Below, piece by piece: positions 1 to 64,000 of a DNA stretch of 64,000 bases. Made by a program: the position numbers and the translations under genes. Source of the stretch: a bacterium (lineage in GTDB: Bacteria; UBA10199; JACPAL01; GCA-016699445); contig DATIGE010000056.1 in NCBI GenBank assembly GCA_035454885.1, positions 9,290 to 73,289 on the forward strand, read 5' to 3'. The number at the start of each line of letters is the position of its first letter. Position 1 is the stretch's first letter. The notes below the pieces were generated by a model, which was given only the letters and a program-made list of their open reading frames with translations, did not search any database and was not told the origin of the DNA.

Positions 1-801
1 CTGACTGTCTCCGTCGTTGTTCTCCTGTCCCGGGTTCGCGACCTTGGGGCAGTTGTCGCTACCGTCGAGGACGCCGTCGTTATCGTCGTCCGGATCGCAG
101 ACGTCGCCCAGACTGTCGCCATCGGTGTTCGTCAGGTCCGTCGAGTTGGTCTCGGGGCAATTGTCCGGTGGGACCGGAATCCCGTCCCCGTCGGGGTCCA
201 CGATCCCCCCGGTGCCCTCGATCCTCACGTTGTGGATCCAGGCGAAGTTGTTGGCTTGATCTTCGAGAGGGATGGCCTCGCCCCCGCCGGTGCAGATGGC
301 CTTGGCGGGATTGGGAACACGGACGGTCAGGTTCAGGATGTCGATCTTCGCATTATTGAAGACGCGGATGGGGCAGTCGCCCCCGTTGGCCGTATAGTCT
401 GAAAAGTCCAGAACCACCGCGGTGTTGCCGGTGGTGTTGCATCCGGGTTCCGCGTTCGGTCCGGTCGAAACGCACTTCCGGAAGGCGACGCCGAAATTGG
501 CTCCGTTCGGAGGCGTATTGTAGATCTCGATGCCGTTCGGAAGGGCGATGGTCTGGTTACCGAAGAACCGTATCGCCTTCTTGCATTGCCGCTTGGCGTC
601 GTCGGTCTCGCTCGCTCCGTTGCCGTTGTTATAGAGGGCGACGGCGAGATCCAGGGCGGACCCGCTGCCGTTCTCGATGTCGCAGTAAATCTCGCCCCAT
701 GCGGCCTCCGCGCTCTTGGGACTCACGATCCCCGACGCGGCGACGAGAAAGACCGCCGCGAAAATCGCCTTCCGCACACCGAATTGTTTGGGAAATTTCA
801 T
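1..801 (-). CDS. secreted protein with thrombospondin type-3 (TSP3) Ca-binding repeats; 3' end lies outside the window
   Basis: The minus-strand frame is open from ATG 801-799 (GGAGGG about 6 nt upstream) to position 1, with no in-frame stop when checked codon by codon. It is absent from the ORF track because it runs off the edge. The N-terminus MKFPKQFGVRKAIFAAVFLVAASGIVSPKSAEA looks like a Sec signal peptide. The distal part reads DPDGDGIPVPPDNCPETNSTDLTNTDGDSLGDVCDPDDDNDGVLDGSDNCPKVANPGQENNDGDSQ, which fits the DxDxDGxxDxxDNCPxxxNxxQxDxDxDG TSP3 repeat pattern. Confidence 0.75.
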   Translation of the reverse strand, partial: MKFPKQFGVRKAIFAAVFLVAASGIVSPKSAEAAWGEIYCDIENGSGSALDLAVALYNNGNGASETDDAKRQCKKAIRFFGNQTIALPNGIEIYNTPPNGANFGVAFRKCVSTGPNAEPGCNTTGNTAVVLDFSDYTANGGDCPIRVFNNAKIDILNLTVRVPNPAKAICTGGGEAIPLEDQANNFAWIHNVRIEGTGGIVDPDGDGIPVPPDNCPETNSTDLTNTDGDSLGDVCDPDDDNDGVLDGSDNCPKVANPGQENNDGDSQ

Positions 802-1032
802 AAACCCTCCGGACGACGAGAGATCCCCCCGCCGCTGCGGGCTTCTTCGCGAAGGCAAAAACTTAGTTGCGTGATTTTTGTCAGGGTCAGGAGATTTTTA
901 AGCTCCTAATTTCCGAGGGTTTTCAGGGTCTTCTCCCGGGCTTCACCTTTATATCTCTTTGGAGCCGAGTTTTCATCGCCCGCAGATGCCCGCCGGACCC
1001 GGTTTTGCCGCCCGCTTTTTTCGAAAAAGGAC

Positions 1033-1060
1033 GCAACCTTTGGGACCCCTCCGCGATAAT
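1033..1060 (+). promoter_or_regulatory. cluster promoter motif copy 1 (sigma-28-like -10): GCAAC-N15-GCGATAAT
   Basis: GCAAC is at 1033-1037 and GCGATAAT at 1053-1060, 58 nt upstream of ATG 1118. Spacing and both blocks match seven further copies in the cluster. Confidence 0.5.
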
Positions 1061-1117
1061 GCTTTCAGTCAGCATTGAAGGGGATTTGTAAATTTTAATA
1101 TTTTAGGAGGGATCGTC

Positions 1118-3067
1118 ATGAGCATTAACATCACCGTCAGGCCCAGCGGGGCAACGTCGGGCGGAGACAGCAGAACGATCGAGGGCGAAGGCGCCATCGA
1201 CACCCGGGCCGAGGCTGAAGCGGCATTGACGCTCCTCCCCGAGGGAAGCACGAACGTGGTGGTCGCGGGCGACCGGACCTACACCCGCGAGCAGCTCATC
1301 GAAATCCGTGATCGCGCCCCGGCGGCTGCGGCCCCAGTTGCGGCAGACCGCGGCACGACGGCGGCGGACGGCATGGCCAACGGCGTCGAGCTCCAAGGCT
1401 ATTACGGCGGAGGCGTCGGTTCCAATCCCCACGACGGCGGCGGCGCCCGTCTCTCCTGGGTCCCCAGCTGGCGGGCCGCGGGCGACGAGCACACCTTGCA
1501 TTTTGACCTCCCGGTTGGTCTCGATATCGGCCACTTCAGCATGGGTTACACGCTCCCCGGCGGCGGAGACGCCAATTCGGCGTTCACGCGCTACGGGTTG
1601 CGGGTCGCCCCCACCGCGCGTTGGGTCCCGCCCTGGGCGGACCGGCGGCTTTCGCTCTCTTTGGGCTTAGGGCTGGGCGTCGGAGGTTTCACCACGGCGG
1701 ACAGCACGATGGTTTCCGTTCCGACCACCTGCACGCCGGGCGATTTCGGCCGCGGCGAGTGCGAACCGGACGCGGGTCCGCGCACGGGCAACGGCGGAAC
1801 GACCGGTCTCTTCAATCCCCGCATCGGCAATTCGCGCGGGACGAGCGGCGCTTATTTTGATATCGGCCTTCCCCTCACCTTCGGCGTCAACTTCGCCCGC
1901 GGTGATTGGGGCAACGTCGGCGGCTTCTTGAGCTTCGAACCGGCCTACACGCACATGATGCCCGGCGACGGCGACGGCTTCGGTTTCTGGTCCATGCGCG
2001 GCGGCTTGGGCATCCGCGGCACCTTCGGCGGCAGTTCCGTCGAGCGTCCGCGCCGGCCGGCCGGACCGACCATCGAAGATGCGCGCACCCATTCCACCGA
2101 AATTCCGGGGGGCGCCGCCTTCACCCTCGCGGATGACGCGGCCGTGCGCACCTTGGGCGGCCTGGGCGCGAACGCCCGCATCCTGGGCGTCCAGCTCGAC
2201 GACCATCCGGAAGACACCAGCGCTCCTTATACGTTCGACGCGGCCTGGATGACGCCGGGAGCGCACACGATCAAGATCCGTTATCGGAACCCGGGCGACA
2301 CGGAAGACCGCATCCGCCCGGTGAACATCACGGTCGGAACTCCGGCCCCGGTCAGCGTTCCGGAAGGGGGAACGGGCGAGGCCTTCGGATTGGTCCTCGA
2401 CATGCCCAGCACCGCGACCCGACCGGCGCCAGACGTCGTAGGCGGCGTTTCAACGCCGCGCCCGGTCCGGGTCGGAAGGATCACGACGACCTCGAGCTTC
2501 CCGGAGGGCGCGACCTATCAGATCTACGTGGACAGCAATCCCGTCGGCTCGGCCGCGGACCTTCCGCGCGACCGCGCGACGGAACTGACGGTCCCCGCGA
2601 CCATCGGTGACGGGGATCATCAGATCGAGGTCCGAGTCAGCCGTCCCGGCATGGCGGAGATCCGCTACCCGGCCCGGGCGGTCCGCGTCGGACCCGGTGT
2701 CGCTACGCTGAGCGCCGCGAGCGTTCCTTCGAATCCTCCGAGCGGCGGCCACTACTACAATGACCCGATCCGCGTCACGGTGACGAGCGATGTCGCGACC
2801 CGCGCCCGGATCACGGTCGGATCGCACACGGAAGACGTGAACCTGGTCGTCGGAGTCAACACGATCACGATGACCGGAGCCCCGAGAACCTGGACCACCG
2901 GCGGAGCCGCCGGACGGTCGACCCAGACGGTGCGTATCCAGCCGCTCGACGCGGCGGGCGCCCTGACGGGAACGGCCGTGGAAGCGGGATCGGTTGTCAT
3001 CCGCAGGGCGGGCGGTGGCCACAGACGATCGCCCACCACGACCAGGCCCGCGCGTCCGCTCCCGTAG
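1118..3067 (+). CDS. hypothetical protein X (649 aa): Gly/aromatic-rich central region plus three Ig-like beta-sandwich-looking repeats
   Basis: AGGAGG lies 7 nt upstream of the ATG. No N-terminal signal peptide (MSINITVRPSGATSGG). Residues ~90-330 are Gly/aromatic-rich with alternating hydrophobicity (LSLSLGLGLGVGGF, YFDIGLPLTFGVNF, FLSFEPAY). The C-terminal ~300 aa contain three similar ~90-aa segments (PYTFDAAWMTPGAHTIKIRY; ATYQIYVDSNPVGS..GDGDHQIEVRV; YYNDPIRVTVTS..GVNTITMTG). I recognise no characterised family. Confidence 0.7.
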   Translation: MSINITVRPSGATSGGDSRTIEGEGAIDTRAEAEAALTLLPEGSTNVVVAGDRTYTREQLIEIRDRAPAAAAPVAADRGTTAADGMANGVELQGYYGGGVGSNPHDGGGARLSWVPSWRAAGDEHTLHFDLPVGLDIGHFSMGYTLPGGGDANSAFTRYGLRVAPTARWVPPWADRRLSLSLGLGLGVGGFTTADSTMVSVPTTCTPGDFGRGECEPDAGPRTGNGGTTGLFNPRIGNSRGTSGAYFDIGLPLTFGVNFARGDWGNVGGFLSFEPAYTHMMPGDGDGFGFWSMRGGLGIRGTFGGSSVERPRRPAGPTIEDARTHSTEIPGGAAFTLADDAAVRTLGGLGANARILGVQLDDHPEDTSAPYTFDAAWMTPGAHTIKIRYRNPGDTEDRIRPVNITVGTPAPVSVPEGGTGEAFGLVLDMPSTATRPAPDVVGGVSTPRPVRVGRITTTSSFPEGATYQIYVDSNPVGSAADLPRDRATELTVPATIGDGDHQIEVRVSRPGMAEIRYPARAVRVGPGVATLSAASVPSNPPSGGHYYNDPIRVTVTSDVATRARITVGSHTEDVNLVVGVNTITMTGAPRTWTTGGAAGRSTQTVRIQPLDAAGALTGTAVEAGSVVIRRAGGGHRRSPTTTRPARPLP

Positions 3068-3128
3068 TATTGGACGGTCGACTCCGGGTGACTGATGCAA
3101 GCACGATGGTGAAGAATGGAGAGTATTT

Positions 3129-4811
3129 ATGACCGTATGTCGTGACGTACCTGCCGGGTTGGAACGCAACTGGCAGAACCTCAACGAAATGTATGTGGCC
3201 GTGGGCGTAAGACGCGCCGGCGACGCCGGAACGGCCTTGGCGCCGCCCTCGACCTACGCGGACTCGCAGACCTTGTCCTACATGGTGGGACCATCCGGAG
3301 CGCCGCGGCGATCCATCGATATCTCCATCTTCAACGACGTTGACGCCCGCGCCTGCTTCTTCCGATGGGCCGGGTACGATGAAACGGCGATCAACGCGCG
3401 CGTCACGGCCATCCGGAGCGAACACGCTGATGACCAGGCGGCCGCCGATGCGGCCGTCGCGACCTACCTGGCGACGTTGCCGGCCCTGCAGCAGCAGATC
3501 TACCGCGTTGTCGGTATGATCAGTATCTTCCGTCTGGATTACCGGCGGGAGGGCGGGGCGAACGTCGGCGGCGGCAACCGAGCCAATCCCGATTCCCCCG
3601 AAGCCGCGGACCCCAACATCATCACCGATTACGAGATCCAGCAGTACGCCGCCGAGGCCCTGGAAGGCGGGGATGAAAATCCCGAATACGTGGCGACCGG
3701 CGGACGCATCCTGAGCGGCATCCACGCGATGATCGGTCTCATGCACTATGTCACGACACCGGCACCCGCCGAGGATGGTCCTCGCGTCGTGGCAACCGAA
3801 CCCGTGGACGCCGGACCGGCGGTCGTTCCGACCGTCAATCCGAATCCTGCGTCAAGCAGGTCTTGGGTTTCAGAGCATTTGACAGAACTGATCGTCGGCG
3901 GCCTGACGGCTGTCGGACTGGGCTCCTTGGCAACTTATCTCGTCATGAGAAACCGCGGCGCTTCGACGGCCGAGCCCCGACCGAATACCTCGGTCACTGT
4001 AAATACGTCCGTCGACCGCGCGGGAGAAACCCGGACCGAACGCGCATCCACGCCACCGCCGTCCAGCGGGAACAGCCCGCGGGTCGTCGCCGACACCACC
4101 GGAAAACCTCCTGCTTCGGGCGGAGACACGGGTCCCCGAGTCGTGGCCGACACGACGGGAGCGCCCTCCGGCGGCGGTACTCCCTCGCGAGGAACCCCGA
4201 CGGTCGCCGTGCCCGACGACATCGCAAGCGCCCTGGCCGGTATTGACGGCAACGCATCGCCCGCGGGCGGAGCGCGTCCCAGCGGAACCCCGTCCATTGA
4301 CGGCGTCACGCCCGAGAATGTCATCATCAGCGGAACGACCGCCGAACCCGTCGCGGGCGTCACCCCGGCGGTCGTGCGGGCCCAGATCGTCCTCCATTAC
4401 CGGCACTTCCTCTCCCAGGCGGCCCGCGAGGCCCTGGCGGCGGGACGGCCACTGCCGGCGGACGGCGAGCTGGTGGCCAGCGCCTTCTCACGCGAAGTCA
4501 ATGAGCTGACCGACCGGGTCATCGCCGAGTACCACCGGATGTCGACGGCCGACGCCGATGCCCTGCGCGACATGTGGACCTCGCAGCGCGACGACGGCCG
4601 CCCCATCGTGCGCCGCGGCGTCCCTCAGAGACTGCTCATGAGCGTCGTGGGCGACTACATCACGGCGGAAGCCGCACGCGCCGGCTCGCCCTTCGAGGGC
4701 GGGTTCGGAACGGAGGTCCGCCGCGAGGCCGAGCGCCGATCCGGAGAGACGGACTACTTCGAGAGGGGCATGCGCGAAGTCCTGCGCGACCCCGTCCGCC
4801 TCGGACGCTAA
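3129..4811 (+). CDS. hypothetical single-pass membrane protein Y (560 aa)
   Basis: GGAGAG RBS. It starts 61 nt after gene X with no promoter motif between them, so it is probably co-transcribed. One central hydrophobic helix (LTELIVGGLTAVGLGSLATYLVM). A 19-aa tandem duplicate PRVVADTTG(K/A)P..GG is encoded at 4077-4160. A strong terminator follows. Confidence 0.7.
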   Translation: MTVCRDVPAGLERNWQNLNEMYVAVGVRRAGDAGTALAPPSTYADSQTLSYMVGPSGAPRRSIDISIFNDVDARACFFRWAGYDETAINARVTAIRSEHADDQAAADAAVATYLATLPALQQQIYRVVGMISIFRLDYRREGGANVGGGNRANPDSPEAADPNIITDYEIQQYAAEALEGGDENPEYVATGGRILSGIHAMIGLMHYVTTPAPAEDGPRVVATEPVDAGPAVVPTVNPNPASSRSWVSEHLTELIVGGLTAVGLGSLATYLVMRNRGASTAEPRPNTSVTVNTSVDRAGETRTERASTPPPSSGNSPRVVADTTGKPPASGGDTGPRVVADTTGAPSGGGTPSRGTPTVAVPDDIASALAGIDGNASPAGGARPSGTPSIDGVTPENVIISGTTAEPVAGVTPAVVRAQIVLHYRHFLSQAAREALAAGRPLPADGELVASAFSREVNELTDRVIAEYHRMSTADADALRDMWTSQRDDGRPIVRRGVPQRLLMSVVGDYITAEAARAGSPFEGGFGTEVRREAERRSGETDYFERGMREVLRDPVRLGR

Positions 4812-4838
4812 GACAAAGTCCAAACAAGTCCCCCAAAA

Positions 4839-4873
4839 AGCCGCCCCGGCCCAACGCCGGGGCGGCTTTTTTT
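4839..4873 (+). terminator. rho-independent terminator after gene Y
   Basis: A perfect 12-bp GC-rich stem (AGCCGCCCCGGC at 4839-4850 pairing with GCCGGGGCGGCT at 4856-4867), a 5-nt loop, then a run of T to 4873. Confidence 0.8.
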
Positions 4874-4902
4874 GCCCTATTCCGGATCTCATTCGTTTTA
4901 GA

Positions 4903-4930
4903 ACAACATTTTCAATTTTCCGCCGAAGAG
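4903..4930 (+). promoter_or_regulatory. cluster promoter motif copy 2 (weakest): ACAAC-N15-CCGAAGAG
   Basis: ACAACATTTTC is at 4903-4913 and CCGAAGAG at 4923-4930, 26 nt upstream of ATG 4956. Spacing is the same as in the other copies, but both blocks are degenerate. Confidence 0.35.
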
Positions 4931-4955
4931 GCCGCTGGAGTCGAAATCCGTCTCT

Positions 4956-7900
4956 ATGGTGGGAACCTCGCTCAATTTGATTTCATTGGGTCTGACCTCT
5001 CAAATGGGTCTGGGACTGGGCATCAACCGGCTCGGGGCAAATCTCGGAAATCTCCTGCAATTACAAGGGTCTAACGGAGACGGCTTCAACCTCTCGGAGT
5101 TTGTGGCCGACGCCCTCCCCTGGGCGGCCGGCGCGACCGCCCTGGGGATGGCAGCCGGTGCGGGGATCTATTTCGTCCGCCGCTGGCGGGATCGACAAGC
5201 GGCCCTCCCGCCTCCGGGGATGACGGACGCGCGTCCGGACCAGCTGAAGACCTATTTTCAAACCCCCTCGTCCGACCGCGAAAGGGCCCGGCCCCTCCTC
5301 TTGGGCTACTCGCCTACGGCCTCGGACGAAACCTTGGCCGAGACGGAACGGCGGATCGCCTCGGAGATCGCCGACCTACAGGCCGCTCTCACCGCCCCCC
5401 ACAACGAAAAGAACAAGAAAAGGATCGCCGAGGCCGTCCAGTCCTACGAAGACATTCAGGCCTTCCTTTCCCTGCGGCGGGGCCGGACGGTGCGGGTTCG
5501 CCGGGAATTCCTCGACCATCCGGAAACGGCCCACGCCACCGCCGTTAGACGCCTCTCGGCCCTCGAAGCGCACCGGCTCGTTCTGATCGCCCATTACTTT
5601 CAAAAGGCGCACATTTCACGGAAGAGCGACTTGCCGGACACCGAGCCGGAACCGAAAACGGTGTCCCGATACGCAGGCCTGGACGAGAGACAGAGACGCC
5701 AGCTCCACCTTCTGGCCCTCCGGACCTGGCAGTCGCTCTCTCCCGAGGACAAGGACTTCTTCTGGGAACTCCGACAAAAGGGCGACGACCTGCGCGGGAC
5801 CTCCGTCGCGCCGGATTTTCTGAGACTCTTTGCCCGTCTCGTTCCGAATCCAAAATTCCCCATGAATATGGACGCCTTGGCCGGCGAACTCGCGGGCCAA
5901 GTCACCGCACGCGTGAACGAGCTCAAGAACGGGCCGGAACTACCGCCTCATTTCCGGAACATCCATGGCGGCATCCTCTTGCTCCGGAGCGGCGAGCGCA
6001 TGATGGGTAATATCAAGATCCACCGCCACCTGGGGACCGCCAAGGTCCGCATCACCCGCGAGGTCGGACCGTCGGACAACCGGCAGGTGTCCGTATTGGA
6101 ATACTCTCCGGAACAAGTCCTGACGATCATCGGCGACGAGAAAAAATCCCAAGTACATTGGACGCACCCCGACATCCAGCTGAACGGGGACGACAACAAG
6201 ACCGCCCCCGGCATCGTCGCCGACCTGCGCGAGTACCCCTCCCCCTCCCTGGGCGGCGACCACCGCGTCCTGGTGAACTTTGCGGACGAGCGGCTGACCA
6301 AGAATCTTCAAAGCTTGGAGGTCCTCCGCGAAAAGCTGAAGGGCGGCGAAGTCCCCCCCGCGAGCGCCGTCAGAAGGTTGGCGGGCGCCTTGCTCAAGAA
6401 AAACACGAACCCGGACGCAGAAGCCGTCGCCGCAAAGAGCGGTCCCGGCATTCTGCACGCCCTCATGGACGTCCTGAACGCCGGCGGCCAGGCCGAGCGC
6501 GCCCTCTTGATCCAGATCATCCTGCAATTCCTCGGCATCCCTTCGGCCTTTGAGCGCCGGGACGCTACGGGCGAGGGCGAGACCGCCGCCTTTTGGGTGC
6601 GCGTCGCGGTCCCCGGGGAACCGCAGGTGATCCTTTGCCCGGGGCGGGACGGGGCGGTTCCGGAAGGCGACCCCGACTTTGCCTCCTTTCAAGACCAGAC
6701 GCCGCAGTCGGGATCCCATGGGGCGCCCACAAACGGACTGATCGCCCCCGCTCCCATCGCGCACGCCATCGTTTCGGCTCAGGGCGAAGACAACACGCCC
6801 ATCCCCGCGCCCGCTCCGCCTCCACCCGATGATTTCGACGACCGTCCGACCCAGGTGATCTCCCGGCCAAGACTGTTCGACACCCCCGTTTCGGCGGCAC
6901 CGGACGCCGAGACGGACGAACCGACCGTTCAGGTCCCTTTCGAGACCCTGAAGTCCGAGTCCCTCAGGCACGGCGTGACGGCCGAATTGAAGGAGCGTTA
7001 CGCCCTCTTCGCGACCGACACCGACGCGGCGCGCGAGTTTGCGCGGAGAATCAGCGAAAAGGTGTACGCCGCCTGGGACCAGGCGGGACGGCCGGACCTG
7101 GAAGCGAACGAACAGGGAGAGGCCGTCCTCATTCCGGAAAGATTCATCGAAGCGGTCATGAACGCCTGGAAGGCGAGCCTGCAAAAGAACAAGGGCGCGA
7201 TGGCACGGCGCATCCTGGCTGAGCTGGGCGACCGTGGCGACCGCGCAGCGCGGCGGAAGCCCGCCGCCGCGTCCCTCCCACAGGCGAGCGTTCTTCCCGA
7301 CGACGACGACAACCGGCCGACACTCATCCCGCCTGTCGCGGCTCCCGAACGCGAGAACATCGCCGTCCCCCTCACGCGGCGGTCACGCGCCACCCCTCCG
7401 CCGCTGCCCACGCCCGAGGAATTCGCCCGGCAACAGGAGGAAGCGGCGATTGAGAGAGCCACGGACATTCTCAAGCTCCGGTATCCGGTTTTTCATGAAC
7501 CGCCCTATCAGGGTCTGGCGACGGCCATCGCGCGCAACGCCTACCGGCAGGCGGGAGGCGATCCCGACGCACAACTTGAAGCCATTCTGGGTCTGGTCGC
7601 CCAAACGGCGCCGGCACTGGAGACCAGGGCCTCGCTTCAGCCGGTGCTTGCGGGGATCCGCGCCGCGGACGCGGTCATCTGGGAGCTCACGGACCGTTAC
7701 CCTGCCTTCCGCAATGCAGGCTGGAAAGGCTTTCTTCCCAACGCACTGGCCCACATTTTCCGGGCGTGGCAAATCGCCGGTTCCAAATTCGAAACCGCAC
7801 CGGACGGACGGACCGTCGTCCCGGAGCAGGTTTTTGAAAGCGGGTTCGCCGATTTCACTTCTGGTCTCACGCGGGACTATCCGAACGTGGAGCCCGAAAT

Positions 7901-9026
7901 TTTCGTCGAGGCCTTCATCGAGGGCGATTCGGACATTCGGGAAAAGCGATGGGTCATCGAAGTTGATCCCGAGAAGGACGCGGACATCATCGTCGGCGAC
8001 GGGCCCGACGCAGCCGGGGAACCGGCTCCGGAGGCGCCGGTTACGGCGACGCTGTCGATCCCGACCCCCGCACCGACCTCCGACGCCCCCGTCTCTGGGA
8101 CCGCCTCCGCCGTCTCGAACATTTCAGTCGTTCGCCGGCTGCCCGAAGCTGCGCCCCACGAGGACACCTCCTCCGAGATCCTCCGGCGCTATCCATCGCT
8201 GGAGGCCCATCCGGCCCTCGTCCGGACGCTCGCCGAGCGGTCCGCGCGATTGGCCGCCGAGGACGCCTCGACGCCCGCGGTCGACCGGACGCTCGCCGAA
8301 TTGATCCGCGCCCTTGCGGACACGGCCGTTCCGAAAACGCCCCGCGAGGAGATTCTCCGGTCACTCATCGAAAAGGACGTCGCCGACGAACTGGCCGAGC
8401 GTTACGGCGTCTTTCAGGAGGCGGCCTTCGCCAAGCTCAAGTCCGTCATGGCCCGCCGCATCTACGACGTTTGGGACGGCAACAACCGGACCTTCAACGG
8501 CACCGCAGCCGTTCTGCCGCTCCGCGTGCCGGAAAAATTCGTCGACCAGGGCATGAACGTCCTCTTGACGCCTCTCCGTGCGTCCGACCCCGAAATGGCC
8601 GACCGGATCATGCGCTCGTACCGGGGAACCCGCGCCGAACGAGCCGAACGTCTGGCCCGGCCGGCGTCCGCCCAAGCCGTCCGGCCCGTGCCCATCACAC
8701 AGGACAACGTCCGCATCGAACTGATGCATCGGTTCCCCGCGTTCTTCGGCGCCTACGGGAATCTTGCGACGGCCTTCGCCAAGGACATTTACGAAGCCTG
8801 GCTCCAAGAGGACCCGGAGCGGACGCTCGAGCAGAGCGGCGCCGGCCTCCGCGGGCTGATCCCCGAGTCCGTCCTCGAAAAGCGGATTCCCCTCTTCTAC
8901 GCCCGCGTGGAACAGGCCGGACACGCCGCGCTCGTTCGCGCCATGAAGGAAGACGACAAGGGCCCCCGCTCCAAGCGCGGGACGGCCGTCCTCGAGTTCG
9001 ACGTTCGATTCGCTCGCACCGGCTAG
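4956..9026 (+). CDS. hypothetical large protein Z (1356 aa) with an N-terminal hydrophobic segment and six (E)LxxR(Y/F)PxF repeat modules
   Basis: Long ORF with ordinary amino-acid composition, whereas the antisense ORFs are Arg/Gly/Pro-rich. One hydrophobic segment sits near residue 55-75 (LPWAAGATALGMAAGAGIYFV). Repeats start near nt 6985, 7466, 7682, 8179, 8391 and 8721. No recognisable family. Confidence 0.75.
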   Translation: MVGTSLNLISLGLTSQMGLGLGINRLGANLGNLLQLQGSNGDGFNLSEFVADALPWAAGATALGMAAGAGIYFVRRWRDRQAALPPPGMTDARPDQLKTYFQTPSSDRERARPLLLGYSPTASDETLAETERRIASEIADLQAALTAPHNEKNKKRIAEAVQSYEDIQAFLSLRRGRTVRVRREFLDHPETAHATAVRRLSALEAHRLVLIAHYFQKAHISRKSDLPDTEPEPKTVSRYAGLDERQRRQLHLLALRTWQSLSPEDKDFFWELRQKGDDLRGTSVAPDFLRLFARLVPNPKFPMNMDALAGELAGQVTARVNELKNGPELPPHFRNIHGGILLLRSGERMMGNIKIHRHLGTAKVRITREVGPSDNRQVSVLEYSPEQVLTIIGDEKKSQVHWTHPDIQLNGDDNKTAPGIVADLREYPSPSLGGDHRVLVNFADERLTKNLQSLEVLREKLKGGEVPPASAVRRLAGALLKKNTNPDAEAVAAKSGPGILHALMDVLNAGGQAERALLIQIILQFLGIPSAFERRDATGEGETAAFWVRVAVPGEPQVILCPGRDGAVPEGDPDFASFQDQTPQSGSHGAPTNGLIAPAPIAHAIVSAQGEDNTPIPAPAPPPPDDFDDRPTQVISRPRLFDTPVSAAPDAETDEPTVQVPFETLKSESLRHGVTAELKERYALFATDTDAAREFARRISEKVYAAWDQAGRPDLEANEQGEAVLIPERFIEAVMNAWKASLQKNKGAMARRILAELGDRGDRAARRKPAAASLPQASVLPDDDDNRPTLIPPVAAPERENIAVPLTRRSRATPPPLPTPEEFARQQEEAAIERATDILKLRYPVFHEPPYQGLATAIARNAYRQAGGDPDAQLEAILGLVAQTAPALETRASLQPVLAGIRAADAVIWELTDRYPAFRNAGWKGFLPNALAHIFRAWQIAGSKFETAPDGRTVVPEQVFESGFADFTSGLTRDYPNVEPEIFVEAFIEGDSDIREKRWVIEVDPEKDADIIVGDGPDAAGEPAPEAPVTATLSIPTPAPTSDAPVSGTASAVSNISVVRRLPEAAPHEDTSSEILRRYPSLEAHPALVRTLAERSARLAAEDASTPAVDRTLAELIRALADTAVPKTPREEILRSLIEKDVADELAERYGVFQEAAFAKLKSVMARRIYDVWDGNNRTFNGTAAVLPLRVPEKFVDQGMNVLLTPLRASDPEMADRIMRSYRGTRAERAERLARPASAQAVRPVPITQDNVRIELMHRFPAFFGAYGNLATAFAKDIYEAWLQEDPERTLEQSGAGLRGLIPESVLEKRIPLFYARVEQAGHAALVRAMKEDDKGPRSKRGTAVLEFDVRFARTG

Positions 9027-9099
9027 CGACCTCATCGGATCGCCCCTCGAAGATCCCCGTGAGTCTCATTTCTACCTCGAGTTGCATTCCTACCTCGCC

Positions 9100-9127
9100 G
9101 CAACGTTCGCGCCTTACGGCCGAAAAC
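9100..9127 (+). promoter_or_regulatory. cluster promoter motif copy 3: GCAAC-N15-CCGAAAAC
   Basis: GCAAC is at 9100-9104 and (G)CCGAAAAC at 9120-9127, 47 nt upstream of ATG 9174. The downstream CCAAAGC resembles the CCAAAAC found in copies 4 and 7. Confidence 0.5.
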
Positions 9128-9173
9128 CAAAGCTGAGACTTGAATTTTTCAGGTCAAAACTGCGGGAGGATTT

Positions 9174-10151
9174 ATGTCGGGGACACAATGCGCGGATTTC
9201 GGGGGAACGGAACTGGGGGAAACCCTGTGCGTCATGCCGGAGGGTCACGTCTATCCGGGACTCATCACGTACCGCGACGGGCGCGTGGCGGACATCACCT
9301 CGGAGAGCGGGGGAACCGTCGTCATCGCGGGGCCCAACGGCACGGGGACGGTCACGATGGAGGGCGTCGGCGCCGAATCACTGGCGATCACACGCGGCAT
9401 GGCGGACACGGAAATCGGCGATTGTTCCGCGCGCGGGATGGGCGGGGTCTCCTTCTCCCCCATGATGTCACGCTACGAGGGCGAGGAGATCACCTGGTCC
9501 GCGGCCGAGGCCCGCGAGCTTTCGCGAATCCTCGGCGTGTCGGGGACGCGTTCCGGATCGGCGTTTTTCTGCTCGAATCGCGAAAACGCGGGCGCCCTAG
9601 TCGTGGCAAGCGACGCGTTCCACCGTCCGGACCTGATCGCCGGCATCGAAACCCTCGACTCTTCTTGCGGCGATCTCGATGACACGCACTGCGCGGCCAT
9701 GCTCGCCTCCTTGAGAACGGCCGCCGGAATGCCGGCCCCCGAATCGTGGTGGAACCAGATCCGGGGCATCGCGGGATACTTGATCGGCGGCGTGGTCGTC
9801 TTCGTCGTGGGCGGTTTGGGTTCGCACGTCGCGGCTCGGTGGTGGGACGGACGCGGTGGCGACGGCAACCCTCCGGCCGGCGGGGCCGGCACGGGATCGG
9901 GCACCGGCGTGAGCGCGCCTTCATCGAACCCTGTGAGTGAGACGACGAGCGCCTTCACCGAGGAACAAGGACTTTGGACGGGACTCGCTGTCACCTGCGG
10001 TGTCGCCGCCGCGATCCTTTGGGCTGACGACGCGACCGTCATCGGCGTCGTGGACGACCCCGTCGCCGCCGTCGCAACGGTCGCCGCCGTCGCATTCCTG
10101 GGGCTCGCCGTCTTCTCGGGCGAAGACACGTCCGGCGTGCCGGAGGCGTAA
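9174..10151 (+). CDS. family A paralogue 1 (325 aa): Cys-containing N-domain, one TM helix, Gly/Pro-rich tail
   Basis: GGGAGGA RBS. The first ~215 aa align clearly with the products of 10318..11403 and 17027..18193 (MSGxxCxD(F/Y), GRVA(D/S)I, AGP(N/T)G, GDC(S/A)A(R/Q)G, ITW, AF(F/L)CS). TM helix IAGYLIGGVVVFVVGGLGSHV, followed by WWDGRGG. Confidence 0.8.
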   Translation: MSGTQCADFGGTELGETLCVMPEGHVYPGLITYRDGRVADITSESGGTVVIAGPNGTGTVTMEGVGAESLAITRGMADTEIGDCSARGMGGVSFSPMMSRYEGEEITWSAAEARELSRILGVSGTRSGSAFFCSNRENAGALVVASDAFHRPDLIAGIETLDSSCGDLDDTHCAAMLASLRTAAGMPAPESWWNQIRGIAGYLIGGVVVFVVGGLGSHVAARWWDGRGGDGNPPAGGAGTGSGTGVSAPSSNPVSETTSAFTEEQGLWTGLAVTCGVAAAILWADDATVIGVVDDPVAAVATVAAVAFLGLAVFSGEDTSGVPEA

Positions 10152-10258
10152 AGACATTTCCTCCCTTTGTTAAACTCCTTGTTTCCCTTTTGAATCACGA
10201 AAAACCCGAATTGCTCCGGGCGGTTGCCGTTCTTTTGCCATCGCGTCGTTTTTGAAAC

Positions 10259-10286
10259 GCAACATTTCCAACGCGGAGCCGATAAC
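10259..10286 (+). promoter_or_regulatory. cluster promoter motif copy 4: GCAACATTTC..-N15-..(G)CCGATAAC
   Basis: GCAAC is at 10259-10263 and the exact octamer GCCGATAA at 10278-10285, 32 nt upstream of ATG 10318. Confidence 0.6.
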
Positions 10287-10317
10287 CAAAACGGATCTCT
10301 TAACTCATGGAGGCTCT

Positions 10318-11403
10318 ATGTCGGGTAATCAGTGCAGTGACTTCGGGGGGACGAATCTGGGGGCGAGTTTGTGTTCGATGCCGGCCGGGCACGCCTACGA
10401 AGGGCTGATCACCTATCGGGACGGCCGCGTGGCGTCGATCCGAAGGACCGACGGGGCCAACACCATTTTCGCAGGACCTAACGGAACGGGCGACATCACC
10501 CTCGCCGACTTGGGAACGGCCGCCATCGCCCTCACGCGCACCCTGGCGGGAGGCGAGGTCGGCGACTGCGCCGCGCGCGGCGCCGGCGGCGTTTCGTTCT
10601 CAGCCCTCCAGACCACCTACAACGGCTCCGCGATCACCTGGGAAGCCCCCCACTTGGCAGCGCTCTACCGCGCCCTGGGATCTTCGGGAGGTCAATCCGG
10701 AAACGCCTTCTTCTGCTCGAACCGCGAAAACGCACGGGCCTTGGTCGTCAACAACGACACTTTTCACCGCCCCGCCCTCTTGGCGGGGATCAGCGCGCTG
10801 ACCTCCAACCGGAGCAATTTCTCGGAATTGGATGACGCCCACTACAACGCGATGCTCCAGTCGCTCCGCGCCGCCGCCGGCGTGCCGGAGCCCCAGTCCA
10901 CGTGGGACCAGGTCAAGGGCATGGGGGGGTACCTCGTGGGCGGTATTCTCGTCTTCATCCTCGGCGGCGTCGGCGCACACTTGGTTTCGAAATGGTTCGA
11001 CAACCGCGGCGGGCCCAAGGGTCCCGGCAGCGGAAGCGGCGGAGGAGGCGATCAAGACGCCTTCGTCCGCGGACTGATCGAAGGACTCCGCGCCGCGGGC
11101 GCGACGATCCCGGAACCGGTCGCCAACCCTACGCCCGTAGCGAACCCGACGCCGACCGGAAATCCCGTCACCAATCCGGGAAATGCCCGGGTCGCGAGCG
11201 CCCTCGACATGGCCCGGGCCATCCGGGGCTTCAACGGCGGCACGTCCGTGGTCCCGGGCGCACCCGGAGCGGTTCCCAACGTCGCCGGTCCCGGCGTCAA
11301 CCCGGCGCTCATTCCGGTGCCGGTCCCGCCTCCGGTGGTCGTCCCGCCGGTCGTGGTCCCGGCCCCCGCACTGGTTCCCCGGCTCGTGCCGGTCGTTCCG
11401 TAA
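10318..11403 (+). CDS. family A paralogue 2 (361 aa)
   Basis: The start is set at ATG 10318 (GGAGG at 10309-10313). From there the N-terminus MSGNQCSDFGG aligns residue-for-residue with MSGTQCADFGG of paralogue 1, and the promoter motif lies inside the longer TTG-10252 ORF of the track. TM helix MGGYLVGGILVFILGGVGAHL. The tail has a VANPTPVANPTPTGNPVTNP repeat and a terminal Pro/Val run. Confidence 0.8.
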   Translation: MSGNQCSDFGGTNLGASLCSMPAGHAYEGLITYRDGRVASIRRTDGANTIFAGPNGTGDITLADLGTAAIALTRTLAGGEVGDCAARGAGGVSFSALQTTYNGSAITWEAPHLAALYRALGSSGGQSGNAFFCSNRENARALVVNNDTFHRPALLAGISALTSNRSNFSELDDAHYNAMLQSLRAAAGVPEPQSTWDQVKGMGGYLVGGILVFILGGVGAHLVSKWFDNRGGPKGPGSGSGGGGDQDAFVRGLIEGLRAAGATIPEPVANPTPVANPTPTGNPVTNPGNARVASALDMARAIRGFNGGTSVVPGAPGAVPNVAGPGVNPALIPVPVPPPVVVPPVVVPAPALVPRLVPVVP

Positions 11404-11459
11404 AAATTAAGCCATTCCTTCTCCAAAAACCCGGGGGATGCCGTTGAAAGGAGCCTTGA

Positions 11460-13193
11460 ATGTCTCCGCCAACTTTTCCCCAACTCCTGGCACCCACGGG
11501 ATTTTGCGGTCCCTCGGAGATCGGCCCCGTGTGCTACGCCGATCCCCTGGTGGTGAATAGTCCTTCGTCGATCTATTCCGGGGACTCGGTCACGATCCCG
11601 TGGAGCGATTTTTCCACGCGGGGGCTCCTGCCCTACTTTCGCGAAGGCCGGATGGACTCGGCCCCTCCGACGCCCCCGCCTCTCGACCAAAATCTTCCGC
11701 TCTCGGAGTACCGTGATCGTCTGCCGGCGGAGTTACAGCCTTACCTCGCCCCGCTCGTCCAGATCGAGGCCGAGTTCGGCGTGCCGGTCTCCTTCCGCGT
11801 CGTGAACCTCCGCCTCTCGACGGGCGAGGAGGTCCCTCAGATCTATTTCTTCCGGACCGGCGAAGAGGGTGAAACGCCCTGGATGCGGTCGCCCCGCGGA
11901 GGAGGAGGCGCCGGACCGGCGCCCGAACCGACCACGTTCGGTCTCACCGTGAATCTTTTCGGCGGTGCCGCGGCCGTCGTCGCCTACGACCACCTGCTCA
12001 TCCGGCCGCTCATCGACAATGGCCTCGTACCGCCGGAGATGCACAGCCCCCTGCTCTTCACCTCCCTCATGACGGGCCACCTGGCCCTCCATCGTGCGGG
12101 CCTCGTCAAGGCCGCGCCAGGGCAGGCTGTGCGCGGGATGCCGACGTTCATGGGATTTCAGATGCTCGCGGGGCTCCTGATGGAAGGTCTGGGTGTCGAG
12201 CCGGGTCCGGCCCGCGATCTGGGCACCCTCACCCTCTCCATGATGCCCCTCCTCTTGGCGCGCCAATCGCCGGTCCTGGCGGAGGCCCTGGAGGCCGCCG
12301 CGGCGGGACGGGGCTTTCAACTCGCGGGGCTCTCGGGGGAGGCGGCCACGCTCCGCGTGGGGGCCGCGTTCGCGCGGATCTTGGGGTGGATCGGCCTCAT
12401 CGACCTGGGCGCCCGCCTCGGGACCTGGGGCATCGGCAACATCGTCTCCGCCGTCTCCTCCGGCGACACCCGGCACAACATGAGGATCTGGAACCTCATC
12501 CGCATGAGCCAGGACATCATCAACCAGGAGGACTGCGGTTCCTTCGCCGCGTCGGTCTTCGGCTCCTTCCTCACCTTCGGCGACACCGTCCATTCATGGA
12601 TCGACGACGACTACGACGCCTATTATCAGGACCGGGTCCGGCGCACCTACCTCGGACTCGCGGAAGGATCCGACGAATTCGGCGAATCGCTCCACTCGAG
12701 CCTCGCCGCCATCATCGGGCGGCATATCTCCGTGACGCCGGGCGGGACGGACGGAACCTACGCCGTGGATTCCGTGAATTGGGACGGCATCGCGGCCGAC
12801 GTGGCGGCCTTTTACCAGGAGGAAGACAACGCGGACAATATCCGGGCCGGATACGGCCTCGTGGACGATGCAACCGCCCCGATGACCGCCAGCGGGATCT
12901 CCGAGTTGATCGACATCGTCTCCGTGAACGGGGAGATCCCGGACAGAGACCAGTTCCGCGTCCATTTCCGGAACTACGCGGGCCTTCAGCTCTTCCGTAA
13001 GCTGCAAACCTTGGAGTCGCGCGCCTTGGAGCTGGGACTCGCCGAGGACGTGGACGGCGTCCGCGTCTTCCGGATGCCCTCCGACCCTTCAAGGCTCACC
13101 GCCGCCCAAAACGAGTTCCTGACGGGCGAAGGACTCCGGCTCAGCACGGAGATCGCGTACCTCACCCTCTTGGAGGAGGCCATGGAACGCTGA
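11460..13193 (+). CDS. family B paralogue 1 (577 aa): polytopic hydrophobic core protein
   Basis: AAGGAG RBS. It starts 56 nt after the family A gene with no promoter motif, so it is probably co-transcribed. It aligns along its full length with 13278..15053 and more distantly with 15214..16827. Confidence 0.8.
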   Translation: MSPPTFPQLLAPTGFCGPSEIGPVCYADPLVVNSPSSIYSGDSVTIPWSDFSTRGLLPYFREGRMDSAPPTPPPLDQNLPLSEYRDRLPAELQPYLAPLVQIEAEFGVPVSFRVVNLRLSTGEEVPQIYFFRTGEEGETPWMRSPRGGGGAGPAPEPTTFGLTVNLFGGAAAVVAYDHLLIRPLIDNGLVPPEMHSPLLFTSLMTGHLALHRAGLVKAAPGQAVRGMPTFMGFQMLAGLLMEGLGVEPGPARDLGTLTLSMMPLLLARQSPVLAEALEAAAAGRGFQLAGLSGEAATLRVGAAFARILGWIGLIDLGARLGTWGIGNIVSAVSSGDTRHNMRIWNLIRMSQDIINQEDCGSFAASVFGSFLTFGDTVHSWIDDDYDAYYQDRVRRTYLGLAEGSDEFGESLHSSLAAIIGRHISVTPGGTDGTYAVDSVNWDGIAADVAAFYQEEDNADNIRAGYGLVDDATAPMTASGISELIDIVSVNGEIPDRDQFRVHFRNYAGLQLFRKLQTLESRALELGLAEDVDGVRVFRMPSDPSRLTAAQNEFLTGEGLRLSTEIAYLTLLEEAMER

Positions 13194-13226
13194 TAAGTTT
13201 ATGAAATTACTTAGGATAGTAAGAAC

Positions 13227-13254
13227 GCAACATTTCCGCATTCCAGCCGATAAC
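13227..13254 (+). promoter_or_regulatory. cluster promoter motif copy 5: GCAACATTTC..-N15-..(G)CCGATAAC
   Basis: GCAAC is at 13227-13231 and the exact GCCGATAA at 13246-13253, 24 nt upstream of ATG 13278. Confidence 0.6.
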
Positions 13255-13277
13255 AATAACTGGGGGAGTGTGATTCC

Positions 13278-15053
13278 ATGACGTGTAATCCGGCCATTGC
13301 GACTTGCCTGCCTCCGATCGCCTCGGCGTCGACCGGCTTTTTCGGCCCCAATGACCTCGGGCCTGTCTGCAACGCCGCCACCCCGGCCGACTCCTTTGGG
13401 ATGTGCGAGGCCCCCCTGGCAAGCGCCGGGGACGCCCCGGGGATGGCCTCACTGTTCGCGCCCGCACCCCTCGAATGCTCAGCGGACAGGGGACTCCCAC
13501 CGTCCAATGTGGACCTCCGATTGGCCGATTACCGGACGAGCTTGCCCGGGGAACTGACCCCGTACATCGAGCCGATGCTCCGCCTGGAGACCGAGTTCAA
13601 CGTCTCCGTCTCCTTCCGAATCGTGCAGGCCCGTCTCTCGAACGGCGAGACCGTCCCGCAGATCGTCTTCTTTCGCACGGGCGACACGCCGTCGATCGCG
13701 GCGACCGGAACCGGAGGGAGCGGTCCGGGCGGTCCCGGAGCCGCAACCGCGCGGACGCCGACATCCACCGGAATGTTCGTGTCCCTCACGGGGGCCGGGG
13801 CCGCCATCGTCGCCTACGACCGGTTCCTGCTGCAGGCCCTCGTCGACCGCCACATCCTGCCCGAAGAGGCCCGCATCCCTGTCCTCTTCACGAGCGTGAT
13901 GGCCTCGCATCTCGCCCTCTACCGGGCGGGTCTGGTCAGCGTCGGTCCGGTCGAAGGCTTAAGGGGTCTGCCCACGTTCCTCGGCTACCAGATCCTCGCC
14001 CGGCTCCTCTTGGAGCGGATCGGTGCGCCCACGAACTCGTTCAGCACCGATCTCGCGGGCGTCACGCTGGCGACCATGCCGTTCATCCTCCAAAGGCTCT
14101 GCGCGGAATCCGCCACGCAACTCTCGACCGCCGCCGGAAGGGCCCTGGCGGAAGGCGCGGTCCTTCGTGCCGCTGCGCTCGGCACCGGCGCGGAGCTGAT
14201 GGTGGGAGGGGCGTCAGTCCTGCGCGTCAGCGCGGTCTTCGCGCGTATGTTGGGCTGGATCGGCATCATCGATATCGGCGCGCGCGCCGGGGTCTGGGGA
14301 ATCGGGCGGATCTACTCCGCCGCCTCCAGCGGCGATTACCGCACCAACGTCCGTCTCTGGAACCTCATCCGCCTGAGCCAGGATATCTACAATCAGGAAC
14401 GGTTCGGATCGGTGCTTTCCGGTGCCTTCGGGATGATCTGGACCTTTTTCGACTCCGTCGACTCGATGGTGAGCAGCGAATCCGACGCCTTCCACACGCG
14501 CAATGTCGAAAGGATTCGGGACACTCTGGTCAGCGGCTCCGACGCGTTCGGTGATTCCCTCCACCAGAGCCTGATCGCCATCCTCGCGCAAAATACGCGC
14601 TTCTCCCCCGACGGGGCGGCGACGACGGACTGGGACGCGGTCGAACGGGACGTACGCGCCTTCTACCGGGACGAACGAAACGCCGAAAACATTCGGAACG
14701 GCTACAACATCGTGGACGACGCCACGGCGCCGATGACCTCCAGCGGCATCGAGAGCCTGATCGGCATCGTCAGCGACCGGGGAGAGATCCGGAACCGGAC
14801 GGAGTTCCGGGAACACATGGCCCGCCACGTCCGGATCCGCCGGATCGACGTCGCCCGGCGCCTCAACGAACGCTCCTTGGAACTGGGCCTGTCGGAGGTC
14901 GTCAACGGCGTTGCCGTCTCCATGATCCCGACCGATCCCGCACAATTGGAGGCCTTCCGGACCCATCTGACGCCCGCCCAGCGTGAGTTCCTGGACGGAG
15001 AAGGCCTCCGCCTCTCCATGGAACTGATGACCCTTTCCACCCTCCCGCATTAG
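13278..15053 (+). CDS. family B paralogue 2 (591 aa)
   Basis: Shares YR(D/T)xLPxELxPY..E(A/T)EFxVxVSFR(V/I)V, VPQI(Y/V)FFRTG, SSGDxRxNxRxWNLIRxSQDI and C-terminal FLxGEGLRLSxE with 11460..13193. Confidence 0.8.
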   Translation: MTCNPAIATCLPPIASASTGFFGPNDLGPVCNAATPADSFGMCEAPLASAGDAPGMASLFAPAPLECSADRGLPPSNVDLRLADYRTSLPGELTPYIEPMLRLETEFNVSVSFRIVQARLSNGETVPQIVFFRTGDTPSIAATGTGGSGPGGPGAATARTPTSTGMFVSLTGAGAAIVAYDRFLLQALVDRHILPEEARIPVLFTSVMASHLALYRAGLVSVGPVEGLRGLPTFLGYQILARLLLERIGAPTNSFSTDLAGVTLATMPFILQRLCAESATQLSTAAGRALAEGAVLRAAALGTGAELMVGGASVLRVSAVFARMLGWIGIIDIGARAGVWGIGRIYSAASSGDYRTNVRLWNLIRLSQDIYNQERFGSVLSGAFGMIWTFFDSVDSMVSSESDAFHTRNVERIRDTLVSGSDAFGDSLHQSLIAILAQNTRFSPDGAATTDWDAVERDVRAFYRDERNAENIRNGYNIVDDATAPMTSSGIESLIGIVSDRGEIRNRTEFREHMARHVRIRRIDVARRLNERSLELGLSEVVNGVAVSMIPTDPAQLEAFRTHLTPAQREFLDGEGLRLSMELMTLSTLPH

Positions 15054-15143
15054 TGCCCGTTAACCAAACGTCTCCAATGAGAATCAAATAAACTCTATAA
15101 AGTCATAGAGTTAACTGCGTTAACCTGCTTTTGTTATTAAAAC

Positions 15144-15171
15144 GCAACATTTCTTACCCACGGCCGATAAC
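15144..15171 (+). promoter_or_regulatory. cluster promoter motif copy 6: GCAACATTTC..-N15-..(G)CCGATAAC
   Basis: GCAAC is at 15144-15148 and the exact GCCGATAA at 15163-15170, 43 nt upstream of GTG 15214. AT-rich DNA lies immediately upstream. Confidence 0.6.
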
Positions 15172-15213
15172 TAAAACTGAATTTCAATCCATCAACGGCA
15201 AGAAGGAGTCTAG

Positions 15214-16827
15214 GTGACCTCTCCCATCGTCTACAATCCCATGGCGACCGCGACCCTGAACGCCGGTTCCGTCATCCAAACCCAGCAGCTGGAGATCCTG
15301 AGCCGGCCCTTGGACGGTTTTGTCGAGGGAAGAAATTACCGCCTGAACGACGTGATGTCCTCCCTGCCCGTGGGGCCGCTCCGCAACACCGCCTCCCTGC
15401 TCGCGGGCTCGCCCGACACGATGATCACCATGCGCCTCGCGATGGCGGCCGACGGGTCGGTGACGCCGCAATACCTCTTCCGCCAGGCGGGCGACATCCC
15501 CTTCGAGGGTCCATTCGTGCGCGTGGGCAACGGCGGAGGCCCTCCGGCAGAACCGATCCCCGGAGGCTCTCTTGCGGTCACGCTCGGAGGCTCCGCCATC
15601 CTGATCGGCACCAACGTCTTTCTCGCCCAGAACGATGTCCCGGCCCCCGTGATCGGACCCTTCGTGGGCGGCACCTACGCCCTGGCCGACGTGGGCGGCC
15701 GCTTTTTCACCGCCCCCTCGGCGCGGGTCCCGGCCGCTCCTTTGAATCAGTTCTTGAACCAGGGTCTCACCTCGATGGGCGTCGGAACGACCGTTCAGTA
15801 CGGCTGGTCCTACGCCTTCGACGCCTTGGGCACGCCGATGGGCTCGGACGCGAACACCTACGGGAGCATCGGGGGCACGCTCCTCACCTTCGCGCCGGCC
15901 ATCAACTCGCCCTTGAATCCCGTTTACTCGCCGACCTTCGCCAACGCCTTTCGGTCCGCGATCGGCGTGGGCCTGACCGGGGCCGGCGAAGGCTCCTACG
16001 TCTTTCTGGCCAAGGGAGGGTGGGCGGGGGGCGCGGGCTGGTCCGGAGGCGCCATGCAGGGTCTGGGCGCGGCCGGGGCCGTCATCATGGGCAGCCAGCT
16101 CGGGGGCTGGATCACCGAGGCCGCCACCGGGATGAACGATACGAGCGATCCTTACGGACAACTCGCGCGGATGGCCCGTGACCGGATGTACTCGGAGGCC
16201 TGGGGCTGGTTGGGCCGGAGTCCCGTCGGCCATCTCATGGCGGGGTTGACCGTCCTGTGCGGCTACGGAGACGAATTCGCCGAAGGTCTGGGCTATGCCG
16301 AACAAGCGATCGTCCGCGACACGCGCAGCTTCACGGACAACATGGATTCGAACCTCGTCGCCTTCCTCATGAGGAGCGCCTCGGACCGCGAACAGGAACC
16401 GATGGCGATGCAGGACCTGGAAGCGGGCATTCGCACCTTTTACAGCGACAACAGCACGGCGATGGCCAGTTCCTACCGGGTCATCGACATCCTCCGCCGC
16501 ACCTTCAAGCTCGACCGGGACGAAGGCGGGATGACCCGTTTCGTGGACGCGAACGGCCACATCACCGACCGTGCGGCCTTCAACACCTTCGCGGCGGGCG
16601 TGGCCGAGCGGGAGCTGAACATCCGGTCGAGGCGGCTCACGGCCTTGTGGGAAAGATACGGCATCACCTTGTCGGCGACCGGCCAGGTGACGCCAGTACG
16701 GGGTTCAAGTTTCACGCAGGAACAGGTCGACTTCCTGGAGGGAGACGGCGCGCGCTTGGGTTCGGAGATCATGCGCCTCACCAACGCCCTGGCGACGCTC
16801 CGTCCGTCGCCGGTCATGACGAATTAA
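15214..16827 (+). CDS. family B paralogue 3 (537 aa, divergent)
   Basis: GTG start with AAGGAG 5 nt upstream. It keeps the family layout: TPQYLFRQAGD corresponds to VPQIYFFRTGE, there is a Gly-rich hydrophobic core, and C-terminal FLEGDGARLGSEI corresponds to FLTGEGLRLSTEI. The antisense ORF 15184..16560 is Arg/Gly/His-rich and was rejected. Confidence 0.75.
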   Translation: MTSPIVYNPMATATLNAGSVIQTQQLEILSRPLDGFVEGRNYRLNDVMSSLPVGPLRNTASLLAGSPDTMITMRLAMAADGSVTPQYLFRQAGDIPFEGPFVRVGNGGGPPAEPIPGGSLAVTLGGSAILIGTNVFLAQNDVPAPVIGPFVGGTYALADVGGRFFTAPSARVPAAPLNQFLNQGLTSMGVGTTVQYGWSYAFDALGTPMGSDANTYGSIGGTLLTFAPAINSPLNPVYSPTFANAFRSAIGVGLTGAGEGSYVFLAKGGWAGGAGWSGGAMQGLGAAGAVIMGSQLGGWITEAATGMNDTSDPYGQLARMARDRMYSEAWGWLGRSPVGHLMAGLTVLCGYGDEFAEGLGYAEQAIVRDTRSFTDNMDSNLVAFLMRSASDREQEPMAMQDLEAGIRTFYSDNSTAMASSYRVIDILRRTFKLDRDEGGMTRFVDANGHITDRAAFNTFAAGVAERELNIRSRRLTALWERYGITLSATGQVTPVRGSSFTQEQVDFLEGDGARLGSEIMRLTNALATLRPSPVMTN

Positions 16828-16856
16828 ATCAGTAGAAAGTCCGCTTTGATTTCAAA

Positions 16857-16890
16857 GGGCCGGGGGAACCCCCCGGCCCTTTTTGTTTTT
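16857..16890 (+). terminator. rho-independent terminator after family B paralogue 3
   Basis: A 10-bp GC stem (GGGCCGGGGG at 16857-16866 pairing with CCCCCGGCCC at 16870-16879), a 3-nt loop, then TTTTTGTTTTT. Confidence 0.75.
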
Positions 16891-16956
16891 CCGCCGGTGT
16901 CTTTTCACCTCGAAATGTTAACAATTGTTATCATAAAAATATATTTACTGAAATAA

Positions 16957-16984
16957 GCAACATTTCTTCGTCCCCGCCGAAAAC
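16957..16984 (+). promoter_or_regulatory. cluster promoter motif copy 7: GCAACATTTC..-N15-..(G)CCGAAAAC
   Basis: GCAAC is at 16957-16961 and CCGAAAAC at 16977-16984, followed by CAAAACGGAGCC as in copy 4. It lies 43 nt upstream of ATG 17027, with an AT-rich tract upstream. Confidence 0.55.
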
Positions 16985-17026
16985 CAAAACGGAGCCTCAC
17001 TCTTTCGAACAGTCAACGGAGGTCAT

Positions 17027-24268: not shown

Positions 24269-26431
24269 TCAGATAAACAGATTATCCGGCACGTTCTGCT
24301 GGGGCGCGGCGCCCTTGCGGGGGGAGGCCTTGACGATCTCCGCCTCCTTGGCGAGGGCGTCCTTGAGGAAGGTCCTGCCGAGTTCGATCCACTCCTTGGC
24401 CGTCGATTCGGAGGCCGGCTTCTTTCTCAAGCCCTCGACGTTTTCTCGGAAATCCCTCCATTGCGGAAGGATCCCCGTCTTGACGAAGTGGTTCTCGAAC
24501 TCGTGGATGCTCTCGGAATCGACGAAGGGCTGGACGAGCCTGTGGAAGAGCAGGCCGTTCGCCATCTTGGCCAGTGCCTCGTAGGCCTTGTGACCCGCGG
24601 AATCGTACTGGCCGTGGCCTAAGTGGGCCTCGGCCATCTGAAGCAGGGGCTCGCCGTCGCGGACGTTCGGGACGACGTCCGCCACCACCGCCCCGGCGCA
24701 CTCGCCGATGACGCCCTTCTGGAGGGCGAATTCCTGCTTGTCCTCCCAGTCGGTGTAGAGGTCCGGGCGCTCCTGGAACGTGTGGGCCTTCAGCAGGTCG
24801 GGCTCTTGCGTGAGGAGATTGATGACACCCTCCTTGCCCAGCTTGCCATAGAAGTCGTTGAACGCCTCGCCCGGCTTCCGGTTGTCCGCGTAATGCGAGA
24901 CCAGGCGGATCACCGCGTCGGGAACGTTTTTGGACGGGATCTGGGTCGTCAGCTGCGCCACCACCATGTCGCGTCCGGGATTGCCGCCGATGAAGAGCAT
25001 GAAGGCGGGCATCGTCTTGCCATCCATGGGGAACGCCCCGCCGTGGAGGCCGATGTTCGCGATGTGATGCTGGCCGCAGGAGTTGGGGCAGCCGCTGATC
25101 TTGATCACGACATCCCTGGCGACCGCGGACACCTTTCCGTCCTCCGCGTAGAGACGCCTTTCCAACTCGCGCGCCAGTCCCATGGACGACGAGATGCCCA
25201 GACGGCAGGTGTCGGTGCCCGGGCAGGCCAGCACGTCGTAGATCGTCTGGGGATCGGTCTTCGCGAACCCGATCTTTTTCAATTCCTCGTAAAGCGCGGG
25301 CAGGTCCTGGTCGCGCACCCAGCGGATCAGGAAGTTCTGGTGGACGAAGTTCCGGCACTTGCCGCCGGCATAGCGGCGCAGGATGTCCGAGAAGGCGCGC
25401 ATTTGGCGGGGATTCATGTCGCCGGTGGTGAGGCGGATCTCCGCCATCGAGTAACCCTTCTGCTTCTGGGGCGTCACGTTGGTCTTTTTCCAGGCGAGGA
25501 ATTCCGCTGATTCCGAGGCTTTCGGGATCTTCTTGTCGTCCACGACCGGGGGCTTCTCTTCCCAATCCGAAAGGTGTTTGAGGTAGTCGTTCCAGGCCGG
25601 GTCGACCCTGATCGACGTCCTCTCCTTCGTCACCTCGTCCTTGAATTTCTCAAACCCCCACTTGTCGATCAGGAACTTGATCCGGGCCTTGGAGCGGATC
25701 TTCCGCTCGCCGTGCCGGTCGAAGACCTGCAGGACGGCGTGCGTCCAGGGGATCAACTCCTCCACCGGAAGAAACTCGTGCAGGACCTTGGCGATGCGCG
25801 GGCTGGAACCCAAACCTCCGCCCACGAAGACCTTCCAGCCCCTTGTCCCATTCTCGATCTTCGCCACCACGCCCAGGTCGTGCAGCATCGGCAGCGCCGT
25901 GATACGCCCGCCGCCGTCGAAGGCGATCTTGAACTTGCGCGGAAGGTTCTGGTTAATCGGGTTCCTCAGGAGATGATAGGCGACCCCGCGCGCATAGGGT
26001 GTCACGTCAAAGACTTCGTCCGGATCAACGCCCGCGCCGGGGGAACATGTCACGTTCCGGACCGTGTTGCCGCAGGCCTCTCGGGTCGTGAGCCCCACGG
26101 CCGCGAGCTTGCGCATGAGCATCGGGGTGTTCTCGAGCTTCACGTAATGGATCTGGATGTCCTGGCGCGTCGTCAGGTGGCCGTTGTCGTGTGCGATGGT
26201 CTCGGCCAACTCCGCGATGCAATCGATCTGCTCGGCCGTCAACATTCCCAGGGGGATCTTGATCCGGATCATCTGCACGTTGTCTTGGCGCTGGCCGTAA
26301 ACCCCGTGCTGCAGACGGAAGCGCTGGAAGGTATCCTGGGTGATCTCGCCCGCCCGAAACTTCTTGACCATGGCTTCGTAGCGGTCGATTTCTTCAATAA
26401 TTTCAGGATCGATAGTCGGCGGCGTCGTCAT
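24269..26431 (-). CDS. ferredoxin-type sulfite/nitrite reductase hemoprotein (siroheme-[4Fe-4S], NirA/Sir family) with a ~150-aa C-terminal extension
   Basis: 720 aa. Two nitrite/sulfite-reductase ferredoxin-like half-domains are present, and the cluster/siroheme Cys motifs CPGTDTCRLG and CPNSCGQHH are intact. Confidence 0.85.
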   Translation of the reverse strand: MTTPPTIDPEIIEEIDRYEAMVKKFRAGEITQDTFQRFRLQHGVYGQRQDNVQMIRIKIPLGMLTAEQIDCIAELAETIAHDNGHLTTRQDIQIHYVKLENTPMLMRKLAAVGLTTREACGNTVRNVTCSPGAGVDPDEVFDVTPYARGVAYHLLRNPINQNLPRKFKIAFDGGGRITALPMLHDLGVVAKIENGTRGWKVFVGGGLGSSPRIAKVLHEFLPVEELIPWTHAVLQVFDRHGERKIRSKARIKFLIDKWGFEKFKDEVTKERTSIRVDPAWNDYLKHLSDWEEKPPVVDDKKIPKASESAEFLAWKKTNVTPQKQKGYSMAEIRLTTGDMNPRQMRAFSDILRRYAGGKCRNFVHQNFLIRWVRDQDLPALYEELKKIGFAKTDPQTIYDVLACPGTDTCRLGISSSMGLARELERRLYAEDGKVSAVARDVVIKISGCPNSCGQHHIANIGLHGGAFPMDGKTMPAFMLFIGGNPGRDMVVAQLTTQIPSKNVPDAVIRLVSHYADNRKPGEAFNDFYGKLGKEGVINLLTQEPDLLKAHTFQERPDLYTDWEDKQEFALQKGVIGECAGAVVADVVPNVRDGEPLLQMAEAHLGHGQYDSAGHKAYEALAKMANGLLFHRLVQPFVDSESIHEFENHFVKTGILPQWRDFRENVEGLRKKPASESTAKEWIELGRTFLKDALAKEAEIVKASPRKGAAPQQNVPDNLFI

Positions 26432-26483
26432 AGTGCTTTCATATTCCTGGAAATGATCCGGGAGGTCAAGTAGGGGCGATCAA

Positions 26484-26513
26484 TTGACATATCTCAAGGA
26501 ATCACCTTATTTT
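26484..26513 (+). promoter_or_regulatory. possible sigma-70 promoter (TTGACA-N18-TATTTT) placing the TSS at ATG 26520
   Basis: TTGACA is at 26484-26489 and TATTTT at 26508-26513. ATG 26520 begins 7 nt after the -10. Sequence match only. Confidence 0.3.
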
Positions 26514-26519
26514 GCCCTC

Positions 26520-27695
26520 ATGCCGAACTTCCAAGAGCTGATCAAGAAGGTCAAATCCGAGATCCGGGAGATCCGGCCGGACGAGGCCGCGAAAAAGACC
26601 AAGGACCCCAACGTGGTCTTCGTCGACGTCCGCGAGCCCGACGAATGGGAGGGGGGCGTCGTGCCGGGCGCCGTCACCATCCCCCGGGGTCTGCTCGAGC
26701 TCCAGATCGAGGACGAGGTCCCGGACCGGAACCGCGAGATCGTCTGCTACTGCGCCGGCGGCGTCCGCTCGGCCTTGGCCGCCAAGGCCTTGAACCACTT
26801 GGGCTACGGAAAGGTGTCCTCGATGACCGGCGGCTTCAACGGCTGGAAGGACGCCGGACTGCCGATCCAACAAAAGAAGATGCTGACCCCCGCGCAGTCC
26901 TCGCGCTACGCCCGGCACATCCTCCTCCCGGAGGTGCGCGAAGAGGGCCAGTTGAAGCTCCTGGAATCGCGGATCCTCCTGATCGGCGCCGGGGGCCTCG
27001 GCTGCCCGACCGCGATCTATCTCGCGGCCGCGGGCGTGGGCACGATCGGCATCATCGACTATGACTCCGTCGACCTTTCCAACCTCCAACGCCAGATCCT
27101 GCACAGCGAGCAGGAGGTGGGGAATCCCAAGGCGGAATCGGCGGCGCGGCGGCTGAAGGGCATCAATTCGGAGATCAAGATCGTCCCGATTCTGGAGCGG
27201 CTCTCGCGCGACAACGTCATGAAGATCATCGCGGATTACGACATCGTCGTGAACGGCTGCGACAATTTCCCGACGCGCTATTTGATCAACGACGCCTGCG
27301 TCTTCGCCAAGAAACCCTTGGTCGACGGCAGCATCTTCCGGTTCGAGGGCCAGGTGGCCATCTTCCATGCCGCCGCCGGAGGCCCCTGCTACCGCTGTCT
27401 CTATCCCGAGCCGCCGCCTCCGGAAATGGCGCCGTCCTGCGCCGAGGCCGGGGTCTTGGGCGTGCTGCCGGGGATCATCGGCTCGATTCAAGCCGTCGAG
27501 GCCATCAAGCTCGTCTTGGGAACGGGGGACACGCTCATCGGACGTCTCCTCATGTATGACGCGCTCTCGCAGAGGTTCCGCGAGATGAAGATCCGCCGCG
27601 ACCCCGGCTGCCCGGTGTGCGGCGACAAGCCGACGATCAAAGAGTTGATTGACTACGAATGGTTTTGCAGTCAACCTTCGCCGACCGGGCGATGA
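26520..27695 (+). CDS. rhodanese-domain / MoeB-ThiF-type adenylyltransferase fusion (E1-like sulfur-carrier activating enzyme)
   Basis: N-terminal rhodanese domain with active-site loop CYCAGGVRS, then a ThiF/MoeB fold (LLIGAGGLGCP, DxDxVDLSNLQRQ) with Zn-site pairs CYRC and CPVC. The start is uncertain: ATG 26520 is used here, and the ORF track gives TTG 26484. Confidence 0.85.
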   Translation: MPNFQELIKKVKSEIREIRPDEAAKKTKDPNVVFVDVREPDEWEGGVVPGAVTIPRGLLELQIEDEVPDRNREIVCYCAGGVRSALAAKALNHLGYGKVSSMTGGFNGWKDAGLPIQQKKMLTPAQSSRYARHILLPEVREEGQLKLLESRILLIGAGGLGCPTAIYLAAAGVGTIGIIDYDSVDLSNLQRQILHSEQEVGNPKAESAARRLKGINSEIKIVPILERLSRDNVMKIIADYDIVVNGCDNFPTRYLINDACVFAKKPLVDGSIFRFEGQVAIFHAAAGGPCYRCLYPEPPPPEMAPSCAEAGVLGVLPGIIGSIQAVEAIKLVLGTGDTLIGRLLMYDALSQRFREMKIRRDPGCPVCGDKPTIKELIDYEWFCSQPSPTGR

Positions 27696-27734
27696 CGAGC
27701 ATCGCCCCTACACACAATTAAAAGGAGAAATTTT

Positions 27735-28319
27735 ATGATCCAAGTCGGACAAAAAGCCCCCGAATTCAAGGCGGATGCGGCCCTGGGCAACGACGAATTC
27801 AAGTCGATTTCCTTGGCCGACTACAAGGGCAAATGGCTCGTCCTCTTCTTCTACCCGCTCGACTTCACCTTCGTCTGCCCGACGGAAATCAACGCGTTTT
27901 CCGACGAGATCGACAAGTTCAAGAAGGTGGGCGCCGAGGTCTTGGGCGTCTCGGTCGACAGCAAGTTCTCCCACAACGCCTGGGCGAAGACGCCGCGCAA
28001 GGAAGGCGGCATCCAGGGCCTCAAGTATCCCCTGCTCGCCGACATCAACAAGCAGATCGCGAACGACTACGGCGTCCTGCTCCCCGGCGGCATCGCGCTC
28101 CGCGGCCTCTTCGTGATCGATCCGGACGGGGTCCTTCAGTACCAGACGGTCAACTTCCTCAACTTCGGCCGGTCAACCGAGGAGACGCTCCGGGTGATCC
28201 AGGCCATGCAGATGGCCAAGACCTCCGGAGAGGTCTGCCCCGCCAACTGGAAGCCGGGCGACAAGACGATGAAGCCCGACCTCGTCAAATCCAAGGAATA
28301 TTTTGCGTCGGTGAAATAG
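27735..28319 (+). CDS. typical 2-Cys peroxiredoxin (AhpC/TsaA family)
   Basis: AAAGGAG RBS. Peroxidatic motif FYPLDFTFVCPTE and resolving-Cys motif GEVCPANW. Confidence 0.9.
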   Translation: MIQVGQKAPEFKADAALGNDEFKSISLADYKGKWLVLFFYPLDFTFVCPTEINAFSDEIDKFKKVGAEVLGVSVDSKFSHNAWAKTPRKEGGIQGLKYPLLADINKQIANDYGVLLPGGIALRGLFVIDPDGVLQYQTVNFLNFGRSTEETLRVIQAMQMAKTSGEVCPANWKPGDKTMKPDLVKSKEYFASVK

Positions 28320-28322
28320 CAC

Positions 28323-28973
28323 CTACGGAATCACGTCAAAATCCGCATAGGTCCTGACCTTGAGCGTCGGGTTGTGCAGCTTCTCGTAGCCGATCGTCGT
28401 CACCGGCTTGGTGCCGTAGTCGTGGCCCGGGTAGACCTTGGTCGACGGATCCAGCGCTTTGAGCTTCGAGAGGCTCTGGAAAAGCACCTTGGGATCGCCC
28501 CCGGGCAGGTCCGATCGCCCGCAATTCCCCTGAAAAAGCGTATCCCCGGTGAACAGATGCGGGATCAGGTCGCCCGGCGCCTTGACGAGATAACATGCCG
28601 ATCCCGGCGTGTGACCGGGCGTGCTCAAGGCGGTCACGATCAGGTTTCCGACCTTCAGTTCCTGTCCGTCGGTCAGGGAGATCAGCCTTCCCGTCCCCTT
28701 CTGGAGGGGCCGGTCATCGTCCTTGTGGATGTACACCTCGGCGCCGGTGGCCGCGACCACGGCCTCGACCCCTTCGATGTGATCGAAGTGGTTGTGGGTG
28801 AGGAGGATCTTCGTGATCCGGAACCCCTCCACCTTGGCGATGTTGAGAAGCCGGTCGACCTCCCAGGCCGGGTCCACGTAGGCGCACTCGTGCGTCGAGG
28901 GGTCGCCGATCAGGTAGTTGAAGTTCTGCATCAGGCCGGTCTCGACCTGTTTAATGTACAGCGGGGCTTCCAT
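28323..28973 (-). CDS. MBL-fold metallo-hydrolase (glyoxalase II-like)
   Basis: THNHFDHIEG (HxHxDH), a later TPGHTPGS and a C-terminal GHDYG. Confidence 0.8.
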   Translation of the reverse strand: MEAPLYIKQVETGLMQNFNYLIGDPSTHECAYVDPAWEVDRLLNIAKVEGFRITKILLTHNHFDHIEGVEAVVAATGAEVYIHKDDDRPLQKGTGRLISLTDGQELKVGNLIVTALSTPGHTPGSACYLVKAPGDLIPHLFTGDTLFQGNCGRSDLPGGDPKVLFQSLSKLKALDPSTKVYPGHDYGTKPVTTIGYEKLHNPTLKVRTYADFDVIP

Positions 28974-29457
28974 AAATAATCGGCATCATTTTGAGCCCGA
29001 AGTAGATGGTCACGGCTAGGAGGATCAGATTGTAGGCCGCCATCTTCTTAATCGCGTTCGCCAGCCTCTCCTGCCGCTCAAGCGTACCCTCGATCACCCC
29101 ATTGGCCATTCGTTGCAGCTTGAGCCCCATCCCGAAGCATTGGCCGCCGGCAATGAGGAAGATGAGCGTGGTGAGCCCGAACTTCCACAAGAGGACGTGG
29201 CCGACCGACGAATAGTAGAATTGGCCGAAGCCGATCTTGAGGTCGGTCAGCCGCATGGCCCCGGACATGAAGACGGTGCAGATGCCCAAGAGGAAGATGG
29301 GATGGTAATACTGAATCGCCGCCGCCAGCGTCTTCATGCGCTGGGCCCGGTCCTCGATCGACTTGAGCGAGGGGAACATCGCGCCAACGAGAAAGAGGCT
29401 GCTCCCCAGGCTTATGGCCACGCCCGTCACGTGAAGCCAGCTCAAGACGTGGATCAC
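28951..29457 (-). CDS. hypothetical integral membrane protein (~168 aa, 4-5 predicted helices)
   Basis: The start is set at GTG 29457, which overlaps the upstream stop as GTGA. The track's 212-aa version adds an Arg/His/Pro-rich N-extension that overlaps the neighbouring gene. The body is hydrophobic (VIHVLSWLHVTGVAISLGSSLFLVGAMF...). Confidence 0.55.
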   Translation of the reverse strand: MIHVLSWLHVTGVAISLGSSLFLVGAMFPSLKSIEDRAQRMKTLAAAIQYYHPIFLLGICTVFMSGAMRLTDLKIGFGQFYYSSVGHVLLWKFGLTTLIFLIAGGQCFGMGLKLQRMANGVIEGTLERQERLANAIKKMAAYNLILLAVTIYFGLKMMPIIYGSPAVH

Positions 29458-29747
29458 TGCCCGTCCTCCATGGGACCCTTCGCGTCGAGGCGGCGGATCA
29501 GGTCGTGCATGATCCCGTGCATCTTGAAAATGAACATGAGGCAGAGGGTGAGCGTCAGCGCCACGATCCCGATGCTCGCGAACGACCAATAAAGGTGGGA
29601 GACGAAGAATTTCTGGCCGTGCGCGGCCACGAGGCCCGCGCGCATCGTGAGCGCCAGGGTCAGAAGGGAGAGGAACGAAAGGGTCAGGGCGATGGCGCGC
29701 ATAATGACTTTGCCCGAGGAGTTAGGACACCCCCCGGGCAAAGTCAA
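29454..29747 (-). CDS. hypothetical small membrane protein (2-3 helices)
   Basis: Hydrophobic segments MRAIALTLSFLSLLTLALT and WSFASIGIVALTLTLCLMFIF. The start is uncertain (an internal ATG at about 29702 is possible). Confidence 0.5.
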   Translation of the reverse strand: MTLPGGCPNSSGKVIMRAIALTLSFLSLLTLALTMRAGLVAAHGQKFFVSHLYWSFASIGIVALTLTLCLMFIFKMHGIMHDLIRRLDAKGPMEDGQ

Positions 29748-29759
29748 CTTGGGCTCGTA

Positions 29760-30089
29760 TTATTGTGCCAGGAACGCCTGGAATCCCATCTTGTTCACCT
29801 CAACCGCCACATCCTCCTTCCTCACCTTCGTCGGATCGATCTCGACCTTGCATTTGCCTCCGACGTGGTCGCATTCGGTCGAGAGGATGCCCAACCGGCC
29901 CTTGAGACCCTTTTGGATCTTCTCGGCGTCGAGGCTGTTCTTCATCCCCTGGACGTCGAAAAGGACTTTTTGGGATCTGTCCGGCTGGCTTCCGGAGGCG
30001 TCAAGGGCCGGAGAGGCGAGAACGGCCGAGAAGATGCCGACGAAGAAGACCCCTCCCCTCAGGATCGATTCGAATATCGAGCGTTTCAT
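29760..30089 (-). CDS. hypothetical exported protein, possibly a Cys-less HMA-like fold
   Basis: N-terminal hydrophobic signal/anchor. VLFDVQGMKNSLDAEKIQKGLKG resembles the beta-alpha start of heavy-metal-associated domains but lacks the CxxC pair. Weak call. Confidence 0.45.
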   Translation of the reverse strand: MKRSIFESILRGGVFFVGIFSAVLASPALDASGSQPDRSQKVLFDVQGMKNSLDAEKIQKGLKGRLGILSTECDHVGGKCKVEIDPTKVRKEDVAVEVNKMGFQAFLAQ

Positions 30090-30159
30090 AAAGCACCTCC
30101 CGGGTCATCCCCTAGCCCGCTTCCCGCGGGACAGCTCTCGCTACGGCTCGTAGCGGAAG

Positions 30160-30660
30160 CTAGAAGAAGTAGTAACGAACACCAATGCCTCCGGTCAGAT
30201 CGAACTCGGTCTCCGGGGCCACCTTGACGCCCGGGCCCAGCTCCAAGAATACCTCGACCGGATGATTCACCCACTGGACGGCGAGACCGACGGGCACGCG
30301 GATCGCGGCCTCCGTCCGGTCGTCGTCGCCCGCGTTGATCGCGACCTTGCCGCCGCCCCCCACGTAAAACGGAAGCGTGATGACGTTCGTATCGACGGGA
30401 ATATCCAGAATTTCGAAGGTCGCGTCGCCGATGATCGTCAGGGCGTCATCGATGAACGACCAGGCGAAAATGCCGTCCAAGGCCCAGCGTTGGGTCAAAT
30501 ATCCCTTGAGCGTGAAACCGGTCGGTTCGCCCAGGTGAAGACCCACGCCGAACCTCTTGCCCTTGGGCCCGTAGGCCGACGGCGACTTGGCCTGCAGGGC
30601 CGGCGCCGCGCAGACCGTCAGAAGGACCGCAAGGAAAGAAGAGAGAAGGATCCTTTTCAT
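30160..30660 (-). CDS. small outer-membrane beta-barrel protein
   Basis: Signal peptide MKRILLSSFLAVLLTVCAAPALQA, alternating-hydrophobicity strands and a terminal aromatic signature ...GIGVRYYFF. Confidence 0.65.
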   Translation of the reverse strand: MKRILLSSFLAVLLTVCAAPALQAKSPSAYGPKGKRFGVGLHLGEPTGFTLKGYLTQRWALDGIFAWSFIDDALTIIGDATFEILDIPVDTNVITLPFYVGGGGKVAINAGDDDRTEAAIRVPVGLAVQWVNHPVEVFLELGPGVKVAPETEFDLTGGIGVRYYFF

Positions 30661-31577
30661 AACGCCTCCAGATGAAAGTCAGCAGTCACCGTCTCCTCCC
30701 CGCCGACATCGACGCGGGCCGTCGCGTCCTGATAGCCCTCCTCCGAGGCCGTGACGTCATAGGAACCCGGGGCCACGCAAAGCTCGTAGTTCCCCTCCGT
30801 GTCCGTTTCCTCCGAACTCTCGACCTCAGCGTCCTCGGCGGAATGAGCCGTGACGGTAGCGCCGGCCAGGGCCGAATCGTCCGCTGCCTTGGTCACCCGG
30901 CCGCTGATAAAGGAGTCGGCGTCCGGACCTCCGACCGTCGCGTGAAGGACCGGCTTGAAAAGGATCTTTCCGTTTCCGGTAAAGACCAGGGAATGAGCCA
31001 GGTCGATCCTCACGACGATATGGAGTTCCCCGTTTTCACTGACGACTGCGTTTTCACCCTGAAGTTTGATCTTGAGACCCGAGGTATAGGCGCTCGGGAA
31101 TTTGACGTCCTGCTCCTCTCCGCTCGCGAACCGGATGAAATTCCCTTCCGCCATCAGGACCAGCCTGATCTCGGACACGCTCCGGCCCGCCGGCAACGTG
31201 ATCTCCCCCAATCTTTCGAAAATACAATTCCGGAGATCGAGAAGATTGACGGTCTTTCCTTCCTCGAAGGAGGCCACGGTGACCCATCCCCCTTCGTCCT
31301 CCTCGCCATCATCCGCCTCATCGGCATCGCCTTCTTCATCGGCGTCCTCGCCGTCCAAATGCACCTTCACGCTTTCAATCGTGACGAAAACCCCTTCGAC
31401 CGTTTGAAGATCGACCTCGGGGGAGGACGTGTTCAAGGCGGCCGCCGAGCCCCCCCCTGAACCGCCGGAATTTGAGGAAAGGCTCACAGAAAGCCGGCCT
31501 TCTCCGCCCGCTCCATCGCAGCCCCAAAGGCCAAATGCCGCCATGACCAAGAATAGAGAAACAATGAACGTCTTCAT
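30657..31577 (-). CDS. lipoprotein with an acidic linker and a C-terminal carboxypeptidase-regulatory-like (CarboxypepD_reg) beta-sandwich; possibly DUF4382-like
   Basis: Lipobox FGLWGC after a signal peptide. Asp/Glu-rich stretch DGEDADEEGDADEADDGEEDEGG. The C-terminal GRVT..ATVTA....TDTEGNYEL.VAPGSYDVTAS.EGY pattern is typical of CarboxypepD_reg domains. Confidence 0.6.
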   Translation of the reverse strand: MKTFIVSLFLVMAAFGLWGCDGAGGEGRLSVSLSSNSGGSGGGSAAALNTSSPEVDLQTVEGVFVTIESVKVHLDGEDADEEGDADEADDGEEDEGGWVTVASFEEGKTVNLLDLRNCIFERLGEITLPAGRSVSEIRLVLMAEGNFIRFASGEEQDVKFPSAYTSGLKIKLQGENAVVSENGELHIVVRIDLAHSLVFTGNGKILFKPVLHATVGGPDADSFISGRVTKAADDSALAGATVTAHSAEDAEVESSEETDTEGNYELCVAPGSYDVTASEEGYQDATARVDVGGEETVTADFHLEAL

Positions 31578-31682
31578 AAATCATCCTCCTCGTTCCCTTT
31601 GCACAGCGTTACATGACCCGGATCGTCTGGACCATCGCCATGAAATCCGGCACCTCCTTGAAGTCATCCGTGTTTTTGATTC

Positions 31683-32159
31683 CTAAGGCCCGAAATAGAA
31701 TTCATTCCGCGTCAGGATCCCGTCCTTGTCGCGGTCGAGCTTCCGGAAAAAGTGCATGCGATCCCTCCATTCGCTCCGTGTCAGGACTCCGTTGCGGTCG
31801 GCATCCTGCTCTGCGAACCGGTCGACGCCGATCTGGACGTAGGAATCCAGTTCCCGTTCGCTCAACACGCCGTCCACGTTGGCGTCCAGGCGGGTGAAGT
31901 CCGCCGGCTTGCCCTTCCATTCGAGGCGCGAGACGACACCGTTTCCGTCGAGGTCATCGGCCAGGGACCGGTTCGGGGATTGCGACAGGACGTCGTCGAC
32001 GGACGGCGCGCGGCTTTCCTCCGGATGCGGGGTGGCGACGTAGTCCGGCTTTTTGACCGTACCGCGGTCCTTCTCATCGCCGGAGACCGGACCCGACAGA
32101 AAGGACAGCGCGGCGACGACCAGAAGGACAAGAATCACAACAGATGGGTTGCGCGACAT
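31683..32159 (-). CDS. exported EF-hand calcium-binding protein (four EF-hand loops)
   Basis: N-terminal hydrophobic anchor/signal. Loops DLDGNGVVSRLE, DANVDGVLSERE, DADRNGVLTRSE and DRDKDGILTRNE all fit DxDxDGxIxxxE. Confidence 0.8.
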   Translation of the reverse strand: MSRNPSVVILVLLVVAALSFLSGPVSGDEKDRGTVKKPDYVATPHPEESRAPSVDDVLSQSPNRSLADDLDGNGVVSRLEWKGKPADFTRLDANVDGVLSERELDSYVQIGVDRFAEQDADRNGVLTRSEWRDRMHFFRKLDRDKDGILTRNEFYFGP

Positions 32160-32191
32160 AAAGCCTCCTTCCCCCGATGATGGGTCCCAGG

Positions 32192-32878
32192 TTACGGGTT
32201 GGTGACAACCACGTCCTGGATATGCAACTCGATGCGGCGGTTCAGGGCCCGTCCGGGGTCCGCGAAGGCGTCCTCCTCGGGGGTATCGCCGCCGTCATCA
32301 ACGGGCTCGTTCACCGCGATCGGCTCGGATTCGCCGCGGCCCTCGGCCGACAGGCGGCTCGCCGGAATGCCGTTCTGGATGAACCAATTCATCACCGATT
32401 GTGCCCGTCTTTCGGAGAGCCGTTGGTTGTACTCGTCCGTGCCGCGCTCGTCGGTGTGGCCGACGACCAGCACGCGGACGTTCTGGGCTTGAAGCTCCGG
32501 TAGATTGCTTCTCAAAACCGGCTCGGCGTCGGGACGGATGTCCGCCTTGTCGAAGTCGAAATTGACGCCCTTCAAGACGATAATCCGCGGCTTCGGCGGC
32601 GGAACCGGCTTGCCGACGTGGTACCAGCGCTGCTTCTTGCTGTAGGCCGGGCGATCGTGGTCCCACGCGTCGGGCCGGTTCTTCTCCGTCAGGTAATACC
32701 AACGGGCACACCGGGCGTCTTCGGATGGAGCCTGATCCCGGCAGGCGGCGGGGGGCTCGTCCTGCACCGGCACGAACGTGGCGTCCTCCCCGGCAAGGAC
32801 CCCGGGGATCGTCAAAAGGCCGAGAGGGCCGGCCAACATGAGATGAATCACGGTTTTTTTCAGTATCTTGAGGAACAT
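32192..32878 (-). CDS. OmpA-family peptidoglycan-binding protein
   Basis: The start is set at ATG 32878 (GGAAGGAGGGG RBS), giving signal peptide MFLKILKKTVIHLMLAGPLGLLTIPGVLA. The C-terminal OmpA_C-like domain reads NFDFDKADIRP...VVGHTDERGTDEYNQRLSERRA. The track's start at 32923 overlaps the sigma-54 promoter. Confidence 0.85.
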   Translation of the reverse strand: MFLKILKKTVIHLMLAGPLGLLTIPGVLAGEDATFVPVQDEPPAACRDQAPSEDARCARWYYLTEKNRPDAWDHDRPAYSKKQRWYHVGKPVPPPKPRIIVLKGVNFDFDKADIRPDAEPVLRSNLPELQAQNVRVLVVGHTDERGTDEYNQRLSERRAQSVMNWFIQNGIPASRLSAEGRGESEPIAVNEPVDDGGDTPEEDAFADPGRALNRRIELHIQDVVVTNP

Positions 32879-32906
32879 AAGCCCCTCCTTCCACGTGCAA
32901 AGGGAT

Positions 32907-32922
32907 TGCAACCGGGATGCCA
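32907..32922 (-). promoter_or_regulatory. sigma-54 (RpoN) promoter, TGGCAT-N5-TTGCA
   Basis: The minus strand reads ATGGCATCCCGGTTGCAAT. The GG and GC dinucleotides are separated by exactly 10 nt and both consensus blocks are present (consensus TGGCAC-N5-TTGCW). The -12 element lies about 30 nt upstream of ATG 32878, directly downstream of the sigma-54 activator gene. Confidence 0.65.
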
Positions 32923-33015
32923 TCCCGGCGAGGCACGAAAACTCCGTGTTTTCAAGGAGGACCCGGAAGGGGGCCTGTCACGAATGAGTACGGCTGGACG
33001 GATGTTTCGTTACGT

Positions 33016-36000
33016 TCAGGACTTGAGCCCGTAGGCCTTGACCAGGCGCGAAAGCTGGGGGCGGGCGACCTTCAGTTTCTTGGCGGCGAGACTGATGTTG
33101 CCGCGGGATTCCTCCAAGGCGCGGCGGATGGTCCTTTTCTCGAACGCGGCGCGCATGCCGCTTAAGGACTCGGGGTCTTTCGCTTCCTGTCCCCCCCCGT
33201 CCTCTCCGTCGCCGGCGCCGAACAATTCCTCTTTCTGGCGCAGCTCTTCCGGTCCGATGCTCCGCCCCGCGCACAGAAGACAGGCGTTGAAGATGGCGCT
33301 CTCCAACTCCCGGATGTTGCCCGGCCAGGGATACGCGGCCAGGAGGTCCATGGCCCGCGGGGTCAGTGTCTTCTTGGCGACTTTGTGATCCTTGGCGAAC
33401 TTTTCCAGGAAATGATCGACCAAGAGAGGGAAATCCTCCTTCCGGGCCCGGAGAGGCGGCAGGGTGATTCGCACGCCGTGAACGCGAAAAAAGAGATCTT
33501 CACGGAACTTTTTCTCTCGCGCGAGGTCCTTCAGGTCCCGGTTGGAGGCCGTCAGGATCCGCACGTCCACCTGCACGACCTTCTGCGAACCGAGCGGACG
33601 GATATGCCGGTCCTCCAGGACCCGGAGGAGCTTCGCCTGCATGGCGAGCGGCATGTCGCCGATCTCGTCCAGGAAGAGAGTCCCGCCGTTCGCCGTCTCG
33701 AAGAGCCCTTCCCGGTCCCGTTCCGCGCCGGTGAAGGCCCCTTTCGCATAGCCGAAGAGCTCGGCCTCCAGGAGCGTCTCGGGAATCGCGCTGCAGTTGA
33801 CCGGAATGAACGGCCCCTTGCGGCGCGGCCCGTTGAAGTGGATCGCGCGGGCGATCAACTCCTTCCCCGTCCCGCTTTCGCCGTGGAGAAAGACGGACAC
33901 GTCGCTGTCCGTCACGCGGTCCAGGAGCTTCAGGACCTCCATGATGGGCGGGGAACGCCCGATGATCTCGTCGTAACGGTATTTGAGCTCCAAGGCGGCC
34001 TGTTTGACGGCCAACGATTTCTGCGTCCGGTCGAGTTCGACGACCTTTTCCGACAACGTGGATTCGAGCTGCCGGTTGAGCGCCTCGATCTCCTCTTTGG
34101 AGCGCTGGAGCAGCTCTTGAGATTTCCGGATCTCGAGCGCCCCCTTTTTCAATTCCTCGAAGGCCCAGGCATTGGCGATGGCGATGGCGGTCTGGTCGGC
34201 GAAGGCCTGCAGGAGCTCCATGTCGGCCTCGGTGAAGGCCCCCCGCTGGTGCCTGTTGTCGAGGTACACGGCGCCGATCACGGCATCACGTACGCGGAAC
34301 GGAATGCAGACGATCGATCGGAGCTTCAAGTCGTGGATGGAAAGCGAATGGGAGAACCGCTCGTCGGTCATGGCGTCGATCGTGATCGCCGGCTCCCCGG
34401 TCTTCAGGACGCGGTTGACCAGGGAGCTCGAAAAACTCCCGTGCTCCCCTTCCGCGCCGGGTTCGGCGTCCCGCGTCGCCTTCACGACGTTTTGTCCGCC
34501 CTCGCGGAGGATCAGAAAACCCCGCTCGGCCCCGGTCAACTCGACCATCGCGTCCATGATGACTTCCAGGATCTCGTCGACATCCTGCAGAAGACTGATC
34601 CTCCGGTTGATCGCCAAGACGCGCTTCAGAAACGGGGGAGCGGGTTCCGCCTTCTCCCGGGGGGCCGGGGCCGCAGCCTCCAATGGGGTTGCTTCCTTCG
34701 CGGGCTCTTTCGCGGCCTTCAGGGCATCCTCCATTTCCGCGAGGTTTCGCTCGGCGATGGACTCCTCGTGGGGGCTCTTCAAATCATGGAACAGCCTCTT
34801 CCCTTCGCGGTAGGCCGCGAGGGCCTCCGGGAGACTTCCCTTCTTCTTCAAAAGGTCCCCCGAGAGGAGGCGTCCGTAGGCGATGAGAAACCGGTCCCCT
34901 TTTTCGATCGCGATCTCCTCGGATTGCCGGAGCTTCTCCTCCCCCTTTTCCAGGGACCCCGCGGCGATGAAGAGGTTGGCGAGATTGCTTTTGACCTTGG
35001 CGATGCCCGGCCGGTAACCGATCGCCTCGAGGATCGCCTCGCTCTGGGAATAGTAGGAGAGGGCCTCCTCGTATCTCTCCTTCAAATGATACGCGTATCC
35101 GAGGCTCATCAAATACAACCCCTCGCTCAGAACGTCTCCCCTCCCGCGGCTCAAGGCGACGCTCTCCTCGTAGAAGGCCTTGGCCTCCTCCCATTTGCCG
35201 TCGCGGATCTTCAGATTGCCCAGGTTGTTCAAGAGCGAGGCACGGGAGGCCTTGTCCTGGAATTTTTCGAAGGAAGACAAGGCCTCGCGAAAGGCCTCCT
35301 CCGAGTCGGCGTACTGTCCCAGGTAGTAGAGGGCCTCGCCGAGGGTGTTGAGGAGAAGGCCCCTTTGGGCCCCGTCGATGGACGCTTGGGGCCCTTGGGC
35401 CAGCCGCGTTCCTTCCTCGCGCACCCACTCGAAGCGGCCCTTTTTCAAACCGATCTGAAGCAAAAGGAGCTGGACCCGCTGACCGGTGAGGCCTTGGAGC
35501 AGGTTTTCGGCCTCATCCCAGTTCCCCTGACGGTGGTAGATCTCGGCCAGGAGCCGCCGGGATTCCGCGTCGTCGCGGTCCTTGTAGAAACGAACTGCCC
35601 ATTCGTAAAGCCGCTCCACGTGCTTCTTTTGAAGCTCCTCGGCCTGGGCCGGCGTCAGGACCGGCTTCTCGGGACCCAAGGGAAAATTGAAGTGAAACTG
35701 GAGATTCAGGGCGCGGATGACGTCGTTCGCCTCCTCGAACCGGTCCGCGGGGTCCTTGTTCAGAAGCCGAAGGATCAGAAAGCCGAACTCCTTGGGCATC
35801 GCGGATCCCTCTGGAACCGGGTTCATCGGCATCACAAACAGGTGCTGCTCCACGAGGGTCGGTGCATCCCGGCCCTCGAAAGGAGGATGCCCGCTCACCA
35901 GTTCATAGAGGGTCGCTCCGAGGGAGTAGAGGTCCGAACGGCCGTCCACCGGCGCGCCCATGAAGAGCTCGGGGGCCATGTACGGGAGGGTCCCCGAGAC

Positions 36001-36525
36001 CGTTCCCGGCTGGCCCGCCGCTCCTTCGGATTCAGGGGCTTCAGAGACCGCAATGGCCCGCCGCGCGAGCCCGAAATCGACCAGCTTGAAACCGTTTTCC
36101 GCCTTTTCATTGATCAGAATGTTGCTCGGTTTCAGATCCCCGTGAAAGATCCCTTGCTGGTGGAGAAACTGCAGGACCTGACAAACTTGGGCGGCGATGG
36201 CGGCGAGCCTTTGGAAACTCAGCCTTCCCGACCATCGGGACAGCGGTTCCCCCTCGAAATACTCCTCGGCGAGGAAGAAACTCTTGCCGTCGGGATCGAA
36301 TCCGATCTCATAGATCTCCGCCAGGGACGGATTGTGAAGGCGGGACAGGATGGAGAACTCGTTGCGGAATTCGTCGGCGAGTCCGGATGGGTGGTGGGAA
36401 AAAGGGAAGACCTTGAGGGCGACTTCCCGGCCCCTCTCGCGGTCCGACGCGAGGTAGACGATCCCCCGAGAGCCCCTTCCGAGCTCCTTCAGGATCTCAA
36501 ATCTGTCGCCCAGGAGAGTACCCAC
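33016..36525 (-). CDS. Ser/Thr protein kinase - TPR - GAF - sigma-54 AAA+ activator - Fis-type HTH fusion protein (1169 aa)
   Basis: Kinase motifs are GRGSRGIVY, VALKV, HGDLKPSNIL, DFGLA and YMAPE. TPR-like repeats occupy the middle, and a GAF-like block follows (ERGFLIL...VCIPF). The sigma-54 interaction domain has GESGTGKE, GAFTGA and FREDLFFR. The C-terminal HTH reads NISLAAKKLKVARPQLSRLVKAYGL. Confidence 0.9.
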   Translation of the reverse strand: MGTLLGDRFEILKELGRGSRGIVYLASDRERGREVALKVFPFSHHPSGLADEFRNEFSILSRLHNPSLAEIYEIGFDPDGKSFFLAEEYFEGEPLSRWSGRLSFQRLAAIAAQVCQVLQFLHQQGIFHGDLKPSNILINEKAENGFKLVDFGLARRAIAVSEAPESEGAAGQPGTVSGTLPYMAPELFMGAPVDGRSDLYSLGATLYELVSGHPPFEGRDAPTLVEQHLFVMPMNPVPEGSAMPKEFGFLILRLLNKDPADRFEEANDVIRALNLQFHFNFPLGPEKPVLTPAQAEELQKKHVERLYEWAVRFYKDRDDAESRRLLAEIYHRQGNWDEAENLLQGLTGQRVQLLLLQIGLKKGRFEWVREEGTRLAQGPQASIDGAQRGLLLNTLGEALYYLGQYADSEEAFREALSSFEKFQDKASRASLLNNLGNLKIRDGKWEEAKAFYEESVALSRGRGDVLSEGLYLMSLGYAYHLKERYEEALSYYSQSEAILEAIGYRPGIAKVKSNLANLFIAAGSLEKGEEKLRQSEEIAIEKGDRFLIAYGRLLSGDLLKKKGSLPEALAAYREGKRLFHDLKSPHEESIAERNLAEMEDALKAAKEPAKEATPLEAAAPAPREKAEPAPPFLKRVLAINRRISLLQDVDEILEVIMDAMVELTGAERGFLILREGGQNVVKATRDAEPGAEGEHGSFSSSLVNRVLKTGEPAITIDAMTDERFSHSLSIHDLKLRSIVCIPFRVRDAVIGAVYLDNRHQRGAFTEADMELLQAFADQTAIAIANAWAFEELKKGALEIRKSQELLQRSKEEIEALNRQLESTLSEKVVELDRTQKSLAVKQAALELKYRYDEIIGRSPPIMEVLKLLDRVTDSDVSVFLHGESGTGKELIARAIHFNGPRRKGPFIPVNCSAIPETLLEAELFGYAKGAFTGAERDREGLFETANGGTLFLDEIGDMPLAMQAKLLRVLEDRHIRPLGSQKVVQVDVRILTASNRDLKDLAREKKFREDLFFRVHGVRITLPPLRARKEDFPLLVDHFLEKFAKDHKVAKKTLTPRAMDLLAAYPWPGNIRELESAIFNACLLCAGRSIGPEELRQKEELFGAGDGEDGGGQEAKDPESLSGMRAAFEKRTIRRALEESRGNISLAAKKLKVARPQLSRLVKAYGLKS

Positions 36526-36566
36526 GAAAAGAGACCTCTCTCATGACGCGATGCATTCTATCAGAT

Positions 36567-37751
36567 TTAAGGAAGGATGGGCAATAATCGTAAGGGGGGA
36601 CTCCCGAAGACCGATTCCTCGATCGTGCGATTTTCCTGAAGCTCCGCAATCAAGGCGTCGACCACGGCCTTCAAGGACCGGGTCTCGGCGAAGATGCGCC
36701 GCTGGCGGTCCGCGCTCGAACCCGACCGAAGGATGTCCCTCACCCATGAAAGCTCTTCGGCGCAGTTAAGCGTCGCCGCCGCTGGCTTCAAGATCTCCAA
36801 GAGCTTCTCGATCTCCTCCTTGATCGGCCGCCGGTCCTCCCCTTCCCGGAGGATGATATGTCCCTCCAATCCGTAGCGGGCCGCCTGCCATTTGTTTTCC
36901 GGCGCCGTCCAGTAGCGCTGCATCCGGATCTGACCCGTCCGCCCCCCCTTTTCGAGTTGATCGTCGATCCAAACGACCAGGCACTGCACGAGGGCCACGA
37001 GGGCGAGCGTTTCATGCAACGTCGGGATGCCGTCGAAGACGCGGACCTCGATGGTTCCAAAGTCATAGTGAGGTCGGATGTCCCAATAGAGATCCTTGAT
37101 GGAGCCGATCGCGCCCGTGGCCTGAAGCGTCTCGAAAAATTTTTCGAACTCCTTCCATCCCGGCAGAAAATACGGCAGGCCGCCGGTCGGGAACGACTCG
37201 GTCACGGCCGCCCGGCAGGAGGCGAGCCCCGTGTCGGTCCCTCCCCAGAACGGGGAACTCGCCGACAGCGCCAAGAGATGGGGGATGTACGGAATCAGCG
37301 CGTTCAGGATGGCGATCGCCCGCTCGCCGTTCTTCACCCCGACGTGCACGTGAAGCCCGAAGGTCGTCCAGCGGCGCGCCAGCCACTGGAATTTTTCCAG
37401 AAGATGCGTGTGCCTCTGATCCGGAAAGATCCTCCGCTCCCGCCAATCCTGGAACGGATGCGTCCCAGAGACAGCGATCTTCAATCCCTGGGAGTTCGCG
37501 ATCCCCCGGAGCCGGTCCATCTGCCGGGACAGATCCTCCGCCACCTCCCGCACGTTCGCGCAGATCTTCGTATTGATCTCCACCATGGCGACCGTCAATT
37601 CCGACTTCAGGCACAGATCCTCGACGCCCTCGGCGCGCTTGAGGACCGCTTCCGCGGCGGCGGCCAGGTCCTTGCTCGTACGATCGATCAGCTGGACCTC
37701 GACCTCCACGCCCAGCGTCGGCTTCACGCATCCCTGAAATTCGAGAGACAT
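36567..37751 (-). CDS. ybdK: carboxylate-amine ligase, glutamate-cysteine ligase family 2 (YbdK-like)
   Basis: 394 aa. The N-terminal TLGVEVEVQLID, GTHPF and overall GCS2 layout are recognisable. Confidence 0.8.
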   Translation of the reverse strand: MSLEFQGCVKPTLGVEVEVQLIDRTSKDLAAAAEAVLKRAEGVEDLCLKSELTVAMVEINTKICANVREVAEDLSRQMDRLRGIANSQGLKIAVSGTHPFQDWRERRIFPDQRHTHLLEKFQWLARRWTTFGLHVHVGVKNGERAIAILNALIPYIPHLLALSASSPFWGGTDTGLASCRAAVTESFPTGGLPYFLPGWKEFEKFFETLQATGAIGSIKDLYWDIRPHYDFGTIEVRVFDGIPTLHETLALVALVQCLVVWIDDQLEKGGRTGQIRMQRYWTAPENKWQAARYGLEGHIILREGEDRRPIKEEIEKLLEILKPAAATLNCAEELSWVRDILRSGSSADRQRRIFAETRSLKAVVDALIAELQENRTIEESVFGSPPLRLLPILP

Positions 37752-37773
37752 GGACGCTCCCTCTCAAAGACCG

Positions 37774-38403
37774 TCATAATGGGAAACGGCCCTGGTACAG
37801 AGCCCGCGGGTCGAAGGGGACGCGGGCCAGACGTAGCTCGTAATGAAGGTGCGGCCCGGTCGCCGCGCCCGAGCTGCCGACGAGGCCGATCACGTCCCCC
37901 TTTTGGACCCACTGACCTTCGCGAACGAAAAGTTTCGAGGCATGCCCGTAGACCGAGGACGCCCCGAATCCGTGGTCGATCGCGATTTTTCGGCCGTAGC
38001 CGCGCTCAAATCCCGCGAACGCGACGATCCCGTCCGCGACCGCCCGGATCGGCATGCCTCTCCGCGCCGCGATGTCGATCCCCTCGTGAAAATCCGTCGC
38101 ACGGTAAAACGGCGATCGCCGGTTTCCGAAACCGCTCGTCACCCTCCCGGGCAGAGGCCAAATGGCCTCCGAGGCGACGGCCAAAAAGCCAGAACGCTGG
38201 TCCGGAGAGCAGACAAGGTCGTCGCCGCCGAATTTCAGGACGGGACATAGGACCTCATCCCCCCCTCCCCGGGCGTCTTGGACGTATTCGGCGAAGGCCG
38301 TTCCTTTCTCGCGTTCGAAACGCGGCACGACGACCGTCCCGATCGCCAACAAAACGACCGCGATGAGCCGGAGTCCGGGCATGGGGTCCTCCCTTTTGGA
38401 CAT
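37774..38403 (-). CDS. M23 family metallopeptidase (membrane-anchored)
   Basis: N-terminal TM helix. FHEGIDIAA (HxxxD) and GPHLHYE (HxH) Zn-ligand motifs. Confidence 0.85.
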   Translation of the reverse strand: MSKREDPMPGLRLIAVVLLAIGTVVVPRFEREKGTAFAEYVQDARGGGDEVLCPVLKFGGDDLVCSPDQRSGFLAVASEAIWPLPGRVTSGFGNRRSPFYRATDFHEGIDIAARRGMPIRAVADGIVAFAGFERGYGRKIAIDHGFGASSVYGHASKLFVREGQWVQKGDVIGLVGSSGAATGPHLHYELRLARVPFDPRALYQGRFPL

Positions 38404-38545
38404 CAGAGCAATAGAGCAATTGGGCGGCCAAGAGGAAGAACATCGATCCTATCTGGAATTATTCGGTTCTTTGACCTTGGAAGCGGTCGTGACCGTAAGG
38501 AGGCGTGACGGAGGTGTCACGTTTTGAGCGAGTTGTGGTAGGCTC

Positions 38546-40180
38546 TTGGCCGGACGCGTCATGGAAGAAAAGACCAAGTCCCATCGAACCTGGAAAATGG
38601 CGGCGGCGACGGCGGCCATAGCCGTCTGTTATTTGATTGCCGGAAGGCTCGGCCTGTCGGTCGCGGCCCAGCATGCGAACGTCACGTTCGTCTGGCCCCC
38701 GGCCGGCTTGGCCCTGGCGGCCCTCCTCTTGGGGGGCTATCGCCTCGCGCCCGGCGTTTTCCTCGGCGCATTCCTGGTCAATACCCTCACCAGCCTGCAA
38801 TGGCCGGCGGTACTGGCCATCGCCTGCGGCAACACGATCGAGGCGCTCTTGGGGGCCTTTCTGCTCCGGAAAGTCCTCGGGTTTCAAAATGCGATGGAAC
38901 GCCTGCGCGACGTCCTGGGGCTCATCGTCTTGGGGGGGCTCGTGAGCACCACGGCCGCGGCCACGATCGGCGTCACGAGCCTTTGCCTGGAAGGCAGCGC
39001 CTCTTGGGCGTCCTACTCCTCCCTGTGGTTCGAATGGTGGGTCGGGGACATGCTGGGCATCTTGGTCCTGACGCCCTTCCTGATGACCTGGAGCGACGTC
39101 CCCCATTTCCTCACCACCGTGTGGAAGGCGCCCTGGAAGGTCCTTGAGGTGATCGGTCTCTTCGCGCTTCTGATCGCGGCCGCGCAAGGCATTTTCGCAG
39201 GGTGGCTGGACGCTCACCTGGCGTCCCATCTCCGTTCCTATATTTTTCCCCTGCTGATCTGGATGGCCATCCGTTTCGGGCCGAAGGGGGCCACGGCGGC
39301 GACGCTCACCGTTTCCGCCTTCGCGGTCTGGGGAACCCTGCAGGGGTTTGGCCCCTTCGCCGGCCGGACGCATTATGAAGATCTTCTGTTCCTGCAACTC
39401 TTCCTGGCGGTGGCCGTCCTGACCGCTCTCCCCCTCGCCGCGTCGATTTCCGAACGGAAGCGCGGCGAGGAGGTCAAATCCGAGTTCGCCTCGATGGTCT
39501 CCCACGAGCTCCGAACACCCTTAAGCTCCATCAAGGCGGGTATCGAGGTCGTTTTGGACGGAATCGACGGCCCCGTCACCGAAGATCAGCGGAAGACGCT
39601 CGGCATCGCCAGGAACAACGTCGTGCGGCTGACTCGCCTCATCAACAACGTCCTCGACTACTCCAAATTGGAATCCGGCAAGATGGACGTCTTCTTCGAA
39701 AGGACGAATATGTCCCAGCTGATCCGAGAAACTTGTGACCTGATGAAGCTCGCCATGCAAAACAAGGGGATCTCCTTTAGCCTGGATCTCCCTTCCGAGC
39801 CGCTGTTCGCGGTCTGTGATCCCGATAAGATCAAACAGGTGGTCATCAACTTGCTCGACAACGCCGTCAAGTTTACGGACAAGGGCGGAACGATCGTCGC
39901 GGGTCTCCGTTCGTCCGACCGCCACGTTCTTATCGACGTGAAAGACACAGGGATCGGGATCAAGGAGGAAGACCAGGAAAAGATCTTCGAGATGTTTGGT
40001 CAGGCTTCCGGAAAAATCAAAAGACGCGGATCCGGAGTCGGGCTTGCCGTCTGCCGTCTGATCGTCGGCCAACACAAGGGCCGGATCCTGGTCGACAGCC
40101 GGCACGGCCGGGGAAGCCGCCTCACGGTCGCCTTTCCGGACTCCCTTCCCGTGAAGAAGAAGGCCGTCCCTCTGACATAA
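38546..40180 (+). CDS. sensor histidine kinase with a polytopic MASE1-like membrane domain
   Basis: About 300 aa of multi-helix membrane domain, H-box SHELRTPL, N-box LLDNAVKFT, and G-boxes DTGIGI and GSGVGLAV. The start is uncertain (TTG 38546 or ATG 38561). Confidence 0.85.
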   Translation: MAGRVMEEKTKSHRTWKMAAATAAIAVCYLIAGRLGLSVAAQHANVTFVWPPAGLALAALLLGGYRLAPGVFLGAFLVNTLTSLQWPAVLAIACGNTIEALLGAFLLRKVLGFQNAMERLRDVLGLIVLGGLVSTTAAATIGVTSLCLEGSASWASYSSLWFEWWVGDMLGILVLTPFLMTWSDVPHFLTTVWKAPWKVLEVIGLFALLIAAAQGIFAGWLDAHLASHLRSYIFPLLIWMAIRFGPKGATAATLTVSAFAVWGTLQGFGPFAGRTHYEDLLFLQLFLAVAVLTALPLAASISERKRGEEVKSEFASMVSHELRTPLSSIKAGIEVVLDGIDGPVTEDQRKTLGIARNNVVRLTRLINNVLDYSKLESGKMDVFFERTNMSQLIRETCDLMKLAMQNKGISFSLDLPSEPLFAVCDPDKIKQVVINLLDNAVKFTDKGGTIVAGLRSSDRHVLIDVKDTGIGIKEEDQEKIFEMFGQASGKIKRRGSGVGLAVCRLIVGQHKGRILVDSRHGRGSRLTVAFPDSLPVKKKAVPLT

Positions 40181-40553
40181 GGCAGTCGCCGACCGCCATC
40201 AGCAGCATCTCGGAATCGAGGGGCTTCGTCAGGAATCTCACGGCTCCCTCGCCGATGGCGTAATCCACCACTTCCCTGTCGCCATGTCCGCTCAGAACGA
40301 TCACGGGAGGCACCTTGACCCCCGGAGGCAGCCAATTCTTGGCGTTCCGTAAAAAGGCCGTCCCGCTGGCGTCCGGCAGACCTAAATCCAAGATGACCAG
40401 ATTGGGCCTTTCTTTTCGAAGCGCCTTCAAGGCGTCCTCAACCGTCAATGCCGAAATGCAGGAATAGCCGCCGGCATTAAGCTTCTTCGCGAGAAGGTCC
40501 TGCATGTCCTGATCATCCTCGACGATGAGGATCTGTTGGTTGGGTGTCGTCAT
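40122..40553 (-). CDS. single-domain response regulator (CheY-like receiver)
   Basis: The start is set at ATG 40553 (AAGGAGG RBS). ILIVEDDQD, LVILDLGLPD and LTKP receiver signatures. The 3' end overlaps the convergent kinase gene by 59 nt. Confidence 0.8.
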   Translation of the reverse strand: MTTPNQQILIVEDDQDMQDLLAKKLNAGGYSCISALTVEDALKALRKERPNLVILDLGLPDASGTAFLRNAKNWLPPGVKVPPVIVLSGHGDREVVDYAIGEGAVRFLTKPLDSEMLLMAVGDCLMSEGRPSSSREGSPERRP

Positions 40554-40554
40554 C

Positions 40555-40920
40555 TCATCCTCCTTTCCCGAGCAAGTTCGTGATGGTTTCACGAAACTCC
40601 TCGGGGTCATAGGGTTTGCGGATAAATCCTTGCGCTCCCAGTTGATTCAAACAGTACTCCTCCTGAGATCCATGGGCGGAGAAAAAAACGATCGGAGTCG
40701 ACTTCAGTGATTCTTCCTCGCGAATCCCCCGGTAAACATCGATACCGGACAGGCCGGACAAACGGATATCCAGGAGGATCAAGGCCGGCCTTTCTCTCCG
40801 AACCGCCTCGACCGCCCCTTCTCCTTCATAGAGGCAGACAACGTCATGCCCCCACGAGCGGATACGGCGCGCCGCCAAGTGCGCGACGTCCGGCTCGTCA
40901 TCGATGATCATGAGTTTCAT
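40555..40920 (-). CDS. single-domain response regulator (CheY-like receiver)
   Basis: MKLMIIDDEPD, LILLDIRLSG and IRKP receiver signatures. Confidence 0.85.
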   Translation of the reverse strand: MKLMIIDDEPDVAHLAARRIRSWGHDVVCLYEGEGAVEAVRRERPALILLDIRLSGLSGIDVYRGIREEESLKSTPIVFFSAHGSQEEYCLNQLGAQGFIRKPYDPEEFRETITNLLGKGG

Positions 40921-41001
40921 CGACGCATTCTACTCCCCTCGACCGGCAAAGTTCAACCCGCCAGACTCGACAGAAAATTTCGTTCGTGATACGCGGGCCC
41001 T

Positions 41002-41469
41002 ATGACCATTGTTTCCGCCGTCTTCCTCATCTCCCTCGTCGCCTGGATCGGCGGCATCATCTTCTTCTCGTTCATCGGCGCCCCGTCGATCTTTCACAGT
41101 CTGCCGCCGGAATTCGCCGGCAAGGCCGTTTCGGCGATCTTTCCGAAATACTACCCCTTGGGCTGGATCTGCGGCCTCGTCGCCTTCGCCTGCCTCCTGG
41201 TCTCTGGGTTCAAGACGGGCACCTGGTCGTGGGCCAAGCTTCTCCTGATCGCGGTGATGGTCTTTCTGACCGTCACCAACGGCCTCATCACCCACCCCAA
41301 GGCGCGCGCGCTCAAAGAGGAGATGCAGATCACGCAGAGCCAGACCGAGCTCGTCCACATCAAGGAAGTCTTCGACCGCATCCATCGCTGGTCGGTGATC
41401 AACAACGGGATCGTCCTGTTGCTGGGATTGATCGTGATTTTTCTGACGGCGAGAAGACTTCAGATCTAG
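41002..41469 (+). CDS. four-helix membrane protein, possibly DUF4149/TMEM205-like
   Basis: Four hydrophobic helices in 155 aa. The family assignment comes from memory of the general pattern only. Confidence 0.5.
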   Translation: MTIVSAVFLISLVAWIGGIIFFSFIGAPSIFHSLPPEFAGKAVSAIFPKYYPLGWICGLVAFACLLVSGFKTGTWSWAKLLLIAVMVFLTVTNGLITHPKARALKEEMQITQSQTELVHIKEVFDRIHRWSVINNGIVLLLGLIVIFLTARRLQI

Positions 41470-41777
41470 CTTTCCAGGATCCATTTCAAATAGCGAGGCG
41501 AGCCGCCAACGATCGGGAGCACGACGAATTCGGGCAGATCGTAAGGATGGATGGCCTGAATCTGCATTTCGAGTTGTTTCGCCTTGAAGGCCGCCGTTTT
41601 CATGACGAGCAGAAGCTCCGCGGCGCGACAAACTTTACCTTTCCAGCGGTAATGGGAGACGATCCCCGGAATGACGTTCACGCACGCGGCGAATTTCCCG
41701 GCGACCAGATGGCGAGCGATCCGCTCGGCGTCTTTTCTCTTGGCAACCGTCGTCAGGCACACCACGCACTTAGGCAT
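41466..41777 (-). CDS. cutA: divalent-cation tolerance protein CutA
   Basis: 103 aa. The CutA1 pattern AACVN.IPG..S.Y.W.G and HPYD.PE is present. Confidence 0.85.
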   Translation of the reverse strand: MPKCVVCLTTVAKRKDAERIARHLVAGKFAACVNVIPGIVSHYRWKGKVCRAAELLLVMKTAAFKAKQLEMQIQAIHPYDLPEFVVLPIVGGSPRYLKWILES

Positions 41778-42084
41778 CCATGACCTCGACGCAGACGTCG
41801 GGGCCTTCCACCTTGCAGGCGAACGTCTTGACTTTCGCCGCGGGGTTGACCGGATTCTGCCCCGTCTTCACGTCAAACTGCCAGCCGTGCCAGGGACAGG
41901 TCACGACCGTTCCCTCGACGTCCCCCTCCCCCAAAGGCCCGCCGCGGTGCGGGCAGACATTGTTGATGGCGAAGAACGAGCCGTCCACGTTGAAGACGGC
42001 GATTTGGGCTCCGTCGACCTCGATGATCTTGGCCTGCTTCGGAGTGATTTCCGAGGCCGGGGCGACTTTGACGACTTTGGACAT
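41770..42084 (-). CDS. Rieske [2Fe-2S] ferredoxin-like protein (NirD-like)
   Basis: CPHRGGPL and CPWHGWQF Rieske ligand boxes. Overlaps the cutA start by 8 nt. Confidence 0.8.
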   Translation of the reverse strand: MSKVVKVAPASEITPKQAKIIEVDGAQIAVFNVDGSFFAINNVCPHRGGPLGEGDVEGTVVTCPWHGWQFDVKTGQNPVNPAAKVKTFACKVEGPDVCVEVMDA

Positions 42085-42118
42085 GGATTTCTCCTTATCG
42101 AATTATCGAACTCGTTTG

Positions 42119-42192
42119 TCGGGGCGACTGGATTTGAACCAGCAACCCCCTGCTCCCAAAGCAGGTGCTCTACCAGGTTGAGCTACGCCCCG
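42119..42192 (-). tRNA. tRNA-Pro (anticodon UGG), CCA not encoded
   Basis: The reverse complement CGGGGCGTAGCTCAACCTGGTAGAGCACCTGCTTTGGGAGCAGGGGGTTGCTGGTTCAAATCCAGTCGCCCCGA folds as a cloverleaf. It has acceptor CGGGGCG/CGCCCCG, D stem GCTC/GAGC, anticodon stem CCTGC/GCAGG with loop TTTGGGA, and a TTCAAAT T-loop. Confidence 0.9.
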
Positions 42193-42313
42193 TACCTTCA
42201 GAGAAAACTATAAATGATCGGGACAGTCCCTACCATCAATCTTCTACAGGGAGAGGGACGCCCCGAATGTCATGGAAGGTAACAGCAGAAGGCTGAACGG
42301 GTCAATTCTTGCG

Positions 42314-44779
42314 TCAGGCGTTCGCTGTCTTTGCGGTCTTGACGGAAACCTTTCCCAGATACTCGTCCTGCGAGAAGTCGTCGACCGTGATGGCGTCCAG
42401 CCGCATCTCGTCGGCCTTTTTCAAGTTCTCGGCCTCGGCCTCCGTGATCACCTTCGCCTTGAGGGCCTCCTCCACCAACTTCGGTCCCTTGACCTTGGGC
42501 AGTTTCTTCTCTTTGATCGCCTTGCGGATCTTCTTCTCGGTGCCCTCCGCCACCTTGACGACCTTGAAGGTGTCCTCCAGCCGCTTCAGGGCCTCGCCCT
42601 CCCGCTTGGGAACGTAGATGCCTTCCGTCATCCGGAGGCGTTGCTCGCCGTCGGTCTGGATGAGGCGCGCGATCTCGCGGGTCACGTGGTCGGCCGGCTC
42701 GTCCTCCAGGGCGTTCACATGCGACCAGGCGCGGACGACCGTGCGAAAAAACCAACCCAGCCCCAAGGGACCCCCGATGTTTTCAAAGATGCCGTCAAAC
42801 GCACGCTGAATCTTGGCCAGCGCCTGCTGGAGACAGAAATGGACGAACGGCAGGTCCTCCTTGCGGCTCCCTTCCGCCTCGAAGCGGCGGAGGACGCAGG
42901 TTCCCATGTACATCCACGAAAGAATGTCCGCGTAGCGTCCGGTGATTTTTTCGCGGAATTTGAGCGTCCCTCCCAGCATGCCCATCGCGACATCCGCCAT
43001 GACGGCAAAGGAGGCCGAGATCCACGCGATCTTGCGATAATATTGGGAGACGGGGCCGCCCACGGGGGAGCCGGCGAGCCCGCCGCGGGTCGCGCTCAAG
43101 AGAGCCGCGCGGCAGAGGTTCCGAACCACGTGGCCGACATGGCCCCACAGGGCCCGGTCGAAGTCGGCGAGATCTCCCTTTTCGATGGCGGCCACCTCGC
43201 GAAATGCGAAGGGATGCGCGCGCATCGCACCCTGCCCGAAGATGATCAAGGTGCGGGTCATGATGTTTGCGCCCTCGACGGTGATGGCGATCGGAGAGCC
43301 CATGTACCCGTGGGCCAGAAGATTCCGGGGTCCGCGCGAGATGCCCGCGCCGCCGAGGATGTCCATGCCGTCGTTCCAAATGCTTCGCGCGAGTTCCGTC
43401 GTATTGTACTTGGCCATGGCGGTGATGACCGGAGGCTTGATGCCCTGGTCGATCGCCCCGCAGGTAAAGCGGCGCACCGCCTCGATCAGGTAGTTGTAAC
43501 CGCCGATCCGGGACAAAGGCTCCTCGATTCCTTCGAACGAACCGATCGGCACGCCGAACTGCTTGCGGATGCTCGCGTGGGCGCTCGCGACGCGCGCGGT
43601 GAGCTTCGCCGCGCCGGCCGACTGAGCCGGAAGGGAAATACCGCGCCCCGCGGCGAGCGATTCCATGAGCATCTGCCAGCCGCGCCCGGCCCATTCCAGG
43701 CCGCCGATGATGGCCTCCTCGGCCGGGACAATCACGTCGTGGCCCTGGGTGGGACAGTTGTAAAACGGCACGCCCAGGGGATCGTGCCGCCGGCCTAGGA
43801 CGACGCCCTTGGTCTTCGAGGGAATGAGGGCGCAGGTAATCCCCACTTCCTCCTCCCCCTTGCCCAGGAGATTGTCGGGGTCCTTGAGCCGGAAGGCGAG
43901 GCCCAAGACCGTGGAGATGGCGGCGAGCGTGATCCATCGCTTGTTCCAGTTGAGCCTCAGGTAGAGCCTGCCATCGTCTCCCTTAAAAAGGACGCCGCTG
44001 GACGTGATCGACCCCGCGTCGCTGCCCGCCATGGGCTCCGTGAGAGCGAAGCAGGGAATCTCGTCGCCGGTGGCGAGCCTCGGCAGGTATTTCTTCTTCT
44101 GCGGCTCGGTGCCGTAATGAATCAGTAACTCGGCGGGCCCGAGGGAATTGGGCACCATGGCCGTCACACAGAGCGGCACGCAGCGGCTCCCCAATTTTTG
44201 CAAGACCGCGCTGTGAGCCAATGCCGAGAAACCAAGCCCCCCGTACTCTTTCGGAATCACCATCCCGAAGAACCGCTCCTTCTTCAAAAGATCCCAGGCT
44301 TCCGGCGGAAGTTGGCGCTCCTGATAGACCCTCCAATCGTCCGTCACCGCACAAACCTTTTCGACCGGGCCATCCAGAAACGCTTTTTCCTCCGCCGTCA
44401 GCTCGGGATAGGGCTCCTTCAGAATGCCTTTGAAGTTCGGCTTGCCGGAAAAGAGGTCCTTTTCGATCCAGACGACGCCGGCCTCCAGCGCCGTTCGTTC
44501 GGTCTCGGAGATCTTCGGCATGAAACCCTTCATCAGCTTCATGATGCCGCTTGTCACGAGTATCCTCCGCAACGGCCTCACGTTGAAGACCACGGCCAGT
44601 GCGAGAAGGCCGTAGAGAACCGGAAGGGGCGCGCCAAAACCAATGAGCATCGCCGCCAGGGCCAGGGTCCAAATCAGAAGCGGCGATCCGGTATACCCGA
44701 GCACAAGAACGAGAAGGATGGACCCGACGATCCACCAGGTGAGCTGCGGTCCAAGAAACCAGCCCAAGTAGGAACCCAT
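42314..44779 (-). CDS. fadE: large membrane-associated acyl-CoA dehydrogenase (FadE type)
   Basis: 821 aa. It is colinear with E. coli FadE as I remember it: N-terminal hydrophobic helices, then blocks such as LTAEE.AFLDGPVE, NSLGP.ELL..YGT, EIPCFALT.P.AGSDA, ITVEGANI.TR and FGQGA.R.HP. Confidence 0.9.
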   Translation of the reverse strand: MGSYLGWFLGPQLTWWIVGSILLVLVLGYTGSPLLIWTLALAAMLIGFGAPLPVLYGLLALAVVFNVRPLRRILVTSGIMKLMKGFMPKISETERTALEAGVVWIEKDLFSGKPNFKGILKEPYPELTAEEKAFLDGPVEKVCAVTDDWRVYQERQLPPEAWDLLKKERFFGMVIPKEYGGLGFSALAHSAVLQKLGSRCVPLCVTAMVPNSLGPAELLIHYGTEPQKKKYLPRLATGDEIPCFALTEPMAGSDAGSITSSGVLFKGDDGRLYLRLNWNKRWITLAAISTVLGLAFRLKDPDNLLGKGEEEVGITCALIPSKTKGVVLGRRHDPLGVPFYNCPTQGHDVIVPAEEAIIGGLEWAGRGWQMLMESLAAGRGISLPAQSAGAAKLTARVASAHASIRKQFGVPIGSFEGIEEPLSRIGGYNYLIEAVRRFTCGAIDQGIKPPVITAMAKYNTTELARSIWNDGMDILGGAGISRGPRNLLAHGYMGSPIAITVEGANIMTRTLIIFGQGAMRAHPFAFREVAAIEKGDLADFDRALWGHVGHVVRNLCRAALLSATRGGLAGSPVGGPVSQYYRKIAWISASFAVMADVAMGMLGGTLKFREKITGRYADILSWMYMGTCVLRRFEAEGSRKEDLPFVHFCLQQALAKIQRAFDGIFENIGGPLGLGWFFRTVVRAWSHVNALEDEPADHVTREIARLIQTDGEQRLRMTEGIYVPKREGEALKRLEDTFKVVKVAEGTEKKIRKAIKEKKLPKVKGPKLVEEALKAKVITEAEAENLKKADEMRLDAITVDDFSQDEYLGKVSVKTAKTANA

Positions 44780-44847
44780 GAGAAACCCCCTAGGATCGGG
44801 AAAGCGTCAGGTGACCCAGATTATCGGGCTCAGGCATGGATATCTAT

Positions 44848-45450
44848 TCATTTCTTGAAACTTGCCGACTGCAAACGATCCTTCAGGAGTCGAAGGGCGC
44901 GTCCCCGATGGCTGATCCCATTTTTTTCCTGGAGGCCAAGTTCGGCCGTCGTCTTGCCCAGCGACGGGACGAAAAAAAGGGGGTCGTAGCCGAACCCGCC
45001 CGACCCACGGGGAACGGTCGTGATCCGGCCTTCCACGCGGCCTTCCGCGACGAGCTCCCGTCCATCGGGATGGGCCAACACCAACACGCAGACGAAGGCC
45101 GCTCCCCTCTTCCCTTCCGGAACACCCTCCAACTCCGCCAACAGCTTTCGCCGGTTATCCTCATCCGTGGCGGTCTCACCGGCGTAACGGGCGGAATGCA
45201 CTCCGGGGCGGCCCCCCAAGACTTCGACAACAATCCCGCTGTCATCCGCCAATGTCCGCCGGCCCGACCAACGGGCCAGCGCATGGGCCTTCTTGCGGGC
45301 GTTCTCCAAGAAGGTCTCCCCGTCTTCCATGACCGAAGGGGCGCCGGACAAATCACGCAAAGATTGGAGCCGGAACGGGAGTCCTTTGAAAAATGCGGAG
45401 ATCTCGACGAATTTGCCCTGGTTGGTCGTGGCGACCAGGAGGTCTTCCAT
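44848..45450 (-). CDS. rdgB: non-canonical purine NTP pyrophosphatase (RdgB/HAM1)
   Basis: ATTNQGKFVE, the EDGETFLENA-type block and GFGYDPLF. Confidence 0.9.
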   Translation of the reverse strand: MEDLLVATTNQGKFVEISAFFKGLPFRLQSLRDLSGAPSVMEDGETFLENARKKAHALARWSGRRTLADDSGIVVEVLGGRPGVHSARYAGETATDEDNRRKLLAELEGVPEGKRGAAFVCVLVLAHPDGRELVAEGRVEGRITTVPRGSGGFGYDPLFFVPSLGKTTAELGLQEKNGISHRGRALRLLKDRLQSASFKK

Positions 45451-45453
45451 GGG

Positions 45454-46821
45454 TCAGTACGGGGGCGGGGTGGCTTCGAAATCGCGGGCGAGATTCTCGA
45501 ACCGCGTAAACGGACCCAGGAAGGCCAGGCGGACGTCGCCGATGGGCCCGTTGCGCTGCTTGCCGATGATGACCTCGGCGATGCCCTTGTTGACGGTGTC
45601 GCGGTCGTAAACTTCTTCCCGGAAAAGAAACATGATCACGTCGGCGTCCTGCTCGATGGCGCCCGACTCGCGGAGGTCGGCCAGGATGGGCTTGGGGGGT
45701 TTCCGGTTCTCGACCATGCGGTTCAACTGCGAGAGAGCGATGATGGGGATGTTGAGCTCTTTGGCCAGGGCCTTGAGCGACCGGGAGATCTCGGAGATCT
45801 CGCGCTCGCGGCTGTCCATGGAGGTGATGCCCCGCATGAGCTGAAGGTAGTCGACGACGATCAGGCCCAACCCTTTCTCCTTCTGGAGACGCCGCGCCTT
45901 GGCGCGCATTTCCAAAATATTCATGGCGGGGGTGTCGTCCACGAAGATCGGCGCGTCGGAGAGATCCCCGCAGGCCTGCGTGAGGCGCGGCCAGTCCGAC
46001 TCGGAAAGAAATCCGCCCCGGATCTTGGACGAATCGATCCGCGCCTCCATGCACAGCATGCGCTGGGCGAGCTGTTCCTTGGACATTTCGAGCGAGAAGA
46101 TCGCGGAGGGGATCTTTCGCTGCAAAGCGGCGTGCGCCGCGATGCAGAGGGCGAAGGCGGTCTTTCCCATGCTGGGACGGCCCGCGACGATGATCAGATC
46201 CGAGGGCTGCAATCCCGCCGTCAGGCGGTCGAGCTCCAAAAAGCCCGTCGGAACGCCGGTCACCATCTCCTTGCGCTCGAAGAGCATTTCGATCGTCTTG
46301 AAGCTCTGCTTGACGATGTCCTTCATGGGGAAGAAGCCCTGCTTGATGCGTCTTTGAGCGATGTCGAAGACGATCTTTTCGGACTGGTCGAGAAACTGCT
46401 CGACGTCTTCGTTCGCCTCGTAGCCGCGCGCCACGATTTCGGTGGCCCCCTGGATCAGGCGCCTCAAAATGGCCTTCTCACGGATGATCTTGGCGTAGCT
46501 GGCCGAGTGGGCCGCGGTCGGAATGCCGTCCACGAGGAGCGAGAGGTAGGCCGAGCCGCCGACGTCCTCGAGGTCGCCCCTCCCTTTGAGGGTGTTGGTG
46601 AGCGTGATCAGGTCGATCGGCTCCCCGCGCTCGGAAAGCTCCAGCATCGCCCGGAAAATCCGGCGGTGGGATTCCCGGTAGAAATCGTCCGGCTCCACGA
46701 ACTCGATGACGCGGTTGATCGCGTCGTTCTCGATCATGATCCCGCCCAGGACGGATTGCTCCGCCTCCAGGCTTTGTGGCGGCAGCCGGCTCGCGATGGA
46801 TTCTACCTTCGTGGCTTCCAT
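45454..46821 (-). CDS. dnaB: replicative DNA helicase DnaB
   Basis: PQSLEAEQSVLGG N-terminal motif, Walker A AGRPSMGKTAF, LIVVDYLQLM and IIALSQLNR. Confidence 0.95.
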   Translation of the reverse strand: MEATKVESIASRLPPQSLEAEQSVLGGIMIENDAINRVIEFVEPDDFYRESHRRIFRAMLELSERGEPIDLITLTNTLKGRGDLEDVGGSAYLSLLVDGIPTAAHSASYAKIIREKAILRRLIQGATEIVARGYEANEDVEQFLDQSEKIVFDIAQRRIKQGFFPMKDIVKQSFKTIEMLFERKEMVTGVPTGFLELDRLTAGLQPSDLIIVAGRPSMGKTAFALCIAAHAALQRKIPSAIFSLEMSKEQLAQRMLCMEARIDSSKIRGGFLSESDWPRLTQACGDLSDAPIFVDDTPAMNILEMRAKARRLQKEKGLGLIVVDYLQLMRGITSMDSREREISEISRSLKALAKELNIPIIALSQLNRMVENRKPPKPILADLRESGAIEQDADVIMFLFREEVYDRDTVNKGIAEVIIGKQRNGPIGDVRLAFLGPFTRFENLARDFEATPPPY

Positions 46822-46824
46822 GGC

Positions 46825-47268
46825 TTATTTTTTGACGACCGTGATCTTCAGGGGGGCCACCACCTCGTGCTGGAGATGGATCTCGACGGTGTACTCCCCG
46901 ACGTTGCGGAGAGGTTCCTTGATGCGGATGAGGCGGCGGTCGAGCTTGATCCCCTGGGCTTCCAAGGCGGCGGCGATGTCCCGCGTCGAAACCGAGCCGA
47001 AAATCTTGTCTTCCTCTCCGGCCTGCTTCTCCAGCGTCACCGTCAAGGCGGCGATCTTCTGTGCCTGATCCTCAGCCTCCTTTTTCGCCTTCTCGCGCTT
47101 GGCCTCGATGACCTGCTTCTCCTGCTCCAGTTTCTTCAAGCTCCCCGGCGTCGCGATGATCGCCTTTTTTCGGGGCAAGAGGAAATTGCGGCCGTAACCT
47201 TCCGAGACCTTGACCACGTCCCCCGCGCGGCCCAGCGACGGAATATCTTCACGAAGAATGATCTGCAT
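46825..47268 (-). CDS. rplI: 50S ribosomal protein L9
   Basis: The start is set at ATG 47268 (GGAGGG RBS), giving MQIILREDIPSLGRAGDVVKVSEGYGRNFLLP. Confidence 0.9.
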   Translation of the reverse strand: MQIILREDIPSLGRAGDVVKVSEGYGRNFLLPRKKAIIATPGSLKKLEQEKQVIEAKREKAKKEAEDQAQKIAALTVTLEKQAGEEDKIFGSVSTRDIAAALEAQGIKLDRRLIRIKEPLRNVGEYTVEIHLQHEVVAPLKITVVKK

Positions 47269-47288
47269 GGAACCCTCCAAAAAACGCG

Positions 47289-48275
47289 TTAGGCTACCTT
47301 TTTCAACTTTCGAAAATCAAACCAAAAATCCGAAACTCCGACCGCCGCGAGGACAACCAGACCGACTTGGAGAAAGATGAAGAAAATCAGGTATCCGGCC
47401 AACCTCATGAGAGGCGAGAGGCGGGTCCGGAAAAAGAAAGACGCGACGGAAAGGCCTTGAAAAATAGAGACGGCCGCCAAGACGATGAGGGCATTCAGTG
47501 CGATGATGCCCAACACAGGCGACTCAACCGCGTAGACATTCAAAAAGTAGACGGCTCCGGCTCCGATCGGGGCCCAGATCCATATTTCTTTCAGGCGCCA
47601 GAGGCCGAAGTCGGGCCAGTTGGGAAAAAGCCTCTCCTCACGGGTCCAGCGCCGCAGAAAAAGCACGGTCAGGCTCAAGACAGCGAGCGTCAGGTCGATC
47701 CAGAGGGACGGCAGGACCTGGAGAAAACGGGTCACGACCAGCGGGGCCGACGCCCTCAGGAACGCGGCATCCTCCTCCCCCAACCCGGCGGACTGCTGCA
47801 GGTCGATCATGCGGCGGAACAGGTCCTGAAGCCCCGTCCCCACGTTCTGCCAAAGATCCATCTTGGCCGTGACGGCGAACACGAAAAGGCCGGCGACGGG
47901 AACGGCCAGTCCCAGAACCGTCATCCAGGCGACGGACGGCTCCAGGGACGACCAGCGGCCGGTCCGGCGCGAGGAATAGGCCGCAATCCACCCCAGCCAG
48001 AGATAGTACGAGAGATAGGCGACGCTCAAAGCCAGGACGCCCCGGAGGGACACCGAAGGGTGGAAAACCATCATCGGCAGGAACGTCAGCGGCTCCCCGG
48101 GCAAACGGTACAGGGCGACCAGCGCCACCAGCGAAACGGCGGAGACGACGAGGGCCGCTCCCATCCCCTTGCGGATGAACGCCAAGGCAACGGGAAGCGG
48201 CGTAAAGACGACCAAGAGGCCCGTCAGAAAAAGGACGAGCGTGAGTCCCGTCGAAAGGGCGATGGCGAGGAACAT
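47289..48275 (-). CDS. polytopic membrane protein, DUF2232/YybS-like by position and topology
   Basis: About 8 hydrophobic helices. It sits between rpsR and rplI, as yybS does in Bacillus. The assignment rests on synteny and topology only. Confidence 0.55.
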   Translation of the reverse strand: MFLAIALSTGLTLVLFLTGLLVVFTPLPVALAFIRKGMGAALVVSAVSLVALVALYRLPGEPLTFLPMMVFHPSVSLRGVLALSVAYLSYYLWLGWIAAYSSRRTGRWSSLEPSVAWMTVLGLAVPVAGLFVFAVTAKMDLWQNVGTGLQDLFRRMIDLQQSAGLGEEDAAFLRASAPLVVTRFLQVLPSLWIDLTLAVLSLTVLFLRRWTREERLFPNWPDFGLWRLKEIWIWAPIGAGAVYFLNVYAVESPVLGIIALNALIVLAAVSIFQGLSVASFFFRTRLSPLMRLAGYLIFFIFLQVGLVVLAAVGVSDFWFDFRKLKKVA

Positions 48276-48284
48276 GCGGGCCTT

Positions 48285-48524
48285 TTAAGGCTGGTAATTC
48301 GCCGTGAACGGAAGAAGCGCCAGAATACGCGCCCTCTTCACGGCCTCCTGGACCCGGCGCTGGTGGTAGGCGCAGTTGCCGGTCACGCGGCGGGGGATGA
48401 TCTTCCCGCGCTCGGTCACAAAGGATGAGAGCAGCTTGGGCTCCTTGTAATCCAGGTAGATTTGATGATCGCTGCAAAAACGGCAGACCTTCTTCTTGGT
48501 TCTCCGTGCCGGTGCTGTGCTCAT
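48285..48524 (-). CDS. rpsR: 30S ribosomal protein S18
   Basis: CRFC...IDYK....L..F....GKI.PRR.TG....HQR.....IKRAR..ALLP pattern; 79 aa. Confidence 0.95.
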
Positions 48525-48907
48525 GTCGTCACCTCCTGATGCGGATGCATCTCCTTACCATGCGGCTCCTTATGCATGCCGGGACGGGGTTCTTCGCGGA
48601 TGTCACGGCGCTGCACCTCCTTCACCGTGAGGAAGCGAATCACGTCCTCCGACAGTCTCAGATGGCGCTCCAGCTCCTCGACCACCTGTCCGCCGCCCTG
48701 GTAGTTCAACTGAAAATAATGGCCCTTGGTGTGCTTGGCGATGCGGTAGGCCAGCGGCTTCTTGCCCAAATCCCTGGTCTCGTCCAACTTGCCCTGGAAC
48801 CTCGCCACCACCTCAACGATCTTGTCGTTGATCTTCTTCTCGGCCTCATCCGTGATGTCCGCCCTCAGGATGTAGATCGTTTCGTACTTCCGTGCTTTCT
48901 CGCTCAT
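48521..48907 (-). CDS. rpsF: 30S ribosomal protein S6 with a His/Glu/Pro-rich C-terminal extension
   Basis: The start is set at ATG 48907 ([17 protein letters not shown]...), which overlaps the pth stop as ATGA. The longer 260-aa track ORF adds a Gly/Arg-rich extension across pth. Confidence 0.9.
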
Positions 48908-49437
48908 TTTGCCTCCCGAATCCATGATTCCAAAAGACCGACGGCTTCTTCCGTCATGGCCTCCACCGCCTCCCGCTCGCCCTTCGCGAAGGGAGACAGA
49001 ACAAATCCTTCGACATCCTCTTTCGCCTGCGGACGCCCGATCCCCATCCGGACCCTGCGAAACGCCTTCGTGCCCAGGTGATCGATGATCGCACTCACGC
49101 CCCGATGCCCCGCCGCGCCCGACTCGAAATCCCATTTGACCCGGCCCAGGGCCAGGTCCAGGTCGTCGTGGGCGACCGCCAGATCGCCCGGGCCCAACCG
49201 GTAATAGTCCAGGGCCTCGCGCACCGCCCTTCCCGACAGGTTCATGTAGGTCTGCGGGAGGAGAAACAGGACGTCCGCGCCGCCGACCGAACCCTTCGCC
49301 CACAGGGAGGAAAAACCCTTTTTGGAGATCCGGACTCCATGGCGATCCGCCAATCTCTCGATGACGTCAAAGCCGACATTATGGCGGGTTCCCTGATATT
49401 TTTCCCCGGGATTCCCCAAACCAACAACGAGCTTCAT
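48904..49437 (-). CDS. pth: peptidyl-tRNA hydrolase
   Basis: MKLVVGLGNPGEKYQGTRHNVGF and the GGHNG-equivalent AAGHRGV block. Confidence 0.9.
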   Translation of the reverse strand: MKLVVGLGNPGEKYQGTRHNVGFDVIERLADRHGVRISKKGFSSLWAKGSVGGADVLFLLPQTYMNLSGRAVREALDYYRLGPGDLAVAHDDLDLALGRVKWDFESGAAGHRGVSAIIDHLGTKAFRRVRMGIGRPQAKEDVEGFVLSPFAKGEREAVEAMTEEAVGLLESWIREAK

Positions 49438-50163
49438 TTACTTCTTTTCCGGTTTGGCCTCTCCGCCTCCGGCGGATTTCGCCTTGGCCTCGGGCTTGGC
49501 TTCCGCCTTTGCGCCCGGGGCGGCCTCACCGCCCGCCGGGGCCGCCGCCGCACCCTCCGCCGGGGCCGCTTCCACCGCCGGGGCCGCCACTTCCTCTTCG
49601 CGCGGGGTGACGACCGACACGATCGGCTGATCCGCTCCGGTCACCGCCTCGACGCCTTCCGGAAGAACGAGGTCCTTGGTATGGACGGCTTGACCGATGT
49701 CCAGCGGCGTGATGTCGACGTCGATCCTCTCGGGGATGTTCCCGGGAAGGCATCGCACCTCGATCTCGCGGTTGGCCTGTTCCAGCAAGCCGCCGTTGGT
49801 GACGCCCACCGACTTGCCCACGACGTGAATGGGCACCTTGACCACGATCTTCTGCGTCATGTCGATCTTCAAGAGGTCGAGATGGGAGATGACGTGACGG
49901 AGGGCGTCCGTCTGGAAGTCCTTCACCATGACGACGAGCTGGCTGGCCTTGCCTCCCGCACTCAGGCTCAGGTCGATCAGGGCGTTCATGCCGGATGCCC
50001 CCTTCATCATGTGCGTGAATTCCTTGGTGGGGAGGGAGAGATTGACCGGTTTTTCGCCGCGGCCGTACAGGACCGCCGGTATCCGCCCGTCCTTGCGGAG
50101 CCGGCGGTTCAGCCCCTTGCGCCCCGACTCACGAACTTCCGCTGCTATTTTTAACCTTTCCAT
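49438..50163 (-). CDS. rplY: 50S ribosomal protein L25 / general stress protein Ctc
   Basis: The N-terminal R..G....RRLR..G.IPAV.YG pattern, a two-domain Ctc-type length and an Ala/Glu/Lys-rich tail. Confidence 0.9.
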   Translation of the reverse strand: MERLKIAAEVRESGRKGLNRRLRKDGRIPAVLYGRGEKPVNLSLPTKEFTHMMKGASGMNALIDLSLSAGGKASQLVVMVKDFQTDALRHVISHLDLLKIDMTQKIVVKVPIHVVGKSVGVTNGGLLEQANREIEVRCLPGNIPERIDVDITPLDIGQAVHTKDLVLPEGVEAVTGADQPIVSVVTPREEEVAAPAVEAAPAEGAAAAPAGGEAAPGAKAEAKPEAKAKSAGGGEAKPEKK

Positions 50164-50175
50164 AGTGACTCCTGG

Positions 50176-51129
50176 CTAGACGAACAGAGACGACACGGAT
50201 TCACCCGTATGAATCCGACGGATCGCCTCCGAGAGCAAATTGTCGACCGACAAAACCTTGATCTTGGGGCATTGCTTGACCTTGTCGCCCATCGGGATCG
50301 TGTCTGCGACCACCAGCGCCTCGATGGGGGACTCGTTGATGCGCTGGATCGCCGGCCCCGAGAGCACCCCGTGCGTGGAGATGGCCATCACCGACTTGGC
50401 CTTGTGGTTCATGATGGCCTTGGCCGCCTGGGTGAGCGTCCCCGCCGTGTCGCAGATGTCGTCGACGATCACGGCGTGCTTGCCGGAGACGTCGCCGATC
50501 AGGTTCATGACCTCCGACTGGTTCGGACCCGTCCGGCGCTTGTCGATGACCGCGAGCTCCACGTTCAACCGCTTGGCGTAGGCCCGCGCGCGCTCCGTGC
50601 CGCCGGCGTCCGGGGTCACCATGATGAGATCGTCCGGCGCGTTTCTCTCCTTCATCAACCAATCGAGAAAAATCGGCGTCGCGTAGAGATGGTCGAAGGG
50701 GATGTTGAAAAAACCCTGGATCTGGCCCGCATGCAGGTCCATCGCGAGCACGCGTTGCGTGCCCGCCGCCGTCAGGAGGTCCGCCACGAGCTTGGAGGTG
50801 ATCGGCGTGCGCGGCTGAACCTTTCGATCCTGGCGGGCATAACCGTAGTACGGTATCACCGCGGTGATCCGGTCGGCCGACGCCCGCTTGAGCGTGTCGA
50901 TGATGATCAGGAGCTCCATCAGGTTCTCGTTCACCGGCGCGCAGGTCGATTGAATGACGAAGACGTCCATGCCTCGGACGTTTTCCTGAACCTCGACGAA
51001 GATCTCCCCGTCCGCGAACCGCCGGATGGTCGACTTGCACAGGGGAACGCCGATGTCGTCCGCGATCTTCTGGGCAAGCTCCGGGTTGGCCGTCCCGGAG
51101 AAGATTTTCATTTGTTGGTAGATGGACAT
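50176..51129 (-). CDS. prs: ribose-phosphate pyrophosphokinase
   Basis: The start is set at ATG 51129 (MSIYQQMKIFSGTANPELA). DLHAGQIQGFF and the PRPP loop VIVDDICDTAGT are present. The track's longer start would run through tRNA-Gln. Confidence 0.95.
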   Translation of the reverse strand: MSIYQQMKIFSGTANPELAQKIADDIGVPLCKSTIRRFADGEIFVEVQENVRGMDVFVIQSTCAPVNENLMELLIIIDTLKRASADRITAVIPYYGYARQDRKVQPRTPITSKLVADLLTAAGTQRVLAMDLHAGQIQGFFNIPFDHLYATPIFLDWLMKERNAPDDLIMVTPDAGGTERARAYAKRLNVELAVIDKRRTGPNQSEVMNLIGDVSGKHAVIVDDICDTAGTLTQAAKAIMNHKAKSVMAISTHGVLSGPAIQRINESPIEALVVADTIPMGDKVKQCPKIKVLSVDNLLSEAIRRIHTGESVSSLFV

Positions 51130-51150
51130 TTCGTTTCTCTCATTCTCAAT

Positions 51151-51221
51151 CTCGGGGGCGTGGAATCGAACCACGATTAAGGGCTTCAAAGGCCCCTGTC
51201 CTACCGTTAGACGACCCCCGA
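51151..51221 (-). tRNA. tRNA-Gln (anticodon UUG), CCA not encoded
   Basis: The reverse complement TCGGGGGTCGTCTAACGGTAGGACAGGGGCCTTTGAAGCCCTTAATCGTGGTTCGATTCCACGCCCCCGAG has a U1-A72 acceptor pair and discriminator G as in bacterial tRNA-Gln. Anticodon loop CTTTGAA, T-arm CGTGG-TTCGATT-CCACG. Confidence 0.85.
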
Positions 51222-51230
51222 AAATAACTT

Positions 51231-51249
51231 CGAGGGGTTTCACCCCTCG
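51231..51249 (-). terminator. possible terminator hairpin downstream of ispE
   Basis: The minus strand reads CGAGGGG-TGAAA-CCCCTCG followed by AAGTTATTTT. The U-tract is short and interrupted, so this is tentative. Confidence 0.4.
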
Positions 51250-51298
51250 ACGCCTTCGGACCGGCAAAGCCGGATCCTCGGCTGCTCCCCAAGAGGGA

Positions 51299-52189
51299 TC
51301 ACAACAAATTGGATGCTGCGGCAACCCACCATTCGGGATGGGCTGCTTTCAGCACTCTGAGGGCTTCGTCCCTCTTTTGGGGGTCGGAGTATAGACCGAA
51401 GACGGTCGATCCGCTCCCGGACATAAGGGCCGCGTCTGCGCCAAAGGTCTTGAGAGCTTCTTTCGCCTCTCCGACCACCGGATAGTGGGGCAGCACGACC
51501 GATTCCAGATCGTTGGTCAAATACGTGCAGAGGCACGTCATCGACTCAAAAGCGGCGCGGAGGCTAACAGCGGGGGGTGGGGTTGTCAACGGATTGATTT
51601 TCAATTGGGAATACACCCACTTGGTGGAGATGGCCACATCGGGATGAATAAGAATCAGATGGAGGGGAGGCAGGGACGCCACGGGACGGACCTCCTCGCC
51701 GATCCCGAGGACCCATTTGGCCCCGTCCGTGAGGAAAAAAGGGACGTCGGCTCCGATTTTATAAGCGATTTCCGGATAGGCCGACGGGGCTAAGTTCCGC
51801 CCGGTCAGGAGCTCGACCGCCCTCATGACGGCCGCGGCATCGCTGGACCCTCCCCCCAGCCCCGCCCCCATCGGAATCGCCTTCTTCAGGAGAAGCCTCA
51901 GGCCCCCTTCATAACCCAAACCACCCGCCGCGAACCGGAAGGCCCTCGCGACGAGGGAATCCTCCCCCACGGGCACGTCGGGATGGTCGCAGGAGGCCTC
52001 CCAAGTCCCCGCCTCCGGCAGGGCCTCGAACGCGAGGGTGTCTCCAAAGCTCAAGGGGACCATCAGGCTCTGCAGATCGTGATATCCATCCGGGCGCTTC
52101 CCGGTGATCTTCAGACCCAGATTCACCTTGGCGGGCGCGGCAAGACAAAACCTGCCTTTTTCCCCTGGATTCATCGCGGGATTCATCAT
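51299..52189 (-). CDS. ispE: 4-diphosphocytidyl-2-C-methyl-D-erythritol kinase
   Basis: APAKVNLGLKI..KR.DGYH and GHMP-kinase motif PMGAGLGGGSSDAAA. Confidence 0.9.
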   Translation of the reverse strand: MMNPAMNPGEKGRFCLAAPAKVNLGLKITGKRPDGYHDLQSLMVPLSFGDTLAFEALPEAGTWEASCDHPDVPVGEDSLVARAFRFAAGGLGYEGGLRLLLKKAIPMGAGLGGGSSDAAAVMRAVELLTGRNLAPSAYPEIAYKIGADVPFFLTDGAKWVLGIGEEVRPVASLPPLHLILIHPDVAISTKWVYSQLKINPLTTPPPAVSLRAAFESMTCLCTYLTNDLESVVLPHYPVVGEAKEALKTFGADAALMSGSGSTVFGLYSDPQKRDEALRVLKAAHPEWWVAAASNLL

Positions 52190-52200
52190 ACGTTCCGCTC

Positions 52201-53226
52201 ATGGCCGACCTTTTGGAAAATGTCAAAATCTCCGAACGGCGACGCGGCAAGATGATCACGCTTTCCTCCCTCAAGGAGGGCAAGGTCAAGAGCTTCGACG
52301 GCACCGAGCTTTACTACCGGAGTTTTGGGCGGGGCATTCCGCCCATCGTCTGTTGCAACGGACTCGGCGTCGGCACCTTTTTTTGGGTCTATCTCGAACG
52401 GGCCTTCCGGACCGCGCACCAAGTCGTCACCTGGGATTACCGCGGACATGGCAAATCGGAGCTCAAAAAGAACCCCAAGAACTACAACCTCTTCGCGCTC
52501 GTGAAGGACTTGAAGGCGATGGTCGACAACCAAAAGCTCGAAAAGCCGGTTCTGATCGGCCACAGCTTGGGCGTGCAGGTCATTTTGGAATTCTACCGGC
52601 GCTGGCCCGACAAGGTCGGCGGCATGGTCCTCTGCTTCGGCACCTACGGGAGGCCGATGGACCACTTTTACAACTCGCGGTTCTCCCGCTACCTCTTCCG
52701 GGTGCTTCACGAAATCTCGCTCGCCTTTCCGCGCGAGAGCAACCTCATCAGCCGCCTGCTCCTCAAGAATCCCCTCTCCTTCTTCTTGGGCGGCGTCCTC
52801 AAGGTCATGCACACGGGGATGATCGACAAGAAGGACACCGAGCGCTACATCGAGCACGTCCTTTCCGTGGACCCGACCTTTTTCCAGTTGCTCCTCAAGA
52901 GCGCCCAGGACAATTCCTCCGAAGACATGCTCCGCAAGATCCGCGTGCCGGTGCTGGTCATCGCGGGAGAGTACGACCAGTTCACGCCGGTGTGGATCTC
53001 CAAAAAGATGCACCGGTTGGTCCCGGAGTCGGAGCTGTTCGTCATGCACAAGGCGACCCACGCGGGACTGGTCGAGCAGCCGGATTTGATCAATCTGAGG
53101 ATCGAGAAGTTCATCAAGGACCGCGTGCAGCCGTCTCTTCAAAAGACCCAGAAGTCCAAGGCGTCCAAACCTTCCAAGATGGGACGCAGGAACATCAAGC
53201 TCCGGCTGGTCGCCGGGTCCCGCTAA
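52201..53226 (+). CDS. alpha/beta-fold hydrolase
   Basis: Nucleophile elbow GHSLGV, an upstream oxyanion-region CCNGLG, and a late H in ATHAGLVEQP. Confidence 0.8.
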   Translation: MADLLENVKISERRRGKMITLSSLKEGKVKSFDGTELYYRSFGRGIPPIVCCNGLGVGTFFWVYLERAFRTAHQVVTWDYRGHGKSELKKNPKNYNLFALVKDLKAMVDNQKLEKPVLIGHSLGVQVILEFYRRWPDKVGGMVLCFGTYGRPMDHFYNSRFSRYLFRVLHEISLAFPRESNLISRLLLKNPLSFFLGGVLKVMHTGMIDKKDTERYIEHVLSVDPTFFQLLLKSAQDNSSEDMLRKIRVPVLVIAGEYDQFTPVWISKKMHRLVPESELFVMHKATHAGLVEQPDLINLRIEKFIKDRVQPSLQKTQKSKASKPSKMGRRNIKLRLVAGSR

Positions 53227-54542
53227 CCTTCCTGCCCGGCCGCTTCGCGGTCCCAGTCATCGAGTTCCGGGGGCCTGACGTGGAGGGCATCCAGATATAA
53301 TCGCAGGGGGAGTCCCGTACGGCCGATCGTGTCTTCAAACTCAAGGTCGTCGTCCACCGGCCGTCCTTTGGGGTCCAGGTGGATGTATTCATGCTGTAGA
53401 AAGGGGAGCTTTTCATTCAGTACCTTGGGATTGCGCAAAAGGGTCAAGAGAATATCGTGTTTTTGATGGGGTTTTTGAAAACCTTCCGCCCGCGTCAAGA
53501 TTTCGATGACAGCCCGGTCAAGCGTCTCGTCCGGCTTGCGGATCCAGATCTGGAGCATGGGCTCGCAGACCAGGGAGGGGTCCTCGATTTCCTTGTCCCG
53601 AAGCGCCTCGCAAATCCGCTTCATGAGCACCTGCAAGCGCTCTCCCGCCCCCCGCGAAAGACGGTTCGAAACGCAATGACGCTCCACGGCCTGTCTCACA
53701 CGCTCGGAGATTTTGGAAAAATGCCGGACCAAAACCGTCTTTCGGCAGTGAAATTCGATCAAATCCGGCGAGAGCTCGATGAGCAACGGATCCCCTCTCA
53801 GTCCCGCCGTCGCAAACCGGATATTCCGGTAGATGGGGATAAATCCCCGAAGCGGCACACCGCGCTCGCGGGCCACTTCTTCCCATGGGTGGTGTCCACC
53901 GTATTCCATCGGCTCGATGGATCCGTCCTGAAGATTCAGCGCCCACTGGACCTGATGGACGTCGGTTTGGGGGGCCCCGTGCTTCCGGAGATCCAAACGG
54001 TAATTCTGCAGGGTGCCGTCGAGGGGCGTCACGCGGACGGTGACCTTTCCGCCGTTCACGACGGCCGCAGCGATCGCCGAACGGGAGCGAGTGTTCATCG
54101 CCTTCCACAACTCCAGCCGAATCCGCTCGGCCAGAATCTTGACGAGAAGACCCTCATCGGGCGAACGGCCTCCCGCTTTCATCCAGGCGAAGGAATCCCG
54201 GCGGATGGCCCCCCGATCCGAAGGGATGGCGGGCAAGGCGGGCTCACCGGCGGAAGATCGACCCTCGGGCGGATACATCTGCCACACCTCCCCGGGAAGC
54301 CCCCGGGGTGAGACGGGACTCCCGTCCTGGTTCAGGCGGATTTCGGCGCGGTGAAAGGAGGCCCGGAATCCTTGCGCGAGGCCTAAGTCCGGTTCCCAGA
54401 GCAGCGGCGTCCGGGTCGGCGTCCGGATCGGACCGTCTTCCCCCAGGGAGGTGGCATTCAACCTCGGCTCAGGGGGCCTGATCTCGGAAGCAAGGACCGC
54501 CGAAGGAAGGAGAAACGAAAAAGAGGTTCGTGAGACAAACAC
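53223..54542 (-). CDS. hypothetical exported protein (439 aa)
   Basis: N-terminal hydrophobic segment MFVSRTSFSFLLPSAVLASE and ordinary composition. No motif recognised. Its 3' end overlaps the convergent hydrolase gene by 4 nt. Confidence 0.55.
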   Translation of the reverse strand: MFVSRTSFSFLLPSAVLASEIRPPEPRLNATSLGEDGPIRTPTRTPLLWEPDLGLAQGFRASFHRAEIRLNQDGSPVSPRGLPGEVWQMYPPEGRSSAGEPALPAIPSDRGAIRRDSFAWMKAGGRSPDEGLLVKILAERIRLELWKAMNTRSRSAIAAAVVNGGKVTVRVTPLDGTLQNYRLDLRKHGAPQTDVHQVQWALNLQDGSIEPMEYGGHHPWEEVARERGVPLRGFIPIYRNIRFATAGLRGDPLLIELSPDLIEFHCRKTVLVRHFSKISERVRQAVERHCVSNRLSRGAGERLQVLMKRICEALRDKEIEDPSLVCEPMLQIWIRKPDETLDRAVIEILTRAEGFQKPHQKHDILLTLLRNPKVLNEKLPFLQHEYIHLDPKGRPVDDDLEFEDTIGRTGLPLRLYLDALHVRPPELDDWDREAAGQEG

Positions 54543-54576
54543 GGGGTCTTTTTCGGCGGAGACGCGTAAAGGTTGC

Positions 54577-57165
54577 TTACCCCTTCTTGAACGTCAGACC
54601 GCCGATGTCCGCGGCGTCCGCGGTCACTTCGTCGCCCTCGTGGAAGTCCCCCTCCAAGATCTGCATGGAGAGGGGGTCTTGAAGATACTTCTGGATCGCC
54701 CGCTTGAGCGGACGCGCCCCATAGACGGGGTCGTAGCCCTGTTTGGCCAAAAAGTGTTTGGCCTTGGCCGTGAGGTGCAGCGTGATCTTCCGCTCGGACA
54801 GGAGTTTTTGCAGATGGGCGGTCTGGATGTCGACGATCCTCTCGATCTGCTTTTCGGACAAGGAATGGAAGAGGATGAGGTCGTCGACACGGTTTAAGAA
54901 CTCCGGGCGGAAATGGCCGCGCAGGGCCTCCATGACCCGGTTTTCCATCTCCTTTTCATCTTTCCCGGCGAGTTCGGTAATGTGCTGGCTCCCGATGTTG
55001 CTGGTCATGATGATGACGGTGTTCTTGAAGTCCACCACGCGACCCTGGCCGTCCGTGAGCCGCCCGTCGTCCAGGACCTGCAGCAGGACGTTGAAGACGT
55101 CGTGGTGGGCCTTTTCGATCTCGTCGAAGAGGATGACGGAATAGGGCCTTCGGCGGACGGCCTCGGTCAGCTGGCCGCCTTCCTCGTAGCCGACGTAACC
55201 CGGCGGGGCCCCGATCAGGCGCGAGACCGAGTGCTTTTCCATGTACTCGGACATGTCGATCCGGACCATCGCCTGCTCGTCGTCGAAGAGGAATTCCGCC
55301 AGGGCGCGCGCCGTCTCGGTCTTGCCGACGCCGGTGGGCCCCATGAAGATGAAGGAGCCGATCGGCCGGTTGGGGTCCGAGAGCCCCGCCCGCGAGCGGC
55401 GCACGGCGTTGGCCACCTTCTTGAGCGCCTCGTCCTGGCCGATCACCCTCTCGCGCAGGCGTTCCTCCATGTGGATGAGCTTCTGGACCTCGCCTTCGAG
55501 CATCTTCGAGACGGGAATGCCCGTCCACTTGGCCACGACCTCCGCGATGTCCTCGGGCTCGACCTCTTCCTTGAGCATCTTCACGTCTTTCTGAAGTTTC
55601 GCGAGGCGTTCGTTTTCCTTTTCCAAATTCTTCTGGAGCTCGTGGAGTTTTCCGTACTTGAGCTCCGCGGCGCGGCCCAGGTCGCCGTGGCGTTCGGCCT
55701 GCTCGGCCTCGGCCTTGGTCGCCTCGATGGCCCCCTTGACCTCGCGGATCTTCGCGATCGCCGCCTTCTCGTTCTGCCAGTGGGCCTTGAGCTGGGTGGA
55801 TTCCTCCTTGAGGGAGGACAGGTCTTTTTCGATCTTGGCCAGGCGTTCTTGCGAGGGCTTATCCGTTTCCTTTTTGAGCGCCTGTTTCTCGACCTCGAGC
55901 TGCAGGATCTTCCGCTCGATGGTGTCGATCTCCGTCGGCATGCTGTCGATCTCGATCCTCAGTTTCGACGCCGCCTCGTCGACCAGGTCGATCGCCTTGT
56001 CCGGCAGGAACCGGTCGGCGATGTAGCGATGAGAGAGCGTCGCAGCGCCGACGAGAGCCGAGTCCTGGATCTTCACGCCGTGATGAACCTCGTAGCGTTC
56101 CTTGAGGCCCCGGAGGATGGCGATGGTGTCCTCGACCGACGGCTCGCCGACCACGACGGGCTGAAACCGCCTCTCCAGGGCCGCGTCCTTCTCGACGTGT
56201 TTGCGGTATTCGTCGAGCGTCGTCGCCCCGATGCACCGGAGCTCGCCGCGGGCCAACGCGGGCTTGAGCATGTTGGCGGCGTCGACCGCGCCTTCGGCCG
56301 CGCCGGCCCCGACCAAGGTGTGCAACTCGTCGATGAAAAGGATCACCTCGCCGCCCGCCTCGGTGACCTCCTTGAGCACGGCCTTGAGCCGGTCCTCGAA
56401 CTCGCCCCGGTACTTGGAGCCGGCGACCATCGCGCCCAAGTCGAGGGCCACGAGCCGCTTGTCCTTGAGGCTCTCCGGCACGTCCCCATGGGCGATCCTT
56501 TGCGCGAGGCCCTCCACGATGGCGGTCTTGCCCACGCCGGGCTCACCGATCAAAACCGGGTTGTTCTTGGTGCGCCGCGAGAGCACCTGCATCACCCGCC
56601 GGACCTCGTCGTCCCGCCCGATGACCGGGTCCACCTTGCCCCGGCGCGCTTGTTCCGTGAGGTCCCGCCCGTAGCGGGCGAGGGCCTGATACCGCACCTC
56701 CGGGTTCTGGTCGGTCACCCGGTGCGTCCCACGCACCTGCTGGAGGGCCTTGAGGACGGTGTCCTTGGAGACCCCGAGCTCGCGGAGGATCTGCGAGGCC
56801 GGCGACTCCTTGACCTCGACCAGGGCCAGGAGGAGATGCTCCGTGCTGACGTAATCGTCTTTCAGCTTTTCGGCCTCGAGCCGGGCGTTGTCGAAGACCT
56901 GCTTGAGCCTGAAAGAAATGTAGACGTTCCCCTGGAGGGGAGTGACCTTCGGGATCTTGTTCAGCTCCGCCGCGATCCGCGCGGAGAGCGCCGGCACGTC
57001 CACTTCAAGCTTTTGCAACAAGGGCCTCACCAGCCCCTCGCTCTGGTCGAGAAGCGACTGGAGAAGGTGCTCCGGTTCCACCTGCTGATTCCCGCGCGTC
57101 TCCGCCTGCTTTTGGGAATCGAGGACCGCTTCCTGGGCTTTGAGTGTCAGCTGATCGAGGCGCAT
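54577..57165 (-). CDS. clpB: ATP-dependent chaperone / disaggregase ClpB
   Basis: Clp_N repeats, two AAA+ modules (GEPGVGKT and GPTGVGKT) and a long coiled-coil middle domain; 862 aa. Confidence 0.95.
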
Positions 57166-57168
57166 CGT

Positions 57169-58668
57169 TTATTTGGCAAAAGCGAGAAAGACCGTCGAGT
57201 CCTCCCGCTTGATGAAAAGCCGGACAATCTCCCCCGTCTTCACCTTCTTCGAGGCGGCGATGTAGTCCGCCACGCCGTTGATCTTCTGTCCGTTGATCGA
57301 GAGTAGCACATCCCCGATCTGAACGCCCGCAATCTCCGCCTGGCTCCCCGACTCGACGTTCACGATCGAGACGCCCCGGTTGTCCTGCGCGAGCCCCATC
57401 TGGGCCGCCTCCTCCGGCGTCACGTCCCGGCACGTCAGCCCCAGCTCGGCGGACGAGGACTTGGCCCCGCCTTCGGCGACCTGATCGCCCTTGTCCATCT
57501 CACCCAGCGTGACCTGAAGAGACAGCTCCCTGCCCTCCCGCAGCACGCTCATGGCCGAGGTCTTGCCCACCGGTTCGCGCGCGACCATCGTCGGGAGGTC
57601 ATGGGACTCCTCAATGGGTTTCCCCTCGAACGAGCGGATGACGTCGCCGCTCTTGAGCCCCGCCTTTTCCGCCGGGCTGTTGGGAAAGACGTTCGACACG
57701 AGGGCGCCCTTCTGATCGGGGAGATTGAACGACTTGGCGAGCTCCGGCGTGATGTCCTGAATGCCAACGCCCAGCCAGGCCCGCGTGACCCGGCCCTTGC
57801 TGATCAGCTGCGGAACCAGCTCTTTGGCCATGTTGATGGGGATGGCGAAACCGATTCCCTGGCCCGCCGCAACGATCGCCGTGTTGACGCCCACCACCTC
57901 GCCCTTGAGGTTGAACAGCGGTCCGCCCGAATTGCCGGGATTGATCGATGCGTCGGTCTGGATGAAGTCGTCGTAAGGCCCGGCCCCGATCACCCGCCCC
58001 TTGGCCGAAACGATGCCCGCCGTGACCGTATGATCGAGACCGAACGGGTTGCCCACGGCCATCACCCAGTCGCCGACCTGCACCTGGCTCGAATCCCCCA
58101 AAGTCGCAGCGGGCAGATTCGCGGCCGTGATCTTGATGACGGCCAGGTCGGTCTTGGAGTCGCTGCCCACGATCTTGCCGTCGTACTTCCGCTTTCCGTC
58201 CACCATCACCTGGATCTCGTCCGCCCCCTCAACCACGTGGTTGTTCGTGATGATGTATCCTTCGCTGTTGATGATGAAACCGGATCCGAGGCTTTTTTGA
58301 GGGGCGTCCATGCCCGGTCCGTCGAAGAAGTGCTCGAAGAAGTCGTCAAAGAACGGGTCCCGCGGCATTCGATGGAATCCCTGCGGCATGCGGCGGCGCG
58401 CGTTTTTCGTGGTACTGATGTTCACGACCGACGAGCTCACCCTCTTGGCCAGGTCGGAGAAGGTGGGCAGAGCCCCGAAAAAGGCCGCGGGCTGAACGGC
58501 GGGCGCCAGGGGTTGAGGCGCCGTCGAGACGGGTTTCTGTCCTTCTTGAAAGTACTCGACGGCCTTGACGCGCGAATCGCGGTCCAGTCCGATGACGGAG
58601 ACCACACCGACCACCGCCCCCAAGATTCCGATGCCGATCGCTTTTGTCCAAGACCGACGCGTTTCCAT
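57169..58668 (-). CDS. htrA: periplasmic serine endoprotease DegP/HtrA family with two PDZ domains
   Basis: The start is set at ATG 58668 (GGAGGAG RBS; METRRSW...). Catalytic TNNHVV, D, and GNSGGPL. Two PDZ-like segments. Only 3 nt separate it from clpB. Confidence 0.9.
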   Translation of the reverse strand: METRRSWTKAIGIGILGAVVGVVSVIGLDRDSRVKAVEYFQEGQKPVSTAPQPLAPAVQPAAFFGALPTFSDLAKRVSSSVVNISTTKNARRRMPQGFHRMPRDPFFDDFFEHFFDGPGMDAPQKSLGSGFIINSEGYIITNNHVVEGADEIQVMVDGKRKYDGKIVGSDSKTDLAVIKITAANLPAATLGDSSQVQVGDWVMAVGNPFGLDHTVTAGIVSAKGRVIGAGPYDDFIQTDASINPGNSGGPLFNLKGEVVGVNTAIVAAGQGIGFAIPINMAKELVPQLISKGRVTRAWLGVGIQDITPELAKSFNLPDQKGALVSNVFPNSPAEKAGLKSGDVIRSFEGKPIEESHDLPTMVAREPVGKTSAMSVLREGRELSLQVTLGEMDKGDQVAEGGAKSSSAELGLTCRDVTPEEAAQMGLAQDNRGVSIVNVESGSQAEIAGVQIGDVLLSINGQKINGVADYIAASKKVKTGEIVRLFIKREDSTVFLAFAK

Positions 58669-58758
58669 AAAGCTCCTCCCGCTCACCCCTTGTTTCCCCG
58701 AAATCTACCGTTGTCGCTGACCCAATTGTAGTTAAAATTATTTAATAATATTAATGAG

Positions 58759-58786
58759 ATAATAATCATCCTCCATCGCCTGTCAA
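58759..58786 (-). promoter_or_regulatory. possible sigma-70 promoter for htrA-clpB (TTGACA-N16-TATTAT on the minus strand)
   Basis: The reverse complement of 58781-58786 is TTGACA and that of 58759-58764 is TATTAT. It lies back-to-back with the rpoH promoter. Sequence match only. Confidence 0.35.
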
Positions 58787-58801
58787 GGTAAGGGGGGTCT
58801 A

Positions 58802-58830
58802 TTGACACAGCGAGCTATCCTCCCTATATT
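58802..58830 (+). promoter_or_regulatory. near-consensus sigma-70 promoter of rpoH (TTGACA-N17-TATATT)
   Basis: TTGACA is at 58802-58807, followed by a 17-nt spacer and TATATT at 58825-58830. GAGGTGA RBS, then ATG 58851. Confidence 0.6.
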
Positions 58831-58850
58831 TGCAAGTTGAGGTGACCTCC

Positions 58851-59738
58851 ATGTCGCGTTTGCCGGTTCCACAGGGATCGCTCTCGAGCTACCTCACGGA
58901 GATCAATCGTTTCCCACTTCTGTCTCCGGAGGAGGAGTTCCGTCTGGCGGTCCGCTACCGCGAGGATGGGGACGTCGAGGCCGCCCACAGGCTCGTCACC
59001 TCCAATCTCCGTTTCGTCGTCAAGGTCGCCTACGAATACAGATCCTACGGCATGCGGATGTCCGACCTGATCCAGGAAGGCAACATCGGCCTCATGACCG
59101 CCGTCAAAAAGTTCGATCCGCACAAGGGCTATCGCCTCATCTCCTATGCGGTGTGGTGGATCCGGGCGATGATCCAGAGCTACATCCTCAAGAGCTGGAG
59201 TCTGGTGAAGATCGGCACCACGCAGGCCCAGCGCAAGCTCTTTTACAAACTCTCTCAGACGAAGCGGGCTCTGGCGCGCCTGATGTCCGGCGGCGGGCAG
59301 GAAACCCTCGACGACGCCGGACGCGGCATCGTGGCCAAGGCCCTTCATGTGAGCGACCGCGACGTGGAGGAGATGGACGCCCGCATGAGCGGTCGCGACG
59401 CCTCCCTGGACGCGCCGTTGCGCGAAGACGGCCAGACGACGGCGCTGGATCTCCTGGCCGCGGCCGACAACCAGGAAGACGACGTCGCGCGCGCCGAAGA
59501 GGAGTCCAAGGTGCGGGACGACGTCCGGTCGGCGATGACGACCCTGAACGACAAAGAGCGTTACATCGTCGAAAAACGCCTGATGACCGACGAGCCGATG
59601 ACGCTCCAAGAGATCGGCGACCACTACAAGATTTCCCGCGAACGCGCCCGGCAGCTCGAGGAGCGCGCCAAGAAGAAGATCCGCGCGGTCCTGACCGCGT
59701 CGGGGTTCTCTTCCGAGGTTTCCGGGGAACTTCGTTGA
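58851..59738 (+). CDS. rpoH: RNA polymerase sigma-32 (heat-shock sigma factor RpoH)
   Basis: The start is set at ATG 58851, downstream of the promoter. Region 2 reads [33 protein letters not shown]. The RpoH-box-like QRKLFYKL is present, and region 4 reads [20 protein letters not shown]. Confidence 0.85.
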
Positions 59739-60472
59739 AACGATACGCCGTCATCGGGCTCGCCCTTCTCGCGGCGTCCGGCTGCGCCAAGAAGCCCTTT
59801 CTCTCATCGGCTTCCAGCGGCGAAACCGCCTACGCTGAATGCCAGAAACTTTCCGACGACAAGGAATACGAGCGCGCCAACGAGTGCTACGAGGTCCTCA
59901 AGAGCCGGTTCGGGGGCAGCGCCGCGTCGGCGGACGCCGATCTGGCCATCGCCGACAATTACTTCCGCAAGGGCGAGTTCCTGCTCGCCTCGGAATCCTA
60001 CATCGCGTTCACAAAGCTTCATCCCGCGCACGACAAGATCGGCTACGCCTATTACAAGATCGGGCTCTGCTACCTGAAGGAGAACCCAAAGGCGATCGAC
60101 CGGGACCAGAAGTACCTGGAGACGGCCATCCAGTACTTCGAGCTCGCCATGAACCGGACCTCGGGAGACCTCCGGACCGCCGTTCAGGAAAAATGGGTCG
60201 AGGCGCGGCAGAAGATCGCCAAGCGCCACTTTTACATCGGCCGCTACTATCACAAGACGGGCGAATACATCGCCGCCGTTCCCCGCTTTCAGGAGATCGT
60301 CACCAACTACACGGGACTGGGGTTGGACGAGCGGGCCCTCTACATGATGGGCGACTCCTTTGTCAGGCTCAAGGAGCGCGAAAGGGCCCTTGAAATCCTC
60401 GGGGTCTTCGAGCAACACTTCCCCGACAGCAAGTACCGAAAGAGGCTGGCGTCTAAATTGGATGTGAAATAA
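59735..60472 (+). CDS. bamD: outer-membrane protein assembly factor BamD (lipoprotein, TPR-like)
   Basis: TTG start overlapping the rpoH stop. Lipobox LLAASGC and the BamD/YfiO-like helical-repeat pattern (AIDRDQ...A...F..L...FPDSKY). The track ORF from 59153 is an out-of-frame overlap with rpoH. Confidence 0.8.
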
Positions 60473-61191
60473 TGGCGCACGAAATCCGGGATTTGGTCGA
60501 GATCGGCAAGAAGCACTTCGAGAGCCGCAACTACGCGCGCGCCGAGCAGTATTTCCAAAAAATCCTCAAGACCGGCGCGCGGTACGCGGACGTGCTCAAC
60601 ATGCTCGGCATCATTTACCACGCGGACGGCAAGTTCAACAACGCCATCGAGTCCTTTGAAGAGGCCTTGGAGGTCAACCCCCACTACGCCGAGGCGACCC
60701 TCAACCTCGCCGTCCTCTACAACGACCTGGGCGAGTTCAAGAAGGCCAAGGCCCTTTACGCGCGCATCCCCCACATCCACGACCGCAAGGGCGCGACGGA
60801 CCTGGATCCGATTCTCAAAGGCAAGATCGCCAACCTGCACGCGCATCTGGGCGACGTCTACCGCGGCATCGGCAAGTACGCCGACGCGATCGACGAATAC
60901 AAGAAGGCGCTCAAGCTCTGCCCGGGCTACGCCGACATCCGCACCAAGCTCGGCATGTCCCTCCGCGAAAACGGCCAAAAGGACCAGGCGTTGAAGGAAT
61001 TCAACGCCGCGCTCGGCGAAAAGTCGGCCTTCAAGCCGGCCCGCATCCAACTGGGCCTGACGCACTACCTCATGGGGCAAAAGGACAAGGCCTCGAAGGC
61101 CTGGAAGGAAGTCCTGGCAAAGGACAAAGACAACAAGGTCGTGCAGACGTATTTGAGGCTGTGTGAGAACGGAAAATCAGCAAAAGAGTGA
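60472..61191 (+). CDS. TPR-repeat protein
   Basis: ATG overlaps the bamD stop as TAATG. There are several 34-residue TPR units (A..YF.K.L......A.....LG..Y...G....A...F..AL...P). Confidence 0.8.
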   Translation: MAHEIRDLVEIGKKHFESRNYARAEQYFQKILKTGARYADVLNMLGIIYHADGKFNNAIESFEEALEVNPHYAEATLNLAVLYNDLGEFKKAKALYARIPHIHDRKGATDLDPILKGKIANLHAHLGDVYRGIGKYADAIDEYKKALKLCPGYADIRTKLGMSLRENGQKDQALKEFNAALGEKSAFKPARIQLGLTHYLMGQKDKASKAWKEVLAKDKDNKVVQTYLRLCENGKSAKE

Positions 61192-61203
61192 CCCGGGCCC
61201 GCT

Positions 61204-62106
61204 CTAAACTTTACGAACATAGAGTGAGCCCGAAGGAGATGAAGGACCTCGCTTGAATGGAGTCGCCAGCATGCCATCGATCGTTTGCCATTCTTCATCC
61301 ATGAACTTCTTCAGGCCAGACTTGATCGTTTCCGGCTCACAATTTCGTTCGTAAGTTCCGAAGATTCTATCCCAAAAGGTAAAAATGATCCCAAAATTCC
61401 GATTCATTTGCCGAACATCCTGTGAATGATGCAAATGATGCATTCTCGGTGAGACAACAATGCATCTGATAATCTTGTCCCACTTTTCTCCTACATCAAT
61501 ATCCGCGTGATGGAATATCGTGATAACTGGTTGCAACAGGAGGTAGACCTCGCTTGCCACGACAGGAAGACCCACCATGAAGCTAAGCGGAAAAACAAAA
61601 CACATCGAAAATAGTACTTCCATGGGGTGAAATCGAACGGCAGTCGAACCATCGAGATGAAAATCGGTGTGATGCATACGATGAAATTGCCATGCGACGG
61701 GTATAAGATGTGTTAGGCGATGATACCAATAGATCGTCAAGTCTAATAGCAGGACTCCCAAAAACGTTCTCAACATTGCGGGTATAGAAAACCACATAGA
61801 ATCGACGGCATCGGAGCGAGGCAAAATTGGCACCATGGGAACGATGAGCAAGATTGATACTGTCGCGGTCGCGATGACATTCATTGCCTTAAATGACAAA
61901 TTACGAAACCGATGCTTCCAAGAACCTCGCGACCACCGGCTAGGCTCGATAGTTGAGATCAGAAACGTCAAAAATAAGCTGATGAATAGGCTCTGAACTT
62001 CTTGGTTGGAAAAAGTCAGATAACTTAGGAAATCGCCAATAAGGTTTCTCACGGCGTCAGGCATTACGTGGAGCCGCCTGCTCGGCGGCCCCACGTATAT
62101 TGACAA
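61204..62106 (-). CDS. fatty acid hydroxylase / sterol desaturase superfamily membrane protein
   Basis: His boxes WYHRLTH, FHRMHH and MHHLHH in a polytopic membrane protein. It lies in the low-GC patch. Confidence 0.75.
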   Translation of the reverse strand: MSIYVGPPSRRLHVMPDAVRNLIGDFLSYLTFSNQEVQSLFISLFLTFLISTIEPSRWSRGSWKHRFRNLSFKAMNVIATATVSILLIVPMVPILPRSDAVDSMWFSIPAMLRTFLGVLLLDLTIYWYHRLTHLIPVAWQFHRMHHTDFHLDGSTAVRFHPMEVLFSMCFVFPLSFMVGLPVVASEVYLLLQPVITIFHHADIDVGEKWDKIIRCIVVSPRMHHLHHSQDVRQMNRNFGIIFTFWDRIFGTYERNCEPETIKSGLKKFMDEEWQTIDGMLATPFKRGPSSPSGSLYVRKV

Positions 62107-62110
62107 TGAG

Positions 62111-62449
62111 TTAGTCTTTTCCCGCGTCCAATTTATCCATGATTATTTTTAACTGATACATGATCACTGCATCAGTGGGAACAGAAGTAAAGTCCTTATC
62201 CACCGAATTGCCGAAGTTTTTGACGGTAAACTCCTTAAAATCACGACCATTAAAGTCTTTGCCAAAGAATTCAGATACATTGTTTGTCGGAATGAATATG
62301 TAGGTTACGGAGTCCGCTGGATTTATGACTGCCTTATTCCTGATTGCTGGCGAATCATGAAAGTAAGCATGAGCAGCGGTCGCTATGAATGCTGCAGACA
62401 TGAATCCTGTGAGTACCGACATGAGACGTTTTTTCTTTGCTGTGACCAT
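62111..62449 (-). CDS. hypothetical small exported protein (112 aa)
   Basis: Signal-like N-terminus KKKRLMSVLTGFMSAAFIATAAHA. Low-GC codon usage matches its neighbours. Confidence 0.5.
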   Translation of the reverse strand: MVTAKKKRLMSVLTGFMSAAFIATAAHAYFHDSPAIRNKAVINPADSVTYIFIPTNNVSEFFGKDFNGRDFKEFTVKNFGNSVDKDFTSVPTDAVIMYQLKIIMDKLDAGKD

Positions 62450-62599
62450 ATCCGTATCCTCCCATTGGTTGTTTGAGCCTTGTGAGTTGCAAAGGCGAGG
62501 CCAAAAAGCAGCATACAGAGAAGGATATGCAGGTTCCTGAATTTATATGGTTTTCTTGAAAAAACTTGCTTCAACATGCCCCGTCAGATGAGTGTTTAA

Positions 62600-63202
62600 T
62601 TACCCAATGTCAAGAATAGGACACTTAAGAGACATGAGAATCTCATCGAACGTGGAATCAGACGTCCGAAAGGCGTCGGGTCGATATCCTATTTTTTCGA
62701 AACCTGCTTTTTCATAAAGTTTGATGGCTGCTTGATTGGAGGACAGAACCAAGAGATCAAGCCATGAAAGACGGTTCGACTTCGTCCAATCAATGGCATT
62801 ATTCAACAACGCAGTGCCGAATCCTCGTCCTCTCATTGCACCAAGGACACCCATAGAAATACTGGCGCGATGGAGTTCAGCCAAGGTCCTTCCGCCCCTC
62901 AATTCCAAGTGCCCCAAGACGAACTGATCGGAGCCATCCATAAGTAAGAAGGCCCGTCCCCATTGGGGTTCATTGAGACCTCGCGTCCAACGCTCCAAAC
63001 TCGCTTTATGAAGAGAAGCTTCATCGATCTTTCCTGATGGGGCAAAAGAAATGCGATCCACTCCACTCAATGATTGGAACAATTCCGAAATATGTCCGAC
63101 AAAACGATGAATATCCGCTTCTCCGGCCATACGAATGAGTTCGCCAGATGCCATAACCTGTGTCGGGGGGACACATCCTGAAATAAGCGGAATAACGCCC
63201 AT
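62600..63202 (-). CDS. GNAT family N-acetyltransferase
   Basis: Acetyl-CoA motif A (MRGRGFGTALL) followed by NQAAIKLYEKAGFEKIGY. Confidence 0.8.
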   Translation of the reverse strand: MGVIPLISGCVPPTQVMASGELIRMAGEADIHRFVGHISELFQSLSGVDRISFAPSGKIDEASLHKASLERWTRGLNEPQWGRAFLLMDGSDQFVLGHLELRGGRTLAELHRASISMGVLGAMRGRGFGTALLNNAIDWTKSNRLSWLDLLVLSSNQAAIKLYEKAGFEKIGYRPDAFRTSDSTFDEILMSLKCPILDIG

Positions 63203-63674
63203 GAGAACGGTTTATCGTTCCAATAGTGATTTTGTTGCCTATTTTAGGCGAGCAGGTGAGGAATTGCAGCAAGAGCTTCTCTTAACTTTTCAGGCGCTGA
63301 GCCATCCCCACCCTGAGCCATGTCGGGGCGGCTACCGCCTGAAAGACCGTCCTGGCGAAGGACAAGGATAACAAAACACAGCGTCAGACCGTGCACGCCG
63401 CCGGCTCGATCTTCTGGCTCCGGCATACAGGACGTGGATTAGGCAGAGAACTCGTCAAGACAGTAAATGGCTGGTCCGTGGAGCAGATTCAGCTGATTTG
63501 GCTCGATCTACCGTGTTTGAGAACAACGAACCATCCAAGAACCTCTACGCAAAGCTTGGCTTTACTCAAGTCGGCTACCGGGAAGATGCCTTTCAACTTG
63601 AGTCCGGCGTGACGGTAAATGAAATCCACATGTCCCTTCGACTTCGAAGAAACAAAGCCACTAGGCAGCTCTAG
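63201..63674 (+). pseudogene. decayed GNAT acetyltransferase paralogue (stop, internal loss and frameshift)
   Basis: There are three pieces in different frames. The first is FRRAGEELQQELLLTFQALS, ending at TAA 63369-63371. The second is HTGRGLGRELVKTVNGW..QLIWLDL, in frame from 63391. The third is VFENNEPSKNLYAKLGFTQVGYREDAF...EIHMSL, in frame from 63513 to TAG 63672-63674. Together they parallel the intact neighbour's IRMAGEAD..LFQSLS / MRGRGFGTALLNNAIDW..LSWLDL / NQAAIKLYEKAGFEKIGYRPDAF..EILMSL. Confidence 0.5.
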
Positions 63675-64000
63675 CCGCAATGGTGCTTCTGCCGAGATCC
63701 ACTTTGATTTGGGAGAATAGTTTCTCGTCCAAAAATGTTTGAAAATCGCGCTTGAAATCACCTAAGGTGTAAATCCGGTAAAGCCAATATGGAACCTTCC
63801 GCTCCATCGCCCAATCGTCCCACATTTCAAAGAGCCTTGTTCCTCCCAAATGCACGTTTTCTATAATCATGAGCGAAAGTTTTGGATCGCCGTTAATGAG
63901 CAAGTGGCTGAACTCAACCAGCTTCGCAAGATATTCAGAACTCAGAGTCGGATGAGGAATATGGTAATACGATGCGAATAAATCAGGATATTTCCTGATG
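63661..64000 (-). CDS. hypothetical protein, 5' end outside the window
   Basis: The minus-strand frame is open from the window edge (IRKYPDLFASYYHIPHPTLSSEYLAKLVEF...) to stop 63661-63663. Low-GC composition. No motif recognised. Confidence 0.45.
   Translation of the reverse strand, partial: IRKYPDLFASYYHIPHPTLSSEYLAKLVEFSHLLINGDPKLSLMIIENVHLGGTRLFEMWDDWAMERKVPYWLYRIYTLGDFKRDFQTFLDEKLFSQIKVDLGRSTIAARAA

Follow-up and report, generated by a model that had tools for sequence, protein, structure and literature searches.

A predicted sigma-54 promoter and its putative cognate kinase-fused activator ahead of envelope genes in an uncultured soil bacterium

Introduction

Sigma-54 promoters are defined by a GG and a GC dinucleotide that lie one helical turn apart, within the consensus TGGCAC-N5-TTGCW. 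In the 64,000-nucleotide stretch of bacterial DNA analysed here (hereafter, the window), a sequence of this form is found between the gene for a sigma-54 activator fused to a protein kinase and a block of genes for envelope proteins. The locus raises two questions, namely, whether this sequence is a promoter and, if so, whether the protein encoded next door is its activator. A previous reading of the sequence alone, made without database searches, had proposed a cis-linked activator-promoter pair before the envelope genes, and this proposal is supported by conservation, by placement and by the hallmarks of the activator. We consider it likely that 32922..32907 is a functional sigma-54 (RpoN) promoter whose cognate activator is the protein encoded by the adjacent upstream gene. 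The unit is of an ordinary and familiar type; what makes it of interest is the kinase-TPR-GAF sensory region of the activator, so far uncharacterised, together with the conserved targets, proteins without an assigned function.

Table 1. Features of the activator-promoter locus in the window, and the corresponding motifs in four orthologous loci
Feature	Coordinates	Strand	Basis and remarks
Sigma-54-type promoter core TGGCATCCCGGTTGCA	32907..32922	minus	sequence read; TGGCAT-CCCGG-TTGCA; GG at -25/-24, GC at -13/-12
Predicted transcription start	32896	minus	inferred; 12 nt counted from the C of GC
Ribosome-binding site (RBS) of the OmpA-like gene, GGAAGGAGG	32884..32892	minus	sequence read; 5 nt before ATG 32878
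Candidate enhancer (UAS) dyad CGTACTCATTCGTGACA	32976..32992	minus	starts 70 nt upstream of TGG; centre near -88
Perfect 17-nt palindrome CCGGGATG-G-CATCCCGG	32912..32928	.	overlaps the -24 element and the spacer
Inverted repeat GAAAAC-N5-GTTTTC	32937..32953	.	between the enhancer candidate and the promoter
Activator gene, 1169 aa	33016..36525	minus	Pfam Pkinase, TPR, GAF, Sigma54_activat, AAA_lid_14, HTH_8
OmpA-family exported protein, first gene	32192..32878	minus	Pfam OmpA PF00691, 6e-21
Exported protein with four EF-hand loops	31683..32159	minus	Pfam EF-hand families, signal peptide
DUF4382 + CarboxypepD_reg lipoprotein, acidic tract	30657..31577	minus	Pfam
8-stranded outer-membrane beta-barrel, 166 aa	30160..30660	minus	AlphaFold2 model, pLDDT 90.4, 8-9 strands
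Exported HMA-like protein without CxxC	29760..30089	minus	Pfam HMA below cut-off; weak NCBIfam matches
Small membrane protein, 97 aa	29454..29747	minus	ORF, hydrophobic; no significant family (Pfam, NCBIfam)
Membrane protein, weakly CopD-like, start uncertain	28951..29460	minus	Pfam CopD 0.002, below cut-off
MBL-fold hydrolase, glyoxalase II-like	28323..28973	minus	Pfam Lactamase_B; NCBIfam GSH_gloB below cut-off
Sigma-54 motif, L001: TGGTACGCCGATTGCT			101 nt after activator stop
Sigma-54 motif, L099: TGGTATGGGGCTTGCT			102 nt after activator stop
Sigma-54 motif, L100: TGGTATGTTCCTTGCT			105 nt after activator stop
Sigma-54 motif, L103: TGGCACCGTATTTGCT			108 nt after activator stop

A sigma-54-type promoter core in the gap behind the activator gene

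The minus strand around the motif reads ...GGGATGGCATCCCGGTTGCAATCC..., and the core consists of TGGCAT (32922..32917), the spacer CCCGG and TTGCA (32911..32907), matching the degenerate consensus TGGCAY-N5-TTGCW at all specified positions. The 10 nt between GG (32921-32920) and GC (32909-32908) are the canonical -24/-12 spacing. Both the near-consensus motif on the minus strand and its spacing, as described in the earlier reading, are confirmed, and so are the coordinates of the 137-nt gap that holds it, which extends from the activator stop codon (TGA, 33018..33016) to the ATG of the OmpA-like gene at 32878. Within this gap, the TGG of the motif is located 44 nt before the ATG, in non-coding sequence and on the same strand as the OmpA-like gene. 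The predicted start at about 32896 would give an 18-nt leader containing the ribosome-binding site. An A-G-rich, RBS-like sequence (e.g. AAGGAGG or AAGGGGG) is present at an equal distance from the ATG in the window and in each of the four orthologous loci considered below.

The exact pattern TGGCAY-N5-TTGCW matches only once in the window, both strands included, compared with an expectation of 0.06 per window from shuffles that preserved base composition only (any match in 6 of 100 shuffles). With one mismatch allowed, there are two matches against 1.83 expected, a number no greater than chance. The second of these sigma-54-like sites (62503..62488) has no activator gene near it; each of the two lies between genes and faces the gene that follows. 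A search of the six-frame translation of the window for the RpoN box found none. The intact GAFTGA of the activator and the second motif lend indirect support to rpoN being encoded in the genome. Among sequencing runs, the sequence was detected only in soil-metagenome DNA runs, and no RNA runs containing it were found.

A generic sigma-54 activator with a kinase-TPR-GAF region

The activator comprises, in this order, Pkinase (PF00069, residues 9-264, E = 7e-46), TPR, GAF (647-784), Sigma54_activat (PF00158, 854-1020, E = 6e-68), AAA_lid_14 and HTH_8 (PF02954, 1126-1165, E = 4.7e-07), the last of which is highly conserved among the orthologues. It contains the only GAFTGA of the window, together with the Walker A motif GESGTGKE and the Walker B motif FLDEIG, and all three motifs are conserved in five of the six aligned family members. 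By these features, the protein possesses every sequence hallmark of a sigma-54 activator (bacterial enhancer-binding protein, bEBP). None of the NCBIfam equivalog cut-offs is reached, the best partial matches being to PrdR, NifA, AtoC and NorR, all below their cut-offs; we therefore describe the protein as a generic, unnamed sigma-54 activator.

The kinase domain is of the HGD (non-RD) Hanks type of Ser/Thr kinases. Six homologues spanning 48-100% identity all share its Gly-rich loop (G16/G18/G21), the VAIK lysine K38, the catalytic loop H128-G-D130-LKP-x-N135 and the motifs D150-F-G and A184-P-E without change, and because every catalytic residue is kept in these proteins, the kinase is probably active.

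In a protein search, full-length relatives were found at 72, 69, 68, 60 and 48% identity, along with a TPR-less form of 941 aa, and the clade of the short form (1130-1170 aa) comprises 7 clusters at identities of at least 48%. The search of genome contigs yielded one orthologue, in the locus denoted L001, and the search of metagenome contigs yielded none, its best match being 38% identical over one domain. Our literature search found no paper that describes kinase-fused sigma-54 activators, in either the short or a longer form; a paper on the myxobacterial kinome reportedly lists kinase-sigma-54-activator fusions.

Conservation of the predicted promoter in orthologous loci

The comparison set consists of four syntenic orthologous loci (L001, L099, L100 and L103) with activators 68-72% identical, which are those where a co-directional gene comes after the activator. 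Their GC content is 46-58%, and that of the loci overall ranges from 46 to 62%. All four carry TGG[CT]A[CT]-N5-TTGC[AT] on the same strand, after the activator stop (Table 1). From the stop to the TGG, the distance is 93 nt in the window and 93-108 nt over the five loci, and from the TGG to the ATG it is 44 nt in the window and 43, 40 and 45 nt in three of the orthologous loci, with L099 at 145 nt. The orthologous motifs keep GG-N10-GC and TTGC exactly. In a MAFFT alignment, the spacers have little in common apart from the promoter, the RBS and one box upstream, and the rest is unalignable.

The same relaxed pattern has 15 matches on both strands of the 1.05 Mb of loci; five of these are the window promoter and its four orthologous copies, and about 10 others are scattered over 2.1 Mb of strand. 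Chance cannot explain a match on the right strand and within the right 100-150 nt in all five loci. Given the same arrangement in four distant relatives, the predicted promoter beside the activator is almost certainly real.

More divergent members of the family show other arrangements. In a homologue at 48% identity (P0007), GAFTGA is lost and both the Walker A and the Walker B motifs are degenerate. The gene next to that of P0007 begins after 10 nt, and no acceptable sigma-54 motif was found within 23 kb, the sole one-mismatch match being intragenic and breaking the GC. This locus would amount to a natural control, in which loss of GAFTGA goes along with absence of the motif. The orthologue at 60% identity (P0005) keeps GAFTGA, and a convergent gene comes after its activator gene; here, a motif (TGGCATAGCCTTTGCT) is located ahead of a four-gene operon, the last gene of which encodes the activator. 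The predicted promoters ahead of the activator's own operon are those in L101 and L103, and the upstream motif of L103 (TGGCCTCTGGATTGCT), which is similar to that of P0005, is located after a clear terminator. In L100, an additional motif (TGGCACTGCCTTTGCA), accompanied by a dyad, precedes the gene for a homologue of the window's HMA-like protein (42% identical).

A candidate enhancer and other elements of the spacer

For bEBPs, the enhancers are frequently dyads, in many cases arranged in tandem, at distances of over 50 bp upstream (PMC12754779). In a spacer-only search of the five loci, the best shared word is CGTCA-rich and dyad-like at width 17. Across eight promoter regions, the best set of 17-mers scores 83, compared with 74.2 on average and 78 at most in 100 composition-only shuffles, and none of the 100 shuffles scores as high as the shared word at any width from 9 to 19. 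This search predicts a shared 17-bp dyad, approximately CGTCAC-N5-GTGACG, 55-90 nt upstream of the TGG in the majority of the family's promoters. When scored with a symmetric matrix built from the sites of the other loci, 32976..32992 ranks 1 of 63,984 window positions, and when one locus is left out at a time, the best match in the whole locus falls within -125..-30 of the TGG for six of the eight promoters, the window included, in a cross-validation that is not fully independent given that the matrix sites come from the joint search and the sequences are related. The clearest copies of the dyad are those of L100 (CGTCAGAAATCCTGACG, a perfect 6-5-6 palindrome) and L001 (CGTCAGGATTTGTTACG); the window dyad is a moderate match (score of 11.5-12.1 vs 18-20 for L001 and L100). 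Its placement matches that of known bEBP enhancer sites (PMC12754779).

In the sequence-only reading, inverted repeats for activator binding had been expected upstream of the promoter, within the last part of the activator gene. The best candidate for such a site, the dyad, is intergenic instead. The conservation at the 3' end of the gene is coding conservation of the HTH, so that an intragenic enhancer is not needed to account for it, and we discarded that placement. Also discarded was our first enhancer candidate, ACGTAACGAAACATCCG (33015..32999), which came from the five-locus search and scores -25.1 with the matrix from the other loci.

Two more symmetric elements are present in the gap. 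The palindrome that overlaps the -24 element is unique in the window, and the orthologous sequences from L001, L099, L100 and L103 lack it; this could point to a further or distinct role in the organism studied here. At the place of the GAAAAC-N5-GTTTTC repeat, the same four loci contain an A/T-rich tract, and this stretch is possibly, albeit speculatively, a bending or IHF-type region.

Genes downstream of the predicted promoter

The earlier descriptions of the genes in this block (OmpA-like, EF-hand, lipoprotein, barrel, HMA-like, membrane and MBL proteins) hold when examined with Pfam, NCBIfam and a structure model. The OmpA domain of the first protein (residues 107-191) scores 75 bits against a cut-off of 27.2, and its NCBIfam matches are all below their cut-offs. 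Four DxDxDG loops are readable in the sequence of the EF-hand protein, which presumably binds Ca2+. Lanmodulin EF-hand loops have a proline at the second position; the four loops of this protein lack it, and with an NCBIfam score of 28.9 bits against a cut-off of 135, an assignment to lanmodulin was rejected. An OmpA-like gene is located behind the promoter only in the window (L100 has two OmpA homologues, upstream of GCS2), and no homologue of the EF-hand gene was found in the orthologous loci.

In all four orthologous loci, the gene directly behind the promoter is the one for the DUF4382 lipoprotein; a literature search on the function of DUF4382 found nothing useful. The start of the barrel gene overlaps the stop of the lipoprotein gene, and barrel homologues with 58-64% identity come after the lipoprotein gene in L100 and L001, where the contig reaches. 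The barrel protein itself has no match in Pfam. The Foldseek matches of its model include Ail (2.4e-04), the OmpA transmembrane domain, the OprF N-domain (TM 0.57/0.68) and NspA; the signal peptide, the strands, the modelled structure and the aromatic C-terminus (...RYYFF) point to a fold of the OmpA-TM/OmpX/Ail-like type. The barrel family is broader than the family of loci considered here, with 75 homologues found; the three contexts that we fetched are those of stand-alone genes, with neither an activator nor a sigma-54 motif. Because the OmpA-like and EF-hand genes are located behind the promoter only in the window, the conserved core of the predicted regulon is the DUF4382 lipoprotein and the small barrel.

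How far a transcript from this promoter would extend is a separate matter. The last minus-strand gene of the block is that of the MBL hydrolase, which is followed by a convergent peroxiredoxin gene (ORF 27735-28319). Rfam detects only two tRNAs in the window, far away from these genes. A scan of the intergenic gaps of the block for intrinsic terminators found none that is convincing, in agreement with the earlier remark that no obvious terminator was seen. The 70-nt gap before the HMA-like gene (30090-30159) contains two hairpins without a U-tract, and neither this gap nor the 105-nt gap before the lipoprotein gene (31578-31682) contains a sigma-54 motif. We hypothesise an eight-gene operon; given the two hairpins and the 105-nt gap, the transcription unit may be shorter than eight genes.

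Proposed mechanism

What the sequences show is the motif with its placement and conservation, the domain hallmarks of the activator and a conserved dyad. We infer that sigma-54 and the activator bind here, as well as the signal, the position of the start and the reach of the transcript, and envisage the following order of events. Sigma-54 holoenzyme would bind the GG and GC elements to form a closed complex, and the Fis-type HTH of the activator would bind the dyad at 32976..32992, which precedes the -24 element by about 60-90 bp and lies in the spacer just past the activator's own stop codon. The N-terminal sensory region, with its Ser/Thr kinase, TPR and GAF modules, would release inhibition, and the AAA+ ring would then contact sigma-54 via the GAFTGA loop, with ATP hydrolysis opening the promoter. 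Transcription from about 32896 would reach the OmpA-like and EF-hand genes at least, and probably also the genes for the DUF4382 lipoprotein and the 8-stranded barrel.

Alternative explanations

The longest ORF of the OmpA-like gene, the one given in the ORF listing, is 32192..32923, and its ATG overlaps the TGG of the motif, so that the motif could be coding sequence of this frame and hence no promoter. We consider this reading hardly credible: GGAAGGAGG is located 5 nt before 32878 and nothing similar is present ahead of 32923, a typical signal peptide, beginning at the second Met, comes after the 15 extra residues (MASRLQSLCTWKEGL), and the orthologous loci have the same promoter-RBS-ATG layout ahead of a different gene. 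As the strong RBS and the normal signal peptide belong to ATG 32878, this codon is the better start. A different objection is that the match is fortuitous or structural, with the palindrome CCGGGATG-G-CATCCCGG acting either as a hairpin to terminate or stabilise the mRNA of the activator or as an operator for another protein, and the OmpA-like gene being expressed from a sigma-70 promoter or by read-through. Indeed, the perfect 8+8 palindrome overlaps the -24 element, and RNA structure prediction folds it into a hairpin, in a GC-rich window where such stems are common. Yet the hairpin lacks a U-run and is not called by the terminator scan, the spacer does not fold more stably than its shuffles (z = -0.27), and a scan of the 137-nt gap found no sigma-70-like site. 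Moreover, the orthologous motifs preserve the promoter elements without the palindrome, and an exact consensus match is, as noted, rarely expected in a window of this size, which makes this explanation very improbable.

It is also conceivable that the sigma-54 promoter is real but is driven by another enhancer-binding protein encoded elsewhere, its adjacency to the activator gene being incidental. Distant activators can serve sigma-54 promoters, the second sigma-54-like motif at 62503..62488 is without a nearby activator gene, and the window dyad is only a moderate match, all of which is compatible with such an arrangement. However, the distance to the activator stop is held within 93-108 nt in five lineages while the flanking genes have been rearranged, and the dyad co-occurs with promoters beside members of this activator family, including the own-operon promoters in L101 and L103. 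Furthermore, no such motif is present around the homologue that lacks GAFTGA. Regulation by an unlinked activator thus seems unlikely, and we favour the reading of 32922..32907 as a sigma-54 promoter served by the adjacent activator.

Discussion

Assignment of the promoter to the adjacent gene product provides a confident and testable regulator-promoter-enhancer combination for an uncultured bacterium from soil. A kinase-TPR-GAF-AAA+-HTH architecture, so far unstudied, is thereby linked to a DUF4382 lipoprotein and a small barrel, both without an assigned function. The cassette is compact, with about 4 kb for the activator, spacer and promoter, and could be moved to a model host, where the signals perceived by the kinase, TPR and GAF modules could be identified, as could any gating of the sigma-54 activator by phosphorylation. 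Envelope genes are a common theme among sigma-54 targets, and the predicted targets here fit the idea that sigma-54 chiefly controls the cell exterior (PMC3162934).

A more far-reaching and, as a whole, rather doubtful possibility is that these proteins represent a small, uncharacterised clade of one-protein signalling systems, with a catalytically intact Ser/Thr kinase joined by TPR and GAF modules to a sigma-54 activator, and that they travel as a self-contained cassette made up of the activator gene, the dyad, the promoter, the DUF4382 gene and the barrel gene. Should the kinase control the AAA+ ring by autophosphorylation, or provide a second output by phosphorylation in addition to transcription, this would be an experimentally undescribed mode of bEBP control.

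Comparison with known systems

Several characterised systems resemble parts of this locus. The closest in domain order are the GAF-type bEBPs (NifA, FhlA, NorR and PexR of Myxococcus xanthus), in which, as here, GAF, AAA+ with GAFTGA and HTH follow one another, and the promoters of which, like the predicted promoter and candidate enhancer here, combine a sigma-54 -24/-12 element with dyad enhancers located over 50 bp upstream. The GAF domain of PexR is autoinhibitory until the signal arrives (PMC12754779). The PexR site, CACCG-n6-CGGTG, differs from the dyad predicted here, approximately CGTCAC-N5-GTGACG. Unlike in these GAF-type proteins, about 630 residues of Hanks-type kinase and TPR precede the GAF domain, and the predicted targets are envelope proteins without an assigned function.

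The PspF-pspA system, which responds to the state of the envelope, is similar in that the activator gene adjoins its sigma-54 promoter and the products act in the envelope. PspF has no sensory domain, is controlled by binding of PspA and is transcribed divergently from its target. In contrast, the activator described here is co-directional with its putative targets, contains three sensory modules and has the promoter after its stop codon.

Coupling of Hanks-type kinase signalling to a sigma-54 activator, as apparently found here, is shared with the Ser/Thr-kinase-linked activators of Myxococcota. In these bacteria, FHA-domain sigma-54 activators are phosphorylated by separate kinases. Kinase and activator parts within a single protein are also found in the many 1600-1800-aa kinase-AAA_16-TPR-GAF-activator fusions that our protein search identified in Myxococcota, Eisenbacteria and Planctomycetota MAGs. 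The activator of the window has the same outer domains as these long fusions, but is shorter and dispenses with the AAA_16/STAND module.

Related candidate promoters and possible regulation of the activator gene

Upstream of activator-containing operons, sigma-54 motifs accompanied by dyads, the candidate enhancers, are located at 7243 in L101 (the locus of the 60% identical orthologue) and at 6703 in L103 (a syntenic orthologous locus). Because the motif and the dyad precede the operon that encodes the activator itself, this arrangement suggests autoregulation of the activator in these lineages. In both operons, the genes for an exported protein of ~300 aa and a lipoprotein of ~90 aa are followed by the activator gene; this exported protein-lipoprotein pair is present in the orthologous loci L001 and L100 as well, and is missing from the window. 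At 11259 in L100, the motif TGGCACTGCCTTTGCA, with TCGTCAAGAGATCGTGACA upstream, lies 5' of a homologue of the HMA-like gene (42% identical to that in the window); in this organism, the gene has a predicted promoter of its own, of the same regulon type. In the orthologous locus L099, the leader (5317-5446) between the promoter and the lipoprotein gene is 145 nt long, compared to 40-45 nt in the other loci, and contains a strong hairpin, GCCGATGGCGTGTTAACACGCCATCGGC.

In the window, a sigma-70-like site is located just upstream of the activator start codon and is a possible constitutive promoter for this gene. The window also encodes two CheY-like response regulators. In L001, a 50% identical regulator of this type (2538-2951) is encoded directly between the GCS2 and activator genes and, given this position, may share a signalling neighbourhood with the activator.

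The palindrome that overlaps the main promoter is present in a single copy in the window and is missing from every orthologous promoter. The second sigma-54-like motif lies 39 nt 5' of the ATG (62449) of an unknown gene encoding 112 aa, and the next gene encodes a fatty-acid hydroxylase (61204-62106); neither an activator gene nor a dyad was found near this motif.

Features in the window and in L104
Feature	Coordinates	Strand	Details
11 large co-directional ORFs	1118-24268	+	325-1356 aa
Palindrome CCGGGATG-G-CATCCCGG	32912-32928		perfect, 17 nt; overlaps -24 element of main promoter
Sigma-70-like site TTGCCC-18-TAGAAT	36555-36584	-	extended TG; 3' end of GCS2 gene
Two CheY-like response regulators	40122-40920	-	single-domain; ~3.6 kb upstream of activator
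tRNA gene	42119-42192	-	Rfam
tRNA gene	51151-51221	-	Rfam
Second sigma-54-like motif TGGCCTCGCCTTTGCA	62488-62503	-	intergenic
P0007 gene	L104 10001-13414		activator homologue, 48% identical

A homologue without GAFTGA

In P0007, GAFTGA is lost and the Walker A and B motifs are degenerate; the kinase motifs are retained. No sigma-54 motif is detectable within 23 kb around its gene. P0007 resembles a former activator whose present role may be restricted to that of a kinase or a DNA binder.

The rest of the window

Together, the 11 large ORFs make up 23 kb of unknown multi-gene families and comprise at least three paralogous sets that have N- or C-terminal sequences in common; the 10 ORFs that were scanned yielded no Pfam match at 1e-5. 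The Rfam scan of the window produced no match beyond the two tRNA genes. ClpB, a DegP-type protease and a BamD-like lipoprotein, all encoded at 54.5-60.5 kb, indicate that the source organism is a diderm.
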